Shown one piece after another: positions 1-64,000 of a stretch of 64,000 nt of DNA; position 1 is the first letter of the stretch; each line of letters opens with the position of its first letter. Both the position numbers and the translations under genes were made by a program. The DNA lies in IMG/VR virus record IMGVR_UViG_3300035181_003152. One strand, 5' to 3'. This DNA is from an uncultured virus (IMG/VR IMGVR_UViG_3300035181_003152) (taxonomy: Duplodnaviria; Heunggongvirae; Uroviricota; Caudoviricetes). A model generated the notes under the pieces. The model worked only from the letters and a program-made list of their open reading frames with translations. It was not told where the DNA came from and did no database searches.

Positions 1-1434
1 CTACAAGATCGAGGGCGAACTCGGACTCGACGCGATGCTGACGGCTGACCGACCTGCGAGTGCAGGCCTGTTCGCGTCCCCAGCGGGATTCGAACCCGCG
101 ACCGCGGCCACCGTGCTGCTCTCCGCCGTATCCACAACGCAGCTTTCGGCGCTCATCTGCACTTCGTCGCCCTCGGATCCATCCGCTTCGTCTCCACCTA
201 ACCCCGCGTTCCCTGGTCCATGGCCAGAAGTTTTGGCCAGAATATGCGGCGGCAGCGCCGGGAAAACTTCGCTGGCCGAGATCACGCCGTCGAGGTTCTC
301 GGCCTCGCGGATGTAGCCCTGCGTAGTTGAGAACGACGCGTGTCCGGCGCGCGCTTGGATGCGGAGGTGGTCGTCGCCGCGGATCGCCATCCATGTGATC
401 CCCGTCGCGCGGAGATCGTGGAAGGTGATCTGCTTGCGCGTCTTGTCGTTGGCGAAGAGCTCGGCACGCGTCACCCCCGCCCAGCGCAGGTACTGGCGCA
501 GCCGGTCGGAGAGGTCGCAGAGCGCCGGCATCGCGAGCAGGCGCCCGCGGCCCACCTCGTCGATCATTGCGCCGAGCAGCGGCGCGAACGTCGCCTCGAC
601 CGGGATGCGCCTGGCGTGCTTCGTCTTCGTCGCTTTCTCGGGGCCGCGGCCGGTCACCGCGCGGTTGATGCTGCGATGAATATGGATCGAGCCGCGTTCG
701 CGGTTGATGTCCTCGGTGCCCAGCGCCTCGAGCTCACCGGCGCGGGTGTACGTGTAGACGGCGGCGACGAAGAGGCGGGCCCACCGGAGGGGCGTGCGCG
801 GGCTGCTCACGAGCGCGAGGAATTCGCTCGGGTACAGGTACGCCTTGGCCTTCTTGGCGCCCTTGTCGGGGCCGGCAACGCCGTCGGTGGGGTTGTCGGC
901 GCGCACGCGGAGCGCGATCGTCTTCGACTGGCACGCATCGAAGAACATCTTGGTGATGTTCCCCCAGACGTTGGTGGCCGTCTTCCACGAGAGATCGTCC
1001 GCCTGGACGTGAGCGTCGAGGTCCTCGACGAGGGCCACGAGCTCGAGCTTGGTGACCTTCGCCATCGCGCGGCCGCGCAGCACCGGGATGACCCATTTGC
1101 CGAGGCGGCCGCGGTCGTGCCTGACCGAGGTGAGGCCGCGGGCCTCACGGGCGTCGCACCACCGCGAAATCCAGGCCTCGATCGTCTCCTCGGCGGGAGT
1201 GATTGGCGGCGCAGCGGCGATCTTCTTCGCCTCTTCGACGGCCCGCCCGATCGCGCGTTCCGTCATCGCCGCCGCAGTCTCGCGGGCGCGCGCCTCGGTG
1301 AGGCCCGCAGGGAGACAGCGCCGGACGCGCTTGCCGTTCGGTAGCGTCACGCGCGCGTCGAAGTGATCGCCGTGCTCGACGACGGAGCCCGTGCGCGGGC
1401 GGCCCGTGGGCTTCTTGGGGATGAGCGCGCTCAT
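1..1434 (-). CDS. int: Tyrosine recombinase/phage integrase
   Basis: Catalytic set present: YTYTRAGEL (R), TKTK (K), FHDLR (HxxR), AGH (H), TTQGY (Y). Confidence 0.95.
   Translation of the reverse strand: MSALIPKKPTGRPRTGSVVEHGDHFDARVTLPNGKRVRRCLPAGLTEARARETAAAMTERAIGRAVEEAKKIAAAPPITPAEETIEAWISRWCDAREARGLTSVRHDRGRLGKWVIPVLRGRAMAKVTKLELVALVEDLDAHVQADDLSWKTATNVWGNITKMFFDACQSKTIALRVRADNPTDGVAGPDKGAKKAKAYLYPSEFLALVSSPRTPLRWARLFVAAVYTYTRAGELEALGTEDINRERGSIHIHRSINRAVTGRGPEKATKTKHARRIPVEATFAPLLGAMIDEVGRGRLLAMPALCDLSDRLRQYLRWAGVTRAELFANDKTRKQITFHDLRATGITWMAIRGDDHLRIQARAGHASFSTTQGYIREAENLDGVISASEVFPALPPHILAKTSGHGPGNAGLGGDEADGSEGDEVQMSAESCVVDTAESSTVAAVAGSNPAGDANRPALAGRSAVSIASSPSSPSIL
74..100 (-). other. 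att core: 3' fragment of a tRNA (T-arm plus acceptor 3' strand, tRNA-Glu-like) inside the integrase ORF
   Basis: Minus strand CGCGGGTTCGAATCCCGCTGGGGACGC: T-stem GCGGG/CCCGC with TTCGAAT loop, then GGGGAC-G as in tRNA-Glu; no 5' tRNA half upstream. Confidence 0.8.
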
Positions 1435-1775
1435 CGCTTTGCGGCCCCGGCGAGAAGGGCGTCGAGGTCGAGCGCGATGTCGTTGGCCGCGGGCGCGGGC
1501 GCAGCAACAGCGCGCGGTGCGGCGGGCCGGCTCTCGATGTAGCGCTCGACGTCGGTCCAGAGCGCAACAATCTCGCGCCCCCGCTTGAAGGTCGGGAAGT
1601 CGCCCCGGCGGTGCGCGTCGAGGAAGGCGCGCGCCGAGCCGAGCGGGTTGTTATTGGCGTCGGCGTGCTTCGGGTTGGGAACCGAGCCGGCGGCCTGGAG
1701 GAGCTCGACGACGCGGCGAGCCGTGCGCTCGACAATCTCATCGGCTTGGTCGGCGGGGAGGCGGAAGTCGTTCAC
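1431..1775 (-). CDS. Excisionase-like winged-HTH protein
   Basis: Adjacent to int with overlapping stop/start; RRGDFPTFKRGREIVALWTDVERYIES is typical of the Xis/MerR-like wing; GTG start overlaps upstream TGA. Confidence 0.65.
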   Translation of the reverse strand: MNDFRLPADQADEIVERTARRVVELLQAAGSVPNPKHADANNNPLGSARAFLDAHRRGDFPTFKRGREIVALWTDVERYIESRPAAPRAVAAPAPAANDIALDLDALLAGAAKR

Positions 1776-1969
1776 AACATGGCCCCTTCGCTCGTAGTCG
1801 CCCGCCGTAGCACGCCGGCGTCGTTGGCTACGCCGTCGTGGTGGTGGCCGGGCGGTGGCACGAGCTCGAGGCACGCGGCGCAGGTGACCTTCTCGACGTC
1901 GAGCCGCACGGACGCGGTGCGAACGGGGCAGAACGCGGGGCGCGACGGGTGCCAGGCGTGGTGAATCAC
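1772..1969 (-). CDS. Small Cys/His-rich hypothetical protein
   Basis: GTGA-coupled at both ends; VTCAACL motif. Confidence 0.55.
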   Translation of the reverse strand: MIHHAWHPSRPAFCPVRTASVRLDVEKVTCAACLELVPPPGHHHDGVANDAGVLRRATTSEGAML

Positions 1970-2559
1970 TGGGCACCTGCGTTCTTCTCGCCCGCTTCGA
2001 CAGCGGCGCACTGCTCTTTGCTCAGGTTGAAGATGCCCAAGGCGCCAGGCATCTCGACGAACGGCAGCGCCTCGACGTCGGCGAGGATGAGTCCGAGCTG
2101 GCCGGGCCGCGCCCACGGGTCGGGCTTGGTGCACGTGCTCGCGGTTGTGGAGATCTGCACGCCGCAGAGTTGGCAGCGCCCGCCGAGAGCGACCGTGCTG
2201 CCGATTGCCCAGCGGTGTCCGCCGAAGCTGTTCTTGACGATGTCGACGAGGTTCGCGCGTCCGACGATGCCGCCGCGCTGGAGATCTGCGAGGCGCGGCA
2301 GGATGCGGCCTTGAATCGACAGCCCTTCACGCACGCGGGACTCGATCATCTCGGTGCGTTCGTCGATGTATTCAACGAGTCCCGCGTCGACCATCCCCTC
2401 CCCCGCGTTCAAGTACTCGTCGCGCGTGCAGCCGGCAGCCGCGTGGATGAGCACCGGCCCGCGGTACTTCGCCGGGTACTTCCACTCGCGGTTCTCGGTG
2501 CGCTTGCCGGCGTTGAGGATGGCCCAGGCCCAGGGCTGCCTTATCGACAGTGCTTTCAA
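1966..2559 (-). CDS. ASCH domain protein with a Cys-containing insertion
   Basis: KALSIRQPWAWAILNAGKRTENR...YRGPVLIHAA is the ASCH GxKxxExR signature; TTG start preceded by GAGGTGG. Confidence 0.9.
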   Translation of the reverse strand: MKALSIRQPWAWAILNAGKRTENREWKYPAKYRGPVLIHAAAGCTRDEYLNAGEGMVDAGLVEYIDERTEMIESRVREGLSIQGRILPRLADLQRGGIVGRANLVDIVKNSFGGHRWAIGSTVALGGRCQLCGVQISTTASTCTKPDPWARPGQLGLILADVEALPFVEMPGALGIFNLSKEQCAAVEAGEKNAGAQ

Positions 2560-2963
2560 TTGCCACCTCGGATCATGGTCGCCCACATTGACCACGCCAC
2601 AACGCCGGAACAAGCCACCGAAGGACGATTGTCCTTATCACAACACGCCCGTTTGCTGCGTGTGGTGATAAGCCGATTAGTACACGCCATCGGCGGAGCG
2701 ATGCGCCTACCTCGACGGACCTTGGCACCCTCCGGCAGCTTTCCCAGTGGTGAGCCAGTAAAGCCCAGTGATTTGCCAGTCCATGTCCAGTCCATGGCCA
2801 GTCCATCTCCAGTACCCCGGCCAGTGCCTGAGCCAGTCTCCGGATCAGTCCGGCAGTCACCTGGCCGCCCCAGGTGGCCAGAATTATTTCGCGACGACGG
2901 CGGTGAAGTATCGCGAGCAGCGTACTTGACGCACCAGGACTCCAATGCTCGCGGCATGCTCAC
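2556..2963 (-). CDS. Hypothetical ORF spanning the CCAGT array (coding status uncertain)
   Basis: Overlaps the neighbouring stop/start at both ends but has atypical composition. Confidence 0.35.
   Translation of the reverse strand: MSMPRALESWCVKYAARDTSPPSSRNNSGHLGRPGDCRTDPETGSGTGRGTGDGLAMDWTWTGKSLGFTGSPLGKLPEGAKVRRGRRIAPPMACTNRLITTRSKRACCDKDNRPSVACSGVVAWSMWATMIRGGN
2634..2672. repeat. Inverted repeat/hairpin (14 of 15 bp paired)
   Basis: cttatcac-a-acacgc / 9-nt loop / gcgtgt-g-gtgataag. Confidence 0.7.
2744..2857. repeat. Phased array of CCAGT pentamers (9 exact plus 2 degenerate), mostly 10-12 bp period
   Basis: CCAGT at 2744, 2755, 2765, 2776, 2787, 2798, 2809, 2821, 2833; TCAGT at 2845; GCAGT at 2853. 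Confidence 0.9.
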
Positions 2964-3721
2964 GGCTGACCTCCAGCGATCTGCTCGCGCGTCGCGAACA
3001 TTTCGAGCGCCTGCGTCCTATCGAGCATCAGGGGATGGTTCGGCGTGCCCGTCTTGCCGCGCCCCAGACACCACACGTCGGTGTCCGCGCCGAGTAGCGC
3101 GAGGACGTGAGCGTCGCGCCCTTGGAAGGCCGGCTTGGCCCGCTTGCCGAAGCTCACCCGCGAGCCCCACGCGGCGATGATCTTGCCGCCGTTGGCCACG
3201 ATGCGCGCGGCCGCGCTGGCGATCTCCGCGTCGTTGTCGGCGCCCACGGGATCCACAGCGCCGCGCAGCGCCGACGGGTACGCCGAGCGGAACGCGAAGA
3301 GGTTCACCACCTCGAAGCCGGCGAAGCCTTCGCGGCGAGCAAACGAGATGCACCGGCGGATGGTCGGGTCGTTCTTGCTCGCCGTGGCCGTCGACGGGTT
3401 GAGCATCACGAAGAGCACGCGCGGGCCGGCTCCCCACCACCGGGCCAACCACCAGCGGTGGGCGCTGTCGGCGACGGGGCGCGCGTCGGCCTCGACGATG
3501 ATGCCCTCGCTGGGCACGCTCTTCGCCAACCTGGCGAGGTCCTCGCCGCGGATGCGCCAGCCCGCGGCCTTGCCGATGCCCTGACCCGCGACGGTGAAGG
3601 CGACGCCGGGCGGCGCTGGGAAGCCCACGCGGTGGCGCGTCGAGGTGCCTTTGAGGAGGCGGCCAGTCATCTGATCCCCCGTCGGAGCGATGACGCAAAT
3701 GGGCGTTTCAGCGGGCAACAT
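2960..3721 (-). CDS. DUF1643 domain protein
   Basis: LARWWGAGPRVLFVMLNPSTA...DPTIRRCISFARREGF...VVNLFAFRS...HPL. Confidence 0.88.
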   Translation of the reverse strand: MLPAETPICVIAPTGDQMTGRLLKGTSTRHRVGFPAPPGVAFTVAGQGIGKAAGWRIRGEDLARLAKSVPSEGIIVEADARPVADSAHRWWLARWWGAGPRVLFVMLNPSTATASKNDPTIRRCISFARREGFAGFEVVNLFAFRSAYPSALRGAVDPVGADNDAEIASAAARIVANGGKIIAAWGSRVSFGKRAKPAFQGRDAHVLALLGADTDVWCLGRGKTGTPNHPLMLDRTQALEMFATREQIAGGQP

Positions 3722-3734
3722 CGGCGATCTCGTA

Positions 3735-3745
3735 GGGGGGGGGGG
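3735..3745. repeat. G11 homopolymer tract (C11 on the coding strand)
   Basis: Seen directly; lies between a coupled GTG at 3803 and the DUF1643 ORF. Confidence 0.9.
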
Positions 3746-3799
3746 CGCTCGTGGCCTCCGAATTCCAGAGCGGCAGAGGCTGCGTGACGACGCTGGTGC

Positions 3800-4078
3800 T
3801 CACGACTGAACTCCTTGCGCGCCGAGCACGCGCCGCACCCACGTCTGCGGCGGCATCTTGAACAGCGCGACGAACCTGCGAACGATGGTGCTCACGCTCG
3901 GCCAGGACGCACGCGCGTCGACGTAGTGGCCGACATAGATCTTGGAGCCGCGCGCGTGGGCGTCGCGCAGGCTGGCGGCGAGGGCGCGCGCGCACGCGTC
4001 GTGGTGGGCTTGCTGGGCGGCGCGCTGCGCGAGCACGGCGGCGGAGACCTCGTAGTTGCGTTGCTGGCGGCGGCTCAC
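3800..4078 (-). CDS. Hypothetical protein
   Basis: GTGA-coupled ORF within the operon. Confidence 0.65.
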   Translation of the reverse strand: MSRRQQRNYEVSAAVLAQRAAQQAHHDACARALAASLRDAHARGSKIYVGHYVDARASWPSVSTIVRRFVALFKMPPQTWVRRVLGAQGVQS

Positions 4079-5937
4079 AAGGCACCTTCAACGGTGGTGA
4101 GCACGGCGGGCAGCTCCGAGGCGGGAGCGACGGCGATGAACTTCTCGCGCGCCGCGGCCTGCTCCACGGCCCACGCGGGCGCAGCCGGGTGCGCCATGCA
4201 CCCCTCGCAGGCATAGACGCCGGCCACCACGCTGTGCTCGTCGTCGGCGATGTCGATGGGCGCGTTGCAGCGGTGGCAGCGGTGGTTGCGCGAGGGGAGC
4301 GCGGGGATGTCCTGCGGCACGCGCGCGGCGCGGCGCAGCCAGGCGGCGTTGCGCTCGGCCTCGCTCGGCTCGTCGTCCTCGCTCTCCACGTCCGCCACCT
4401 CGGCGCCGGCCGCGCGCACGGCGTCGGGGGTGAGGCGGGCGCGGGCGCGAACCGCGGTCACCGTGATCGAGTCGTCGGCGTGGCAGACGGGGCAGCACGC
4501 GATCCGTTCGGCCGTGTAGTAGTAGTGCGGATCGTCGGTCGTCTCCCCGCACCACGAACAGACCACCTCCCCAGGCTCGCACAGCCCCGCCAGCCGCTCG
4601 CGCATGGCGCAGTTGCCAGGCGTCATCTCCAGGCTGAGCACGTCCTCGCGGGTGCACCAGCGCAGGGCGACGGCGTCTTCGCCAACGCGCGGCTCCTGCT
4701 CGCCGATGTCGACCAAGAAGAACGACAACGTGAGCGGGCGCGACGTGACCGGCGGGTCCGTGGTGACTACCGCGAGCAACTCGCCCACGACGGCGTCGAC
4801 GCCCAGCTCTTCGCGAAGCTCGCGGCGCAGCGCCTCCGCGTGCGTCTCGCCCGGCTCGACCTTGCCGCCGCTCGACTCCCAGAGCAGCCCGCACGCCTTG
4901 CCCGGTGCGCGCTGCGCGAGCAGAAGCTTGCCATCGCGCTCGATGGCCGCGGAGACCACGTGCGTGCGCGGGGCCGGGGCGGCAGGCGCCCACGCGGCCA
5001 GCGCGGCGTCTGCGCTCTTCTTCTTTGCCTCGGCATCGACCACCGCGACGCGGGCCCGCTCGTAGTCCGCCACCTTGGTCTGCGGCGTGCGGTCGAGTCC
5101 CATCTGCGCCTCGACGAGCCGCGCACCAGCCGAGGCCGCGGCGTTGATGAGCGCGCCGCGATCGCGCACTGTGGTCGCAGCCGCCAGCTCCGCGAGCACG
5201 CCCGCCAGCGCGATCTCCGCGTCGTTGGTGCGCTGGCGGCAGTCGTCGAGCTCCTCGAGAAGCAGCGAGGCCGCGCCGCCGCAACGATCGAGCACGTCGC
5301 GCAGCTCGTCGGCCTGGTCCCCCATCTGCGCGATGTCGAACGTCGTGGCCAGCTCCTCCACGCCCCTGCGTAACGCTTCTTCGCTGGCCCGCGCGCGGTC
5401 GCGCTGGACGGTGATCGTGGCGTCCGCGTCGTCAGCTGAGAGCAGCGCGGTCAGCTCGGCCTTCACCCGTGTGGCGGCGTCGACGACGCTCTCGTGTAGG
5501 CCAGCGTCGAGCGCGTCGCCGACGTCGTCCCAGAGCTTCACGTGGTCCCCGGCGGACCGCTCAGCGCGCTCGGTCACCACCGCGAGGCGCTCCTCGGCCT
5601 CGGTCAGCTCCGCGAGCAGGCGCCGCCCGTGGGAGTCGTCGACGGCGACCAGGTCCACGAAGGCCTGCGCCACGAACGGCGCGTCTGCGTGCCAGGCCTT
5701 GGCCGCTACCGCCTCCACCCCCCGCACCAGCGCCGCGCTCTCCGCGGCCGCCTCGCGCGCGCACGCCTTCTGGTACGCCGCGCGAGTGACCGCCTCGTCG
5801 CGCTCGCGGACTGCGGCGGCCAGCTTGCCTGTTGCGACGCGAACCGAGCTGAGGAGCGTGTGGATGTACGCGACGAGCTGGGCAAACACCCATGAGGATT
5901 CAGCGAGCTTGAGCGCGGCGAGATAGGCGGAGATCAT
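4075..5937 (-). CDS. Coiled-coil protein with a Nudix (MutT-like) hydrolase domain and C-terminal zinc ribbons
   Basis: Nudix box GGKVEPGETHAEALRRELREELGV; CSWC..CPVC and CHRC..CEGC. Confidence 0.85.
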   Translation of the reverse strand: MISAYLAALKLAESSWVFAQLVAYIHTLLSSVRVATGKLAAAVRERDEAVTRAAYQKACAREAAAESAALVRGVEAVAAKAWHADAPFVAQAFVDLVAVDDSHGRRLLAELTEAEERLAVVTERAERSAGDHVKLWDDVGDALDAGLHESVVDAATRVKAELTALLSADDADATITVQRDRARASEEALRRGVEELATTFDIAQMGDQADELRDVLDRCGGAASLLLEELDDCRQRTNDAEIALAGVLAELAAATTVRDRGALINAAASAGARLVEAQMGLDRTPQTKVADYERARVAVVDAEAKKKSADAALAAWAPAAPAPRTHVVSAAIERDGKLLLAQRAPGKACGLLWESSGGKVEPGETHAEALRRELREELGVDAVVGELLAVVTTDPPVTSRPLTLSFFLVDIGEQEPRVGEDAVALRWCTREDVLSLEMTPGNCAMRERLAGLCEPGEVVCSWCGETTDDPHYYYTAERIACCPVCHADDSITVTAVRARARLTPDAVRAAGAEVADVESEDDEPSEAERNAAWLRRAARVPQDIPALPSRNHRCHRCNAPIDIADDEHSVVAGVYACEGCMAHPAAPAWAVEQAAAREKFIAVAPASELPAVLTTVEGAL

Positions 5938-6060
5938 GATTGCCCCCAGGGCGTGCGGACGTTGAGGTGGAAGCGAAAGAGCACGAGCGCGAGCATGCGA
6001 ATGGCAGAGCGTGAAGCGTGGTAGCGAGTCGGCATGGTCAAGCCCTCTCCGCGGTAAGGA

Positions 6061-6951
6061 TCAGAACGGCATGGCCTGCTCCCAGCGCTCCGGATCTCCG
6101 GTGACGTGGGCGACGGCGGCGTGGTCGAGGGCTTCGTCGAACTCCAGCACTTCGCACCCCGGCATCGCGGGGCCGACAACGCGCCAGATCTCATCGGTCG
6201 TCAGCGGCTTGGCAGCGACAGCCTCGTAGATGAGCTGTTCCAGCTTGAGCGCTCGCTCCCCAGCGGCCTTGTCAGCGGCCCGCTCCGCGCTCTCCTTGGC
6301 CGTGAGCCAGCGCGACGAGAACACCGCGGCGCGCATGTACGTGATGGGCTCGCGGTCCGCCGTGCGGTCCTCGCGCACCTCCAGCGCCGGCAGGCCTAGA
6401 GAGGTCACCTCGCGCGCCTGCCCGGAGAGACGAAGTCCACCGAAGATCTCCAGCTCGACGTCGCGCCAGGCCGCCTTGTCCTCGCTCGCCATCTCGACCG
6501 CCAGCTTGCGCGCCGCCTCGCACTCTTCGGCCAGCTCATGCGCGAGGGCCCGCACGCACGCGCGCAGGGCCAACGCCTCCTCGGCGTAGTTGAGCGGCGC
6601 GAAGGTGGCATCCTTGCTCCCGGCCAGCATCTCGATCAGCACGTCGCCCATCGGCGAGATCGTCACCTGCGCGCCCGCGCCGACGTAGTTGCGGCTGGCG
6701 TTGGACTCGACGTCACTGTTGCCGGTCCAGATGACGTCGGCGTCAGGCTCGCCCACATCGACGCTGGAGTGGCCGGCGCTAGCCAGCGGGCGGGCGATCT
6801 CGCCGATCTCCCAGACCCGCTTGAGCGCGGGCACCAAGACGCCGAGCTTGGTGCCCGCGTCCAGTCCGCTGTCCGCGTGGACGCGCGTCGTGTAGTGCGT
6901 CTGGAGCGAGCCCACGAGGTAGGTAATCTCGAACGTCTTTGAGTCCTTCAC
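6061..6951 (-). CDS. Hypothetical protein
   Basis: GTG start overlaps the TGA of the pentapeptide gene; typical codon usage. Confidence 0.7.
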   Translation of the reverse strand: MKDSKTFEITYLVGSLQTHYTTRVHADSGLDAGTKLGVLVPALKRVWEIGEIARPLASAGHSSVDVGEPDADVIWTGNSDVESNASRNYVGAGAQVTISPMGDVLIEMLAGSKDATFAPLNYAEEALALRACVRALAHELAEECEAARKLAVEMASEDKAAWRDVELEIFGGLRLSGQAREVTSLGLPALEVREDRTADREPITYMRAAVFSSRWLTAKESAERAADKAAGERALKLEQLIYEAVAAKPLTTDEIWRVVGPAMPGCEVLEFDEALDHAAVAHVTGDPERWEQAMPF

Positions 6952-7763
6952 GACGGCGCCCCCTGGACCGCGGGTGCGGCGGCAGGGATACGCTCCAAGC
7001 AGCATCCGCAGCCAGCAAGTCTCCAGCCGGGGATCGCGGGATCAGACACTCTCCGGCTCGCACCGTCGAGGCGCGCACCGACGAGGCGCGCACCGTCGAG
7101 GCTCGCACCGACGAGGCTCGCACCGTCGAGGCGCGCACCGTCGAGGCGCGCACCGACGAGGCGCGCACCGTCGAGGCTCGCACCGACGAGGCGCGCACCG
7201 TCGAGGCTCGCACCGTCGAGGCGCGCACCGTCGAGGCGCGCACCGTCGAGGCGCGCACCGTCGAGGCTCGCACCGACGAGGCGCGCACCGACGAGGCGCG
7301 CACCGTCGAGGCGCGCACCGACGAGGCGCGCACCGTCGAGGCTCGCACCGACGAGGCTCGCACCGTCGAGGCGCGCACCGTCGAGGCGCGCACCGACGAG
7401 GCGCGCACCGTCGAGGCTCGCACCGTCGAGGCGCGCACCGACGAGGCGCGCACCGACGAGGCTCGCACCGTCGAGGCTCGCACCGTCGAGGCGCGCACCG
7501 ACGAGGCGCGCATTCCGCTTCGCGTGAACAGGCCCGATCGCTCCCACGCTGATCAGCCAGTAGAAGAATGACGGATACGCCGTTGCCATCCAGAGCTGCG
7601 GCAAGAGGTCCCATTGCAGCCGGAGCGAACGTCGCGGGCCACGGCCTGCCTTGGCCCTCTCGTCGTCCTGTCCAGCCTTGATCGCATCGAAGAGATCGAG
7701 CCCATCGGCGCACGCGCCAAGCTTCACGATCGCTTTTCGGTTCAACAGAAGAATTGTTCTCAT
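6948..7763 (-). CDS. Pentapeptide repeat protein
   Basis: 30 tandem A[RS]L[DV]G units fitting the pentapeptide-repeat pattern; coupled to neighbours at both ends. Confidence 0.92.
   Translation of the reverse strand: MRTILLLNRKAIVKLGACADGLDLFDAIKAGQDDERAKAGRGPRRSLRLQWDLLPQLWMATAYPSFFYWLISVGAIGPVHAKRNARLVGARLDGASLDGASLVGARLVGARLDGASLDGARLVGARLDGARLDGASLVGASLDGARLVGARLDGARLVGARLVGASLDGARLDGARLDGARLDGASLDGARLVGASLDGARLVGARLDGARLDGASLVGASLDGARLVGARLDGASRRVSDPAIPGWRLAGCGCCLERIPAAAPAVQGAPS
7056..7511 (-). repeat. 15-bp tandem repeat, about 30 copies
   Basis: Unit GCG(C/A)GCCTCG(A/T)CGGT; only two variable positions. Confidence 0.97.
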
Positions 7764-8767
7764 GACTTCGCTCCATGGGCCACAGCCCGCTCTTCCTCGA
7801 TCTGTTCCTCGACCTCACCGCGCTTGAAGAACCGCCGCGGGAAGCACGAGCGATCGACGCTCCGCCGCGTCTTCACCACCTCCAGAGCCTCCCCCGTTCG
7901 CTCTGCTTCGGCGGCGCAGAGCACCTCGAAGGTCTGCGTAAACGGGTCGATCTGCCAGGCGAGATCCGCGTCGTTCTGCCTGCGATTGAGCACGTAGTCG
8001 ATTGCCTTGTCGGCGGCGGACATCGGCTTTGCGACCGGCGCGACGACGACGGCCGGAGCATCGCTCTCCGCCAACATCAACCGCGCGCGGTTCATCCCCC
8101 GGCTCACCGCCGCCAGCCGACTATCCGAGTCGATGGCGGCCAGCAAAGCCCCCATGCACATCAGGTACTCCGCGCGCGGCATCCCGCTCTCCAGCCAGGC
8201 CCGCAGCCCGACGGCGTGCGTCTGCACAACGTCGCTCAGGCAATAGGCCTGCACCTCGGCCAGTCGCCCCGTGGCCACCATGGCGGCCACGTCGCCACCG
8301 GCCACGTCGAGCTTGCCCGGCATCCCGATGAGCCGCGCCTCCACGTCGAGCTGCGCGCGCCGCCCCGCGCCGAAGTCACTCAGCCAGTCCGCGACGTCAT
8401 AGTGGCCGACGGTACCGTACCGGAAAGCCACGGCCTTGCTGGTCCTGTAAGGGAATTGCAGCCCATGGCGCCGGCACCGCGCGGCCACCACCGGGAGATC
8501 GTAGCTGCGCCCGTTGAACGTAATGAGCTGCGGCCGGTGGAGCTCCACAGCGTGGACGAAGTTGGCCAGGATCTGCCGCTCCGTCGCGCCCTCGACGACG
8601 TCCAACGCCTGGACAGCGCCGGTGTTGCTATCGGTCTGCAAGACGCCGACGCAGACCACCTGCCAGTACGCCGGCGGGGCGAAGGGGTCGCGCCCCTCGC
8701 GCGGCGTGAACTGGCCCAGCTCGGGGTCCATGACAGCTTCAATATCGAAGGTGAGAGAGGTGCTCAC
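7760..8767 (-). CDS. 3'-5' exonuclease related to the PolB exonuclease domain (DEDD)
   Basis: TFDIEA (ExoI), LITFNGRSYDLP (ExoII), YCLSDV (ExoIII). Confidence 0.88.
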   Translation of the reverse strand: MSTSLTFDIEAVMDPELGQFTPREGRDPFAPPAYWQVVCVGVLQTDSNTGAVQALDVVEGATERQILANFVHAVELHRPQLITFNGRSYDLPVVAARCRRHGLQFPYRTSKAVAFRYGTVGHYDVADWLSDFGAGRRAQLDVEARLIGMPGKLDVAGGDVAAMVATGRLAEVQAYCLSDVVQTHAVGLRAWLESGMPRAEYLMCMGALLAAIDSDSRLAAVSRGMNRARLMLAESDAPAVVVAPVAKPMSAADKAIDYVLNRRQNDADLAWQIDPFTQTFEVLCAAEAERTGEALEVVKTRRSVDRSCFPRRFFKRGEVEEQIEEERAVAHGAKS

Positions 8768-10431
8768 GACGCCGCCACCATGTCCTCGAACACCTGCTCG
8801 CCGGCCGCCACGCGCGTTCCGAAGAGCTGGAACCCTTCGCGCGCGGCGTGCTCCTTGAACAGCTCGTACGCCTCCGGGTCCAAGGCCTCCAGGCCGTCGA
8901 TGACCAGCACTCGGCTCGTGGACGCGCGCGCCGCGATGTTGAAGGCCAACTTGAGCTTCTCCGCGCCGCAAAGCCGGTCGAGACTGACGCCGTCGAGGGT
9001 GATGTCGTCCTCGCCCACCACGAGCCCGGGGATACCCGCGCTCGCGGCGAAGAGCTCCACCGGCGCGTCGTCGGTGAGCCGCTTGACCACGACGCCGAGC
9101 GCTGTGGCCTCGGTGCGCGCGGTGGCGGCCAGCGCCTCCGCGGCGTCCACCTCGTCGCGAATGACGTTGAGCGCGATAGCCTCCTTGGCCCGGGCGAGAG
9201 CGGCCTTGGCGTTCTTGCCGTTGGCCTCGATGGCGGCGAGCTCCTGCGCGTCGACGCGTATCGGCGCCTCGCCCAAAGCCTCCTCCATGTCGTTGGCCTG
9301 CGCGAGTACGGTGGCGCGCTTCTCCACCGCGGCGGCAGCAGCGACGCGGCGGGCCTCGAGATCAGCCTCAGCGGCGCGCGCTTGCTCCACGGCGTCCAGG
9401 AGGCCGACTACGACGCTCTTCGCGTCGGCGAGCAGCCGCTCGAGCTCGCGGACGCGGTCGGCGCCCCGCGCGGCCGCGCCCCGCGCTTCCTCGCGCGCGC
9501 TCACCGCGGCGGCGATCTCGGCGTCCGTCGGCGCAACAGGGAGCGGGTTGGCCTCGAGGTCCACGCTGCCGCGCATCCCCGCGATCTTGAGCTGCATCGC
9601 CGACACCCTCTTGCCGAAGGCCTCCGCGGCGGCGTTGCCCTCGGTAGCGCGGCGCCACGCGTCCCGGGCCTGCTCGAGCGCGAGCTCCGCTGCAGCCACG
9701 GTGAGCGTGTCGCCCGGCCCCAGCGCCTGCACAGCGGCCAGGTGGCGCGCGCGTTGCCGGCTGGCATCGCCCTCGCGGGCCTCGCTGGTGGCATTCGCCG
9801 TCTTGCGGCGCTCGTAGACCGCCCTCCTCACCTTGGCCAGAATCTCCAGGCCGTGACCCGGGAGCTCGTCGTCGTCGCTCGCGATGGGCGCGTCGAGCGC
9901 GAGCAGCGTGGCGAGCCACGAGGACGTGATCGGCGTCTCGGCGCACCAGGCTTTGAGCGTGGCGGCGGTGAGCGGCGCGGGCACCGCGGCCAGGATCAGC
10001 GCGCGGCGCTTCTTGGCGTCCGTCTCCAGCCAGAGATCGAGCGGGTTGACCGGGCTCGCGCCGAGCAGCTCGTTGAGGAAGGTGCGCGGGGCTTTCTTCT
10101 CGAAGCCGTCGGGACTCGACACCGTGAGTCCGCCGCCCACCTTGCCGTTTTTCCCGCGGGTGATCGTCTGCGCGACGGTCACGTGGCCGAGATCAAGCAG
10201 GATCTCGGCCTTGTCCGCGGAGAGATGGATCGCCGACTGGTCGACGCCACGGCCGGTGAGCACCGTAGAGAGCGCCGTCGTGAAGGACGTCTTGCCGCTG
10301 CCGTTCTTGCCGGCGACAACGACGCCGCCCGGGGGCACTTCGCGGCTCAGATCGCGAATGCCCATGAAGCCGCGGATAGCGACGGAGAGGATCCGGACGG
10401 GGCCGAGCGTAGTGGACTTGGGAGTGGGCAT
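8764..10431 (-). CDS. SMC/Rad50/SbcC-like ABC ATPase with coiled coil
   Basis: Walker A GKNGSGKTS, long coiled coil, signature LCGAEK, Walker B VLVIDGLEALD. Confidence 0.88.
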   Translation of the reverse strand: MPTPKSTTLGPVRILSVAIRGFMGIRDLSREVPPGGVVVAGKNGSGKTSFTTALSTVLTGRGVDQSAIHLSADKAEILLDLGHVTVAQTITRGKNGKVGGGLTVSSPDGFEKKAPRTFLNELLGASPVNPLDLWLETDAKKRRALILAAVPAPLTAATLKAWCAETPITSSWLATLLALDAPIASDDDELPGHGLEILAKVRRAVYERRKTANATSEAREGDASRQRARHLAAVQALGPGDTLTVAAAELALEQARDAWRRATEGNAAAEAFGKRVSAMQLKIAGMRGSVDLEANPLPVAPTDAEIAAAVSAREEARGAAARGADRVRELERLLADAKSVVVGLLDAVEQARAAEADLEARRVAAAAAVEKRATVLAQANDMEEALGEAPIRVDAQELAAIEANGKNAKAALARAKEAIALNVIRDEVDAAEALAATARTEATALGVVVKRLTDDAPVELFAASAGIPGLVVGEDDITLDGVSLDRLCGAEKLKLAFNIAARASTSRVLVIDGLEALDPEAYELFKEHAAREGFQLFGTRVAAGEQVFEDMVAAS

Positions 10432-10436
10432 GGGAA

Positions 10437-11462
10437 TCAACCTTCCGATCCGGGTTCTGCGGCAACAACGGGGGCGGGCGCGCGATGGGCGTCGAGCGTG
10501 GCGAGAATCACGGCGTCCGTGATGTCGACGCGGTACTTCTCGCGCACGATGTCGAGGAAGGCGGACGACGTGAGGTCGAGGACACGTTTCCAGCCGATGG
10601 CGCGGACCTTGGGCCACGGTTTCGACTTCGCTATCAGCGCTTCCACCTTTGAAACGGTCTCAGCCACCTTGATCTGCTCCACAATGTCAGCCGCCGTGAA
10701 GGCGACCGGGTGTACGGGTGGGACCGGGGGCGGCGTGACCTCACCATCGGCGAGCCAAGCGCTCATGATGTCGGCGAGCTCGCGGCCAGGGAGTTTGAAG
10801 AACTTGCCCGTCAGATCTTCGCAGCGCGACTTGGTGATGGTGAGCTCGTTGTCGATCGCCATGTCGCCGATGATGTCGAATTCGTACTCGATGCCGTCGC
10901 GCTGCATGGCCGCGAGGCCAAGCTTGTTGACGACCTTCTTGCCGTTCTTGTCGGTCGTCTGCTCGTGGGCCATCTTCGCGCGCATTGTCGCGATGATGTG
11001 CATTGAAGAGCCCATGATCGCGTCGATGACGGCGTTGTGTCGGGGGGTGACAGAGCCCCAGGCGACGAACGTGTTCCCGTTCTTCGCGGCCCGGTCGACC
11101 TGCTCCAGGGCGCCGCCAGTGCCGATCCATTCGTGCGAGAGCGAGTCGATGATCAGCCCCTCGAACCCAGCGCGCTCGGCGGCGCGGATCGCGGCCACGA
11201 ACATCTCGGGCTCGAAGCTCGTGGGCCGGTTGTGGAAGAAGTGGAACGGGCGGCCCTTGGCGTACCTGGACGCGCTCCCGCGCTCGGTATCGAGCACGGC
11301 AATCCGCCGCGCCATCTTCGGGTCGCGCAGCTCCCCGCCGAGCAGGTACGTCATCAGCGCCAGCGCGGTGTACGTCTTGCCGCCGCCGGTGACGCCAGTA
11401 AGCGCCAAGCGCAGCTTCAACTGCTCACGCGTGGCCTCGGTAAATACGATCTCGTGAGCCAT
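10437..11462 (-). CDS. Sak4-like (AAA_24) phage recombinase/ATPase
   Basis: LRLALTGVTGGGKTYTAL, DTERGSASRY, IIDSLSHEW, QRDGIEYEFD; GGAG RBS upstream. Confidence 0.88.
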   Translation of the reverse strand: MAHEIVFTEATREQLKLRLALTGVTGGGKTYTALALMTYLLGGELRDPKMARRIAVLDTERGSASRYAKGRPFHFFHNRPTSFEPEMFVAAIRAAERAGFEGLIIDSLSHEWIGTGGALEQVDRAAKNGNTFVAWGSVTPRHNAVIDAIMGSSMHIIATMRAKMAHEQTTDKNGKKVVNKLGLAAMQRDGIEYEFDIIGDMAIDNELTITKSRCEDLTGKFFKLPGRELADIMSAWLADGEVTPPPVPPVHPVAFTAADIVEQIKVAETVSKVEALIAKSKPWPKVRAIGWKRVLDLTSSAFLDIVREKYRVDITDAVILATLDAHRAPAPVVAAEPGSEG

Positions 11463-11556
11463 TGAAGTGCTCCTGGTCTCCAAAACCTCCCGGGAGCGGC
11501 GCCAGCACATCTGGACACCATCCCCCGGGAGTGCAAACTGCGGATTTGTTCGCGCC

Positions 11557-11592
11557 AGAAAAGCCCCGGCCCCTTGCGTGGTGCGGAGCTTT
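11557..11592 (-). terminator. Possible intrinsic terminator/attenuator upstream of the recombination genes
   Basis: Minus strand AAAGCTCCG...CGGGGCTTTT stem ending in a short U-run. Confidence 0.35.
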
Positions 11593-11610
11593 GCCGGCGG
11601 TGAGCGAGAG

Positions 11611-11811
11611 TCAGGCGGCGAACCCAGCGCGATAAGCGGCCACGACGGCCCGCTCGAATTCCGCCGCGCTGACATGGTGCGCCGTGGTCACTACGGCCAC
11701 GCTCTCCACGTCAATTACGGTGCCGTCGTCGAGCTCCACCGCGGTGCCGTTGACGGCGACCACGCGAGCGAGCCGACCATCGATAGCCACCTGCGTGCCT
11801 GCGGCGATCAC
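11611..11811 (-). CDS. Small hypothetical protein (SH3-like beta pattern)
   Basis: GTGA-coupled start. Confidence 0.6.
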   Translation of the reverse strand: MIAAGTQVAIDGRLARVVAVNGTAVELDDGTVIDVESVAVVTTAHHVSAAEFERAVVAAYRAGFAA

Positions 11812-12158
11812 AGCGCCACCTCGGCGCAGGGCGCGGCGAGGAGGGCGTGAACCTCGGCGATCGCGTCCCGCGCGGCGGTCTCGCCGGCCAAGCAGACGAA
11901 CGCCCACGCGGCGCCAAAAGCAGTGTAGTCGGGCGCGAACTCCGTCTGATAGTCGACGAAGCCGTGGACCTCATAGGCGGCTTTCCACTGCTCCGAGAAC
12001 ACGCAGACCTCGCCCGCGCAGTCGAGGACGGCGAAGCGCTCGCCTTGGGGATCGGCGGCCAGGCGATAGGGGCCCACGGTGAACTCCGGCGCGAGCAGCA
12101 CGGCGCCGCGGCAAAGCGCGACGGCCACGGTGGCGATGGTGGCGTATAGGGGATTCAC
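11808..12158 (-). CDS. Hypothetical protein
   Basis: GTGA-coupled; GGAGG RBS. Confidence 0.65.
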   Translation of the reverse strand: MNPLYATIATVAVALCRGAVLLAPEFTVGPYRLAADPQGERFAVLDCAGEVCVFSEQWKAAYEVHGFVDYQTEFAPDYTAFGAAWAFVCLAGETAARDAIAEVHALLAAPCAEVAL

Positions 12159-12301
12159 GCGACCTCCTTGGCTTGCTCGCTGGCCTCGTCGACGTACAGC
12201 TCCGGCATGCACACCGGGCACTGGCACGTGGCCGGGTGCCCAACGTCGTTGGCGGCGTCGTCCTGCGCGGGCGCAGAGGTGGTGTCGGCGAAGGACATCA
12301 T
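12155..12301 (-). CDS. Small protein with HxxxCxCxxC motif
   Basis: ATGA-coupled; GGAGAGG upstream. Confidence 0.55.
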   Translation of the reverse strand: MMSFADTTSAPAQDDAANDVGHPATCQCPVCMPELYVDEASEQAKEVA

Positions 12302-12714
12302 TTCGACACTGCCTCTCCAGCGCGCAGTCCGGTGCCCTTGCAAGACGCGCAGGTCTTGTACAGAGGCCCTTCGCACAGGGCGCAATAGCCCTCGATGGCG
12401 TCGCCATCTTCGCAGTCGGGGCATTCCTTGTCCAAGGTGGCAGCGATAGCGAGCGTGGCGTCTGTCCGCGCTGCGGCGCGCTCCCCCTTATTGGTGACTG
12501 CGTACCGGGCGGCCCCGGCGCAGAACTGGAGGTCTCCGCCCCGCTTGCCCGCCTTGACGGCCTTCCGGACCTCCGAGAGGAGGCCCAAGATATCGGCCGC
12601 GTCGATGGCGCGGATCTCGATTGTGAGCACCTCGGCGCCGTCATCGCGGCCCGCGGCGTCGCCGCACGACGTGGCGATTTGCCGGATCGAGAGCTTGGGA
12701 GTGGAGGTGATCAC
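12298..12714 (-). CDS. Hypothetical protein with DnaJ-type zinc-finger motifs
   Basis: CPDCEDG, CALCEG, CASCKGTG. Confidence 0.65.
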   Translation of the reverse strand: MITSTPKLSIRQIATSCGDAAGRDDGAEVLTIEIRAIDAADILGLLSEVRKAVKAGKRGGDLQFCAGAARYAVTNKGERAAARTDATLAIAATLDKECPDCEDGDAIEGYCALCEGPLYKTCASCKGTGLRAGEAVSK

Positions 12715-13097
12715 GACGGATCTCCCGTGGTCAGAGCCGCCGCGCAAATCACCTGTGCCGCCGCTACCCCCCCCTCGCGCTTGCCGGTGCACTCTACACA
12801 GGGGCAGTCGCTCCGCGCGAGCAGGCGACCGTGCGCCACGGCGTCGTTCACGCCCGCCCGACCGTGTGCGTTCGTCGCGTTGTGGAAGATGACGGAGATG
12901 AAGTGGCCGAGCGCGGACGCCCCGCCATTGGCCATCTCCATGCACGTCGCCAGCGTTTCGACCGTGGCAAGGGCGTCGAGCTCGGCGTCCGGTCCGCGGT
13001 TGTTGGCCGCGAGCCACGCCGCCACGGCGATCGCCGCAGCGCGGTACTCCGCGGTGGCCGCGACGAGGCGAGCGAGCTCGATAGCGAAGTCGCTCAC
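12711..13097 (-). CDS. Hypothetical protein
   Basis: GTGA-coupled; GAGG RBS. Confidence 0.6.
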   Translation of the reverse strand: MSDFAIELARLVAATAEYRAAAIAVAAWLAANNRGPDAELDALATVETLATCMEMANGGASALGHFISVIFHNATNAHGRAGVNDAVAHGRLLARSDCPCVECTGKREGGVAAAQVICAAALTTGDPS

Positions 13098-13264
13098 AAG
13101 GCACCTCGCGTGGTGGCCAGCCGCGCCGCGCGCTCGGCCTCGAACTGCGCGCAGTGCGCCATCACGAAAGCGTGCAGCTCGTCGGTCGACATGCCATCGG
13201 GGTCGTAGTCGTCCTCGCGGTGGTCGCCCTTGTCGCCCTGGCGCGGCATGTCGCGGCGGCTCAC
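13094..13264 (-). CDS. Small hypothetical protein
   Basis: GTGA-coupled at both ends. Confidence 0.55.
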   Translation of the reverse strand: MSRRDMPRQGDKGDHREDDYDPDGMSTDELHAFVMAHCAQFEAERAARLATTRGAL

Positions 13265-13638
13265 CGCGACACCTTGAGCGCCGCAGCCAGCTGGCCCACA
13301 AGCTCGTCGGGCACCTGCGTCCAGCGCGCCGCCGACGCCCGGCACAGGTCTTTGCAGAGCTGCTGGCGCGCCACGGCTTGGAGGTGCGCCACGGTGGCCT
13401 TCTCCACCACGCCGCCGTCGAACCGGCCCTGAGCGTCGGTGTCGAACGACGAGCCGTTGGTGAGCCAGACCGTGAGGCCGGCGGTGTATTTCACCTCGTG
13501 CAGGAGCGTGACGTCGCCGTCGAAGGTGACGGCGACCTGGTCGCCGGCCGCGAAGATCGAGGCGGGCGCCGCGGCCAGGGCCGCGAGCAAAGCAGGGTTA
13601 CGCGCGGCCTTGTGGCCAGCGAGGGTCGTGGGGCGCAT
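13261..13638 (-). CDS. Hypothetical protein, first gene of the leftward early operon
   Basis: GGAGG RBS; lies downstream of the leftward promoter. Confidence 0.7.
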   Translation of the reverse strand: MRPTTLAGHKAARNPALLAALAAAPASIFAAGDQVAVTFDGDVTLLHEVKYTAGLTVWLTNGSSFDTDAQGRFDGGVVEKATVAHLQAVARQQLCKDLCRASAARWTQVPDELVGQLAAALKVSR

Positions 13639-13686
13639 GGGGTCCTCCGGCCCGCCGGCTGAGACAGCGCGGCGGGGACAGAGGGG

Positions 13687-13714
13687 ATACTACAACGCGC
13701 GTTGTAATAATCAA
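13687..13714 (-). promoter_or_regulatory. Leftward early promoter (pL-like) with palindromic operator
   Basis: TTGATT-16-TAGTAT overlapping the perfect palindrome TACAACGCGCGTTGTA (13691-13706). Confidence 0.75.
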
Positions 13715-13756
13715 GCGCTCGTTTATGTTCGCTCGGTCGATTTTCCGATCGGTGGG

Positions 13757-14134
13757 CTACGTCGGAGCGACGAGGAGAAGCAGCGCCGCCGCGAGCGGTT
13801 CGATGTCCTCGAACGTGAACGCCGTGAAGAGGTCGGCAAGGATCGCCGCCGCCACGCCGAGGCCGATGATGCGCTGGCGCTCGATCGGACTGGTCGCGTT
13901 GTCGAAGTAGACGACGCCGCGGCACACCGCGACGCCGCCAGGGACACTCTCCGTCGGCTCGAGGACCACGCCGACTAGGTCCGCCAGGTCGCGGATGCTG
14001 CGCCACGGTCCGAGGTGCGAACGGAGAGCGGCTACCAGCCGCAGACGGGCACCCGAGTCGAGACGCGGGCCCAAATCGGGCAACGCGACAGGCTGCCGGC
14101 CGGCCGGCGTCTGTCCATCTGCATCTGCACTCAT
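13757..14134 (-). CDS. Degenerate ImmA/IrrE-like protein lacking HExxH
   Basis: IRDLADLVGV...YFDNATSPIERQRIIGLGVAAAIL...EPLAAALL follows the IrrE_N/ImmA pattern; AAGGAGG RBS. Confidence 0.5.
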   Translation of the reverse strand: MSADADGQTPAGRQPVALPDLGPRLDSGARLRLVAALRSHLGPWRSIRDLADLVGVVLEPTESVPGGVAVCRGVVYFDNATSPIERQRIIGLGVAAAILADLFTAFTFEDIEPLAAALLLLVAPT

Positions 14135-14313
14135 TAGGGGTTGCCCTCCTTGCTTCTTGCGTTCTTGAACGTCCGAAGCGGAGGACTGTAAGGTAAACCC
14201 TGAGTTCACGGTAAGATTTGGCCGTACTCCTGTCCCCTTTCTACGTCCGACCGCTGAGCGCGCTCCGATATGTCGGAGCGCGGCACACAGGAAGTTACGT
14301 AGCGTCCGCCGCG

Positions 14314-14628
14314 GTGGACGTCCTTCATCGTCGGCTGGTGAAGCGAATCCGCTCTCTTGCGCTTGAGCAAGACCTCGCGCTGAACCACCTCGCCGACCGC
14401 GCGGCGGTCACGCGCAGCTACCTCTTCCGCGTCCTCGCTGGGACCAGCTCGCCAACGACGGCGTGGATCTCAAAGGTGGCGCGGGTGCTCGAGGTGGACC
14501 CTGGTGACCTGGTAGAGAAGCCGCGGGCGCGGAGAGCTACCGCTTCGCTTGCGCCGACGAAGGCCCGCGCTCTTCGACGTCCGAACGCGCGCGGCTCGTC
14601 GACGCTGGCGCCTTCTTCGAAGCCCTGA
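14314..14628 (+). CDS. XRE-family HTH regulator
   Basis: RIRSLALEQDLALNHLADRAAVTRSYLFRVLAGTSSPTTAWISKVARVLEVDPGDL. Confidence 0.85.
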   Translation: MDVLHRRLVKRIRSLALEQDLALNHLADRAAVTRSYLFRVLAGTSSPTTAWISKVARVLEVDPGDLVEKPRARRATASLAPTKARALRRPNARGSSTLAPSSKP

Positions 14629-15055
14629 AGTACATCCCGGCGAGCGCCGCGATCGAGATCGGATCGAGCACGTCGCCGCCTCCGCCGGCGGGGATGGTGT
14701 CGCCCGCCATCTCAAAAAACTCGCGCGGGATTTCTTCGTGGTCCGCGATCGCTCTGTCGCGCGCCGCTGCCCAGCCAGCGCGCGTGCGCAGCATCGGGTG
14801 CCCCTCCGCGGGCGACGGGACAACGCCCCACTTCTTCGCCAGCTCCTCAAAGGAGAAGCCAACGTGGGCGAGCAAAGCCGCGGCGACAGCAGGCCCGACG
14901 TCGCCGCGCACCACCACCTTCGAGATCGCCGCCTGTGAGATCCCAAGCTTCTCCGCGAGCGCGCTTTGTCCCCCGCGCGCACGCGTCAGCTCCGCAAGCT
15001 CGCGCTTCACGGCCTCGCGCTGCCACTCCGGCAGCATCGCTCGATCTTGAGCCAT
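14537..15055 (-). CDS. CI-like XRE repressor (no S24 peptidase domain seen)
   Basis: GQSALAEKLGISQAAISKV HTH; divergent from the Cro-like gene. Confidence 0.75.
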   Translation of the reverse strand: MAQDRAMLPEWQREAVKRELAELTRARGGQSALAEKLGISQAAISKVVVRGDVGPAVAAALLAHVGFSFEELAKKWGVVPSPAEGHPMLRTRAGWAAARDRAIADHEEIPREFFEMAGDTIPAGGGGDVLDPISIAALAGMYFRASKKAPASTSRARSDVEERGPSSAQAKR

Positions 15056-15061
15056 AAGATG

Positions 15062-15091
15062 ACCCTACCCGGCAGGAACACGGCGTCGCAA
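15062..15091 (-). promoter_or_regulatory. pRM-like promoter, leaderless repressor transcript
   Basis: TTGCGA-18-TAGGGT, 6 nt before the ATG at 15055. Confidence 0.5.
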
Positions 15092-15098
15092 TAGACGC

Positions 15099-15126
15099 TT
15101 GACAACAACAACGACAGTTGTAATAG
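15099..15126 (+). promoter_or_regulatory. Rightward promoter (pR-like) with operator
   Basis: TTGACA-16-TAATAG containing ACAAC-GACA-GTTGT (15108-15121), the same motif as the pL operator. Confidence 0.75.
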
Positions 15127-15133
15127 TTCGCGG

Positions 15134-15388
15134 GTGAGCACCACCCGTTCCTCCCAGGCTCTAAAGAGGCTCGTGACGCCCCCCGTCACGCAGGCGGATA
15201 TCGCCAGGTCCCTCGGCGTCACGGCTCAAGCCGTCTCGCAGTGGGTCAATGGCAAGGTTCCGCCTGCGCTCGAGCACGCGGCCGCGATCGAGCGGCTCCA
15301 CGGCATTCCGATGCTGGGCTGGACGCAGCCGGCCGAAGCCGAGCAGGCGACCGAGGCAGAGCAGCCTGTGTCCGGCGCAGCGGCGTAG
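15134..15388 (+). CDS. Cro-like HTH protein
   Basis: TQADIARSLGVTAQAVSQWVNGKVPPALEHAAAIERL. Confidence 0.88.
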   Translation: MSTTRSSQALKRLVTPPVTQADIARSLGVTAQAVSQWVNGKVPPALEHAAAIERLHGIPMLGWTQPAEAEQATEAEQPVSGAAA

Positions 15389-15391
15389 GCC

Positions 15392-15976
15392 ATGACTAGC
15401 ATCGTCTACTTCATCCAGGCTGTCGTCGGCGGCCCGATCAAGATTGGCCGCACGACTGCGCTGCTCAAGCGCCTCGCGCAACTTCAAGAGGGGTGTCCAT
15501 TCACCCTCAACGTGCTCTGCACAATGCCGGGTGAGGCCGCTGCGGAGCGCGCGCTCCACGTCCGATTCCGCGCTGACGTGATCGGTGGGGAGTGGTTTGC
15601 TCCGTCCGCCGATATCATCGCTTTCGTCGAATCGCTCGGCGGCGTGGTGTTCGCGGCGCGATCTTGGGAATGCGGCACCGACACCAGGCGACCCAAGGCT
15701 GAGCGGACCCCGCACCGTCGTCCGAATCTGGGCCCGAAGTTCTCCGAGGGCGCGCGCCAGATGTGGCTCAAGATGAAGGAACTCGGTTGGAGTCGCGCGC
15801 AGACCAGTGCCGAGATCGGCGCCAAGAGCGGCACACTCCACTCGATCCTCTATGGCGACGTCGGTGTCGGTCGCACGATGGGTGTCGCGCTCGAGCAAAA
15901 GCTGGGCGTCGCGATGCACCTTTGGGACTTGCCGCCAGCGGTACCGTTCTCGCCGCCGGCTCTTTCCGCCGCCTAG
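15392..15976 (+). CDS. GIY-YIG-like (T5orf172/MUG113) domain fused to a C-terminal XRE HTH
   Basis: VYFIQ...PIKIGRT...RLAQLQ...ERALHVRF...GEWF; then LGWSRAQTSAEIGAKSGTLHSILYG. Confidence 0.85.
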   Translation: MTSIVYFIQAVVGGPIKIGRTTALLKRLAQLQEGCPFTLNVLCTMPGEAAAERALHVRFRADVIGGEWFAPSADIIAFVESLGGVVFAARSWECGTDTRRPKAERTPHRRPNLGPKFSEGARQMWLKMKELGWSRAQTSAEIGAKSGTLHSILYGDVGVGRTMGVALEQKLGVAMHLWDLPPAVPFSPPALSAA

Positions 15977-16063
15977 CCCTCTCGTCTCCGTCCGCTCTCC
16001 CACCCTCGCCGCCTTGTGCGCTGGCGACTGTGGCCGCTCACGCCCTTTTGCCAGGAGATTGCC

Positions 16064-17608
16064 ATGCTCGCTCAGCAGGTCACCACCGCGCCCTTCGACA
16101 TCACCCCGCTCGCCAACGTGGTGCGCCTCTTCTTGGGCGCAGCTCACCCTTTGATCGCCGGGGAGATCCCGGGCGCAGACGTGCTCACCGCCTTTGACAT
16201 CCCCGACGCTCACGCGTGGTCGGATGCGCTGGAGAAGCTGCGCGTTGCGGGTGTCATGCGCGATGGCCTCGGCGTGCTCTGCCTGCATGTGGGGGCGCTC
16301 AAGGAGATCACGCTGGACGGCGTCGAGCCGTGGTTGCGTCGCAAACTGCGCGGGACGAGCGGCGTGCAAGAGGTGGTGGCTCAACAGCCGTCGGCCATTT
16401 TTCTCGGTCGCGCGCTCGCTCTGCTCCTCGACGAGCGCGGGCCGATGGTGCTCAGCGATTTCAATGAGGCCGATCTCGCGGAGCACGGGCTCACGCGGGT
16501 GGAGCTCGGCATCGCGCTCCGTGAGCTGGTGGCGCTCGACGTCGTCAGCGTCGAGAAGGACGCCTATCTGTTGCGGCCCTGGACGCGCTCGCCGCTCATC
16601 TCCAGGGGGCCGACGGACTGCTTGAAAGAGTGGCTGTCGGCGGGGGTCAAGGTGGCGCCTGCTCTCAAACAGATCGAGCAGCACGCCTGGTATGCGCTCA
16701 ATGGCGGCAAGGCGTTCCGCGTCGTGGGGTTTCACGGCTTCGGGCAGGCGGACCGTGCGACGCTCGAAGGCTTCGGCGAGGTGCACGTCGACACCATGCT
16801 TGCGGCCGGGAGCGGCTGGCAGCGCGTCAACGCGCCGACGTCGCCCACCGTGGCGGCGCCCGACGACTACCCCAGCCGCCTGCGCCGCTTCGGTGGCGAG
16901 TGCCAAGTCATCAACGAGGTACGCGCGGCGCTCGAGATCGCCGAGGGCGTCAACGTCATCGAGCGCGCGGCGGAACTGCGCCTCGACCACGAGCTCCAGG
17001 GCGCCGTCCTCGCCGCGGTGAGGAAGGCGCTGCGCATCGAGGCCGGCGTGGGCGTGGCGGTGGCCGCGGGGGAGCTGCGTCGCGAGCACGACCGGCGCGG
17101 CGTGGCGACGCGCGCCCTGAGCGACATGCTCGTCGCGATGTGCACGGCCCTGCGCATCGGCGACGGCGCGGACATCGTCGCGCGGTGTGGCGAGCTGCGC
17201 GAGGAACTCGACAGCGCGCGGGCCGCACTGGGCGCCGCGAATGCCATCGCCGAGCTGCGCGCTCGCGCCGAGAAAGCCGAGGAGCAGGGCGCAATCGCCC
17301 GCGCCGACCTCAACGACGCGCTCGAAGTCCTCAGCCACGTGCGCGCCGCACTCGGCGTCGACCTGAGCACCAGCCTCGTCGTTACGGCGCGCGACCTGCG
17401 CGCGCGCTGCGAGGCCGCGGAAGCCAAGGTCGAAGAGCTGGAGAGCCGTGTCGCCGTCCTGCGCGAGCGCCACGGGACCGCCGAGGCGGTGCTCATCTCG
17501 GAGCAGAAAGGCGCCATCTCGGCGCGCAGCGACCGCGACACCTGGAAGGCTCGCTGTGAAGCCGCGGAAGCCAAGTTGATCGCGTTCACCACCGCCGGGG
17601 AGGGCTGA
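16064..17608 (+). CDS. Hypothetical protein with C-terminal coiled coil
   Basis: AGGAG RBS; long ORF. Confidence 0.75.
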   Translation: MLAQQVTTAPFDITPLANVVRLFLGAAHPLIAGEIPGADVLTAFDIPDAHAWSDALEKLRVAGVMRDGLGVLCLHVGALKEITLDGVEPWLRRKLRGTSGVQEVVAQQPSAIFLGRALALLLDERGPMVLSDFNEADLAEHGLTRVELGIALRELVALDVVSVEKDAYLLRPWTRSPLISRGPTDCLKEWLSAGVKVAPALKQIEQHAWYALNGGKAFRVVGFHGFGQADRATLEGFGEVHVDTMLAAGSGWQRVNAPTSPTVAAPDDYPSRLRRFGGECQVINEVRAALEIAEGVNVIERAAELRLDHELQGAVLAAVRKALRIEAGVGVAVAAGELRREHDRRGVATRALSDMLVAMCTALRIGDGADIVARCGELREELDSARAALGAANAIAELRARAEKAEEQGAIARADLNDALEVLSHVRAALGVDLSTSLVVTARDLRARCEAAEAKVEELESRVAVLRERHGTAEAVLISEQKGAISARSDRDTWKARCEAAEAKLIAFTTAGEG

Positions 17609-17611
17609 GCC

Positions 17612-18085
17612 ATGGATGCCAAGCTCTGGACGGCAAAGCACGTCAATGAGGCCAAGGCGGCGCTCTACAGGCTCGCCGCGGAGGCGATCGCCAAGGGTGA
17701 TAGCGACCGCGCGCGGGATCTCGGACTCCTCGCCGCCGAGCGTTGGCCGACGGAGAGCGAGAACGGCTTCATCACCGCGCTTATCCCACACACCACGCTC
17801 GCGCGTGACGCGGTTCGGATTCGCCGCACCGTGCGCGCCCGCGCCGATGGGCGCGAGGTGGAGACCGTCGAGGTGTTCTGGCGCGTGAAGCTGGCGAGCG
17901 GGGCCTACGCAGATACCGACCCTGACAACGATTCGAGCACCGCAGACGCGAAAACGTCGACGACTCACTTCGAGCAGCGATTTCAGGCGGATATCGAGAA
18001 GAAGGGTTGGCCGCCGTCGAAGGGCGTCCGCGTCGTCCGCGTCACCCTCACCCGCCGTCGCATCCTGCGCGCCGAGATGGCCTGA
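17612..18085 (+). CDS. Hypothetical protein
   Basis: ORF within the operon. Confidence 0.65.
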   Translation: MDAKLWTAKHVNEAKAALYRLAAEAIAKGDSDRARDLGLLAAERWPTESENGFITALIPHTTLARDAVRIRRTVRARADGREVETVEVFWRVKLASGAYADTDPDNDSSTADAKTSTTHFEQRFQADIEKKGWPPSKGVRVVRVTLTRRRILRAEMA

Positions 18086-18088
18086 GCC

Positions 18089-18505
18089 GTGCGCGTCCTC
18101 ATCGCTCAAGCGCGTCCGTCCTCCGCCCTCGCTTTCCAAGCCCACCTCGTCGACGGGTCCGGCGCGCGTGTGGCACTCGACCGGGCCGGCGACATCGTCG
18201 CTGCCAAGATCGTCGCAGTCGCCGTCGGCGACTGGCTCGCTGCGGACAGGGCGGCCGCCATAGCCGCCGTCGTCGCCGAGCTCCAGGCGCAGCTCGTGGC
18301 GGGCGGGCTCCCGGCTGTGCAAGCCGCTCTTCTGGCGCTCTCGGGCCAGCCACGGTGCGATCACCACGCCGAGCAGCACGGGGAGATCCCGGACCCGCAG
18401 CCGCGCACCAGGCGCCGCCGGCGGCGGCTCGCGGTCCCCGCCACCGTCGATCACGCGCAGCCCGAGCCGCGCGCGCCGCAGAACCACGTTGAGAGGGCCA
18501 GGTAG
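18089..18505 (+). CDS. Hypothetical protein
   Basis: ORF within the operon. Confidence 0.6.
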   Translation: MRVLIAQARPSSALAFQAHLVDGSGARVALDRAGDIVAAKIVAVAVGDWLAADRAAAIAAVVAELQAQLVAGGLPAVQAALLALSGQPRCDHHAEQHGEIPDPQPRTRRRRRRLAVPATVDHAQPEPRAPQNHVERAR

Positions 18506-19144
18506 ATGAGCGCCGCAGCGAAGCTTCATCAGCAAGATCAGGGTCATCGGCAACCCCGACAGGCCCGGGAATTCCAGTCCGGGTCGTACCTGCGCGTCGA
18601 GCGCGTGAGTCCCGAGGAGGCTCGACGTCGACTGGCAGAGATGGGTGAGGGCGGCGGGAGTGAGCGTCTTCATGCCGTTGAAGATGCCTCGGTCCAGCCA
18701 TCCGCATTACCCCGGACCGAACCGATTTTCCGGGGTACTCGCCGGCTGTCCGTGGTGCGCCTCGACGCCCGCGCTCAGAGCGCCCTCGACCTGCGCGAGG
18801 CCATCGAGATCGCGGGGTCCAGCGTGGCCGCGGTGGCCCGCAAGCTCGGCGTCGACGAGAGCGTCGTGCGGAGTTGGTGCGACCCGCTGAGCGAGGCCAA
18901 CCCGGCCAGCGGCGACCTCGACGTGCTGCCGCCCAAGGTGCGCGCGGCCTACTACGCGATCAAGCGCGCGGCGGGCGCGACGGTGGACCGGCCGATCGCC
19001 GACCTCGCTCGCGACGTCATGGCCTGCGCGCTCGCGATCGGCGTGCTGGCCGCGGGCGGCGACCTCGACGCGCTGAGCCGCGCCGTGCAGGCGCTCGACG
19101 ATGCCACGCTCGCGCTCGCACGCGGGACGCGAGGTGCGCGGTGA
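18506..19144 (+). CDS. HTH protein (CII-like position)
   Basis: AGSSVAAVARKLGVDESVVRSWCDP. Confidence 0.6.
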   Translation: MSAAAKLHQQDQGHRQPRQAREFQSGSYLRVERVSPEEARRRLAEMGEGGGSERLHAVEDASVQPSALPRTEPIFRGTRRLSVVRLDARAQSALDLREAIEIAGSSVAAVARKLGVDESVVRSWCDPLSEANPASGDLDVLPPKVRAAYYAIKRAAGATVDRPIADLARDVMACALAIGVLAAGGDLDALSRAVQALDDATLALARGTRGAR

Positions 19145-19503
19145 GCGAGGAGGACAAGGCGCTGGAAGGCGCTGCGGCGGCGCTGGAGCTGAGCGCGGAG
19201 GTGGTGGCGCGCGCGCGGGGTGAGGCGCGTGTGGAGGAGCGCCCCGGCCTACGGTCGCCCGCGCACCAGGCATCCTGGGACGCGGAGCGTGCGCGCGAAG
19301 CGGCGCTGTTCGCCGAGGTCATGGCCGCCACCCATTGGCACGGCGTAAGCGCGTCCTCGGCGCTCAGGATGATCGCGGAATCCGCGCTCAACATTGGACC
19401 CGGTGCCACCGAGGTCAAAGACACGCCTCGTGCGAAGCTGCTCAAGATCGCGGCGCTCGCGCTCGTTGGCGTCTCGACCCTCGATCGCGCGGTGCCGCGA
19501 TGA
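19141..19503 (+). CDS. Hypothetical protein, possibly degenerate MazG-like helical fold
   Basis: C-terminal RAKLLKIAALALVGVSTLDR resembles the phage MazG-like ELxxVAAxA...IDR helix. Confidence 0.5.
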   Translation: MSEEDKALEGAAAALELSAEVVARARGEARVEERPGLRSPAHQASWDAERAREAALFAEVMAATHWHGVSASSALRMIAESALNIGPGATEVKDTPRAKLLKIAALALVGVSTLDRAVPR

Positions 19504-20635
19504 TCGCCCTCGATCTCCGCGACCTCTGGGCCAGCCAGCCCGACGACGTCATCCACGCCGCGATCGCGGGCGCGATGGGCGTCGAGCCGAGCACGCTGGC
19601 CGGGGCGATCGCCGCGATGGTGCGCGGCTCCACCGACGAAGAGATCGCCGCCCTCGTCGGCCCCGAGATGCTGCGGCGGCTCGGCGGCGACGCGCGTACA
19701 GAGCTGGCCGCGACGTGGGAGCAAGCGTGCGACGCCGCGCGCGCGGAGGCACAGCAGGCGCGGCGGAGCGCGGTGAGCGCCGCGCAGCGGGCCGAGGCGC
19801 GCGCGCGGGCGGATTACAACACCATCCTCGCGTGCGCTCGCGCTCACGGCCAAGCTGAGGATGAGCGCGACGCCCTCTTCGCGCTCGGCTGGCTTGCCGT
19901 CGTGCAGCGCGACCAAGCGCTGGCCTGGGCCAACGACGCCAACGCGCAGGGAGATCGCGCCCTCGCCGACGCCGGCGATGACGTCGACGTCGCCCGCTCG
20001 ATCGGCCACGCCCGCGCGCGCCGGCTGATCGCCGCGCTCCGCGCCGCCCGCGCCACGATCGCCGTCGATCTACCGCCAATCGCGCCTGTCGCGGCGCCGA
20101 TCGCCGATCGCGCCGCTGGCGTCGGCGCCTTCACGAGCGTCTTCTCCGTAGCCCCCGTGCCGCCTTCCTCGGGGAGCAGGCGCGCGCCCGCGCCGCCCTC
20201 GGTCACCGCGATCCAGGGCCCGCCATCGTCGCGGCCTGACGTCGCGCCGCTCGTCGCCCTGCTGAGCGAAGAGCGCGCGCCCACGCCACCGCGCCCCGTC
20301 TACGCGCTCGCCAGCAAGCTCCTCGCCGCCACGCAGCCCACCGCCCCCGCGCGCGTGAGCCTCACCATTCTCCCGATCGCCGACATCACCAGCCCCGTGC
20401 AGCACTTCGCCTGCGCGCCGCTGCGCGCCACCATCTCGGCCGCGTCGTGCGTCTCGCGGCAGCACGCCGCGGACCCCGTCGCCCGCAAGCTCCTCAGTCC
20501 CGGCGAGCGCGTCGCGACCGGCGGCGCCGGAAGCTACGGCGCCTGCAAGGCGTGCCCGGACGGGCAGAAGATCACCGCGCAGCTCGCCGGCAAGACGCGC
20601 AAGAAGCCGGCGCGTCGCGCTGCCGTGGAGGCCAA

Positions 20636-20639
<4 letters not shown>
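19500..20639 (+). CDS. Hypothetical protein (coiled coil, Pro-rich linker, C-terminal Cys motif)
   Basis: ATGA-coupled; FAC..SC..CKACPDG. Confidence 0.65.
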
Positions 20640-21210
<571 letters not shown>

Positions 21211-21214
<4 letters not shown>

Positions 21215-21951
21215 TCGCCGCCCAGCTCACCACCCTCCCCGGCCTCACGCGCCCCTTCACGCCCGCCGAGGCCACGTGGTCGCGCAACATCCGCCGCTAC
21301 CAGGAGATCATGGCGCGCGCCGCCCTCGTGGCGCCTTGGCCGGTCGCCCACGCCGCCAAGCCCACGCCGCACGCTCAAGCCGTGCTCGACGCCGAGCGCC
21401 TGGTCCTCGGCGCGCTGCTCACTGGCGCGCTCGCGCTGAGTGACCTGCAGCGCGCGCCCGACGAGCTGTGTGGCCATCTGCGGCACCGGAAGATCCTCGA
21501 CGTGCTCGTGGCCCTGCTGGAGCTCGGCGCACGCCTCGACGTGCACCTGGCCGAGCGCACGTGCGCCCGCGCCAAGATCTTCGCCGTCGCCGTCGTCACC
21601 ACCTCGCCGCCGCGGCTCTGCTCGCTCGGCGATCTCGTGCTGCCGCCGCCCCGCCGCACCGCCTCGCTCGCCGCGCTCAAGCTCTTGACCATCGAGGCCC
21701 GCCACCGCGCCGACCAGCGAGCCGAGCGCGCGCGCCTGCACGCCGTCCTCCACGACGTCGTCGATGAACTGACCGATGGCTACCTCGCCGCCGCGGTCGA
21801 GGAGGCCAAGGGCGACACCAGCGTCGTGATCACCGCGCGCGGCCGCGCGGCCTACGTCGGCGGCGACGTGCTGCGCGAGGAGCTGACTCGGCACCGCGCG
21901 GGGAGAGGCGTCGTGGAAGCAATCATCAGCGATTACCGAGGTGTGAATTGA
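21211..21951 (+). CDS. Protein with a DnaB N-terminal-like domain, no RecA ATPase domain
   Basis: PH....DAERLVLGALL...PDEL...RHRKILDVLVAL matches the DnaB N-terminal pattern. Confidence 0.55.
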
Positions 21952-22316
21952 GCCGCAGCAAGCAACGGAGTCACACGAAGAGCCGCACCACGCCGTGGTC
22001 GCCGTCCGTCGCGCGCGAGGCTGCGCGGGAGGCGCTGTGCCGCTACCGCACGACGCCGCAGCGATACTCCGACCTGGAGACGAAGTGCGTCGCGTTGCTC
22101 GGCGACGATCGCGCCTTCGACAGCGCTGAGGCGCTGGTGCTCGCGACGTGGATTTACATCCCCGATGAGGTCCGGGATCACCTCGATCGGTTCTGCCGAA
22201 CGAATGGGCTCGGCGACGACCACGAAGCGCTGCGGGCGCGCGTCGAGCGGGTGCGCTCGCGCGCTGTCATCCACGACGTGCCCGCCCGCGCTCTCGTCGC
22301 AGGAGCCCAGGCATGA
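21948..22316 (+). CDS. Hypothetical protein
   Basis: TTGA-coupled; GAGG RBS. Confidence 0.6.
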   Translation: MSRSKQRSHTKSRTTPWSPSVAREAAREALCRYRTTPQRYSDLETKCVALLGDDRAFDSAEALVLATWIYIPDEVRDHLDRFCRTNGLGDDHEALRARVERVRSRAVIHDVPARALVAGAQA

Positions 22317-24214
22317 GCGGTCTTATCGCGCTGCGCGCCTACCAGAACGATGGGATTTCCCAGGTCCGTTATCGCATCCGCACCGGCAAACGCCGCATCG
22401 TCTTCGTTCTGCCCACGGGCGGCGGCAAGACGCTGGTCGCGAGCCACGTCATCCACGGCGCCGTGCTCAAGGGCTCTCGCGTGCTGTTCTTGGCCCACCG
22501 CAAGGAGCTGATCAAACAAGCCTTCTGCAAGCTGGTCAGAAACGGCCTGGACCCGTCGGAGATCGGCGCCATCCTCGCCGGCGTCACCAGCGGCACGTGC
22601 CTCCCGCCGGTTGACTTCGCCACGCTCACCGACGACGAGCTCTGGCACCGCTACGCCCGCAAACGCCCCTCGGCGCTCGTCCAGGTCGCGTCAATTGACA
22701 CGCTGCGCACCAAGCAGCTCCCAGAGGCGCAGCTCGTGGTCATCGACGAGTGCCACCGCTCCTTGTCGGCTGGCTACGTGCGCATTCTCCGGCACTACCA
22801 CGCTCAAGGCGCCGTCGTTCTCGGCCTCACCGCCACGCCGGTGCGCAGCGATGGCCGCGGACTCGGCGAGCCGCTCAAGGTGCTCGACGAGGCTGGCGCT
22901 GTGGTCCTCGGGCCCGATGGTACACCGGCCACCTTCGCCGCCTTCGAGGACCTCGTCGTCGGCGCCACCTACAGCGACCTCCACCAAGACGGCTTCCTCG
23001 TCGATCAGCGCGTGTGGACCATCCCCGCTCAGCAGCTCGCCGCGCTTGAGACCATCAAAATCACCGGCAACGACTACGACAACGACGCCCTCGCTGCCTT
23101 GATGAACTGCTCGGGCCTCGTCGGCGACATCGTCGCGCGCTGGCTCGGGCAGTCGCAGGGCCGCCCCACGGTGTGCTTCGCCGTCAACCGCGACCACAGC
23201 CGGCACATCGTCGAGCGCTTCTGCGCGGCCGGCGTCCGCGCGCTCCACGTCGACGCCAATTCAGACGACACCCTCCGCGACAACGTCGGGCGGCGTCTGC
23301 GACTGCCCCTCTCCCACCCCGACCGGCTCGACGTGGTCTGCAACGTCGACGTCTTCACCGAGGGCTGGGACGAGCCCGGCGTGAGCTGCGTCATCCTCGC
23401 GCGCGCCACCAAGAGCGTTCGGATCTACCTCCAGCAAGTCGGCCGCGGCTCAAGGCCTGCTCCCGGCAAGATCGACTGCTACGTGCACGACCACGCGGGC
23501 TGCGCAATCGAGCACGGCATGCCGCAGTGGCCGCGCGAGTGGTCTTTGGAGGGGCGGAGCAAGAAGGCCAAGCTCAAGAGCCCGCCGACGTGCGTGTGCG
23601 AGGAGTGCCGCGCCGTCTGGCCCGGTGGCACCGACATCTGCACAGCGCCTCTCCCGGACGGCACGATCTGCAATTGGACCTTCCCACCGCCCCCGCCGCG
23701 CGAGGAGATCGCCGAGCATGCCGGCGAGCTCGTCGAGGTCCGCGCGGCCACCCGCGAAGAGATGCTGGAGGCGTGGGAGGAGATCCTCCACGCACGCGGC
23801 AAGCGCAAACCGGGCTGGTGTCACCACGAGTTCGTGCGGCGCTTCGGAATGAAGCCGCCCCGCGACTTCGCCAAGCCCGACGACGGCACCCCGCCGCTCA
23901 CCGACGAAGAGCTTGCGATCTCCCGCGCGCTCCACATCGACAGAGTGGTGGCCGAGGCCATCGCGGAGAACCGCCCTGTGAAGTGGGCGCGAATGAGGAT
24001 CGGCACGTCGAAGCTCAGCGGACTGCGCTTCCCGCTCAACGAAGAACTGGAGCACTGCGGCCCGGCGGAGGCGGACCCGGTGGGCTTCAATGCGTGGTTC
24101 GCGCCCGTGGCGCCCGTCGTCGAGCTGCCGCCGATGACCGACCTCGGCATCGCGCCCGCGCCCGTGGTGAAGAAAGAGCAGCTCAGGCTGCCGGTCGTGG
24201 GGCTGTTCCAGTGA
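22313..24214 (+). CDS. SF2 DEAD/DEAH-box helicase with zinc ribbon
   Basis: LRAYQ, LPTGGGKT, IDECH, GLTATP, FTEGWD, QQVGRGSR. Confidence 0.93.
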   Translation: MSGLIALRAYQNDGISQVRYRIRTGKRRIVFVLPTGGGKTLVASHVIHGAVLKGSRVLFLAHRKELIKQAFCKLVRNGLDPSEIGAILAGVTSGTCLPPVDFATLTDDELWHRYARKRPSALVQVASIDTLRTKQLPEAQLVVIDECHRSLSAGYVRILRHYHAQGAVVLGLTATPVRSDGRGLGEPLKVLDEAGAVVLGPDGTPATFAAFEDLVVGATYSDLHQDGFLVDQRVWTIPAQQLAALETIKITGNDYDNDALAALMNCSGLVGDIVARWLGQSQGRPTVCFAVNRDHSRHIVERFCAAGVRALHVDANSDDTLRDNVGRRLRLPLSHPDRLDVVCNVDVFTEGWDEPGVSCVILARATKSVRIYLQQVGRGSRPAPGKIDCYVHDHAGCAIEHGMPQWPREWSLEGRSKKAKLKSPPTCVCEECRAVWPGGTDICTAPLPDGTICNWTFPPPPPREEIAEHAGELVEVRAATREEMLEAWEEILHARGKRKPGWCHHEFVRRFGMKPPRDFAKPDDGTPPLTDEELAISRALHIDRVVAEAIAENRPVKWARMRIGTSKLSGLRFPLNEELEHCGPAEADPVGFNAWFAPVAPVVELPPMTDLGIAPAPVVKKEQLRLPVVGLFQ

Positions 24215-24777
24215 GCATGGACGACGTGAAGGACGACGGACGCGAGGCGCTCGCCGAGGACTCGGAGGCGCTGATCGCCGCGGCGATGTCTCATAATGTC
24301 GATCCTGTCGTGCTCAAAGGCGGGGAAGTGCGCAACGGCAAAGGTCCCCGCATCTTCATTGTCGGCAAAGGCGCCATCACGCAAGCGACGACACCCGAAG
24401 GTTTGCTGCGTGGGATGGTGCACGTGCAGACGATCCGAGCTGCGACGCAGGACGGAGAACGGCCGACGATGTTCGCCTGCGGCAACTGCGCTGCGCTGCG
24501 GCCTGTGCCACGAACTGGCACTATCCCGAAGCGCTGCAAGGATTGCTATGCTCGAAGCGAGCGCGAGCGGGCATGCAGGACGCAGAAGGCCAATCCGGGG
24601 GCCCAGCGCGCCCGCTAGAAGAAGTACCGCGACGACAACAAGGCAACGCGCGCCACTCGTGAAGCGGCTCGACGTGCCGCCAACCCCGATGCCGCGCGGG
24701 ATGCCGTAAAGAAGTACCGCGCAACAAAAAAAGCCGAACGCGAAGCCGAGAAGGCGAAGAACGAGGTCAAGTCATGA
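24211..24777 (+). pseudogene. Zinc-finger/Lys-Arg-rich protein interrupted by an in-frame TAG at 24616-24618
   Basis: CGNC..CKDC; frame continues past the TAG to a TGA overlapping the next ATG; the ANP..KKYR repeat spans the stop. Confidence 0.7.
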
Positions 24778-25205
24778 CCACCCGCAAAGCCCCGACAACG
24801 CCACTCCTCGCGCTCGGCGAGCTGCCCGACGAGACGTTTTTTCAAAACCAGCTCTCCGCGGCGCTCAACGCCCCTGGACGCTTCACCCGCCTCAACCGCC
24901 AGAACGCAGGCAAGGTCGAGGTGCGCCAGCGTGGCGGCGCCTCCGGAGGCTGGATCGACCTCGCGCCCGTCGGCGCCGCGGATCTCAGCGGCCTCGTCGC
25001 CCCGGAGGGCTGGCGCCTCGAGGTGGAAGTCAAAGTCCAGGAGCCGCACAAGGCCGAACAGATCTCCTGGCAGAACTTCATCCGCATGTTCGGCGGCATC
25101 TACGTGCTCGTGCGGTGGGTGCCTGGCCTCCTCGTCGAGGCGAATGTCGCACGCGGCGTGCAGCTCGTCGACGATGCCATTGCGGCCCGCCGTCTCCGCC
25201 CCTGA
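24774..25205 (+). CDS. VRR-NUC (PD-(D/E)xK) nuclease, putative resolvase
   Basis: RQNAG...GAADLSG...LEVEVK...EQISW...GGIYVLVR. Confidence 0.85.
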   Translation: MTTRKAPTTPLLALGELPDETFFQNQLSAALNAPGRFTRLNRQNAGKVEVRQRGGASGGWIDLAPVGAADLSGLVAPEGWRLEVEVKVQEPHKAEQISWQNFIRMFGGIYVLVRWVPGLLVEANVARGVQLVDDAIAARRLRP

Positions 25206-25214
25206 CCCCGGCGC

Positions 25215-27269
25215 GTGACAGCCCCTGCCCCCAGCGTCTCCGACCAGATCGCCGCGCGCCTGCGCGCCTGTCGTGAGGGCTGGGCGATCGGCAAGATTCC
25301 ACCCGGCGCCGGCAAAACCGTCGAGTTCTGCAACCTCGCCCTCGAGCGCGCGCAAAAGCAGCCCAGCCCCAACGCCACCACGACGCGTGCGCCCGCAGGC
25401 TCGAAGTCGGCTCTGCTCCTCCCCACGAGCGCGCTCGCCGTCGAGAAAACCCACCAGGTCCGCGCCCGCGGCGGCGACGTCCAGCGCCGCTTCGGCATGA
25501 CCTCCGCCCCCTACGCCCCCGGGCGCGGCTGCCGCTGGCCGCAGAGCCTCACGCTGTTCTCCGCAGCCGGCCAGTCGGCCCGACGCACCCTCTGCGACGG
25601 TGGCTCGGATAAACGCCGCGGCGCGCCCTGTGAACACCGTGCCTCCTGCGACACGTACAAGAGCGATGGTGTCGACGGAGATCCCAGTGCCCGCTTTGCC
25701 ATCGGCCCGCAGTCGATGGGCCCGCAGCTCGCCGGTCACGCCGGGACAGGTCTCCTCGGCGTCGACGATCCGCCGCCCACGGTCCTCGACACGCACGCCT
25801 TCACCGCCGACGAACTCGAGCAAGCTGCCCAGCTCGACGAGCGCACACACCCGCCTTTCGAGACCGCCTTCGGCGTCGGCCTCGCGCCAATCCTGAAGCA
25901 CCTCGCCGCCTGGCTCCGCACCTCGCCGCCGCCCGGCGACCTCTTCGTCCTCGCCGACCTGGTGCCGCCCGAAATGCTCGAGGTGCTCGAGGACCTCTAC
26001 GCCGGCCGCCGCATCGAGGCTATTCTCAAATCGCAAGAGCTCATCCTGCTCCGCCAGGTGAGCCACCGCGGCGCGCCCCTCGGCGCCGCGATGCAGATGG
26101 CGCGCGTCCTCGGCGACGCCCTCCGCCGCAAAATGCTCAACGCCACCGTCGAGCTCCGCGCCGGCGTGCCCGCGCTCCGCACCTTCGGCATTCTGGAGTG
26201 GTTCGAGCGCGTCATCGTGCATTTTCAGGGCACCGGCATCCTGCTCGCCGCGGACGCCGACCTGCACTACCCGATCCTCTGCAAGCTCCTCGCCGCCCCG
26301 CCGATTTTCTTCGAGATCGCCGCCCCGGACGGCGCCCCGATCTCGCGGCGCCTCATGCACCTGCGCGCCGCCGGGCCCGCCAGTTCAATCTTCGACGGCA
26401 AGAAGTTTAAGCTGGCGCCCGCCGCGCTCCGCGCCGTCGAGTGGGCCGTGAGCTGGGCGCTGGAGAGCCCCACCGCCGGCGACGGCGTGCTCTTCGTCAC
26501 CCGGCGCCCCTTCCGCTTCGCCCTCGAGGCCGCCGCGCCCGCGACCACCCCGGCCCGCCAGCTCGAGCTCCGCCACGCATGGGCCCACGACCTCAAGCAG
26601 GAGCCCGAGGCGCTCGATCTCGCCGTCGCCCAACTCGCCCAGCTCCTCGCGCCGCTGGCTGCCATCCCGCTCGGCTACGCGCACTTCGGCGCCACCCGCG
26701 GCCTCGACGTCTGGTCAAATTACGACGCGACCATCACGCTCGGCGACCCGTGGATCGACGTCGCCCACGTCAAGCTCGAGGCCGTGTTCCTCCACGGCAA
26801 TGCCCACGACGCCGCCGCTCTCGCCAAACTGGAGAGCGAGCGCGCCGTCGCCTACGCAGGCGCCGAGCTTGAGCAGGCCCACGGCCGGCTCCGGACCATC
26901 CACCGCCAAAAGCCGGGCCGCCAGCTCCACGTTGGCCGCGTGATCCCCCGCGGCTGGGAGGGCCGCTTTACCCGCGACGACCCGGCGAAGGGCCGCCCGA
27001 AGAACGGCGCCAAGGCCGCACCGGAGGTCGTCAGCGCCGAGCTCCAGGAGCTGCGCGCCCTCGTGGCCCAGCTCGGCGGGCAGCGCGGCGCCGCCGCGGC
27101 CGCGAGCCTCAACCGCGAGACGCTGCGCACGTACATGAGCGGCCGCACCGCGCCGCCGGCGGGCGCCTTGGCGATGCTCCGCTGGGCGGCGAGCGTTCGC
27201 GGGGCCGTCCTCGACGAGCGGGCCGAGATGGTGCGAGAGCGCGAGGCGCTGGAGCAGCCAGGCGCGTGA
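25215..27269 (+). CDS. Divergent SF2-like helicase/putative origin-binding protein with a 4-Cys cluster and C-terminal HTH
   Basis: PPGAGKT Walker A, four Cys after motif Ia, HFGATRGLD, ELEQAHGRLR (motif VI-like), C-terminal GGQRGAAAAASLNRETLRTYMSG. Confidence 0.6.
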   Translation: MTAPAPSVSDQIAARLRACREGWAIGKIPPGAGKTVEFCNLALERAQKQPSPNATTTRAPAGSKSALLLPTSALAVEKTHQVRARGGDVQRRFGMTSAPYAPGRGCRWPQSLTLFSAAGQSARRTLCDGGSDKRRGAPCEHRASCDTYKSDGVDGDPSARFAIGPQSMGPQLAGHAGTGLLGVDDPPPTVLDTHAFTADELEQAAQLDERTHPPFETAFGVGLAPILKHLAAWLRTSPPPGDLFVLADLVPPEMLEVLEDLYAGRRIEAILKSQELILLRQVSHRGAPLGAAMQMARVLGDALRRKMLNATVELRAGVPALRTFGILEWFERVIVHFQGTGILLAADADLHYPILCKLLAAPPIFFEIAAPDGAPISRRLMHLRAAGPASSIFDGKKFKLAPAALRAVEWAVSWALESPTAGDGVLFVTRRPFRFALEAAAPATTPARQLELRHAWAHDLKQEPEALDLAVAQLAQLLAPLAAIPLGYAHFGATRGLDVWSNYDATITLGDPWIDVAHVKLEAVFLHGNAHDAAALAKLESERAVAYAGAELEQAHGRLRTIHRQKPGRQLHVGRVIPRGWEGRFTRDDPAKGRPKNGAKAAPEVVSAELQELRALVAQLGGQRGAAAAASLNRETLRTYMSGRTAPPAGALAMLRWAASVRGAVLDERAEMVREREALEQPGA

Positions 27270-27397
27270 GCCGCTCCGGTTGTCAACGGGTGCCACCGAC
27301 AACCTATCGGGCTGGAGGTGCCGGAATCGTCAACCGAGGCGATGGCAAGAAGCCGCCGACGGCGGGCTGGTTGCGCCCGCAATGTGATGTCGCCGAC

Positions 27398-27471
27398 GTG
27401 GGTGCAAAAGCCCTAAGAATAAGAGAGAGGGACCAGATCCAGACGTTTTCCTTTAGCGCTTTTGCACCCAC
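27398..27471. repeat. 19-bp inverted repeat (1 mismatch) around a lower-GC 36-nt spacer; candidate replication origin
   Basis: GTGGGTGCAAAAGCcCTAA (27398-27416) / TTAGcGCTTTTGCACCCAC (27453-27471). Confidence 0.75.
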
Positions 27472-28009
27472 CCCCAGAGCGGCGCCATCCGTCGGCGTCG
27501 CAGCAGCTCCTCCACGGCGTCGACGTTGCGATCGGTCGCATAGGATCCCCTGGCGCCCCACCCGCCTGCGCTGCCACGTCGTGCCCCGTGGCCGGGCCGC
27601 CCTGCCCTCGCGACTCGCCCGATGCGCCAACGGAGGTGCTGGCGCTGCCAGGCCCGGGAAGGTGGCAAGGCGTGGCGAGGCGTCCGGGGGCTGATCTGGC
27701 GAGGCGGTGGAGCAGGGCCGGAGCAGAGCGAGAGCTTCAAGGCAGGGGGAGACCCGGCCCGAGCTCTTCCACCTCGCCGCCTCCGCTCTCGCTCGAGCAC
27801 CGTCGCAGCCGGCGCCACGCCTCGGGTCACCGCTCCCGGCTGCCGATCGCCACGGCGCCTCACCCGCCGGCTCACGGCTCCCACCTCCACCGACAATCAT
27901 TGGTTTCGTGAATGAACGATCGCGCTTGTCATAAGCGAATCCAATAGCGCAGGGTTCACGGTGTACGGGCGCTGAGCCGCCCACGACGCGAACCGCCGAC
28001 GAGGACACC

Positions 28010-28177
28010 ATGCCGAAGAGCACCGCCGCGAAGACGACCACCAAGCCCGCCGCCAAGAAGGCCGCCGCCAAGTCCGGCAAGGCGAGCGCCGCCCCCGCCG
28101 ACAAGGTCAAGGCGTCGGCCAAGCCCCGCGCGCCGCGCACCCCCAAGGCCTCCACCGCCGAGCAGCCGAGCACGTGA
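28010..28177 (+). CDS. 55-aa Lys/Ala-rich histone-H1-like protein (not in ORF track)
   Basis: GAGGA RBS; MPKSTAAKTTTKPAAKKAAAKSGKASAAPADKVKASAKPRAPRTPKASTAEQPST. Confidence 0.75.
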   Translation: MPKSTAAKTTTKPAAKKAAAKSGKASAAPADKVKASAKPRAPRTPKASTAEQPST

Positions 28178-28311
28178 CCGCCCCGGCCTACGTCCTCGGC
28201 CACGACGTGGTCGGCGAGCGCGAGGCGTGCGCGGCGATCTGCGACGCCACGCGGAGCCCCATCGGCTCGCGCATGGCAGCGACCATCCGCGCCCGGGGAG
28301 CGACGACGTGA
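28174..28311 (+). CDS. 45-aa phage protein (EREACA...IRAR motif)
   Basis: GTGA-coupled at both ends. Confidence 0.6.
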   Translation: MTAPAYVLGHDVVGEREACAAICDATRSPIGSRMAATIRARGATT

Positions 28312-28895
28312 GCGGCCAGCAACGATTGGCGATGGTGGCGGACCTGCTGGAGCGCGCGGCCGTGCTCGTGCGCCGCGGCGACACGTTCCCCGTCTTCGGT
28401 CACGCGCACTCCGCGGTCGGTCGGATGATGGGCGGCCACCCCGCCGAGGCGGAATACCGCGCGATCCTGGCGATGCTCGATCTCGCCCCCGCCGATATCG
28501 ACGCTGCGGTGGCCGCCATCCTGCGCGGCGAGCCTCCGCCGGACTCGCTGGTGGCTGCCCATGCCGAGGTCGAACGGCTCCGCGCTCTCGCCCGCGAGGG
28601 CTGGGCGCACGCGCGCGAGGTGGCCGATAGCGAAGGCGTCGAGCCCGCAGAGCGCATCGCCGAGGCGCTGAGGGAGATCGACGACCTCGTCGCGCCCGTC
28701 GCCCAGCTCACCCCCGCGCAGGCCCGCGCCGACTACATGCGCGCAGAGACGCACGCGCGGGCGCTGGAGAGCAACGTCCTCGATTCGGAGACTTGCCCGC
28801 GGTGCGGACAGTTCAGCTGCACGCCCGAATGCATCGCGGCGGAGCAGGTTGAGGTGGACGCGTACGACGGGCCGACGCCGAGGAAGCACGCATGA
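28308..28895 (+). CDS. Hypothetical protein
   Basis: Coupled ORF; CPRCG motif. Confidence 0.65.
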   Translation: MSGQQRLAMVADLLERAAVLVRRGDTFPVFGHAHSAVGRMMGGHPAEAEYRAILAMLDLAPADIDAAVAAILRGEPPPDSLVAAHAEVERLRALAREGWAHAREVADSEGVEPAERIAEALREIDDLVAPVAQLTPAQARADYMRAETHARALESNVLDSETCPRCGQFSCTPECIAAEQVEVDAYDGPTPRKHA

Positions 28896-29143
28896 GCCAC
28901 ACGATCTCCCCCGGCCCCCGCTTCCCCACCCTCGCCGACTTCCTCTCAGCCCACGCGCGCGGCGAGGTGTCCAGGGAGGCCAGCGTGGTGTGCTCGACGA
29001 TGAGCGGCGCGGTGGAGATCGTCGCACCGACCACCGACGGCGATGGCTTGCGCCTGGCGGAGCTGCTGTTCCGCGCGCCCACCGCGGAGACGTTCGTCGT
29101 CGACTTCGCCACGGCGCTGGGGATGAAGGGGCGGATCGCGTGA
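28892..29143 (+). CDS. Hypothetical protein
   Basis: ATGA-coupled. Confidence 0.6.
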   Translation: MSHTISPGPRFPTLADFLSAHARGEVSREASVVCSTMSGAVEIVAPTTDGDGLRLAELLFRAPTAETFVVDFATALGMKGRIA

Positions 29144-29409
29144 GCCGCCACCACGCCTGGACGCCCGACGCGCTGCTCGAGCACTTTCGCAACCCGCGCA
29201 ACGAGGGGTTCACCGCGGCGAGCTGCTCGGCCTGCGAGAAGACGGCGAACATCCCGGGCGGTCTGCCCGGGTGGCGGTGCTCCTGCGGCAGCTACGAGCT
29301 GCACGGGTTCGACCACTTCACGGTCCCGCACAACGCGCCCAACCTCGGACCGACACACGCGGCGATCCTGGGCGCGGTGGCCCAAGTCCGGGCGGAGGCC
29401 ACATGTTGA
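29140..29409 (+). CDS. Small zinc-ribbon protein
   Basis: CSAC...WRCSCG. Confidence 0.6.
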   Translation: MSRHHAWTPDALLEHFRNPRNEGFTAASCSACEKTANIPGGLPGWRCSCGSYELHGFDHFTVPHNAPNLGPTHAAILGAVAQVRAEATC

Positions 29410-29576
29410 TCCTCGGCGCCGTCCTCGGTATCGCGCTTCTCACGGCCGCGCCGGTCCTCGAGCTGCGCCGCGTGCGCGCCGCGGATGCGCGGCATGCAGC
29501 ACGCGCTCACCGTCGCCGCGTCGGCCCCCACGACAACGATCGCCCTGCCCTGCTGCCGCCGCCCACCACCCGCTGA
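29403..29576 (+). CDS. Small membrane protein
   Basis: Hydrophobic N-terminus MLILGAVLGIALLTAAPV; GGAGG RBS. Confidence 0.5.
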   Translation: MLILGAVLGIALLTAAPVLELRRVRAADARHAARAHRRRVGPHDNDRPALLPPPTTR

Positions 29577-29586
29577 GAGGTCCGCC

Positions 29587-30183
29587 ATGCACGACGTCCC
29601 GCGCTGCTCCGATCTCCTGTGGTACTTCGCCAGCGCCGAGTCCCGCGCGGGCGGCCTCATCTCCCAGCACGAGTCGTTCGCCTCGATGGTCGCCATCGGC
29701 CCCTCGAACATGCCGGCGCCGCAGAGCGCGGAGACCAAGCTGGGGACGCGGTTCGACCAGCGCGGCGGGGCTCCGTCGGACGCCGAGCGCGCGCGCTGCA
29801 TCTACCTCGCGCTGCAAAAGCTCACCCGCGAGCAGGTCGAAGTACTCGGCCGCGCGTACGGCGGCGAGGACCTGGGCCAGCTCGTGCTCAACGCGTACCC
29901 GGGCGATTTCCAGGCGCGCGACCGCTTGCGGCAGGCCTTCGGCGAGTACCTCGGCGTGGTGGCGTCGTGGCCGGAGGCGCGGCACGTGGCGCGTCCGTCG
30001 GGTGCCAAGGGCGCGTCCGTCGGGAACGTCGGTGAGATCCTCGCGCTCGCGGTGGCGCTGCTGAACAAGGCGCTGGCCGCGTACCAGGCCGCGGTGGCCG
30101 AGGTGCGCGACGAGCTCGCCGCCTACCAGCCGAGCGGGCGCGCAAAGGCGAGGACGGCGACGGAAATGGGGGCGACGTGGTGA
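29587..30183 (+). CDS. Hypothetical protein, possible late-gene regulator
   Basis: GAGAGG RBS; IYLALQKLTREQVEVLGRAY resembles a sigma-4/RinA-like helix; lies before the late genes. Confidence 0.55.
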   Translation: MHDVPRCSDLLWYFASAESRAGGLISQHESFASMVAIGPSNMPAPQSAETKLGTRFDQRGGAPSDAERARCIYLALQKLTREQVEVLGRAYGGEDLGQLVLNAYPGDFQARDRLRQAFGEYLGVVASWPEARHVARPSGAKGASVGNVGEILALAVALLNKALAAYQAAVAEVRDELAAYQPSGRAKARTATEMGATW

Positions 30184-30377
30184 CGCTGGGGAGCGCGACA
30201 CGCATGGCGTCCTTATTGGCGGTCGCCTTCGCCGACCACCTCAACAGCGCCGGGCACGACGAGCCGATCGTGCCGCCGTACGCGAGCGGACCCGGTCGGA
30301 TGCGGCGGATCACCGCCACGTCGCTGTCCGCGCTCGCGCCCTTCCCCGCCGTCAACATCATGGGGCTCGCCGTATGA
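30180..30377 (+). CDS. Small hypothetical protein
   Basis: Coupled at both ends. Confidence 0.5.
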   Translation: MTLGSATRMASLLAVAFADHLNSAGHDEPIVPPYASGPGRMRRITATSLSALAPFPAVNIMGLAV

Positions 30378-30796
30378 CCGCCGCCATCGACGAGCTGATC
30401 GACCTCCTCGAGGAATGCGGCGCGGTCATCACCTTCGACTCGCGCCGGTACGCCCGCGCGGCTCGGGCGTGGCCCGACTGCCTCCCGCCGATGTCCGGCG
30501 AGGCCGCGATCGCCGTCGAGCGCTGGGACCTGAACAGCTGGATGCAGTGGCAGGCGCGCTCGCCCGGCGCGTGGCCGTTGCCCATCGTCGCGAGCGGCGA
30601 CACCTTCGAGGCCCGCAACGCATCGGCAACGTGGGAGGAGGCCGAGAACCCCGAGACGGCGGCGCGGGCCGGCTTCCTGCGCGTCACCGTGGCCAGCGTC
30701 GCGGGCGAGTGCTTCCTCAGCGATACCGGCACGCGCTGGCCGATGAGCTGGATCAACAACCCGAACGTGCGCCGCGTGGTGGCCCCGTGCTCGTGA
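30374..30796 (+). CDS. Hypothetical protein
   Basis: ATGA-coupled. Confidence 0.6.
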   Translation: MTAAIDELIDLLEECGAVITFDSRRYARAARAWPDCLPPMSGEAAIAVERWDLNSWMQWQARSPGAWPLPIVASGDTFEARNASATWEEAENPETAARAGFLRVTVASVAGECFLSDTGTRWPMSWINNPNVRRVVAPCS

Positions 30797-31275
30797 GCAC
30801 CACCCCCGACGTCGTCGGCCTCGCCGCCATCACCGCGCGCCTGCGCGTCGGCAGCCGCAACACGGTCCGCCTGTACACGCTGCTCCCGCGCGACCCGCTC
30901 ACTCTTCACCGCTTTCTCCGCAAGGTATGGCAGCGCGGCCAGCACCTCGACGAGTGGCGCATCCGCCATGTCGACGGCCCGGCCGCGAAGCTCCCACGCC
31001 TCACCGGCTTGCGCCAGATCGGCGAGTTCGTCGGCCGCGGCGTCACCCCCGCGCAGCTCCTCGGCTGGTCGAAGCGCGAGCGCGACCCGCTGCCCCTGTT
31101 CACGGTGAGCGGCGACGTCGTCGCCTTCGAGAGCGCGCTGCGGGACTGGTGCTTTCGGCACGATGCCGTCCAGCGCTTCCCCGTTGCGGCAGCCGCCGAG
31201 GGGCGAATAGGCCGTCGCCTGGTCGAGCGTGCGAAATCAGCACGAAATCAAGCCACATCTTGCGCGGTCGAATAG
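30793..31275 (+). CDS. Tandem (double) Xis/AlpA-like winged-HTH protein
   Basis: Internal duplication: VGLAAI..RDPLTL..V..LDEW / TGLRQI..RDPLPL..V..LRDW. Confidence 0.65.
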   Translation: MSTTPDVVGLAAITARLRVGSRNTVRLYTLLPRDPLTLHRFLRKVWQRGQHLDEWRIRHVDGPAAKLPRLTGLRQIGEFVGRGVTPAQLLGWSKRERDPLPLFTVSGDVVAFESALRDWCFRHDAVQRFPVAAAAEGRIGRRLVERAKSARNQATSCAVE

Positions 31276-31281
31276 GCCGTC
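31204..31281 (+). promoter_or_regulatory. Nested direct repeats upstream of the late operon
   Basis: CGAATAGGCCGTC at 31204 and 31269 flank CGAAATCA at 31232 and 31243. Confidence 0.55.
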
Positions 31282-31486
31282 ACTTCGCGGAGAATCGGGC
31301 ATTCTTACTACGCTGCGCATCGCCTCCCATCCGAGGCACAGCGCACGACGGGCCCGCGTATCCCCCGCGGCCGGTCACCCGGGGTCGACCGTCCGGCCCA
31401 TCCGCTTCGCGCGGCACGAAGGCGCCCTTGATCCGGGCGTGCGGCGGTTTTCTCTTCGCGCCCACGCGGCGCAGTCAGGTCGATCC

Positions 31487-31696
31487 ATGCCTCACCAAAT
31501 CGGCGACATCCGGCGCGACTCGCGCGGCAATCACAGCGTGATCCGCGACATCCACGACGGCGAGGCGCACATCGCCAAGGCGACACCGCTGCCCGGCGGT
31601 GGCTTTGACCTCGTGCCAGAAAAAGAAGCGTCCCACGGCTGGCTGCCCCTCGCGCGGTACGCCGCCGAGAGCACGTTCGTCCGGCGCGCAGCCTGA
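31487..31696 (+). CDS. Small hypothetical protein
   Basis: ATG with AGGT upstream; typical codon usage. Confidence 0.6.
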   Translation: MPHQIGDIRRDSRGNHSVIRDIHDGEAHIAKATPLPGGGFDLVPEKEASHGWLPLARYAAESTFVRRAA

Positions 31697-31703
31697 TTCC
31701 CCC

Positions 31704-32057
31704 ATGACCCCTGCCATCATCGACGCCTGCGCCGAGGCCGCCCACGAGATCAACCGCGTCTACTGCGCCGCTCGCGGCCAGTACGTCGAGCCCGCGTGGG
31801 ACATCGCCGCTCCCGAGCACCGCGCGAGCCTGCGCAACGGCGTCCGCGGCGCTCTCGCCGGCAACACGCCTGAGCAGAGCCACACGAGCTGGACGACGGA
31901 GAAGATCGCCGCCGGCTGGACGTTCGGCGCCGTGAAGGCCCCCGAGGTGAAGACGCACCCCTGCCTCGTGCCCTACGCCGAGCTGCCGACGGCGCAGCGC
32001 GCGAAGGACACGCTCTTCCTCGCGACCGTTCGCGCCATGGCCGCCGCGCTGTCCTGA
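31704..32057 (+). CDS. Phage RyR-domain protein
   Basis: TPEQSHTSW..EKIAAGWTFGAVK....KTHPCLVPYAELP..QRAKD. Confidence 0.9.
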   Translation: MTPAIIDACAEAAHEINRVYCAARGQYVEPAWDIAAPEHRASLRNGVRGALAGNTPEQSHTSWTTEKIAAGWTFGAVKAPEVKTHPCLVPYAELPTAQRAKDTLFLATVRAMAAALS

Positions 32058-32062
32058 TCTCC

Positions 32063-32497
32063 ATGCCCCCCGCCCCGCCCACCGTCGCCGAGCAGGAGTC
32101 CGCGCTCGCGCGCCGCCTCTACGCCGCGTCCAGCCCCACCGTGAGCTGGCGCGACGCCGGCCCGGTCGTCCGCGCCACGTGGCTCGCGGTGGCCAAGGAG
32201 GCCTTCGTGGCCTTCGAGCAGGCGCCCGGCCTGCGCTACGCCCGGGGCAACGACTACGTCGCCCCGCCGGTCCACGTGCCCGCCGGCCCCGACGCGGACG
32301 GCTCGACGCGGACCTGGGTCGCCAGCCTGCGGGCCGTCGGCATGACGGTCGAGTGGGAAGGCGAGTCGCGGGCCGCGAAGAACGTGGCCGTGGCACACGT
32401 GGCGCGCAGCCGCAGGGCGATCCCTGGCGGACGCCACCTCAACGCCCCCGAGCTGCGCAAGCTGCGGCGCGCCGAGCTGCAGGGGGCCCAGGCGTGA
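32063..32497 (+). CDS. Hypothetical protein
   Basis: ORF within the operon. Confidence 0.6.
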   Translation: MPPAPPTVAEQESALARRLYAASSPTVSWRDAGPVVRATWLAVAKEAFVAFEQAPGLRYARGNDYVAPPVHVPAGPDADGSTRTWVASLRAVGMTVEWEGESRAAKNVAVAHVARSRRAIPGGRHLNAPELRKLRRAELQGAQA

Positions 32498-32949
32498 GCG
32501 CGCTCTTCGCCGAGCCCACCAACCGCTTCGCCGTTCGCCTCGATCCCGCCGCCGTCGATGCGCTCCACATCTTCGCTGCCGCCGCTCATCCCCTGGAGAC
32601 AGGTGGCGCGCTCGTCGGCTACTACGACGGCGACAAGCTCGCTGTGGTGACCGAGGTCCTCGGCCCGCCCGCGGACACCGTTCACGGTCCGCGCGCGCTG
32701 GTCCTCGGCGCCGACGGCCTCGCCGAGTACTTCGCCGCGATCTGGCCCGCGCGCCATCATCTCGGCGACTGGCACACCCACCCGGGCGAATCGCCGCCCA
32801 TCGCGAGCCCGACCGACCACGCGACGATGCGCGCCCACACGCTGGGCGACGCGGCGCTCTCGTGCATCCTCGGCGGTACGCCAGGCGCCTACGCGCTGAG
32901 CGTCACCGTCTACGAACGCGGCAACCCAGTCGCGCTGCGCGCCGCCTGA
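32494..32949 (+). CDS. Stand-alone JAB/MPN+ (Mov34, Prok-JAB) metallo-isopeptidase
   Basis: ETGGALVG ... LGDWHTHP....ASPTD is the intact JAMM motif E-xn-HxH-x7/8-S-x2-D. Confidence 0.9.
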   Translation: MSALFAEPTNRFAVRLDPAAVDALHIFAAAAHPLETGGALVGYYDGDKLAVVTEVLGPPADTVHGPRALVLGADGLAEYFAAIWPARHHLGDWHTHPGESPPIASPTDHATMRAHTLGDAALSCILGGTPGAYALSVTVYERGNPVALRAA

Positions 32950-32952
32950 GCC

Positions 32953-33051
32953 ATGCTCCCCCTCTCCCTCGCCGCTCTCGTGGCCCTCCTCGCCGCGCAA
33001 CCCCCGCCGCCCAGCGCCCGCCGCGTCGAGGACATCGCGCACACGCGCTGA
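32953..33051 (+). CDS. 32-aa hydrophobic peptide
   Basis: TGA-GCC-ATG junction; MLPLSLAALVALLAAQPPPP... Confidence 0.35.
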   Translation: MLPLSLAALVALLAAQPPPPSARRVEDIAHTR

Positions 33052-33124
33052 GCGGGCCTGATTTTCACCGTGCTGAGCGCGGCCCGTGGCGTCGCCGGCA
33101 AGCGGACGCGAGGATAGAGCATCC

Positions 33125-33340
33125 ATGTCCCAGATCATCGCGAAGTTCACGTGCACCTCGGTCACCAACTACGGCGGCTCCGATCGAGTCGAGTTCGCTG
33201 CCGCCGTGGGGCTGGGCAACGAAAGCTGGTCGAGCGCCACCCCCGGCGGCCAGCTCCAGATCACCATCTCCAATCCCGCCGCCCGCGGCAAGTTCGAGCC
33301 GGGCAAGAGCTACATGCTCACCATCGAGCCCGCGAGCTGA
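33125..33340 (+). CDS. Small conserved phage protein (AKFxC...ATPxGxLxIxIxNP...FEPGKxY family)
   Basis: Recognisable uncharacterised phage family pattern; GAGGA RBS. Confidence 0.75.
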   Translation: MSQIIAKFTCTSVTNYGGSDRVEFAAAVGLGNESWSSATPGGQLQITISNPAARGKFEPGKSYMLTIEPAS

Positions 33341-33397
33341 CGCGCTCGCCGCCTGCGCGCCGGTGGGTCATGGCCCACCGGCGCGCAGGCGCCCGCC

Positions 33398-34189
33398 ATG
33401 CCGCACCCCACCCGTCCCTGCCGCTGCGCCGTCGGCCGCCACACCGCCGCAGCCGACATCGACGCGGCGCTGGCCAGCGGCGACAGCCTCAACGTCATCT
33501 GCGCGCGGTGGCCCACCGGGTTCTCGCGGTCCGGCCTCGGCACGCACCGGCTCCGCTGCCTCGGCATCGGGGCCAAGGACACCGTCCAGGCGTCCAGCGG
33601 GACAACAGCCAGCGTCCACGCGTCCACGGACCCGGACGTCCTTGGACAGGACGACGCTGTCCCGCTGTCCACGCCGCCCCCGCGCAAGCGCCGCATCGGC
33701 GAGCTGCCGCCCGGCGCGCCGACGAAAGAACAGCGCGTCGTCCACATCATCAACCTGATGGCCCGCCTCGAGTGGGTCAGCGGCCAAACAGGCGGCGAGC
33801 TCGCCGAACTGTGGGGTATCCACCCCGGCACCGTCGAGCACGACGCCTGCGAAGCCAGCCGCGCTGTCCAGCGCCAGGTCGACCCCGGCGCCGTCCAGGC
33901 CACGGTGATGGCCGCACTCCACGAGGCGCTCGGCCTCGGCCTCGACTTCGCGCGCACCAAGGTCATCGACGGCCGCACCCGCGAGGGCGACCCCAAGGCG
34001 CTCAATAGCATCGCGCTGCTCGCCAAGAGCATGGCGGTGTTCGCGCCGGCGCCGGTGCGCGGCCCAGCGCTCGCCACGAACGAGCGCGAGATCACCGTCC
34101 ACTACCCCGAGGGCGTCCCCGCCCACGATGGATCTCCACCTCAACCTTCCCCAGGCACGGGCGCACCAAGTCCTCGTTCCACGCCGTAG
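33398..34189 (+). CDS. Putative terminase small subunit
   Basis: Immediately upstream of TerL; HTH-like ELAELWGIHPGTV. Confidence 0.6.
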   Translation: MPHPTRPCRCAVGRHTAAADIDAALASGDSLNVICARWPTGFSRSGLGTHRLRCLGIGAKDTVQASSGTTASVHASTDPDVLGQDDAVPLSTPPPRKRRIGELPPGAPTKEQRVVHIINLMARLEWVSGQTGGELAELWGIHPGTVEHDACEASRAVQRQVDPGAVQATVMAALHEALGLGLDFARTKVIDGRTREGDPKALNSIALLAKSMAVFAPAPVRGPALATNEREITVHYPEGVPAHDGSPPQPSPGTGAPSPRSTP

Positions 34190-35579
34190 CCTCACGCTTC
34201 CGTGGGGCCGCGGCGTCGGCAAGAGCTGGTTCCAGCGCAACGCCGGCTGGTACCTCCCGATCGCCCGCTGGGATGGTCGAGAGCGACCGACGATGGACGG
34301 CGGCTCGATCCGCGGCGTCCGCATCGTTCACCTGCAGCCGACGTTCAAGTCCTGCAAAGACGTCCACCGCAACGCGGTCCTCGAGGAGCTGGAAGGCCCC
34401 TACGCCACCTGGCGCTTCCTCGGCGCCAAGGTCGACCACACCTCGTTCTCGTTCGCCTTCCCCGGCGGCTCGACGATCCAGTGGTTCGGCGCGCGGCACG
34501 CCAACGCAGCTCGCGGCATCCGCTGCGACATCGTCACCGTCGACGAGGCCGACGACATCGACCCCGCGGTCCTCGACGCCATCGTCGGCCCGTGGTTCTC
34601 CGAGAACTGGTCGCTCAAGATTCTGCTCCTCGGCGGCACGCCTCGGCGTGGCCGCTACGGCCTGCTCCATCGCGAGCACAGGCGCGGGCTCGACGGCGAT
34701 GCCGCCCGCCTGCTCACGCCGAACGCGTCGGGGGAATTCTCGCTCGACCCCGCGGAGAACATCCGGCTCGACGAGCTGCGCCGCACGTACAGCTTCCACA
34801 GCACCTGGCGCGACGCCCCCAAGAACGTCGACGCTGCGCACGTCGCTCGCGAGCGCGCCCGCCTTGTCGCCGCCGGCCAGCTCGCCGTGTACGAGCGTGA
34901 GTGGGAGTGCAACTTTGACTCTGCCGAGGGGCTGGTTTACCCAGCCTACAGCGAGAAGGTCCACGTCAAGAAGGCGCCGCCGGGCACCAAGTTCAACGAA
35001 TTCCTCTTTGGCGTGGACCACGGCTGGGAGGACGCCGGCGTGATGCTGGCGATGGGCGTCGCCGGCTCTGGCGCCGACGCCACCGTCTACATCCTCGAGG
35101 ATGTCTACGAGTCGCACCAGCTCGAGAGCTGGTGGATCGCGCAGGCCAAGCGCCTCCGCGCCAAATACAGCTCCGCGCCACAGCGCTGGTACGGCGACCC
35201 CTCGCAGCCGGCCCGCCTCACCGCGATAGCTCGCGGGGCTGGCGTCGCCTGGTCGGACGTCGACAACGCCATCGAAGACGGCGTCTCGGCGGTGTGCGAG
35301 CTGCTCGCGGTGCGCAAAGTCCCCAACGAGGACCCGCGCGACGACAGCGACGAGCGCCAGATCGCCCGGCTCTACATCGACCCCTCGTGCGCGAAGACGC
35401 GCTGGGAATTCGTGAACTACCGCAGGAGGCGCGACCCGAACGACACGGACCGCTTCCTCGACGACATCGTCGACAAGAACAATCACGCGATGGACAGCGT
35501 GCGCTACCCGATCTTCAACAGGTTCGGGAAGGCGCAACCCAAGCGCGGCGTCGGCACAGCTTCCATCGGCATTTACTGA
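34128..35579 (+). CDS. terL: Terminase large subunit
   Basis: WGRGVGKS, VTVDEAD, GGTP, GVDHGWED, NNHAMDSVRY. Confidence 0.93.
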   Translation: MDLHLNLPQARAHQVLVPRRSLTLPWGRGVGKSWFQRNAGWYLPIARWDGRERPTMDGGSIRGVRIVHLQPTFKSCKDVHRNAVLEELEGPYATWRFLGAKVDHTSFSFAFPGGSTIQWFGARHANAARGIRCDIVTVDEADDIDPAVLDAIVGPWFSENWSLKILLLGGTPRRGRYGLLHREHRRGLDGDAARLLTPNASGEFSLDPAENIRLDELRRTYSFHSTWRDAPKNVDAAHVARERARLVAAGQLAVYEREWECNFDSAEGLVYPAYSEKVHVKKAPPGTKFNEFLFGVDHGWEDAGVMLAMGVAGSGADATVYILEDVYESHQLESWWIAQAKRLRAKYSSAPQRWYGDPSQPARLTAIARGAGVAWSDVDNAIEDGVSAVCELLAVRKVPNEDPRDDSDERQIARLYIDPSCAKTRWEFVNYRRRRDPNDTDRFLDDIVDKNNHAMDSVRYPIFNRFGKAQPKRGVGTASIGIY

Positions 35580-35594
35580 CTCCGCACCACGCAC

Positions 35595-37187
35595 TTGCTC
35601 CTCGACGTCCTCAGCGCTCAGCACCCCTCCTACACGCCCGCGGTGTGGGCGAAGTACGACGCGCTCTACCGCGGCGGCGAGGCGTTCCGCGCGTGCATTG
35701 ACGCGTTCCTGCCGCAGAATCCGCAGGAGCCGGCCACCGTCTACGCGGCCCGCAAGACGGAAGCCCCGTACACCGGGTACGTCGGCCCGATCTGCGACTG
35801 GTTCGCCGCCAAGCTCTTCTCCGCCTCGCTCGTCGTCCGCGCCACGAACGCGACCGGCGAGCACGTCGACGCCGACCCCTTCTACGCCGCGTGGAAAGAG
35901 GACGTCGACGGCGCCGGCACCGACCTCGTCGACTTCGTCCGCGCGAGCTTCACCAGCGCGCTCGTCAAGGGCCGCTCGTGGTGGTGCGTCGAGCTCCCCG
36001 ATGACGGCGAGGGCGAGCCGATCAACGCCGCGCACTGGAAAGCCCGTGGGCTCGGCGACGCCTACGTCTACAGCCTAGAGAACGAGCAGGTCCTCGACTT
36101 CGCCGTCGATGGTCGCGGTGAGCTCACCTGGGCCATCGTCGCCGACGTCGACACGCCGCGCGACCTCCCCACCGACAAGCGCAGCCGCATCGTCGAGACG
36201 TGGCGCGTCTACGACCGGACGAACGTCGAGACGTTCCGGATCTCCTACGACCCGGCGGTCAACGAGCAGCGGCCCACCAGCGCGCCGAGCATCGACAAGC
36301 GCCCGCACGGCTTTCAGCGCGTGCCCCTCGTGGCCCTCGGCTTCGTCGGCACCAAGGCGGTCAAGATCCGCGTCGGCGCGCGCACCGTCCTCGTGGGCGG
36401 CTCCAAGATGGAGGGCTTCTGGCTGCTGAGCCGGCTGGCCGATCCGCAGATCGCCCACTTCCGTAATTCAGCCGCCCTCGACTGGAACATCAAGCGCACC
36501 TGCTACGCGATGCCGGTGTTCGAGATCGGCGACGAGGACAAGCCGCCCGTCATGGGCGCCGGCTATTTCATCCAGCTCGCCCCAGGCGACAAGGCCAATT
36601 GGATTGGCCCGCCGACTCAGCATCTCGATGTGCTCGCCAAGCGCGTCGACAGCCTCAAGGACGAGATCTACCGCGTCGCCAACCAGATGGCGCAGGGCGT
36701 GAGCAACAACGCCGCCGCCATCGGGCGGAGCGGCGAGAGCAAGCAGGCCGACGCCAACAGCACCGAGGTGGTGCTCCGCGTCTACGGCGCCATCGCTCGC
36801 GAGGCCATCGAGCGCACGTACAGTCTGCTGGCCGAAGGGCGCGGCGATCCGGTCGGCTGGTCCATCGAGGGCTTCGACACCTTTTCGCTCAGCGACGCCA
36901 CGCAGGTGGTCGCCGCCGCGCTCGACGTCCAGGCGCTCGACGTCCCCTCGGCGACCTTCCGCCGCGAGCTCATGTACCGCGTGGCGGACGCCTTCCTCCC
37001 GAACGCGGACCAGGCCACCAAGGACGCCATCCGCAGCGAGATCGACTCTGGGGTGACCGACGAGGAGACGGCCGAGCCGCCGATGGTACCTGCCGAAGCG
37101 GACGAGCCGGAAGTCGACGACGAGCCGGAGCCGCCCGGCAGCCAGCGCGAGCCTGTTCTCCCTGACCTCACCACCACCAAGCCGTGA
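35595..37187 (+). CDS. Portal protein (DUF4055-like)
   Basis: Follows TerL; HPSY...LYRGG...FLP..P.E....YAARK, RSGESK. Confidence 0.85.
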   Translation: MLLDVLSAQHPSYTPAVWAKYDALYRGGEAFRACIDAFLPQNPQEPATVYAARKTEAPYTGYVGPICDWFAAKLFSASLVVRATNATGEHVDADPFYAAWKEDVDGAGTDLVDFVRASFTSALVKGRSWWCVELPDDGEGEPINAAHWKARGLGDAYVYSLENEQVLDFAVDGRGELTWAIVADVDTPRDLPTDKRSRIVETWRVYDRTNVETFRISYDPAVNEQRPTSAPSIDKRPHGFQRVPLVALGFVGTKAVKIRVGARTVLVGGSKMEGFWLLSRLADPQIAHFRNSAALDWNIKRTCYAMPVFEIGDEDKPPVMGAGYFIQLAPGDKANWIGPPTQHLDVLAKRVDSLKDEIYRVANQMAQGVSNNAAAIGRSGESKQADANSTEVVLRVYGAIAREAIERTYSLLAEGRGDPVGWSIEGFDTFSLSDATQVVAAALDVQALDVPSATFRRELMYRVADAFLPNADQATKDAIRSEIDSGVTDEETAEPPMVPAEADEPEVDDEPEPPGSQREPVLPDLTTTKP

Positions 37188-38032
37188 CCCCTCTTCGCCT
37201 CACCCCCTCGCCCGCCCAGCGCCGCCTCGCACGAGTCGGCCAGCGGGCGATGCTGGCGACCGAGGCCGCTGCGCTCGACGAGCTCCAGGCCGCCGCCCAG
37301 CGAGCGCTCCTGGACGTCGTCCAGGCCGCACAGCACGAACAGGACCCTCAGCGGGCACGCCTCCGCGCCCTCGCCGCTCTCCGCTCCGCGAGCGAGCGGC
37401 TCCGCGGCGACGTGGCCCGCGTCATCCTCGCCGGTCGCCACGGCGCCCGCGCCGACGCCGCCAAGCAGCTCGGCGCGGAGCTCGCCGCGGCCGCCCAGAC
37501 GCTCAAGGTCGCCATCAAAACGCCCGGCCCCGCCGACCGCGCCGACGATGAGCACCGCGCCGCAGCGGCCGCCGACAGTTACGTGGCCGCCTGGCGCGCC
37601 GGCGTAGCGGCCGCGCTCAGCAAGTGGCTGGCCGATGAGCAGCGCCCGCCGTTGGCCACCGCGCTCGGCACAGCGACCACGCAGCAAGATCACCGCCTCC
37701 GCCGCCTCGCCGCGACCGAGGTGCCGCAGGCCTACTCCGCGGAGCACGCCGCGCGCGCCGACCAGATCGCCGAGCAGCACCGCGGCGCCAAATGGCTCGT
37801 GCTGCTGGTCAAGGTCTGGGACGCCACGCTCGACAAGAAGCTGTGCGCCGTGTGCGCTGGCATGAATGGCCGCTGGGCTGTCGTCGGCCTCAAGTTCAAG
37901 GGCGGCTTACTCCCTGGCAGCGTGCACGCGCACTGCCGCTGTCAAAGCAGCCTGCTGGTGATGAAGCCCGGTGTCCTGATCCCCGGCTCCGCCTACCTCG
38001 GCGCCTCCGCTGGCCACGCCTTCGCGGCCTAA
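37184..38032 (+). CDS. Head morphogenesis protein (MuF/SPP1 gp7-like)
   Basis: RLAATE, KVWDATLD..CAVC, HAHCRC. Confidence 0.85.
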   Translation: MTPLRLTPSPAQRRLARVGQRAMLATEAAALDELQAAAQRALLDVVQAAQHEQDPQRARLRALAALRSASERLRGDVARVILAGRHGARADAAKQLGAELAAAAQTLKVAIKTPGPADRADDEHRAAAAADSYVAAWRAGVAAALSKWLADEQRPPLATALGTATTQQDHRLRRLAATEVPQAYSAEHAARADQIAEQHRGAKWLVLLVKVWDATLDKKLCAVCAGMNGRWAVVGLKFKGGLLPGSVHAHCRCQSSLLVMKPGVLIPGSAYLGASAGHAFAA

Positions 38033-38137
38033 AGCTACCTCGCTCCGCCTCACCGCAGAGCGCATCTCGCATCCACAACAACGGTCGCAAGGCCGCACAC
38101 GCCACGCAGGGACGGCCCCCGCGTGAACGGAGGTCAC

Positions 38138-38875
38138 ATGCCGGACGCCACCGGGGGCGTTGCCCCGAACGCAGAAGAACAAGACAAGGCGCTCCAAACC
38201 AGACTGACGGCGATGTTCGAAAAGCTGCTCCCCGGAGTGGTCAATTCGGCCGTCACCAGCCAGCTCAAGCGCGTCACCAAGAGCTTCGACGAGAAGCTGG
38301 CCGCGCTCGCTCCCAAGCCCGCCGCGGAAGTGGAAGGCGAAGAGGTCGAGGTCGAGTCCAAAGGCGCCAAGCCCAAGCCCACCGCGTCCGTTGCCGAGGT
38401 GACCAAGCCGGCTGACGATCCGCGCATCGCCGCCCTGCAAAAGCAGTTGGCGAAGATGCAGGCCGACAGCGAGGCCGCCACCAAGCTCGCGCAGACCGAG
38501 CGCCGCCAGCGCCTCGAGTCGGACGGCCACTCTGCGGTGCGCAAGGCGCTCTCTGGCAAGGTGATCGCCGGCTCCGAGGACACCGTCCTCGCGGCGCTCC
38601 GCGGGCGCAACGCCATCACCATCGGTGACAACGGCGATGTCCGCGTGCGCCTCGGCGTGCAGGGCGAGCCCGAAGAGGGCCACGACATCACCGAAGGCAT
38701 CGGCGCCTTCCTGAAATCTCCCGAGGCCGCGTTCTTCACCCCAGCGCCAAACGGCGGGGCCGGTGGTGCGAAGCGCGGAACTCAGACCGGCGCACCTCGC
38801 GCCGGGGCCGCCTCCGAATCCACGGAGACGAAGTTCGAGGCCAAGTTCGGCAAGCCCATCGCGGACTTGATCTGA
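38138..38875 (+). CDS. Putative head scaffolding protein
   Basis: Charged coiled coil before the capsid gene; GGAGG RBS. Confidence 0.7.
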   Translation: MPDATGGVAPNAEEQDKALQTRLTAMFEKLLPGVVNSAVTSQLKRVTKSFDEKLAALAPKPAAEVEGEEVEVESKGAKPKPTASVAEVTKPADDPRIAALQKQLAKMQADSEAATKLAQTERRQRLESDGHSAVRKALSGKVIAGSEDTVLAALRGRNAITIGDNGDVRVRLGVQGEPEEGHDITEGIGAFLKSPEAAFFTPAPNGGAGGAKRGTQTGAPRAGAASESTETKFEAKFGKPIADLI

Positions 38876-38916
38876 ACGCAGCCGCACGCCCCGCCCCCTG
38901 CTGAAAGCACACTCCC

Positions 38917-39945
38917 ATGGCTGATGTCCCCGTTACCGTCGCTCTCCTCGTTCTCGCGCAGAATTACCGCGGACGGCTGACCAAGCAGATCAACCGTCGC
39001 TGCGTCACGCTGCGCACCCTCCCGATCGTCGTCGGCGCGGGGCTCAACGTCGCGTTCGGCGTCCAGACGGGCGGCGCGATCGCCGAGAACTACGCCGAGG
39101 GCGCGGACGCCACCAACTACGGCAGCGACGGCGAGGTGCCGGTCACCCTCAACTGGGGCCTCTACCGCGCGCCGTTCCACATCACCGAGCACGCGCGCCG
39201 CGTCGCCGCGAGCACGCTCACGCCGGACGGTGTGCAGAACATCGTGAGCAACAAGATGGAGGCCTCGTCGAGCAAGCTCGCCGACACCATCAACACCGCG
39301 CTCTTCACCGGCGCCGGCACGGGCACAACGATCGCCGGATTCGACGTCGCCATCGGCTCGCTGGTCAACACCTACGGCGGCATCGACCGCACCGTCGGGG
39401 CCAACGCGTACTGGCTCCCCTACGTCATCGACCCCGGTTCGCTCACGGCGCTCACGCTCGCGCAAATCCGCACCGACCTCGGCAAGATCCGCGACGCGGG
39501 CGGTGAGTGTCCCGACGTCGCCTACGTGTCGACCGACGTCTACAACGTCGTCGCCGGCCTGTTCGACGACAACCGCTTCTACACGCAGAACATCCAGACG
39601 GCGCGCGGCGAGATCATCCTCGACGCCAGCCAGAAGGGCATCGTGGTCGATGGCTGCACGTTCCTCCCGGAGCGCTCGGCGCCTGCGAATACGATCTACT
39701 ACGTCAACACGAACTACGCGCAGATCGAGGCTCTCCCGCCCGACCCGCGCGCGCTCGCCGAGGTCGTCTCGCTGGGCGGCGTGGAGATGAACGCCGACGA
39801 CGGCTACGGCCCGACGCCGCTCTCCATGGTCTGTGAGAAGCTCGGCCGCACCGGCGCCAGCGACAAGTACGAGATGCTCTCGACGCTGCAGCTCAAGGTG
39901 CTCCGCCCCAACACCTGCGGCGTGCGCAAGAACGTCGCGACCTGA
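38917..39945 (+). CDS. Major capsid protein
   Basis: 342 aa; position; YGGIDR...W motif; HK97-like C-terminal pattern. Confidence 0.85.
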   Translation: MADVPVTVALLVLAQNYRGRLTKQINRRCVTLRTLPIVVGAGLNVAFGVQTGGAIAENYAEGADATNYGSDGEVPVTLNWGLYRAPFHITEHARRVAASTLTPDGVQNIVSNKMEASSSKLADTINTALFTGAGTGTTIAGFDVAIGSLVNTYGGIDRTVGANAYWLPYVIDPGSLTALTLAQIRTDLGKIRDAGGECPDVAYVSTDVYNVVAGLFDDNRFYTQNIQTARGEIILDASQKGIVVDGCTFLPERSAPANTIYYVNTNYAQIEALPPDPRALAEVVSLGGVEMNADDGYGPTPLSMVCEKLGRTGASDKYEMLSTLQLKVLRPNTCGVRKNVAT

Positions 39946-40008
39946 TCCGGTCCCCGAACCACCACCTTTAACGGGCCTGCTCGCTGGGCCCACTTCGGGA
40001 GATCTCTC

Positions 40009-40539
40009 ATGGCCACGACTGTTCGAAACACTTCGCCCGCGATCCGCGCGGCGCTCGTCACCGCGCACAACACGATGCGCCGCGACATGCTCCGCACGCG
40101 CGGAGGGCTCGTCTTCCACGCTGATGCCTCCACGCCGGTGTCGCTCGCCGATATCGTCACGGGCTCGACGCTCGCGGTCCAGGTCGCCTTCGTGGCGGCC
40201 CTCTCCGCGGCCTACGTCGCGCACATCGCCAGCGCCTGCTCGGCGACCACCGGCCAGGGCGCGCATATCAGCGCGGACGCCACCAACGTCTTCACGACGC
40301 CGGCGGGGACCGACCTCGCGACCTGCTACGCGCGCGTCAACGAGCTCAAGGCGATCTTCAACTTGCACCGCGTGTCGACCACCTTCCACCCGGTCGCCGA
40401 CGGCACCAACGTCATCGCGTCGACCGATGCGACGACGGCAGCAACGCTGGCCACGCTCGGCGTCGAGCTCAAGACGGACATCAACGCGCACTACGTCGCG
40501 GCGTTCGCCACGCCCGCGCTCAACGTGGTGGCCCGGTGA
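40009..40539 (+). CDS. Putative head-associated protein made mostly of the His-repeat module
   Basis: Follows the capsid gene; three helix-His repeats. Confidence 0.7.
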   Translation: MATTVRNTSPAIRAALVTAHNTMRRDMLRTRGGLVFHADASTPVSLADIVTGSTLAVQVAFVAALSAAYVAHIASACSATTGQGAHISADATNVFTTPAGTDLATCYARVNELKAIFNLHRVSTTFHPVADGTNVIASTDATTAATLATLGVELKTDINAHYVAAFATPALNVVAR

Positions 40540-41108
40540 GCCGCTTCCGCAACGACAACGAGCACGCGCTCAGTTTCGAGTTCGGCGGCAAGCGCCACGA
40601 CGTCGAGCCGGGCGGCGAGATCTCCATCGCTCCCAAGCTCGCCTTCGCGGTCCTCAAAATGGGCCTGCCGCTCACCGCGGTGGACTCCGACGAGGATGAG
40701 CTCGCCCAGGCGGCGAGCGACGAGCGGCCCGTCGAGCCGACCGCGCTGCTGTGGCACGGGCGCGCGGTGGAACAGCGCAGGCTGCTCGTCGCCACGCAGG
40801 GCCAGCTCACGACGGTGGAGCAGCGGCTCGCCGCGGCCGACGAGGAGATCTCGCGGCAGTCCAGCGCGCTGCTCACCCTCGGCGAGAGCCTGGCCACGGC
40901 GCTCGTCACCAGCGGCCAGTTCGAACGTGAGCGCAACACGCTCAAGGACGAGCTCGCCACCGTCATCGCGGAGAAGTCCGCGCTGCTCGTCAAGGCGACC
41001 GCGCTCGAGGAGGCGGCCACCGCGCCGGCCGAGACCACGTCCGCGCCGGCTGGCAAAAAGGGCAAGGGCACCCCGCCCGCGCCCACCGACGTCACGCCCA
41101 CGCCCTGA
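40536..41108 (+). CDS. Hypothetical head-region protein with coiled coil
   Basis: GTGA-coupled. Confidence 0.7.
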   Translation: MSRFRNDNEHALSFEFGGKRHDVEPGGEISIAPKLAFAVLKMGLPLTAVDSDEDELAQAASDERPVEPTALLWHGRAVEQRRLLVATQGQLTTVEQRLAAADEEISRQSSALLTLGESLATALVTSGQFERERNTLKDELATVIAEKSALLVKATALEEAATAPAETTSAPAGKKGKGTPPAPTDVTPTP

Positions 41109-41111
41109 GCC

Positions 41112-41534
41112 ATGGCCTTCACCACCCCCCAGGAAACGCAGATCCGAAAGTGGCTGGGCTTCCCCGCCCTCTTTCGGTTCCGCGACGTGCGCCTGGAGTC
41201 GGCGATCACGATCGTCGGCGGCGACGTCGACGCGTCCGCCGAGGTGGTGACGGTCCTCGGCGCGCTCGCCGTCCTCGACGCCGACATCATCTCGTCGGTG
41301 TCGATGGCTGGCATCAAGCAGGCCGACGAGGTCCAGTTCTTCGAAGGCAAGAGCAAGACGGGCACGGCCCTCACCGACGCGCAGCAGCGCCAAGGGCGGA
41401 TGCTGTGCTCGCGGCTCTCCACGCTCTTCGGCGTCCCGCTCGCCAACGACGCCTTCGGCACCAAGGGCTACAGCGGCGATTGGTGGATGGGCGCTCAATT
41501 CCAGGGGAGCGGCGGCGTCACGCCGCTCGGCTGA
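41112..41534 (+). CDS. Putative head-tail adaptor
   Basis: Position and size; MAFT..QETQIRKWLG.P. Confidence 0.65.
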   Translation: MAFTTPQETQIRKWLGFPALFRFRDVRLESAITIVGGDVDASAEVVTVLGALAVLDADIISSVSMAGIKQADEVQFFEGKSKTGTALTDAQQRQGRMLCSRLSTLFGVPLANDAFGTKGYSGDWWMGAQFQGSGGVTPLG

Positions 41535-41537
41535 GCT

Positions 41538-41993
41538 GTGGCAATTCTTGCTGACCTCCTCAAGCAACGGCTGCAGACCATCCGGGGCATTCAAGGCACG
41601 TTCGGGCTCCGGCCCAACAGCGTCTCCGTCGTCACCCGCACCTGGGCCAGCGGCCGCGTCGGCAAAGGCACCTTCGACGACGGCGTCCCGCTGGTCCTCA
41701 CGCCGACGCCGATGGTCCGCGAGGTCTCCACGCGCGAGGTCGCCTCGAGCGGCGGGCGCTTCGAGACAGGCGATCTCCGCGTCGGCCCCATCACGCCGGC
41801 GTACCCTGGCCCGCCGCCGGGCGGCTACACGACCGCGCAGGTGGCTCCCGAGGTCACCCCTGATCAAAAAGGCGTTGAGGTGATCTACCTGGTCACCGGC
41901 TCCGACGCGGGCGAGTACAGCCGCATCTCGCTCAACAGTGACTTCGCGCTCCACTACACGCTGACGCTACGGCGCAGCAACAGGACGCCGTGA
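41538..41993 (+). CDS. Putative head closure/stopper protein
   Basis: Position; beta-rich; GDLRVGPITP. Confidence 0.6.
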   Translation: MAILADLLKQRLQTIRGIQGTFGLRPNSVSVVTRTWASGRVGKGTFDDGVPLVLTPTPMVREVSTREVASSGGRFETGDLRVGPITPAYPGPPPGGYTTAQVAPEVTPDQKGVEVIYLVTGSDAGEYSRISLNSDFALHYTLTLRRSNRTP

Positions 41994-41996
41994 GCC

Positions 41997-42542
41997 GTGG
42001 CCGGCCAGCGCAAGCGCGTCTCCGCCAAAAACTTCGCCGCCATGCTCCGCAAGGACATGGAACAGCTCAAGAAGAACGTCATCACGGCGACGCACAAGAC
42101 GGCTGACCTCGGCCGCGTCATCGCCTTCACCAAGGCGCCGGTCGCCTTCGCCGAACTGCGCGACGGCATCATCGACGTGAAGCTCCCCGCGGGCGCGCTC
42201 ATCGTCTCCACGGCGCCCTACTCCGCCGCCGTCGAGGAGGGCAGCCGCCCGCACATGCCGCCCATCGCACCGCTCGTCGAGTGGGTGCGCCTCCGCGGCA
42301 CGCAAGGGCTCGACGTCGGCGCCGGAGCCACCGGGCACCCGGGCCGCGTGGCCGCCTCGATTGCCAGTCACGGCAACGGCACCTCGACACCCGTCGATGC
42401 TGCCGTCCGCGTCGCTTGGGCCATCGCTCTCGGCATCAAGAAGCGCGGCACCAAGCCCACCTGGTTCATGCGGCGCAGCTTGCCGGAGGTGGAAGCGCTG
42501 CTCGACGGCTACATCAAAGGCTTCCTCGAAGATCCGCTATGA
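41997..42542 (+). CDS. HK97 gp10-like neck protein
   Basis: APV...LR, APYSAAVEEGSRPH, RGTKPTWFM. Confidence 0.8.
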   Translation: MAGQRKRVSAKNFAAMLRKDMEQLKKNVITATHKTADLGRVIAFTKAPVAFAELRDGIIDVKLPAGALIVSTAPYSAAVEEGSRPHMPPIAPLVEWVRLRGTQGLDVGAGATGHPGRVAASIASHGNGTSTPVDAAVRVAWAIALGIKKRGTKPTWFMRRSLPEVEALLDGYIKGFLEDPL

Positions 42543-43576
42543 CCACCGCCCTCCAGGTCTCGATCGAGCAAGCGTCGATGAACGCGCTCGCGGCCTGGCT
42601 GGTCAAGAACCTGCCGGCTTACAGCTACGACGCGCAGACCAAAACCGACAGCGGCGTCCGCGTCGATGACCGCTGGCCAGACCCCGATCGCAGCTTGCCC
42701 GGCCGCGGCGTGACCATCCTCCGCGCCGGCCCCGCCGCCGATACCGAGACCCAGCCCGACGTGGTCGACCACGAGGCCATCCACGACGGGATATCTGCCG
42801 TGCTGCGCTTCGCCGCCCCCGTCGACGTGGCCACGTGCTGCGTCGTCCTCAACGCCTGCGCAGCCTCCTACGAGGCGCACCGCGTCGACGTCGTCGCGCA
42901 CGCCGCGACCGACGCCACCACCGCGGTCACCGCGCCGACGGCTGTCGACCAGACCACCGCCGAGGCGCTCGCCGACGATCTCCGCGCTGTCCTCGTGGCG
43001 CACCGCCGCTCGAGCGCGCACCTCCACCCCGACGCGTCGCCCGCCCTGCTCACGCTGGGCCCAGTCACCCCGGGCTCCACGCCGCTGCTCATCGCCACCA
43101 CCAAGGCGCTGCAGGCCGCGCTGAGCAGCCACTACGTCGCGCGCATCTACCTCTGGCGCGTCGCCGAGCTCGACCTCCCGCTCCAGCTCGACGTCTGGGC
43201 CACCAACGACACCGGCCGCGACGACGTCATGGCCCGGCTCGCTGGCATCCTCCACGCCGGTGCAGGTGCCAGCACGGGCGACATCGACGACGATCCTGTC
43301 GCCCAAGCGCTGACGCTCACCGTCGGCGACGGGTGGACCGGAGCGCAAGCCGAGGTGGCCTTTGGCGCCCCCAGCGTGACCGACACCGGCGAGAGCAAGC
43401 AGCGCGACGAGTACCGCGCCACCTACCGCGGGACGCTCACCGTCGCTCGGCTCGTTCGGGCCCAGTCGCCGCGCCTCACCCGCGCGCAGCTCCTCCTCGC
43501 CACCAGCACCGGCCACGCCGCGTCGGCCACCGTCGCCCGCGTCGGTACGACAACGACCTCCACCATCGTTCCCTGA
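42539..43576 (+). CDS. Putative tail terminator with inserted His-repeat module
   Basis: Before the sheath gene; LQLDVWA...RDDVM motif; insertion at about 42815-43140. Confidence 0.65.
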   Translation: MTTALQVSIEQASMNALAAWLVKNLPAYSYDAQTKTDSGVRVDDRWPDPDRSLPGRGVTILRAGPAADTETQPDVVDHEAIHDGISAVLRFAAPVDVATCCVVLNACAASYEAHRVDVVAHAATDATTAVTAPTAVDQTTAEALADDLRAVLVAHRRSSAHLHPDASPALLTLGPVTPGSTPLLIATTKALQAALSSHYVARIYLWRVAELDLPLQLDVWATNDTGRDDVMARLAGILHAGAGASTGDIDDDPVAQALTLTVGDGWTGAQAEVAFGAPSVTDTGESKQRDEYRATYRGTLTVARLVRAQSPRLTRAQLLLATSTGHAASATVARVGTTTTSTIVP

Positions 43577-43597
43577 CTCCCCTTCGAGGACGCCACC

Positions 43598-45112
43598 ATG
43601 TCGCTTTTCGTCACCTCCAAGTCCAGCGCCACGCGCCACGGCGTCTTCGCCATCAAGGCCACGCCGCCGTCGCAGATTCGCGCGACTGGCACGTCACGCG
43701 TGGCGATCGTGGGCTCGTTCCCCTGGGGGCCGAAGGACACCTTGATGCAGCCGGCCAGCCTGGCCGAGCTCAAGCAGCTCGTCGCCCCGCGCGGCTTCAC
43801 GCGCACCGGGTACGCATACCTCGCGCTGCTCTGCATGGCGTTCCCCGACATCGTCGCGGTCCGCGCGCTGGGCTCGACGGCCAGCAAGGCGTCCAAGAGC
43901 ATCTCCGACGTGGTGCCCACGGCGATCATCACCGTCACGGCGAAGTACGAAGGCACGGGCATCAACAGCGCGGTGATCACCGTCGCTGCGGCCACCGACG
44001 GCAACGCCAACCACTTCAACCTTTCGGTGAGTATTTCCAGCGCGAGCGGCGATACCACTGACCTCTGCGAGAACGTCAACTACAGCGGCACCGGCGCCGA
44101 CAGCGTGTTCACGGCCGCCGATATCGCGCGCCTCCAGCTCATCGCGCCGCCCACCAAGCTCGCCGCGGGTCGCCCGCTCAACGGCACCTACGCCTTCACC
44201 ACCGCAGGCACCGACGGCACGATCAACGCGGCCGCGTACGTCGGCACGGCGGGCTCCGGCGACAAGGGCATCGCGATCCTCGAGACCGATCCCAACGTCC
44301 GCCACGTCTTCTGCGACTACCCCGGCTCAGGCGCGATCGCTGCCGTCGATGCTGGTCTGCTCGCCCATCAGGCCCTCATGGGCGACCGCTGCGTCTACGT
44401 CAACGGCGTCCCCGCGCAGTCGGCCAGCGCGGTCCAGGCTGACGTCGCGAGCTACCGCGGCGCCGGCGTCGCCTACGTCGACCCGTGGGCGTACGTGTAC
44501 GACGACACCACGCAGGCCGAGCAGCTCGTGCCGCCGGCTGTCTTCGCGGCCGGGCTTGCGGCTCAGCTCGCGCCGTCCACCAGCATCGCGTGGAAGGCCG
44601 CCGAAGTGCAGCGCGCGCTGGGCGCCATCGTCCGCCTCGAGACGCCGCGCGGGATGGCCGCCGCGACCAATTCCGCGCTCGGTATCACCACGCTCGTCGC
44701 CGGCCCCAAGGGCGGCTTCGTCTTCGAGGCCTCGCCGAACACGATCAGCGTCACCGACCCGACGCAGGCCGAGCTGACGACTACGCGAATGGACCAGTAC
44801 ATCGCGGAGAGCTTCGTCACGAGCGTCTACGGCCGCGTCGACGCGCCAAACGTCGCGAGCAACCGCGACGATCTCGCGATGGCGCTTGAGGGCTTCATGT
44901 CGACGCTCAAGGCCAACGCGGGCCGCGACCCCGACCACAACGTCCACGTCATCAACTACCAGATCCTGCCGCTGGACAGCGCCAATACGCCGCAAGACTT
45001 CGCCGCGGGCGACGTGTCGATCCCGCTCAGCGTCCAGTACTCGAACGGCATGAAGCGGATTTTCTTGATCCTCAAGAGCGGAACCGCGCCGCTCACCGTC
45101 ACGGCGCAGTGA
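43598..45112 (+). CDS. Contractile tail sheath protein
   Basis: GVF....PP..I...GT...AIVG.FPWGP, YVDPW, VPPA.FAAG. Confidence 0.9.
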   Translation: MSLFVTSKSSATRHGVFAIKATPPSQIRATGTSRVAIVGSFPWGPKDTLMQPASLAELKQLVAPRGFTRTGYAYLALLCMAFPDIVAVRALGSTASKASKSISDVVPTAIITVTAKYEGTGINSAVITVAAATDGNANHFNLSVSISSASGDTTDLCENVNYSGTGADSVFTAADIARLQLIAPPTKLAAGRPLNGTYAFTTAGTDGTINAAAYVGTAGSGDKGIAILETDPNVRHVFCDYPGSGAIAAVDAGLLAHQALMGDRCVYVNGVPAQSASAVQADVASYRGAGVAYVDPWAYVYDDTTQAEQLVPPAVFAAGLAAQLAPSTSIAWKAAEVQRALGAIVRLETPRGMAAATNSALGITTLVAGPKGGFVFEASPNTISVTDPTQAELTTTRMDQYIAESFVTSVYGRVDAPNVASNRDDLAMALEGFMSTLKANAGRDPDHNVHVINYQILPLDSANTPQDFAAGDVSIPLSVQYSNGMKRIFLILKSGTAPLTVTAQ

Positions 45113-45135
45113 CCACCTGACTCGGAGATCCCACC

Positions 45136-45561
45136 ATGGCTGACACGTTCCGCAAGGGCCGACATGCGACCCTTTCACTCTTTATCAAGGGCTCAAAAAC
45201 GGCGCCGCTCACCTCGGAGAGCTACGAGCTCAAGGAGAACGCCGAGGAGATCTCCGACGGCGTCAACGGCGAGCCGCGCGACCGGCTCGACAAGGAGATC
45301 AAGAGCTACTCGCTCACGTTGAAGTGCTTCAACGAGGACGCGGCGAAGTGGAAAGCCGTGCTCGAGTACGACGCCGCGCTCGATGACGACGATCAGCAGG
45401 CCGTCCAGTTTGGGCTGAAGCTCAAGGAAAAGAGCGGCTCCAGCTCGTTCACGCTCACCGAGTGCGTGATCGACGGCTGGTCGTGGACCGGCGGCCAAGG
45501 CCACGCGGCGCGTGCCATGCTTGATATCCCCATCCGGGGACGGTTCTTCAAGCCGCTCTGA
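45136..45561 (+). CDS. Tail tube protein
   Basis: 141 aa, directly after the sheath gene. Confidence 0.75.
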   Translation: MADTFRKGRHATLSLFIKGSKTAPLTSESYELKENAEEISDGVNGEPRDRLDKEIKSYSLTLKCFNEDAAKWKAVLEYDAALDDDDQQAVQFGLKLKEKSGSSSFTLTECVIDGWSWTGGQGHAARAMLDIPIRGRFFKPL

Positions 45562-45586
45562 TCTGTCCACCTCGCCAGGCACCACA

Positions 45587-46096
45587 ATGACCATCCAACT
45601 CCACCTCACCGGCTCCAAGGCCAAGCTCGCCCTCGTCGCCAACGCCGCCGCCGCGCAGGCGTGGGCCGCCGCGTCCGAGAAGGACCGCGGCCCCGCGCCT
45701 GCCTCCATGGCAATCCCGTGGAAGGGCTTCTCAGGCCGCGGCGTCCGCGTGCGGCTCCTCGACCCCGACGAGAAGGAGCTCGCCGCCGAGTGCGCCGCCA
45801 AGGAGACGGGCGAGGACGGCAGCAACATCAAATACAACCAGCTCCGCGCGCGTGAAGGGCTCCACCGCTGCATCGTCGAGGTGACGACGCAGGGCGAGCT
45901 CGCCGACCTCGCCACGGCGACCTGGAAAAAGGTCACGCAGCTCGACCTGGAGGGCGGCGGCGCGATGGCCTCGGCCACGCTCTTCACGGCCAAAGACCTC
46001 GACTTCCTCGCTGCCTGGTTCCGTGACAACCACGACGCCACGAGCGCCGACTTCGAGGCCATCATGGGGGAAGCCCTCGAGGTCGCCGACGGCTGA
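45587..46096 (+). CDS. Tail assembly chaperone (G)
   Basis: After the tube gene; slippery site near its 3' end. Confidence 0.7.
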   Translation: MTIQLHLTGSKAKLALVANAAAAQAWAAASEKDRGPAPASMAIPWKGFSGRGVRVRLLDPDEKELAAECAAKETGEDGSNIKYNQLRAREGLHRCIVEVTTQGELADLATATWKKVTQLDLEGGGAMASATLFTAKDLDFLAAWFRDNHDATSADFEAIMGEALEVADG

Positions 46097-46290
46097 CGCG
46101 CGGCCTCCCGAAAGCGTACTTGGCCGAGCAGTGGGAGAGGTGGAAGCTCTTCGCCCACGCAGCCCGGTACGGCAATCAGCCCCTGACTGTCGCCCTCGGC
46201 GGACGCCACCCCACCGCTTTCGAACTCGGCATCTTCTTCCGCGCACTCGACTACTGGCTTGAGGCCGAGTCCCCCGACAGCGACAAATGA
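46066..46290 (+). other. -1 programmed frameshift (GGGGGAA, 46066-46072) and GT extension frame
   Basis: The -1 frame is open (...LTRGLPKAYLAEQWERWKLFAHAARYGNQP...SDK) to a TGA overlapping the ATG at 46287. Confidence 0.8.
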
Positions 46291-47951
46291 CTGACCCCGC
46301 CATCCTCCCTACCATCGGCCAGGTCATCGGCGCGGCCAAGGACAGGCTCATCGCGGTGCGCCCTTCGGCGGCGCCGCACGTGGAGAGCGGCGAGTGGTCG
46401 CTCCCCATCACCGGCCTGCGCGGGCAGTTCGGCCGCGCCGCGCGCCGGCTCGCCGAGGAGGTGCTGGCCTCACGCCTCGGCTCGGCTGCGGGTGACGCCC
46501 TCTCCGAGCTCGCCGCCTCGAACTACGACACGCCGCGCGTCGACGGGGCCACCTTCGCCATCGGCGAGGTGACGCTCACCCGCTCCGTCGTGCACTCCGG
46601 ACCAAGCGGCCTGCTCTCCACCGTCGGCCAGCCGGACGCGACCGACCAAAACAGCTTCATCAATCTCGCGGTCACCATCGGCGCAGCGCTGGCCAACGGC
46701 GTCGGCCACACTCACTCGATCTTCGACGCGACCAGCGGCCTCGGCGCTCACGTCCTCGTCGACACGTCCGCCGATCCGACGCATCTCTACGCCTTCATCG
46801 GCTTCGACACCTTCGTCGCCGCGGCCAACCTGCTCAAGGCCGCACTCAACAACCACTTCGCCAACCGCCGCATCGACACCGGCGCCGCGCTCGGCATCCA
46901 CAAGGACGTCGACACCGTCAACGCCGTCACCGTCGCCGACGTGACGACCACAACGCCTTCGGCCATCTACTCCGCGGCCCCGGCCGCCGAGCGCGCCCGG
47001 GCCAACGCCCTGCTCAACGCCTGCAAGGCGGCTCTCAACGCCCACGTCGCGACGGAGAGCCGCCCGGGCGTCGTTCGCGCCGGCACCCTCTTCGACCTGG
47101 CGGCGGTCCCCACGGCGTCGCCGCCGGTGGCCGCGGCGCAGTACCGCTCGACGCGCGACGTCTACATCCGCGCTGGCGCGCAGCGCACGGATATCCCTCT
47201 CCAAGCCTCGCGCCCCGGCGCCGCGGCCAACCTGCCCGCCTGGGCCACTTCAGCGCCAGCGCTCGCGGTCACCGCGCGCGCCGCGCTCTTCGACAGCGGC
47301 CTCAAGCCCACGGCGATCCGCGCCGCCGGCGGCGGGCCGGGGCAGCCGGATCCCACGCTGGTGGCCGCCGCCGTGGCCTCGTGGACAGGCTCCTACGGGC
47401 CCACACCGAGCGCGCTCACCGCGGGCGCCCTCCGCGCCGCTGGCGCCACCAAAGTCGTGCTCCGCGAGGACACGGCCACCGGGCGCACGTTCGTCCACCC
47501 CATCGACGCCAGCTGGGCGCAGTCGGCGCGCTGGACGGCGAGCATCGAGCAGGCGCTTCGCGGCACCGGCCAAGACGACGAATGGCTGGGCCTCGGCTGC
47601 CGCGAGACCATCGGCGGCATCGTCAACCAGCAGGTGCGCGTGGAGCTCGTGGTCGAGCTGCGCAACGCGGACTACCTCGCCGACACGGAGGCGCTCACCG
47701 CCAAGATCGTCGTCTTGCTCAAGGCCTACTTCGACGAGCGGCCCGACTTCTGGTCGTTCCGGCTCGGCGCCTTACGCGGGCTGGTCTCCGCCGCGGACCG
47801 ACGCCGCGTGCTCGCCTGCTCGCTCGCCGCCGTGCGCGACCCGGCCGGCATCCCGATCCTGGAGCCTCCCGAGCCTGTCGCGGGCGCCGCGCTCACCCAT
47901 TGGTGGCTGGAGCAGGGCGCCGTCATCGTCGATTACATCGCCCCTTCCTGA
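46287..47951 (+). CDS. Baseplate J-like wedge protein (paralog 1) with inserted His-repeat module
   Basis: SAAGDALSELA...PR...TFAIGEVTLTR, VVRAGTLF, ASRPGAAAN. Confidence 0.75.
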   Translation: MTDPAILPTIGQVIGAAKDRLIAVRPSAAPHVESGEWSLPITGLRGQFGRAARRLAEEVLASRLGSAAGDALSELAASNYDTPRVDGATFAIGEVTLTRSVVHSGPSGLLSTVGQPDATDQNSFINLAVTIGAALANGVGHTHSIFDATSGLGAHVLVDTSADPTHLYAFIGFDTFVAAANLLKAALNNHFANRRIDTGAALGIHKDVDTVNAVTVADVTTTTPSAIYSAAPAAERARANALLNACKAALNAHVATESRPGVVRAGTLFDLAAVPTASPPVAAAQYRSTRDVYIRAGAQRTDIPLQASRPGAAANLPAWATSAPALAVTARAALFDSGLKPTAIRAAGGGPGQPDPTLVAAAVASWTGSYGPTPSALTAGALRAAGATKVVLREDTATGRTFVHPIDASWAQSARWTASIEQALRGTGQDDEWLGLGCRETIGGIVNQQVRVELVVELRNADYLADTEALTAKIVVLLKAYFDERPDFWSFRLGALRGLVSAADRRRVLACSLAAVRDPAGIPILEPPEPVAGAALTHWWLEQGAVIVDYIAPS

Positions 47952-47965
47952 GCTGAATACCCACC

Positions 47966-49822
47966 ATGGCCGGCACCTCCTACCTCGTCGACATCGAGCT
48001 TGCCGTGAGCGGCAACCCCGGCGCGGCCATCGGTGGCGCGAAGTCGGACATGGCCTCGCTATCGGACCTCGCCAAGGGCACGCGCAAGGAGCTGAGTCAG
48101 CTCGGCGCGTCGCTCGCGAGCGGCTTCACCGGCGTTGTCGAGGGTGTCGTCGGCAAGCTGGCCACGCTCGGCCAGGTCGGCGCCGCTGGCGCGCTGGCCG
48201 CGGTCGCCTACGGCGTTACCGGGCTCAACAATGACCTCGAGACCACGCGGGTGAGCTTGGGCGCCGTGCTCAACGCCAACGGCGTGACCAACGGTATCGA
48301 GCAGGGGATGGAGCGCGCGTCCGGCTGGATCGTCCAGATGAAGAAGGACGCCAAGGACTTGCCCGGCGAGTTCAAGGATCTGCTTGCGTTCGTGCAGAAC
48401 GCGGCGGCCCCGGCGCTTGGCGCTGGCCTCAGCGTCTCGAAATTCGAGGCGCTTTCCGCGCAGAGCATGGCGGCGTCCAAGGCCCTTATGGTCCCCATGG
48501 ACCAAGGTGCGCGCGAGTACGCGCAGCTTCTCGAAGGCCGAGCGGGCGCACACAACGTCTTCGGCACGCGCCTTGGCATCGGCGCAGAGGGCTTTAACGA
48601 CAAGAGCGCCGAGGACCGCATCAAGATCCTCACCGAAAAGCTGGGCAAGTTCCAGCCGGCGATCGAGGCGTTCGGTCACACGTTCGACGCGGGCAGTTCG
48701 GCGCTCATCGACAACGCGAAGTCGTACCTCACCGAGGCGACGATGCCTCTGTTCGAGCGGACCAAGGGTGTCATCGCGGACGCCAATGCCTGGTTCAAAG
48801 ACAACGAGGGCACCGTCAAGGCATGGACCGCCGACGTCGGCGACTTCCTCGTCGATGCCTTCGACCGCGGCAAGGCCATCATCTTCGAGTACGGCCCGCC
48901 CTTGCTCAGGTTCGTGCGCACAGCCAAGGACGAGTTCCTGTCCATCTGGAAGGAAGCCGGCCCGCTCGTCGCTGGCATCGGGGAAAGCGTCAAGGGCTTC
49001 CTCAATGACCCTGGGGCGATGAACAAGCTGGAGACGTTCGCGAAGCTCTACTTGGCCGTGAAGGCCGGTAGCGCTATCGGAGGCGGCTCCGGCGTCGGCG
49101 GGGTGGCCGGCGGAGCTCTCCAGTTCGGCGCGGCGGGCTACGCAGCAGGCGCGGCGACCGGCGTTGACGGCATGGGCGCTGTAGGCGCGGGCGCTGCCTC
49201 TGGTGCGTCGATCGGCGGCTCGCTCGGCGGTGCCACAGGCGCCGCGTTCGGCGCAGCCACGGGCGCCGCCGCCGGCAGCATGCTCTCGCTCGGCGAGGCC
49301 ATCACCGGGCTTGTCCAGGCCGACCGCGAATACAACCAGACGCTCCTCGAGCACAACCGCCAGGCGCAAGACGCCTACGGACGCATCGATACCAATTCCA
49401 AGGGCTTCGCCGACGCCGTCGCCGAGGCGAGCAAGAACGTCAACTGGCTCTCTTCGATGTTCGAGAGCGCGGCTGACTCGATGCAGGTGGCGGCGGCCAA
49501 GCTCAACGCGAAGCTCGACCAGGCCATCCTGGACGACACGCGCCGCAAGGGCTTCGGCAAAATCGACGCGACGCTTGCCGAAGCCGAGCGCGTGAACCAG
49601 GCCAAGAAGGCCGAGTTTGCCGCAGCCGCAGACGCCGCGGCCGCCAAGAAAAAGAAGACGGTCGAGGGTAAGGGCGGCATGACGATCAACAAGGTGGAGA
49701 TCACGGTCTCCAGTAACCAGAGCCCCGAGCAGGTCGCCCGGATGACGTTCGCCGAGCTCTCCCACCTTCGCCGCTTCCGCACGTCCTCGCCGCGCACGCT
49801 CAACTTCTCCGCGGGGCGCTGA
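47966..49822 (+). CDS. Tail tape measure protein
   Basis: 618 aa, Ala/Gly-rich helical; AKDLPGEFKDL; position. Confidence 0.8.
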   Translation: MAGTSYLVDIELAVSGNPGAAIGGAKSDMASLSDLAKGTRKELSQLGASLASGFTGVVEGVVGKLATLGQVGAAGALAAVAYGVTGLNNDLETTRVSLGAVLNANGVTNGIEQGMERASGWIVQMKKDAKDLPGEFKDLLAFVQNAAAPALGAGLSVSKFEALSAQSMAASKALMVPMDQGAREYAQLLEGRAGAHNVFGTRLGIGAEGFNDKSAEDRIKILTEKLGKFQPAIEAFGHTFDAGSSALIDNAKSYLTEATMPLFERTKGVIADANAWFKDNEGTVKAWTADVGDFLVDAFDRGKAIIFEYGPPLLRFVRTAKDEFLSIWKEAGPLVAGIGESVKGFLNDPGAMNKLETFAKLYLAVKAGSAIGGGSGVGGVAGGALQFGAAGYAAGAATGVDGMGAVGAGAASGASIGGSLGGATGAAFGAATGAAAGSMLSLGEAITGLVQADREYNQTLLEHNRQAQDAYGRIDTNSKGFADAVAEASKNVNWLSSMFESAADSMQVAAAKLNAKLDQAILDDTRRKGFGKIDATLAEAERVNQAKKAEFAAAADAAAAKKKKTVEGKGGMTINKVEITVSSNQSPEQVARMTFAELSHLRRFRTSSPRTLNFSAGR

Positions 49823-49825
49823 GCC

Positions 49826-50857
49826 ATGGCCTCCGGAGAGGGCAAAGCGTGGAAATTCGCACAGGTCGGCGGCGACCAAGACACCTTTACGCTCTCGGGC
49901 TGGTCCGCGCCGTTTGGCCGTGCGCGCCAAGGCGCCGTCGTCAAGACGACGCTCAAGGTGCGCACCGAGCGCGTCTACTACCCAGGTAGCAACAGCCCCA
50001 CGCGCCACGTCTTCGGTTCGAAAGAGGACGACTGGGAGCTCAAGGGCCGCTGGCGTGACCGCGCCCTCGGCAAGGGCGGCGCGCAAGCCAAGGCCCGGGC
50101 GGCAAAGCTCTTCGTCGGCGCGTTCCAGCCCGTTCAGATCTCGTGGGGCGACATCCTCGTCTACACCGGCTTCATTGCCGAGCTTGAGCTTGGCAACGAG
50201 AGCGAGAGCGAGATCGAGTGGACGTTCCGCATCGAGATCGACAGCGACGACACCACCACCAGCTCAACAACGATTCACGGCCCCAGCGTGGGCGACTTTT
50301 CGGGCGCGCTCGGCGACGCACTCAACGAGCTCTCCGGCGCCATCGCTCTCCCGAAGCTCCCCGGCTCGCTCGGCGACGTCATGGACTCGGCGGTGGACGC
50401 CTTTCGCAGCGCCACCGGCTCGGTCCGGAGCGCGATCGACCAGGTCGCCAGCTTCAAGGACGCGACGTTCGCGCAGATCAACCGCGCGGTGTCCGGCGTG
50501 AGCGAGCTGCGCGGCGCGGGCATCGAGCTTCGCGAGGCCTTCCTATCGATTCCCTCGGACGCTCACGGCGTCGGTCAGCGCGCGAGCGACATCGTCAAGC
50601 TCCAGGCCGCGCAGACCTCCGTGGAGGACCAGATCCGCGCGTCGCTCTCCGTCGGCGCCCAGATCGAGCGCGGTGCTGAGCTGGCGAGGATCGGACGCAT
50701 CAAGGCCACCTTCGTCGCTGGCGACGGCGACACCTGGGAGGCTGTGAGCTCGCGCGTCTACGGCTCGCCAGACCGCGCGGGCGATCTCCGCGAGGCCAAC
50801 AACGTGTCCCCTGGGCAGAACCCGGTGCCCGGCACCATGTACTTGATTCCGCGCTGA
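49826..50857 (+). CDS. Tail tube initiator with C-terminal LysM (P2 gpU/gpX-like)
   Basis: C-terminal GDTWEAVSSRVYGSP.....LREAN...PGT...IP. Confidence 0.8.
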   Translation: MASGEGKAWKFAQVGGDQDTFTLSGWSAPFGRARQGAVVKTTLKVRTERVYYPGSNSPTRHVFGSKEDDWELKGRWRDRALGKGGAQAKARAAKLFVGAFQPVQISWGDILVYTGFIAELELGNESESEIEWTFRIEIDSDDTTTSSTTIHGPSVGDFSGALGDALNELSGAIALPKLPGSLGDVMDSAVDAFRSATGSVRSAIDQVASFKDATFAQINRAVSGVSELRGAGIELREAFLSIPSDAHGVGQRASDIVKLQAAQTSVEDQIRASLSVGAQIERGAELARIGRIKATFVAGDGDTWEAVSSRVYGSPDRAGDLREANNVSPGQNPVPGTMYLIPR

Positions 50858-50859
50858 CC

Positions 50860-52203
50860 ATGGGACGCCTCTACCGACCTCGCGCGCTTCTGCGGCTCGC
50901 CGTGGCGGTCCCCGGCCAGACGGAGCCCATCGCCTTCGAGGTGCCTGTTGTTCGCGCCAGGCACGTCAAGAACGACCACAACCACGCAGACACGCTCGAC
51001 GTCACCCTCGACTGGGCGGACACCGGCGTGGACCCGCGATGGATTGCCAGCGCGATTGGCGAGTACCACCTTGGCGTCGCCAACGACGCAGGCGCCTGGG
51101 AGCCCACCAAGGACAACCGACGCTTTATTGGCCGGCTCGTCGAGGTGAGCCGCATCGGCGAGGGGGACTCCCTCCACGTCGAGATGACGTTCCACGACTA
51201 CACGAGCTTTTTCCTGCTCGCCAAGCCGGTCTCCACCGACGCCATCCCCAGCTACTCCGACACGCTCGACCAGGCATGGTCGCGCCTCTGTGGCACCGTC
51301 CCCGGCGCGCTGGAGCTCGACGAGCTCGAGCTGCGCGGCCTCGAGGAGACGCCGGTTATCGGCACCGCAGTAGCCGAACGATTCCGGAAGCGCGGGCACC
51401 TCGCGGTCAAGCCGGGGTTGGACGCGTGGGCAGTCTGGCAACAGGCCGTCGGGATGATGGGCCTCATCTCGTTCTTCGAGGCCGACACCTGCATCGTCAC
51501 CACGGCGCGCGACCTCTACACGTCGCTCAACCCGCCGCAGATCGTCTACGGTCGCAACCTCTTCAGCTTCTCCGAGCATCGCAACAACGACCGCGTCGCC
51601 AAGGGCGTGATCGTCACCAGTTTTGACGCGGTGAGCGGGACGGCGATCGAGGCGGCGTTCAACCCGCACGCGGGCAACGTCAAGAAGCTCGGCGCCAAGG
51701 GCAAGAAGAGCAAAAAGCCCAAGTTCCTCGACGTCTCGAAGGAATACGACGTGTTCCCCTACCCGGGGATCACGGACCAGACGACGCTGAAAGCGCTCGC
51801 CGAACGCATCTATGTCGAGCGCATCCGCCAGGAGCTGGAGGGCGCGGCGACCACCAAAGATTTCGACGTCGAGACCGCCAGCGGCGTCGACTTCGACCTC
51901 CTGTCGCTCGGTTCCGGCGACGCGGTCGAGATACGCTTCCTCGGCGACGAGGACGCGGCCTTCGTCAAGAAGTTCGACACGCAGCAGCAGCGCTCGTCGT
52001 ACCTCCAGCGCATCGGCTACTCGCCTTCCGTGGCTGACATCATTGCCGCGAACGTCGACAAGATTTCCAGCCGGTCGAACCTCTTCCACGTGAAGAGCGT
52101 GACGACCAACCTGGAGACGACCGGCGACGGCGGGGGCTCGTTCTCCGTCGAGCTCTCCTACTGCAACAAGATCGACGTCGGCGGGGGCACGCAGGAACCA
52201 TGA
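50860..52203 (+). CDS. Baseplate hub (P2 gpD/Mu gp44-like)
   Basis: Position; ADTLDVTL, IVYGRNL, FHVKSV. Confidence 0.75.
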   Translation: MGRLYRPRALLRLAVAVPGQTEPIAFEVPVVRARHVKNDHNHADTLDVTLDWADTGVDPRWIASAIGEYHLGVANDAGAWEPTKDNRRFIGRLVEVSRIGEGDSLHVEMTFHDYTSFFLLAKPVSTDAIPSYSDTLDQAWSRLCGTVPGALELDELELRGLEETPVIGTAVAERFRKRGHLAVKPGLDAWAVWQQAVGMMGLISFFEADTCIVTTARDLYTSLNPPQIVYGRNLFSFSEHRNNDRVAKGVIVTSFDAVSGTAIEAAFNPHAGNVKKLGAKGKKSKKPKFLDVSKEYDVFPYPGITDQTTLKALAERIYVERIRQELEGAATTKDFDVETASGVDFDLLSLGSGDAVEIRFLGDEDAAFVKKFDTQQQRSSYLQRIGYSPSVADIIAANVDKISSRSNLFHVKSVTTNLETTGDGGGSFSVELSYCNKIDVGGGTQEP

Positions 52204-53039
52204 CGCGACCGCTCACCAACGACGACGAGATCCTCGACGCGCCGCCCGGCGACGCGCCGCCCTCGGACATGCAGGAGGGCACCGTCGGCCACGAGGGCTC
52301 CAAGGAGATCTGCACGCTCGGCACATCCGCCGAAGCCGGCGACGGCATGACCTTCGTCCGCGTCACGCTCAGGCTCGGACACCCCGCCCTCGCGCCGAAG
52401 TCGTCCGACGGGCTCTTCAACGGCCACAAGGTCGAAGCGCGCGTGATGGGCCCCGGCTGGCGCGTCCCGAAGCGCGGCGCGCGCGTGCTCGTGTGCTTCC
52501 CCGGCGGCGACTTCGAGACGCCCGGCAACGGTGTCATCCTCGGCGAGATCGGCAGCACGCCGAATACCCGCTTTGGTCGCAAAAAGACGGTGCTCGACTT
52601 CGGCAGCGACGACGTGGTCATCACCGCCAAGTCGCTCGCCCTCGTCGTCGAAGCGCAGGAGGACGGCGCCGCGAAGTCGAGCCGCTATTCGCTCTCCCTC
52701 GACCCGCGCGGCGGCCTGCAGGCCGTGGCCGACGGCTCAGGGCTGTTCATCAAAGACGGCCAGGTGGCTTTGAAAGCCGTGGACGCCGATGGCAACCTGA
52801 TGACCAGCGCGGTCCTCGACCAGGACGAGCTCGGTCTCTTCGAGGGCTCGACGCTCAACCAAAGCACCTTCTCGATGTCGGGCGGCGACATCACGATGAT
52901 TGGCCAGTTCATGAACATCGTGCCGAAGACGACGCTGATGATCGGCCAGTCGGCGAGCCCGGCCACGCCGATGCTCGTCGGCCCCACCGGCGTGGCTGGG
53001 ATCCCCTCGCTCTTCATCTTCGCCGCGGTGAATCCTTGA
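52200..53039 (+). CDS. Baseplate spike (gpV/Mu gp45-like)
   Basis: WRVPKRGARVLVCFPGGD OB-fold motif followed by beta repeats. Confidence 0.75.
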   Translation: MTRPLTNDDEILDAPPGDAPPSDMQEGTVGHEGSKEICTLGTSAEAGDGMTFVRVTLRLGHPALAPKSSDGLFNGHKVEARVMGPGWRVPKRGARVLVCFPGGDFETPGNGVILGEIGSTPNTRFGRKKTVLDFGSDDVVITAKSLALVVEAQEDGAAKSSRYSLSLDPRGGLQAVADGSGLFIKDGQVALKAVDADGNLMTSAVLDQDELGLFEGSTLNQSTFSMSGGDITMIGQFMNIVPKTTLMIGQSASPATPMLVGPTGVAGIPSLFIFAAVNP

Positions 53040-53434
53040 GCACGCCGGGCATGGTCGCCGGGACGGTGGCAGTCGCCGACGACGGCACGGTCACCGGCTC
53101 GGACTACGCGCTCGCGCTCTACACCGCCGACGCGGCCACGCTCAGCGTCCCCGCGCCCCCCACGCTCGGCCAGACGACGCCGCCGTACTGCCCGGAGATC
53201 CCGGCGACAGCCAACGACATCAAGGTCTACGCGGCCGCGCTCATCACGATGCAGAAAGAGGCGGCTCGGCGCGCGACGGCCTACGCCACGGCGACGGTGG
53301 CCTATTTCCACGCCAACGCCTTCGCGCTGGTCGCAGCGGGCCACCCTGGCGCCGGCGACGGACTCCAGACGTCGCAGGCCGCGGGCACAGCGACGACGGC
53401 ACCATCGGCCGACAAGTACATCCCGATCGTCTGA
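53036..53434 (+). CDS. Hypothetical baseplate-region protein
   Basis: TTGA-coupled. Confidence 0.6.
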   Translation: MSTPGMVAGTVAVADDGTVTGSDYALALYTADAATLSVPAPPTLGQTTPPYCPEIPATANDIKVYAAALITMQKEAARRATAYATATVAYFHANAFALVAAGHPGAGDGLQTSQAAGTATTAPSADKYIPIV

Positions 53435-53443
53435 GGAGGCCAC

Positions 53444-53635
53444 ATGGGACGATTCTGGGACAGTGTTCCTCAAGCCATCGCCGGCGGCACGAAATGCAAC
53501 TTCCAACTGCCCGCCCTGCCCAGCTTCCCGCTGCCGGGGCTGCCGCAGCTCAAGCTACCGAAGTTCCCGCCCAAGCTCCCCGGCATCCCGCTGTGGTGCC
53601 CGTTCGACGAAGAGTCTGAGGAGCCGCTGGAATGA
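53444..53635 (+). CDS. Small Pro-rich protein
   Basis: GAGGAGG RBS; coupled to the next gene. Confidence 0.6.
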   Translation: MGRFWDSVPQAIAGGTKCNFQLPALPSFPLPGLPQLKLPKFPPKLPGIPLWCPFDEESEEPLE

Positions 53636-54360
53636 CCATCGCCCTCCTCAGCCTCGCCGTCCGCCACGAGCGGCGCCTCCGCGTTGGCTTCTCGCAGGCG
53701 CTGGCTAACGGCGCCTTCTCGGCCGCGCTCTACTCGGTCACCTGCGCCGATGGCACCGCCTCCAGCCCGGTCGTCACCAAGGCGCTCGTCGTCGCCAACA
53801 GTCCCGACTTCGTCGAGCTGCAGCTGGGCGACGATCTCGCCCAAGGCGCGCTCTACCGCGTCTCCGCCGTCGGCGTGCCCGGCGTCGACGCCACCATTAC
53901 CCCCTCGCCGTCCTTCGCCGAGGTGCGCCTCGGCAGAGAAACCCGGTCTGCCCAGCTCGGCGCGCGCGGCGCCCCGTCGCTGCTCGAGGAGCAACTCTAT
54001 GGGCGCGATGCCCGCTGGAGCGGCACCGACTTCGCCGAGGCGCCGTCGGGCGACCTCGACAGTGTCTCGGGCATCGAGTGCGTGGAGCTCGACCTCACCG
54101 CGCGGCTCACTGAGAGCGGGCTCCCGTGGGACACGTCCTGGGGGCTCAGCGCCTACAGCTACGTCGACGGCGCGCTGGGCTCGCTGCCGCAGCTTCGCGG
54201 CAAAGCGGTCTCCCAGCTCCGCCAGGATGACCGCGTGGCGAGCGCCGAGGTGGTCATCAACATCGACGATCCCGAGGCTCCGACCATTACCGCCCAGCCT
54301 GTGCTCGTCGGCGCTGGGCTCTTCGGCGACGGCTTGCTCTCCCTCTCCACCCCCCTATGA
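53632..54360 (+). CDS. gp25/gpW-like sheath initiator with N-terminal Ig-like extension
   Basis: GDLDSVSG...LPWDTSWG...LRQDDRVASAEV. Confidence 0.7.
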   Translation: MTIALLSLAVRHERRLRVGFSQALANGAFSAALYSVTCADGTASSPVVTKALVVANSPDFVELQLGDDLAQGALYRVSAVGVPGVDATITPSPSFAEVRLGRETRSAQLGARGAPSLLEEQLYGRDARWSGTDFAEAPSGDLDSVSGIECVELDLTARLTESGLPWDTSWGLSAYSYVDGALGSLPQLRGKAVSQLRQDDRVASAEVVINIDDPEAPTITAQPVLVGAGLFGDGLLSLSTPL

Positions 54361-55493
54361 GCGCCACCACCGCAGTTCCCGGCGTCTCTGGCTTCCTCCA
54401 GGCCTATGCCGACGCCATCCGCGGCGAGCGCGGCCAACGCCACAACGTGCGTCGCGGCTCCACCCTCGACCTCGTGGGCGGCTCCGGCGCGATGGCGTGG
54501 GCGCGGCTCAGCGCACGCGACCGCGACCTCTTCAGGGCAAATCTGACCGACGGCGCGCAGGGCGCGGACCTCGACCGCCAGGTGCTGCGGCGCTACGGCG
54601 TCGCCAGGATCCGCGACAGCTTCGGTGCCGGCATGGCAGTCTTCGAGCGGCCCACGACGCTCGCCGGCGCGGACACCCTCGACGCGGGCACCAGGATCCG
54701 CGTCATCGGCCCGGGGATCTCCGAGGTCTACCGCATTGCCACCACCACCGTCGTGGGCCCGCTCGATACCACGATCTCGGTGCCCATCGAAGCTACGCGC
54801 CCCGGACCGGGCGTCGCGCTCTCGGTCGCTGGCGCTGCCATCGCCATCGACGACAGCGTCTTCGACGCGTCGCTGGCCGTCGTCTCCCTCACCTGCGCCG
54901 ATGGCACGCTCGAGGAGTCACCGGCGGCCTACGTCGCGCGAGCTCGCGCCGTGAAGAAGAGCAGCCGCATCGGCTACCGCGCGGCGGTCATCAAGGCCTG
55001 CAAAGCGGCCGGCGCGGCCGTCGTCGTCGTTCTCGCACCGGATGCCTACGGCCCCGAGCTCGACCAGGCGCTCATCAACGTCTACGTGGCTGATGCTGGG
55101 TATTCCACGTCCACCGCACTTGTCGACGCCTGCTACGTCGCGCTCGAGGCGGTGCGCGTCGCCGGCTGCGATCTCCAAGTCCTCGGCATGACCATGGTCC
55201 CGGTGGCGCTTGCCGTAGAAGTCCAGCTCTGGGCGGACCCGTCGAAGTTCGACCAGATCGGTCTCAAACGCGACATCATCGACGCCCTCGTGGGTGCCTT
55301 CGAGGCGCGCGCCGACTTCTGGCTCTTCTCGACGGACAGCCTCGCTGGCGACGTCTACCGCGCCACCGGCCAGTCCGCGCAGCTCGCAACCCTCTCGGCC
55401 ACGCCCCCCGCGCCGGCGGCGACGTTCCCGGCGGTCCTGCCGCGGTACACGCTCGCCAGCTCGGCCATCACCCTCTCGCTCGTTGGACCCTGA
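54357..55493 (+). CDS. Baseplate J-like wedge protein (paralog 2)
   Basis: AQGADLDR..YGVAR, LDAGTRI, EATRPG, GTLEES..YVAR, RVAG. Confidence 0.85.
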   Translation: MSATTAVPGVSGFLQAYADAIRGERGQRHNVRRGSTLDLVGGSGAMAWARLSARDRDLFRANLTDGAQGADLDRQVLRRYGVARIRDSFGAGMAVFERPTTLAGADTLDAGTRIRVIGPGISEVYRIATTTVVGPLDTTISVPIEATRPGPGVALSVAGAAIAIDDSVFDASLAVVSLTCADGTLEESPAAYVARARAVKKSSRIGYRAAVIKACKAAGAAVVVVLAPDAYGPELDQALINVYVADAGYSTSTALVDACYVALEAVRVAGCDLQVLGMTMVPVALAVEVQLWADPSKFDQIGLKRDIIDALVGAFEARADFWLFSTDSLAGDVYRATGQSAQLATLSATPPAPAATFPAVLPRYTLASSAITLSLVGP

Positions 55494-55496
55494 GCC

Positions 55497-56294
55497 GTGC
55501 CCATCTACCCCTCGAGCTTCCTGCCGAGCGGCGGCCAGACGCCGGTCACCAGCGCGGCCGACGTCCTCGCCGAGTACCCCCTCCGCGTCCAGCAGGAGCC
55601 CATCGCGCCGGTGCGTGACGCCGTCGTCGAGCTCCAGACAGAGGCGCTGCTGGCGTACCAAGACGCCGCCAGCTACGCGGCCGCGCAGAGCGACCCGACG
55701 CGCGCCACGGGCGTCTACCTCGAGGAGTTCACCAACGAGGTGAGCATCTTCCGACAGGACAGCGAGGAGGACGAGGCGCTGCGCACACGGCTCTTCTCGC
55801 CGCCGTCCGTCGTCACGCCGCAAGCCATCAAGGCCGCCGTCGACGCGCTGCTCGCGCCGGTGACCGACAAGCAGTCGGTGCTGTGGGAGAGCGTCGCGGA
55901 TCGGTGGTTCGTGAGCGGTACCGCAGACTGGCACTCGTTCGTGGCCGACGGCATCGCCGATATGCGGCCGGACTACCCCGATCGGCGCTACGACCTGCGC
56001 AGCAACAGCGCACCGGGCGGGCCGGCGGCCTTCAACGAGTCCAACGGGCGCATGTTCGTCCTCCGGCTGCCGGAGATCGAGGCGGCCGACGGCGAAGGCG
56101 CCTTCCCTCGAAGGCCGCTCGACCTGCATGACACTGACCGCTTTTACGTGAACGACGGTAGCGGCGACTGGCACGGATTCGCCTTCTCTGGTGGCCAGTC
56201 GGCTCACGCCATCTACGGCGCGATCGTCAACACGGTGGAGAGCATCCGCGGGCACGGCGTCCGCTGGCTGGCCTTCGTCGACCCCAAGCTCTGA
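55497..56294 (+). CDS. Baseplate wedge protein (gpI/gp7-like)
   Basis: ATGVYLEE....IFRQDSEEDEALRTRL. Confidence 0.7.
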   Translation: MPIYPSSFLPSGGQTPVTSAADVLAEYPLRVQQEPIAPVRDAVVELQTEALLAYQDAASYAAAQSDPTRATGVYLEEFTNEVSIFRQDSEEDEALRTRLFSPPSVVTPQAIKAAVDALLAPVTDKQSVLWESVADRWFVSGTADWHSFVADGIADMRPDYPDRRYDLRSNSAPGGPAAFNESNGRMFVLRLPEIEAADGEGAFPRRPLDLHDTDRFYVNDGSGDWHGFAFSGGQSAHAIYGAIVNTVESIRGHGVRWLAFVDPKL

Positions 56295-56306
56295 GAGGTA
56301 TTCCCC

Positions 56307-57674
56307 GTGGAAAGACAATACGTTCGCCCGCTGTCGGGCGCCGAGGTTCGCGACCAGGATCTCACCGCAATGGCCGACGCTGGCGCCTTTGCCGACGATC
56401 GCACGCTGTGGGAGCTGCTGAGGTTGCAGCCTGGCAGCGCGACGCCGGATCGCGGGATCCTGCCCTACGCGGTGCGCGGCGCGGGTATCCCGGCGCTCGG
56501 CGACGGCTTCGCAGCCGCCATGCACAACACCGCTCTGGTGCAGGGCAACACGAGCAACGGCAGCGTTCGCGTGATGCCGTTCCGCGCCATCATCGGCTCG
56601 ACGACGCTCTTCGCCACGAGCCCAGTGGAGAAGCTCCGGGGCATCCGGAGCGGCTACCACGTCGGCTCGACCTCGATGTATTCGACGGTGGCCATCGCGG
56701 CCAACGCCACGGGCAACCCGCGCTGGACGCTGGTCTATGCCATCGTCGCGCCCAACGCCGACGGCGACACGGTCACGCTCAAGGCCAAGGCGCTGAGCGG
56801 CGGCGCGCTCTCGGACCAGACGATCGTCGTCAACAAGCTCACCACGGTCACGGTCACGTCGCTGGACGGTACCGCCGGAGCCAACCCGACGCGGCCGGCT
56901 CTGCCGGCGGATGGCGCGGGGCTCTACTACATCCCCCTCGCGTACCTGTTCATCCCGACGGGGTTCGGCGCATCGTCCAGCGTACTCTTCTCGCAGATCC
57001 ACGAGCACGCGCCGGTGCTGACGATGTCGCCCGCGATGGGCGGCGCGTCGATGATGCCGGCGTCGGAGCAGAGCAGGATCGGCGGCGTTGTCGACCTCGC
57101 GCAGAACCCCAACAGGAACGCCGCGAAGCGGACTGGTGCGTACCTGCCGAGCACGATGGTGGGCTGCGAGTCGGTTTTCATCCTTCTGCAGCTCGGTCTC
57201 TCGCCGGCGTCGCACGCCGACGGGGCGATTGTCGACAGCTCACGTGATTGGCGACAGCGCTACTTCACCTGGTCAACGTTCGTCGCTGCTGGGACCACGT
57301 CAGTGGCCGCCTTCGTGAGCGATGGCAACGGGACCGGCGCCGCGGGCGCCTTCACCCGAGCGCCGTCGGCATTCTCGTCCAGCGGCCTCGGCGGCCCCGG
57401 CGTGAATACGATGACCGGCTGGGGGCAGTCGTTCTTCAACGACTATCCGAGCGGCGCGATCGTGACATGCTCTGGCGTCGCCTTCGCGCTCGGCGGCTCC
57501 ACGTCGGTCGACAACACCAAGCCGGCCTGCACGGCGCTCGGTACGACGGGTGCAATCGTGCTGCTCTACGTCGAGAGCACCACGGGGAACCTCATCATGA
57601 AGCTGATCGGTTCGCCGTCGGGCCAGCTGCTGGTCAAGCTCGATGCCACGGCTCAGTTCTCGAACAGCTTCTAG
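56307..57674 (+). CDS. Putative tail fibre/baseplate-attached protein
   Basis: Position; NPRWTLVY, GTAGANPTRPALP, IPLAYLFIP. Confidence 0.65.
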   Translation: MERQYVRPLSGAEVRDQDLTAMADAGAFADDRTLWELLRLQPGSATPDRGILPYAVRGAGIPALGDGFAAAMHNTALVQGNTSNGSVRVMPFRAIIGSTTLFATSPVEKLRGIRSGYHVGSTSMYSTVAIAANATGNPRWTLVYAIVAPNADGDTVTLKAKALSGGALSDQTIVVNKLTTVTVTSLDGTAGANPTRPALPADGAGLYYIPLAYLFIPTGFGASSSVLFSQIHEHAPVLTMSPAMGGASMMPASEQSRIGGVVDLAQNPNRNAAKRTGAYLPSTMVGCESVFILLQLGLSPASHADGAIVDSSRDWRQRYFTWSTFVAAGTTSVAAFVSDGNGTGAAGAFTRAPSAFSSSGLGGPGVNTMTGWGQSFFNDYPSGAIVTCSGVAFALGGSTSVDNTKPACTALGTTGAIVLLYVESTTGNLIMKLIGSPSGQLLVKLDATAQFSNSF

Positions 57675-58351
57675 GGACTGAGGGGGGGACAGCACCAGAG
57701 CAACGTGCCGTCCGGCGCGGGGACGAAGCTCCCGCCGGCCACGTTGAGCTGGCAGCCCACCGGGACATGCGCATCCTTGTCGATATCCCCGCAGTACCAG
57801 GGGGTGAGCGTGTCAACGCCGCCTGCGCATGCGAGGTCTGCCTTGTTGGGGTTCTGCCACTTGTGAGCATCCGAGCAGGCGCACGTCCCGGTGGGGTCGC
57901 AGTGGAGCCAGGGATTGCCACCGCATGTCGTATCGCACGCGATCTCCCCGCCGCAGCCGTCGGGCTCGGTACCGCAGTGGTGGACGTCGCACGCTGTCTT
58001 AGGCGCGCAGCACGCGCCGTCGGCGCACACCTGGTTCACGGAGCACCGCGCTCCGCACACCACCGTCGAGCCGCAGCCGTCATCGACCTCGCCGCACGTC
58101 GCGGCGCCGCACGCGGCAGAACTCGGCACGCACGGCGTTCCGCCGGCCCCGCCCTCGCCGCTCGAACTGCTCGACGACGAGGTGCCACCGGTACCGCTGA
58201 TCGAGCTTGAGCTTGAGCTTGAGCTGCTCGACGCTCCCGTCACCACATGGTGGACAACGACGGGCCCGAAGAGGTCGGCGTCGTCGATGTAGCTGCACCC
58301 CGCGAGGCACGCGATCAGCGCGCACACGATCGCCCACGTCCCTCGATCCAT
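57671..58351 (-). CDS. Cys-rich lipoprotein (myxobacterial-type), moron
   Basis: Lipobox LAGC, Ser/Gly linker, repeated CG...DGCG....C. Confidence 0.8.
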   Translation of the reverse strand: MDRGTWAIVCALIACLAGCSYIDDADLFGPVVVHHVVTGASSSSSSSSSSISGTGGTSSSSSSSGEGGAGGTPCVPSSAACGAATCGEVDDGCGSTVVCGARCSVNQVCADGACCAPKTACDVHHCGTEPDGCGGEIACDTTCGGNPWLHCDPTGTCACSDAHKWQNPNKADLACAGGVDTLTPWYCGDIDKDAHVPVGCQLNVAGGSFVPAPDGTLLWCCPPLSP

Positions 58352-58358
58352 GAATCCG

Positions 58359-58386
58359 AGGGTAGGACGCGCGACGTCGGCGTCAA
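58359..58386 (-). promoter_or_regulatory. sigma70-type promoter, leaderless
   Basis: TTGACG-16-TACCCT, 7 nt before the ATG. Confidence 0.55.
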
Positions 58387-58405
58387 TACGTTGGATTTTC
58401 GACGC

Positions 58406-58900
58406 TCAGTGGCGCGTAGCGTCAAACGTTCTTGATTTAGGCTCGCGCTGGGACTCGCCGCCGCAGGGCACGCTGAGCCGAGGCGCCATCAACCCGCCTG
58501 AAATCGCCACCTGCTCTGGCGCGTCATTCGCCGCGGCCGTCACGTCCACGCCGTCGGGCACGGTCTGGCGCGCCGGCCTCTTCGCTGCCTTCTTGGCCTG
58601 TTTGGCCTCCCACGTGGCGATGTCTGCCCGCTCCTTGGCGCACCGCTCGGCCAGTGCGGTGGCCGCTCTCTCTTCCTCGACCTGCACTGCGGCAGCGGCT
58701 TTCTCCTCGTTGACGGCGCGCTTGGTGGCGTCCGCCTGGAGCTGCGCCGTCTTCGCTCGGGCGAGGTCCGCCTGCGCGTCGAGCGCACGCACCTGCGCCG
58801 CTACGACAGCCGGATCCGGGGCTGAGCTGGCCGGTAGCGGTGCTGCCGCCGGCGGAGCCGAGCAGCCGGCAAGAAGGACAAGAAGAACGAGACGTCGCAT
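58406..58900 (-). CDS. Lipoprotein with coiled coil, moron
   Basis: MRRLVLLVLLAGC lipobox. Confidence 0.75.
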   Translation of the reverse strand: MRRLVLLVLLAGCSAPPAAAPLPASSAPDPAVVAAQVRALDAQADLARAKTAQLQADATKRAVNEEKAAAAVQVEEERAATALAERCAKERADIATWEAKQAKKAAKRPARQTVPDGVDVTAAANDAPEQVAISGGLMAPRLSVPCGGESQREPKSRTFDATRH

Positions 58901-58906
58901 CTGGCG

Positions 58907-58936
58907 AGGCTACGAGCGCCGCGCCAGCACCGTCAA
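58907..58936 (-). promoter_or_regulatory. sigma70-type promoter, leaderless
   Basis: TTGACG-18-TAGCCT, 6 nt before the ATG. Confidence 0.55.
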
Positions 58937-58993
58937 CACCTGCTCCTTAAGCTCCCCACCCTCTTCGCTGCCTTCGCGCGGCGCTGGTGACCC

Positions 58994-60142
58994 ATGTCCA
59001 CGTTCCGATCCACGCTCGTCCCCGACGCCCCGATCGTCCCCTCGGCGCGAAAGCCTTTCGACGACGTCGCCCGCCAGGAGGCCGACGCGCGCGCGCTCGC
59101 CTCGCAGCTCTTCCTGGCCGAGTGCCTCATCGCGGGCACCGCGGCCGCGTGGGTCAAGCTCGACGTCACCAGCGTGGCGGTGGTCAAGGGCGACGTCCTC
59201 GTGCGCACCAGCGCGAACTCGGCGCTCACCGTCACCCGCGCCGACGCCTCGCCGCTCGCGGCCGCGGGCATCCCCTACGGCATCGCCGTCCGCGCGGCCG
59301 CACCCGGCGCCAATGTCCTCGTCGCCTTCGACGGCGTCGTCGGGCCGGACGTCACCGGGCTCGCCGCCTCGAGCCCGGGGCCGGTGCGTGTCGCCGCCTT
59401 CCGCGCTGCGCAGGTCTCCGCCCTCGTCGGCGGTGACTTCCCCCTGGGTTACGTCGACGCTGCCGGCTGGCTCACGTTCGCGCGCGGGCTGGCGGTCGGC
59501 TCGCCGGCGGCAGGCACTGCGGGTAACCCCGGCGGCGACGGCAGCCCCGTCACGATCGTCGGCGGCGCGCCGGGGGACGCCAGTCACAAGAGCGGCGCCG
59601 TGCAGGTCCAGCTCGGCACCCCGGGCACGACCGACGGGCACACCGGCCAGTTCGCGGTCCTCGCCGGCTCCGTAGGAACGGCGCTCACAGTCGAGTACGA
59701 TGATGGCTCTGTCTCCGGCCTCCAGGGCGTCAAAATTGACGTCCCCAGCGCGTTTACGCAGCTCAATGGCGACTTGGCGGTCACCGGCGGGCTGGCTGTA
59801 GGCGGAGGGCTCAACGTCGGCGGAGCTCTCGCGACGGCCGCGCCGGTAGCCTCACCATCAGGAGCCACCTACACAGCGAGTTCCGCAGCAGGGAACACAC
59901 TCACGATCAGCGTCTCCGGAGGCATCGCGATCTCCGTCAACGTGGCCAGCACGGGCATCCAGTTCGAGATCTTCATCATTCAGGACAGCGCCGGCAGCCA
60001 TGCCGTTACGTGGAACGCCGCCGTGAAGTTCGCCACCGGCGTGAGCAACGCGGCCTCGCTCACGGCCAACGGCAAGACGTGGTTCCAGATTCGTTTCCTT
60101 GGCGGCGTCGCCTACGTCGTCGCGCGCGCCGTCCTCTCCTGA
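58994..60142 (+). CDS. Putative fibre/virion structural protein
   Basis: Gly-rich shaft (GDLAVTGGLAVGGGLNVGG); C-terminal IIQDSAGSHAVTW domain. Confidence 0.65.
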   Translation: MSTFRSTLVPDAPIVPSARKPFDDVARQEADARALASQLFLAECLIAGTAAAWVKLDVTSVAVVKGDVLVRTSANSALTVTRADASPLAAAGIPYGIAVRAAAPGANVLVAFDGVVGPDVTGLAASSPGPVRVAAFRAAQVSALVGGDFPLGYVDAAGWLTFARGLAVGSPAAGTAGNPGGDGSPVTIVGGAPGDASHKSGAVQVQLGTPGTTDGHTGQFAVLAGSVGTALTVEYDDGSVSGLQGVKIDVPSAFTQLNGDLAVTGGLAVGGGLNVGGALATAAPVASPSGATYTASSAAGNTLTISVSGGIAISVNVASTGIQFEIFIIQDSAGSHAVTWNAAVKFATGVSNAASLTANGKTWFQIRFLGGVAYVVARAVLS

Positions 60143-60181
60143 TCCATCCCCGATCCCCACCGCCCTCGGAGTCCACCGCCC

Positions 60182-60532
60182 ATGAAAGCCCAGTACCTCT
60201 CCGCATTTCGCCGCTTCGCCGATGGCGCCGTGCTGGCCATGTTCGGCCTCGACGATCGCGGCGCGCTCCGCACGGCCAGCGAACCGTGGAGTGGGCTGGA
60301 GACCGTGGACCTCAGCTCGGCCGACGCCGTCTACACGTCGGCCACCGGCTGGCCGAGGAGCATCCGCGCCACCGCGGCCGGCAACGTCAAGGTGGACTGT
60401 CTCAAGGGCGATGGCACCGCGCAAACCGGCCTGGTCATCGCGGTGACCGACTTCGAGAACCTGCCGCTTAGCCACGTCACCAAGATCTGGAAGGTGGGCA
60501 CGACGGCCACCGGCCTGTTCGTGGGCTTCTGA
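60182..60532 (+). CDS. Hypothetical virion-associated protein
   Basis: PRSI....AGNVKV...LPL..VTKIW..GTTATGL. Confidence 0.65.
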   Translation: MKAQYLSAFRRFADGAVLAMFGLDDRGALRTASEPWSGLETVDLSSADAVYTSATGWPRSIRATAAGNVKVDCLKGDGTAQTGLVIAVTDFENLPLSHVTKIWKVGTTATGLFVGF

Positions 60533-62379
60533 TGATCGGCGTAGGTATTGGACCGGGGTTTGGCGCACGGCGGGCGGCTGTCCCCGGCCTGCGTCTCGAC
60601 TTCGGCTCGGCGGCGAGCTCGTACTCCGGCCTCGTGGCGACGACGACGGGCAGCGTGTACCTCCAGGCGGCCGGCGTCCCTGTCCTCGCGACGGGCGCCA
60701 CCAACCCGCTCTGGGAGGACCTCGGCGGCAACGAGGGCGGCGGCGTCCACGTCTTTTCGAGCACCGTCAACGCCGCGCCGAGCCCGATCGACTTTCGCAC
60801 GTCGGCAGGCTGGACGAACAGCGGCGGTATCGCGATCACCAACGCGGCTGTCCTCGGGCCCGATGGGCTGACGATGGCGCAGAGCGTGGCCGACACCGTG
60901 ACCAACGATGAGTCGCAGGTGCTCTATCTGTTCCCGGGCGGCGCTCAGGGACAGTACGCCTCGTGCTGGATCAAAGACGATGCGTCGAATCCGCCCAACG
61001 ACTTCTTTTCGCTGCAAAAGGGCAACTACACCGGCATCCACCAGCCGCACTACGCCGGATGGACGCGCGTCACGAACTACGACGTGGCCGGCTCGGCCAC
61101 GTACACCGGCTTTGCGCCGTCGGGTACGACGTCAGTCAACGGCGCGACCCTTACCGGCCTCGGCGCGACGTGCGTGTGGGGTTTCCAATCCGTCGTTGGG
61201 CCGCTGTCGCCGCCGCTGATTTCGAGCGGCACCGCGGCTGCCGCAAAGACGCTCGACGCGTCCGCGTGCGCAAAGGCCATCGACAAGAACGGCGCGCTGG
61301 ATTTCCAGGTCACCGTGGCCCCCGGAGCGGGCGACCGTTCGGGCTCGCAAGGCGTCAACCTCGACCTCGGCGACCTCCAGGTGGTGCCGAGCTACTTCCT
61401 CTGGTCGTTCACCACGACGGACGGGCGCTCCTCGCTCCGGTACATGCAGGGCACGGGCGGCGCGCCCGGGTTCTACACGCTCGAGGTCCGCGGCGTCGAC
61501 GTCGGCAGCACGCCGACGAACGGACACACCGGCATTTTCGGCAGCGGACAAGCCATCACCCTGCGGTGCTGGTACAACCCCGCCACGACGAGCGCTGGTA
61601 TCCGCGTGAGCGTCAACGGCTGCTACATGTCGGACGTGGCGATTACGGCGTCTGGCACAGCGCTCGTGCGGCCCTCGACGATCTACCTCGGCACCAACGG
61701 AGGCTCATCCACGGCAGCGATGGTCGGTCGTTTCACGAAGTCGCCGACGCGCACGCTGCTCGCGGGCGCCGCGCCCGAGTTCCTGTTTCTCGGCGACTCC
61801 ATCATGGGCGACCTCGGCGTGACGTACATGCCGGTCGGCTCGTGGATCTACACCGCAGCCGAGATGGGCACGCGCCCCGGGATTGGCTCGCTCGCGGTCT
61901 CCGGCAACACGGTTCAAAACCAGCTTAACTTCTTCAACGCGTCGGCGTGGAAGACGGCGGCGGTCAAGGCCGTGGTGGTCCAGGTCGGCATCAACGACAT
62001 CAACACCGGCGCTACGGCGGCAGCGACGATTGCCAGCCTTCAAGCGCTGGCCACCGCGATCAAGACGGCCATTCCGCTGGCGAAGGTCGTGCTCTGTCAG
62101 CTGCTCCCCTGCTCGACGTTTCTGACGAACACGTTTGGCGCGGCCTATCAAACGAAGTGGGTCGCGGTCAACGACGCTATCGCCGGTCGCGGGGGCACGC
62201 CGATCACGGGCGTCGACTACCGCGCTCTGACGGGCGACGTCGGCAGCACGCTCAACGACGGAGCCAACAACATCCCGACTGGGTATCGTCTCGCCGATGG
62301 CCTGCACACCAACACCAACGGCCGGGTCGCCAACGCGGTATACGCCCGCGCGGGGCTGCACTCGCTCGGCCTCATCTGA
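60532..62379 (+). CDS. Fibre/spike protein with C-terminal SGNH/GDSL esterase
   Basis: Blocks FLGDS, VSGN, VGIND, DGLH. Confidence 0.85.
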   Translation: MIGVGIGPGFGARRAAVPGLRLDFGSAASSYSGLVATTTGSVYLQAAGVPVLATGATNPLWEDLGGNEGGGVHVFSSTVNAAPSPIDFRTSAGWTNSGGIAITNAAVLGPDGLTMAQSVADTVTNDESQVLYLFPGGAQGQYASCWIKDDASNPPNDFFSLQKGNYTGIHQPHYAGWTRVTNYDVAGSATYTGFAPSGTTSVNGATLTGLGATCVWGFQSVVGPLSPPLISSGTAAAAKTLDASACAKAIDKNGALDFQVTVAPGAGDRSGSQGVNLDLGDLQVVPSYFLWSFTTTDGRSSLRYMQGTGGAPGFYTLEVRGVDVGSTPTNGHTGIFGSGQAITLRCWYNPATTSAGIRVSVNGCYMSDVAITASGTALVRPSTIYLGTNGGSSTAAMVGRFTKSPTRTLLAGAAPEFLFLGDSIMGDLGVTYMPVGSWIYTAAEMGTRPGIGSLAVSGNTVQNQLNFFNASAWKTAAVKAVVVQVGINDINTGATAAATIASLQALATAIKTAIPLAKVVLCQLLPCSTFLTNTFGAAYQTKWVAVNDAIAGRGGTPITGVDYRALTGDVGSTLNDGANNIPTGYRLADGLHTNTNGRVANAVYARAGLHSLGLI

Positions 62380-62478
62380 TCCACGCCCGCTCGACGAGGT
62401 AACCGCCATGAAAATCAGCACACGATCGGCCCGCCTGTGAGCAGCGACCTGGCCCCGACCTCGACGCCGCACACCATC

Positions 62479-62922
62479 ATGGATTGGATCATCTTCGGCG
62501 CCTCGGTCGGCGGCGCGGCCGTCGCCGGCGCCGTGGGCCAGGCGTTCGGCCTCAGCAAGAGGATCGCCGCCCTCGAGCTGCAGCTCAAGGACACCCCCTC
62601 AGCCAAGAGCGAACTCGCCGCGGTGAAGGACACCACGGCTCAGCAGGTGGCCGCGGGGCTGGCCAGCGTGCGGGGCGAGCTCGCCGCGGTCGCGCAGCGT
62701 GCAGAGCTCGCGGTGGCCACGGCCCAGGCGGCGGCCGCGGGCGCTGGCGATCCGCGCGCACTGCGCCTCGCCATCGCCGACGAGCTGGCGCGCGACATGC
62801 GTATTCAGACGCACGACAGGGAGATCGAGCGCCTCCGCGACGCGGCCGACAAGGGCGCCGACAACACGCTCCGGATGAGCGGCGCAATCGAGCGCATCGG
62901 CGCCACGCTCGAGAGGCTGTGA
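62479..62922 (+). CDS. Membrane-anchored coiled-coil protein (possible holin/lysis accessory)
   Basis: N-terminal hydrophobic segment; position after the tail genes. Confidence 0.55.
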   Translation: MDWIIFGASVGGAAVAGAVGQAFGLSKRIAALELQLKDTPSAKSELAAVKDTTAQQVAAGLASVRGELAAVAQRAELAVATAQAAAAGAGDPRALRLAIADELARDMRIQTHDREIERLRDAADKGADNTLRMSGAIERIGATLERL

Positions 62923-62925
62923 GCC

Positions 62926-63186
62926 ATGTCCACGCGATCTCTCACCGCAGCGTTCGGCCCGCGGTCCGCCTGCGTGGCGGGCATCGAATACATCGAGCGC
63001 AAGCTCACCGAGGTGGTGCGCCGCCGCTCCGGACCGCCCGCGCTGCCCCTGCCGCCCCCGCGGCGCCTCGACGTTTCGATCGACGAGGAGCCGGAGCCGC
63101 ACGGGCGACTCGCCCTCCCGCCCGCGCGCGCCGTGGCCATCACCCTCGACGACGCGGTGGCCCACGACTGGCAGCCTGCGCGGTGA
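62926..63186 (+). CDS. Hypothetical protein
   Basis: TGA-GCC-ATG junction. Confidence 0.5.
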   Translation: MSTRSLTAAFGPRSACVAGIEYIERKLTEVVRRRSGPPALPLPPPRRLDVSIDEEPEPHGRLALPPARAVAITLDDAVAHDWQPAR

Positions 63187-63825
63187 TCAGACGGCGATCT
63201 TGGCGCGCATCCAATGCACGTGCGCGACGACGGCGGCGAGTTGCAGCGCGAGCAGGCCAATCCATACCAGCGGCCACGTCTCGCGGGGCTGGCCAGTCGC
63301 CGTGACGACCGCGAGCGCGCATGACTCGACGGCCAAATACAAGACCACGAGGTGCTGCGTGTTCGTGGCCCACGCGCGCGCGCGCAGCCAGATCGCCACA
63401 CCGGACCAGCCGATCAAGAGCGCGGCCCCCTTGATCGCGGGCGCCACCCACTTCGCGCGCGAGCCGGGGTACATCGCCACCACGGCGACCTCGGCGAGCA
63501 CGGCAGCGCCCACCAAGTGGCCCCACCGCCAGCCGGCGAAGATGACCCACGCCGCGAGGCCGATGGCCAGCGGACCGGCGAAATCACTGGCGCGGTCGAG
63601 CTCGTAGGCCACGCGCGCCACGCCGCCCAGCGGGTGCACGCGGCCGAGATGGTCGCGCACCACGCTCAGTCCAGCGCGCGCCGGGTCGACGAGCGCCAAG
63701 AACACCGCGAGCCGGACAAAGGGCCGGTGGTACGGCCGCCCAGCGCGGGCCACCACGACGGCCAGCGCGGCCACCACGAGCTCGAGCGCGTAGCCGAGCC
63801 ACGGCAGCCACGCCGGCGCCGTCAC
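63187..63825 (-). CDS. Multi-pass membrane protein
   Basis: About 6-7 hydrophobic segments; GTGA-coupled start. Confidence 0.7.
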   Translation of the reverse strand: MTAPAWLPWLGYALELVVAALAVVVARAGRPYHRPFVRLAVFLALVDPARAGLSVVRDHLGRVHPLGGVARVAYELDRASDFAGPLAIGLAAWVIFAGWRWGHLVGAAVLAEVAVVAMYPGSRAKWVAPAIKGAALLIGWSGVAIWLRARAWATNTQHLVVLYLAVESCALAVVTATGQPRETWPLVWIGLLALQLAAVVAHVHWMRAKIAV

Positions 63826-64000
63826 GCCGCCACGCAGAGCGCGAGGCGCGTGCCGTCGCAGAGGTCGACATCGACGAGCCACCACCTCGCCGCGCCCACG
63901 AGGATGGTGCCGTCGGCTTGCAGCACGCCCGCGGTGAGCAGGCGCAACGTCGACGGAGTGAACGACGCGTCAGGTCGTGTAGTGAGCGTCCAGTGACCCT
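63822..64000 (-). CDS. Partial ORF (5' end outside window)
   Basis: ...TLRLLTAGVLQADGTILVGAARWWLVDVDLCDGTRLALCVAA*; its TGA overlaps the next GTG. Confidence 0.45.
   Translation of the reverse strand, partial: GHWTLTTRPDASFTPSTLRLLTAGVLQADGTILVGAARWWLVDVDLCDGTRLALCVAA

Follow-up and report, generated by a model that had tools for sequence, protein, structure and literature searches.

A stand-alone JAB protein related to the Cap3 isopeptidases of type II CBASS lies upstream of the terminase genes of a myovirus-type prophage and is a candidate counter-defence enzyme

The stretch of DNA analysed here (the window; 64,000 nucleotides of the uncultured virus record IMGVR_UViG_3300035181_003152) is 70% GC and holds a myovirus-type prophage of a Polyangiaceae-type lineage, the host of which is myxobacterium-like. 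It has replication and helicase genes and a rightward array encoding the large terminase subunit (TerL), the portal, a MuF-like protein, a scaffold and the major capsid protein. Three genes upstream of TerL stands a small gene encoding a JAB/MPN-domain protein, the subject of this report. The relevant features are given below, where L001 denotes a viral contig nearly identical to the window in this region and L023 a prophage copy in a Byssovorax MAG.

1-1434, minus strand: integrase (Pfam/PHROG annotation)
31599-32057, plus strand: RyR-domain protein, 152 aa as listed, true start possibly later (PF02026, 3.1e-12; phrog_5154, 1.2e-33)
32063-32497, plus strand: 144-aa ORF of no known family
32494-32949, plus strand: stand-alone JAB/JAMM (Cap3-like) metallopeptidase, P0001, 151 aa (Pfam, PADLOC, NCBIfam, AF2, Foldseek)
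32840-33045: stretch deleted in close relatives and flanked by a pair of short, imperfect direct repeats (from blastn and an alignment with L001)
32953-33051, plus strand: 32-codon ORF directly 3′ of the JAB stop codon, read from the sequence
33125-33340, plus strand: small beta protein of 71 aa, the listed ORF having 84 aa and beginning at 33086 (phrog_6978, 1.7e-7)
33398-34189, plus strand: 263-aa ORF in the small-terminase (TerS) position, assigned by position only
34128-35579, plus strand: terminase large subunit (phrog_2, 1.9e-25)
35595-37187, plus strand: portal protein (phrog_145, 5.4e-41; PF13264)
37184-38032, plus strand: MuF-like head morphogenesis protein (PF04233, 2e-4, below cut-off; several head-morphogenesis PHROGs)
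43598-45112: tail sheath, a contractile-tail marker

The 144-aa ORF immediately 5′ of the JAB gene gave no Pfam, PHROG, NCBIfam or PADLOC match and no confident predicted fold; it has one homologue, at 79% identity, and is mostly not conserved in L023, where only residues 69-102 are retained. The RyR-domain protein, encoded two genes 5′ of the JAB, is absent from L023, as is the 71-aa ORF, a member of a widespread family of viral proteins predicted to have a TOBE/OB-like fold (Atlas structures). The 32-codon ORF encodes a peptide that begins with hydrophobic residues, contains the run PPPP and ends in charged residues; L023 has a comparable peptide after its JAB. No family match was obtained for the 263-aa ORF in Pfam or PHROG, and a promoter and terminator scan of positions 30000-34500 returned nothing exceeding shuffled controls.

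Three further observations concern the prophage outside this cluster. Beside the integrase end, positions 61-100 carry a tRNA 3′-arm-like sequence (..GGGATTCGAACCC..) that may be a partial copy of att marking the border of the prophage; ARAGORN detected no tRNA in the window. A real gene (approximately 30790-31275, plus strand) is hidden within the listed ORF 30415-31275: by eye, the C-terminal ~160 aa of this ORF closely resemble L023 ORF 5481-5954, while ORF 30374-30796, in a different frame, covers part of its N-terminal portion. Finally, a 615-aa late protein (60532-62379, plus strand) ends in a GDSL lipase/acylhydrolase domain (PF13472, E 1.7e-12) and may be a tail-fibre-associated esterase.

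The JAB reading frame opens with a GTG codon that overlaps the stop codon of the 144-aa ORF (GTGA), an arrangement that suggests translational coupling. Its GC content by codon position (0.76/0.55/0.88) is the coding pattern of the 70%-GC window. Among 5.8 billion proteins, eight homologues were detected, and six homologues, of 151-153 aa, have the start site in common with it. The product matched Pfam Prok-JAB (PF14464; E 4.2e-10, 39.9 bits, cut-off 25), the sole Pfam family at E<=0.01, with no match to RadC. All nine aligned sequences, down to 30% identity, keep the catalytic residues E35, H94, H96, S105 and D108. The canonical JAMM motif reads E...HxHx7SxxD, with a spacer of 7 residues between HxH and SxxD, whereas the window JAB has a spacer of 8 (HTHPGESPPIASPTD), one residue more. 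An AlphaFold2 model built on 43 sequences adopted the MPN fold with high confidence (pLDDT 96.3, pTM 0.90). These results confirm that 32494-32949 is a real gene for a single-domain JAB with all catalytic residues, and bear out the preliminary description of this DNA, made from the letters and the open reading frames, which had reported an intact JAMM motif in a 151-aa single-domain protein upstream of the terminase.

Profile and structure searches agreed on the closest characterised relatives of this protein, namely the Cap3 isopeptidases of type II CBASS. The best PADLOC models were PDLC00890 (3.3e-21, 73 bits) and PDLC00889 (5.6e-18, 63 bits), which give 150-175 bits on Cap3 proteins encoded behind SAVED-nuclease, CD-NTase and Cap2 genes. 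In NCBIfam, the top match was to the JAB part of the 6A-MBL cap2_3 family, a Cap2-Cap3 fusion (2.7e-20), followed by TIGR02256 (6.9e-9) and Cap3 NF050170 (1.5e-4); all three fell short of their curated cut-offs (22 versus 200 bits for NF050170 and 35.7 versus 127.6 for TIGR02256). Foldseek searches of the PDB placed first 9ild_A, 'Complex structure of Cap3 and CD-NTase' (E 1.6e-10, TM 0.86/0.86, rmsd 2.0), which was also the best PDB match by sequence. Rpn11-type JABs came next (TM <=0.73). In total, 196 PDB chains matched at E<=0.001 and, among the matches listed, all were JAB/MPN proteins. Viral models in BFVD reached a TM of no more than 0.68 against the JAB fold throughout.

Two other types of JAB protein fitted less well. 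Lambda gpK, in which a JAB domain is fused to NlpC/P60, belongs to the tail tip, whereas the window phage has a contractile sheath and offers neither an NlpC fusion nor a tail-tip context. BLASTP against lambda K gave E 0.22, covering the motif only, no PHROG matched at E<=0.01, and the scanned ORFs contained no NlpC domain. The earlier statement that the context is not that of the gpK type was therefore upheld, and the protein itself is not gpK-like. The Mec+/CysO-type JABs of sulfur-carrier cysteine synthesis have a Prok-JAB domain of similar size. However, they differ in context: the second and only other JAB in the Byssovorax MAG is of this type and lies in a ThiF, PALP, JAB, ATP-sulfurylase operon, such as the window lacks, and it forms a very long outgroup branch in the rooted tree described below.

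In bacterial genomes, relatives of the window JAB are found predominantly in CBASS operons. When 1.84 billion representatives were searched with a nine-sequence JAB profile, 3841 proteins matched at E<=0.001, most of them 155-185 aa long. A search of 185,579 species genomes confirmed 353 relatives, the best 80 of which were analysed; the usual locus consisted of SAVED-endonuclease, CD-NTase, Cap2 (E1-E2) and JAB genes, that is, type II CBASS. Among these best 80 of the 353, 76 had Cap2, 65 a cyclase and 60 an effector, with the full set in 58. Cap2 was missing from four loci, namely the prophage copy L023, L028 (with ORF sizes and order as in CBASS loci, yet no profile match), L079 (where the JAB match lies 96 bases from a contig end) and L085. 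Metagenome relatives, the best of which is 47% identical, gave a similar picture: nearly all were CBASS operons, Cap2 lay upstream in 62 of 80, and 17 of the 18 loci without it had fewer than 700 bases upstream of the match. The sole metagenome relative with 7 kb upstream and no Cap2, cyclase or effector profile match was contig L126, a further candidate orphan JAB judging by its gene content; BLAST with TerL and portal sets found no match on it.

Two features of these operons were noted in passing. In two loci (L026:3482-7486 and L043, Hymenobacter), Cap2 and Cap3 genes follow a gene for a DUF1508 protein, without a CD-NTase, and are accompanied by divergent genes for Peptidase_M78 (a weak PADLOC capP match) and an HTH regulator; these pairs may represent a system that conjugates another cargo. 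Secondly, the CD-NTases of loci L024-L090 (alignment A3) share a strongly conserved C-terminal tail, ...GGF(T/S)xR...G(G)RF(A/G), presumably the element recognised by Cap2 and Cap3, which would be useful in substrate design.

No such partners accompany the JAB of the window. Pfam searches of 65 window ORFs gave no match to ThiF, E2, SMODS or NlpC, and a six-frame search of the 64-kb window with Cap2, CD-NTase and SAVED effector profiles, built in this analysis from the relatives' CBASS loci, returned nothing below E 1. The original observation that no E1, E2, ubiquitin-like (Ubl) or NlpC partner is recognisable thus holds for the 64-kb window, about 29 kb of the source contig falling outside it; a 50-base pattern from the right window end had no match in viral or metagenome contigs. 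The neighbouring ORFs were also considered as Ubl partners and rejected: the 71-aa ORF is TOBE/OB-like rather than beta-grasp, and no fold could be predicted with confidence for the 144-aa ORF, which has a single homologue. Likewise, when window proteins were screened for a CD-NTase-like ...RF(A/G) C-terminus that might mark a decoy or substrate, one doubtful ORF (6943-7527) was the only one found.

A stand-alone JAB at the same place occurs in L023, the prophage of a MAG recorded as Byssovorax sp. (Polyangiaceae), where it lies 5′ of a TerS-like ORF and TerL and is 83% identical to that of the window. Identities between the two prophages were 86% for the helicase, 68% for TerL, 62% for the TerS-position ORF and 29% for the portal, so that the JAB is better conserved than terminase and portal. 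Its dN/dS against L023 was 0.27, as compared with 0.25 for the helicase, 0.37 for TerL and 0.54 for TerS; judged from these substitution ratios, the JAB is under purifying selection. The L023 TerL (L023:7910-10543) carries an intein (PF14890, E 2.9e-10), which the window TerL lacks. In the Byssovorax MAG (10.8 Mb, completeness not established) there was no match to SMODS/CD-NTase or Cap2, a result that does not show absence from the host. Another Polyangiaceae MAG, L084, carries the CBASS subtype of the JAB's relatives, so a target exists in the host family.

Despite this conservation, close relatives of the window carry a broken gene. L001, a viral contig 98.8% identical to the window over the region, has a deletion of 206-207 bp that takes out JAB residues 118-151, comprising the last three strands of the fold, together with the 32-codon ORF. 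Contigs from runs X2, X3 and X4 likewise join position 32839 to 33046, so that the JAB is broken in three of the four runs that contain the region; these three runs represent three studies, all from 2020, which may be one campaign and hence possibly a single lineage. The intact form was seen in run X1 only, possibly the window's own source. Since the JAB is truncated in L001 and in the X2-X4 contigs, the gene is dispensable, and such a presence/absence polymorphism fits an accessory rather than a structural gene.

Stand-alone JABs are also encoded in the head modules of other phages. We collected 22 viral loci including L001, and annotated 18 after setting aside L001 and the near-duplicates L013, L020 and L022. 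A large terminase PHROG lay within ~3.3 kb of the JAB in 16 of the 18 contigs, and in 12 the JAB stood directly between TerL and the portal. Elsewhere, it lay directly upstream of TerL (L009), near connector and ejection PHROGs only (L019) or on a contig with no head genes (L021). The only match among 50,697 phage records showed the order TerL, portal, DD-carboxypeptidase, JAB, one hypothetical protein, MuF; a search with two queries for isolated phages carrying the head-module JAB gave no match. These proteins (L002-L019; MW202482) resemble that of the window in being small orphans, 28-42% identical to it, that adjoin terminase, portal or MuF genes, and their best PADLOC matches are again CBASS JAB models (58-88 bits). 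However, they have the canonical 7-residue spacer and usually lie between TerL and the portal, whereas the window JAB is upstream of TerS. As far as our literature searches reached, this lineage is undescribed. In three high-GC viral contigs (L004:6312-6983, L005:6228-6983 and L008:6351-6932), an HslV/proteasome-beta-like peptidase gene (phrog_1040, E ~1e-19; no Pfam match) lies right after the JAB and just before the portal; inspection by eye showed similar ORFs in L010, L011, L012 and L015.

The relationship between these groups was examined by phylogeny. In a quick tree of 104 rows, from which three loci had been left out for a mismatch to the motif pattern, the window clade appeared nested within the Cap3 proteins; this placement was discarded, as a constrained tree holding the window clade and 15 viral JABs together was better by 30.6 log-likelihood units. 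Dropping 31 rows, which were near-duplicates, came from short contigs or, in two cases, formed very long branches, left a more careful tree of 73 rows. It resolved 54 operon Cap3 proteins (89/69), the window clade with its 8 members (99/97) and, as a third group, 11 viral JABs of head modules (98/96). Rooting with three outgroups, namely the Mec+-type JAB from L107, L021 and P0009, all of them long branches, gave a tree of 76 rows in which the window clade (100/99) was sister to the 54 operon Cap3 proteins (93/77), the two being joined at 95/87, and the viral head-module lineages lay outside both. Forcing all phage JABs into one clade cost 25.6 log-likelihood units, which the AU test does not reject (p-AU 0.127). 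On these trees, the window clade is probably the nearest outside relative of the sampled Cap3 subfamily, sister to it rather than nested within it. The comparison with Cap3 proposed in the preliminary description therefore came out in favour of kinship (95/87), but with the window clade outside the operon Cap3 proteins and with a single phage-JAB clade still acceptable at p-AU 0.127.

Set beside Cap3 itself, the window JAB shares a single MPN/JAMM domain of ~150-180 aa and the E...HxH...S..D motif. In contrast to Cap3, it has no adjacent Cap2, CD-NTase or effector gene and sits in a prophage by terminase genes; moreover, its clade stands on a long stem branch (1.18), is without the CPEP loop that most relatives possess and carries an additional residue in the loop at the metal site. 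These last three features suggest that the substrate of the window clade may have changed.

Since distant JABs are fixed in the head modules of other phages, they hint at a virion-related or morphogenetic role, which we keep open as the main rival reading although we consider it rather unlikely here. The protein would then be a processing peptidase that trims a C-terminal extension or tag from a head or packaging protein, or would itself be capsid-internal. The recurrent proximity to TerL and portal in the viral contigs, the TerL, portal and MuF setting of the single match in phage records, the HslV-like gene that follows the JAB in L004, L005 and L008, the window JAB's own position beside packaging genes and the admissible single clade of phage JABs would all be in keeping with such a role. 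Against it, the best tree joins the window clade to CBASS Cap3 proteins, apart from the head-module lineages, and truncation in near-identical relatives from several data sets is unexpected for an essential assembly factor. Moreover, L023 retains neither the RyR protein nor the 71-aa ORF and little of the 144-aa ORF, no Ubl-like protein or tagged substrate was found beside the JAB, and a CD-NTase-like tail occurs on no window ORF apart from the doubtful one.

It is improbable, in our judgement, that the JAB is a passenger or decaying gene, or one acting outside defence and assembly, for example on some host protein. The truncated alleles in L001 and three of the four runs, the missing partner genes and the lack of a detected CBASS in the one host MAG searched would be as expected of a passenger, but a dN/dS of 0.27, catalytic residues invariant in nine of nine sequences down to 30% identity and conservation exceeding that of terminase and portal between window and L023 are not. 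We attach a similarly small likelihood to a deconjugase directed at another E1/E2 defence (Bil, with its Ubl on tail proteins, a 6A-MBL-type system or a cyclase-less Cap2/Cap3 operon) that would free phage or host targets of the conjugated protein. Such a role would accord with the 6A-MBL cap2_3 fusion as top NCBIfam match (2.7e-20), with the DUF1508 pairs of L026 and L043 among close relatives and with the speculation of Hor et al. (10.1101/2023.09.04.556158) that phage DUB domains could counter Bil, but not with a best structural match that is a CD-NTase-bound Cap3 rather than a Ubl-bound JAB, or with the absence of Ubl, E1 and E2 from the window.

The reading that we prefer, tentatively and at a little under an even chance, is that the window JAB would be an accessory counter-defence enzyme, an active Zn-dependent isopeptidase de-conjugating the primed CD-NTase of type II CBASS. 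In this system, Cap2 primes the cyclase by joining the CD-NTase C-terminus to targets, and Cap3 reverses the ligation. The preprint by Ledvina et al. reports that CD-NTase conjugates are removed and CBASS protection is counteracted when Cap3 is in excess; on that account, CBASS de-priming would be the most economical function for a Cap3-like protein supplied by a phage. The data fit a gene that may derive from Cap3 or share a recent ancestor with it, and that appears to be kept active by selection yet easily lost. The preliminary description had proposed a deconjugase stripping either CD-NTase or Ubl conjugates. The first half of that proposal is in line with Cap3 as the nearest relative, whereas the second gained no specific support, there being no beta-grasp partner and the best fold match being CD-NTase-bound Cap3.

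As we infer its activity, substrate, timing and effect, the phage-supplied JAB would cleave CD-NTase conjugates, which would keep the cyclase unprimed and lower second-messenger output; the lowered CBASS signal would let the phage finish its cycle. As the gene stands at the start of the packaging and head operon, two timings suggest themselves, both speculative: the protein might be made late alongside capsid proteins, or be loaded in the capsid and delivered with the DNA. Late expression, which the first account of this locus had assumed, is a speculation from gene position. Several results count against counter-defence, namely the scores below the Cap3 cut-offs, a sister rather than nested position in the trees, the Byssovorax MAG without a CBASS match and the gene broken in relatives. 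In addition, Ledvina et al. report that Cap3 acts very specifically on the tail of its own CD-NTase, so that the range of any counter-defence would be limited.

More broadly, we raise as a possibility, and with more doubt than confidence, that phages took over the host's own 'off switch' for type II CBASS, in the form of a stand-alone Cap3-like isopeptidase that would be made with the head, perhaps packaged, and would de-prime the cyclase. Of the anti-CBASS proteins found in the literature searched, Vs.4 and Acb4 are described as nucleotide sponges acting on the cyclic-nucleotide signal (PMC10449767; PMC11722364); the abstract of a report on a further phage-encoded CBASS antagonist states no mechanism (10.1101/2022.03.30.486325), and the speculation of Hor et al. 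concerns DUB domains of tail assembly proteins. We found no paper on stand-alone phage Cap3 homologues in the literature searched, which mostly leaves subscription journals outside its coverage, so earlier publication is possible. If true, the proposal would make this protein the first anti-CBASS factor to target conjugation instead of the nucleotide signal, and a clean example of a virus borrowing the negative regulator of a defence system. The orphan JABs between terminase and portal of many uncultured phages would then be the same kind of weapon, giving a candidate function to a recurrent but unannotated gene of phage head modules.
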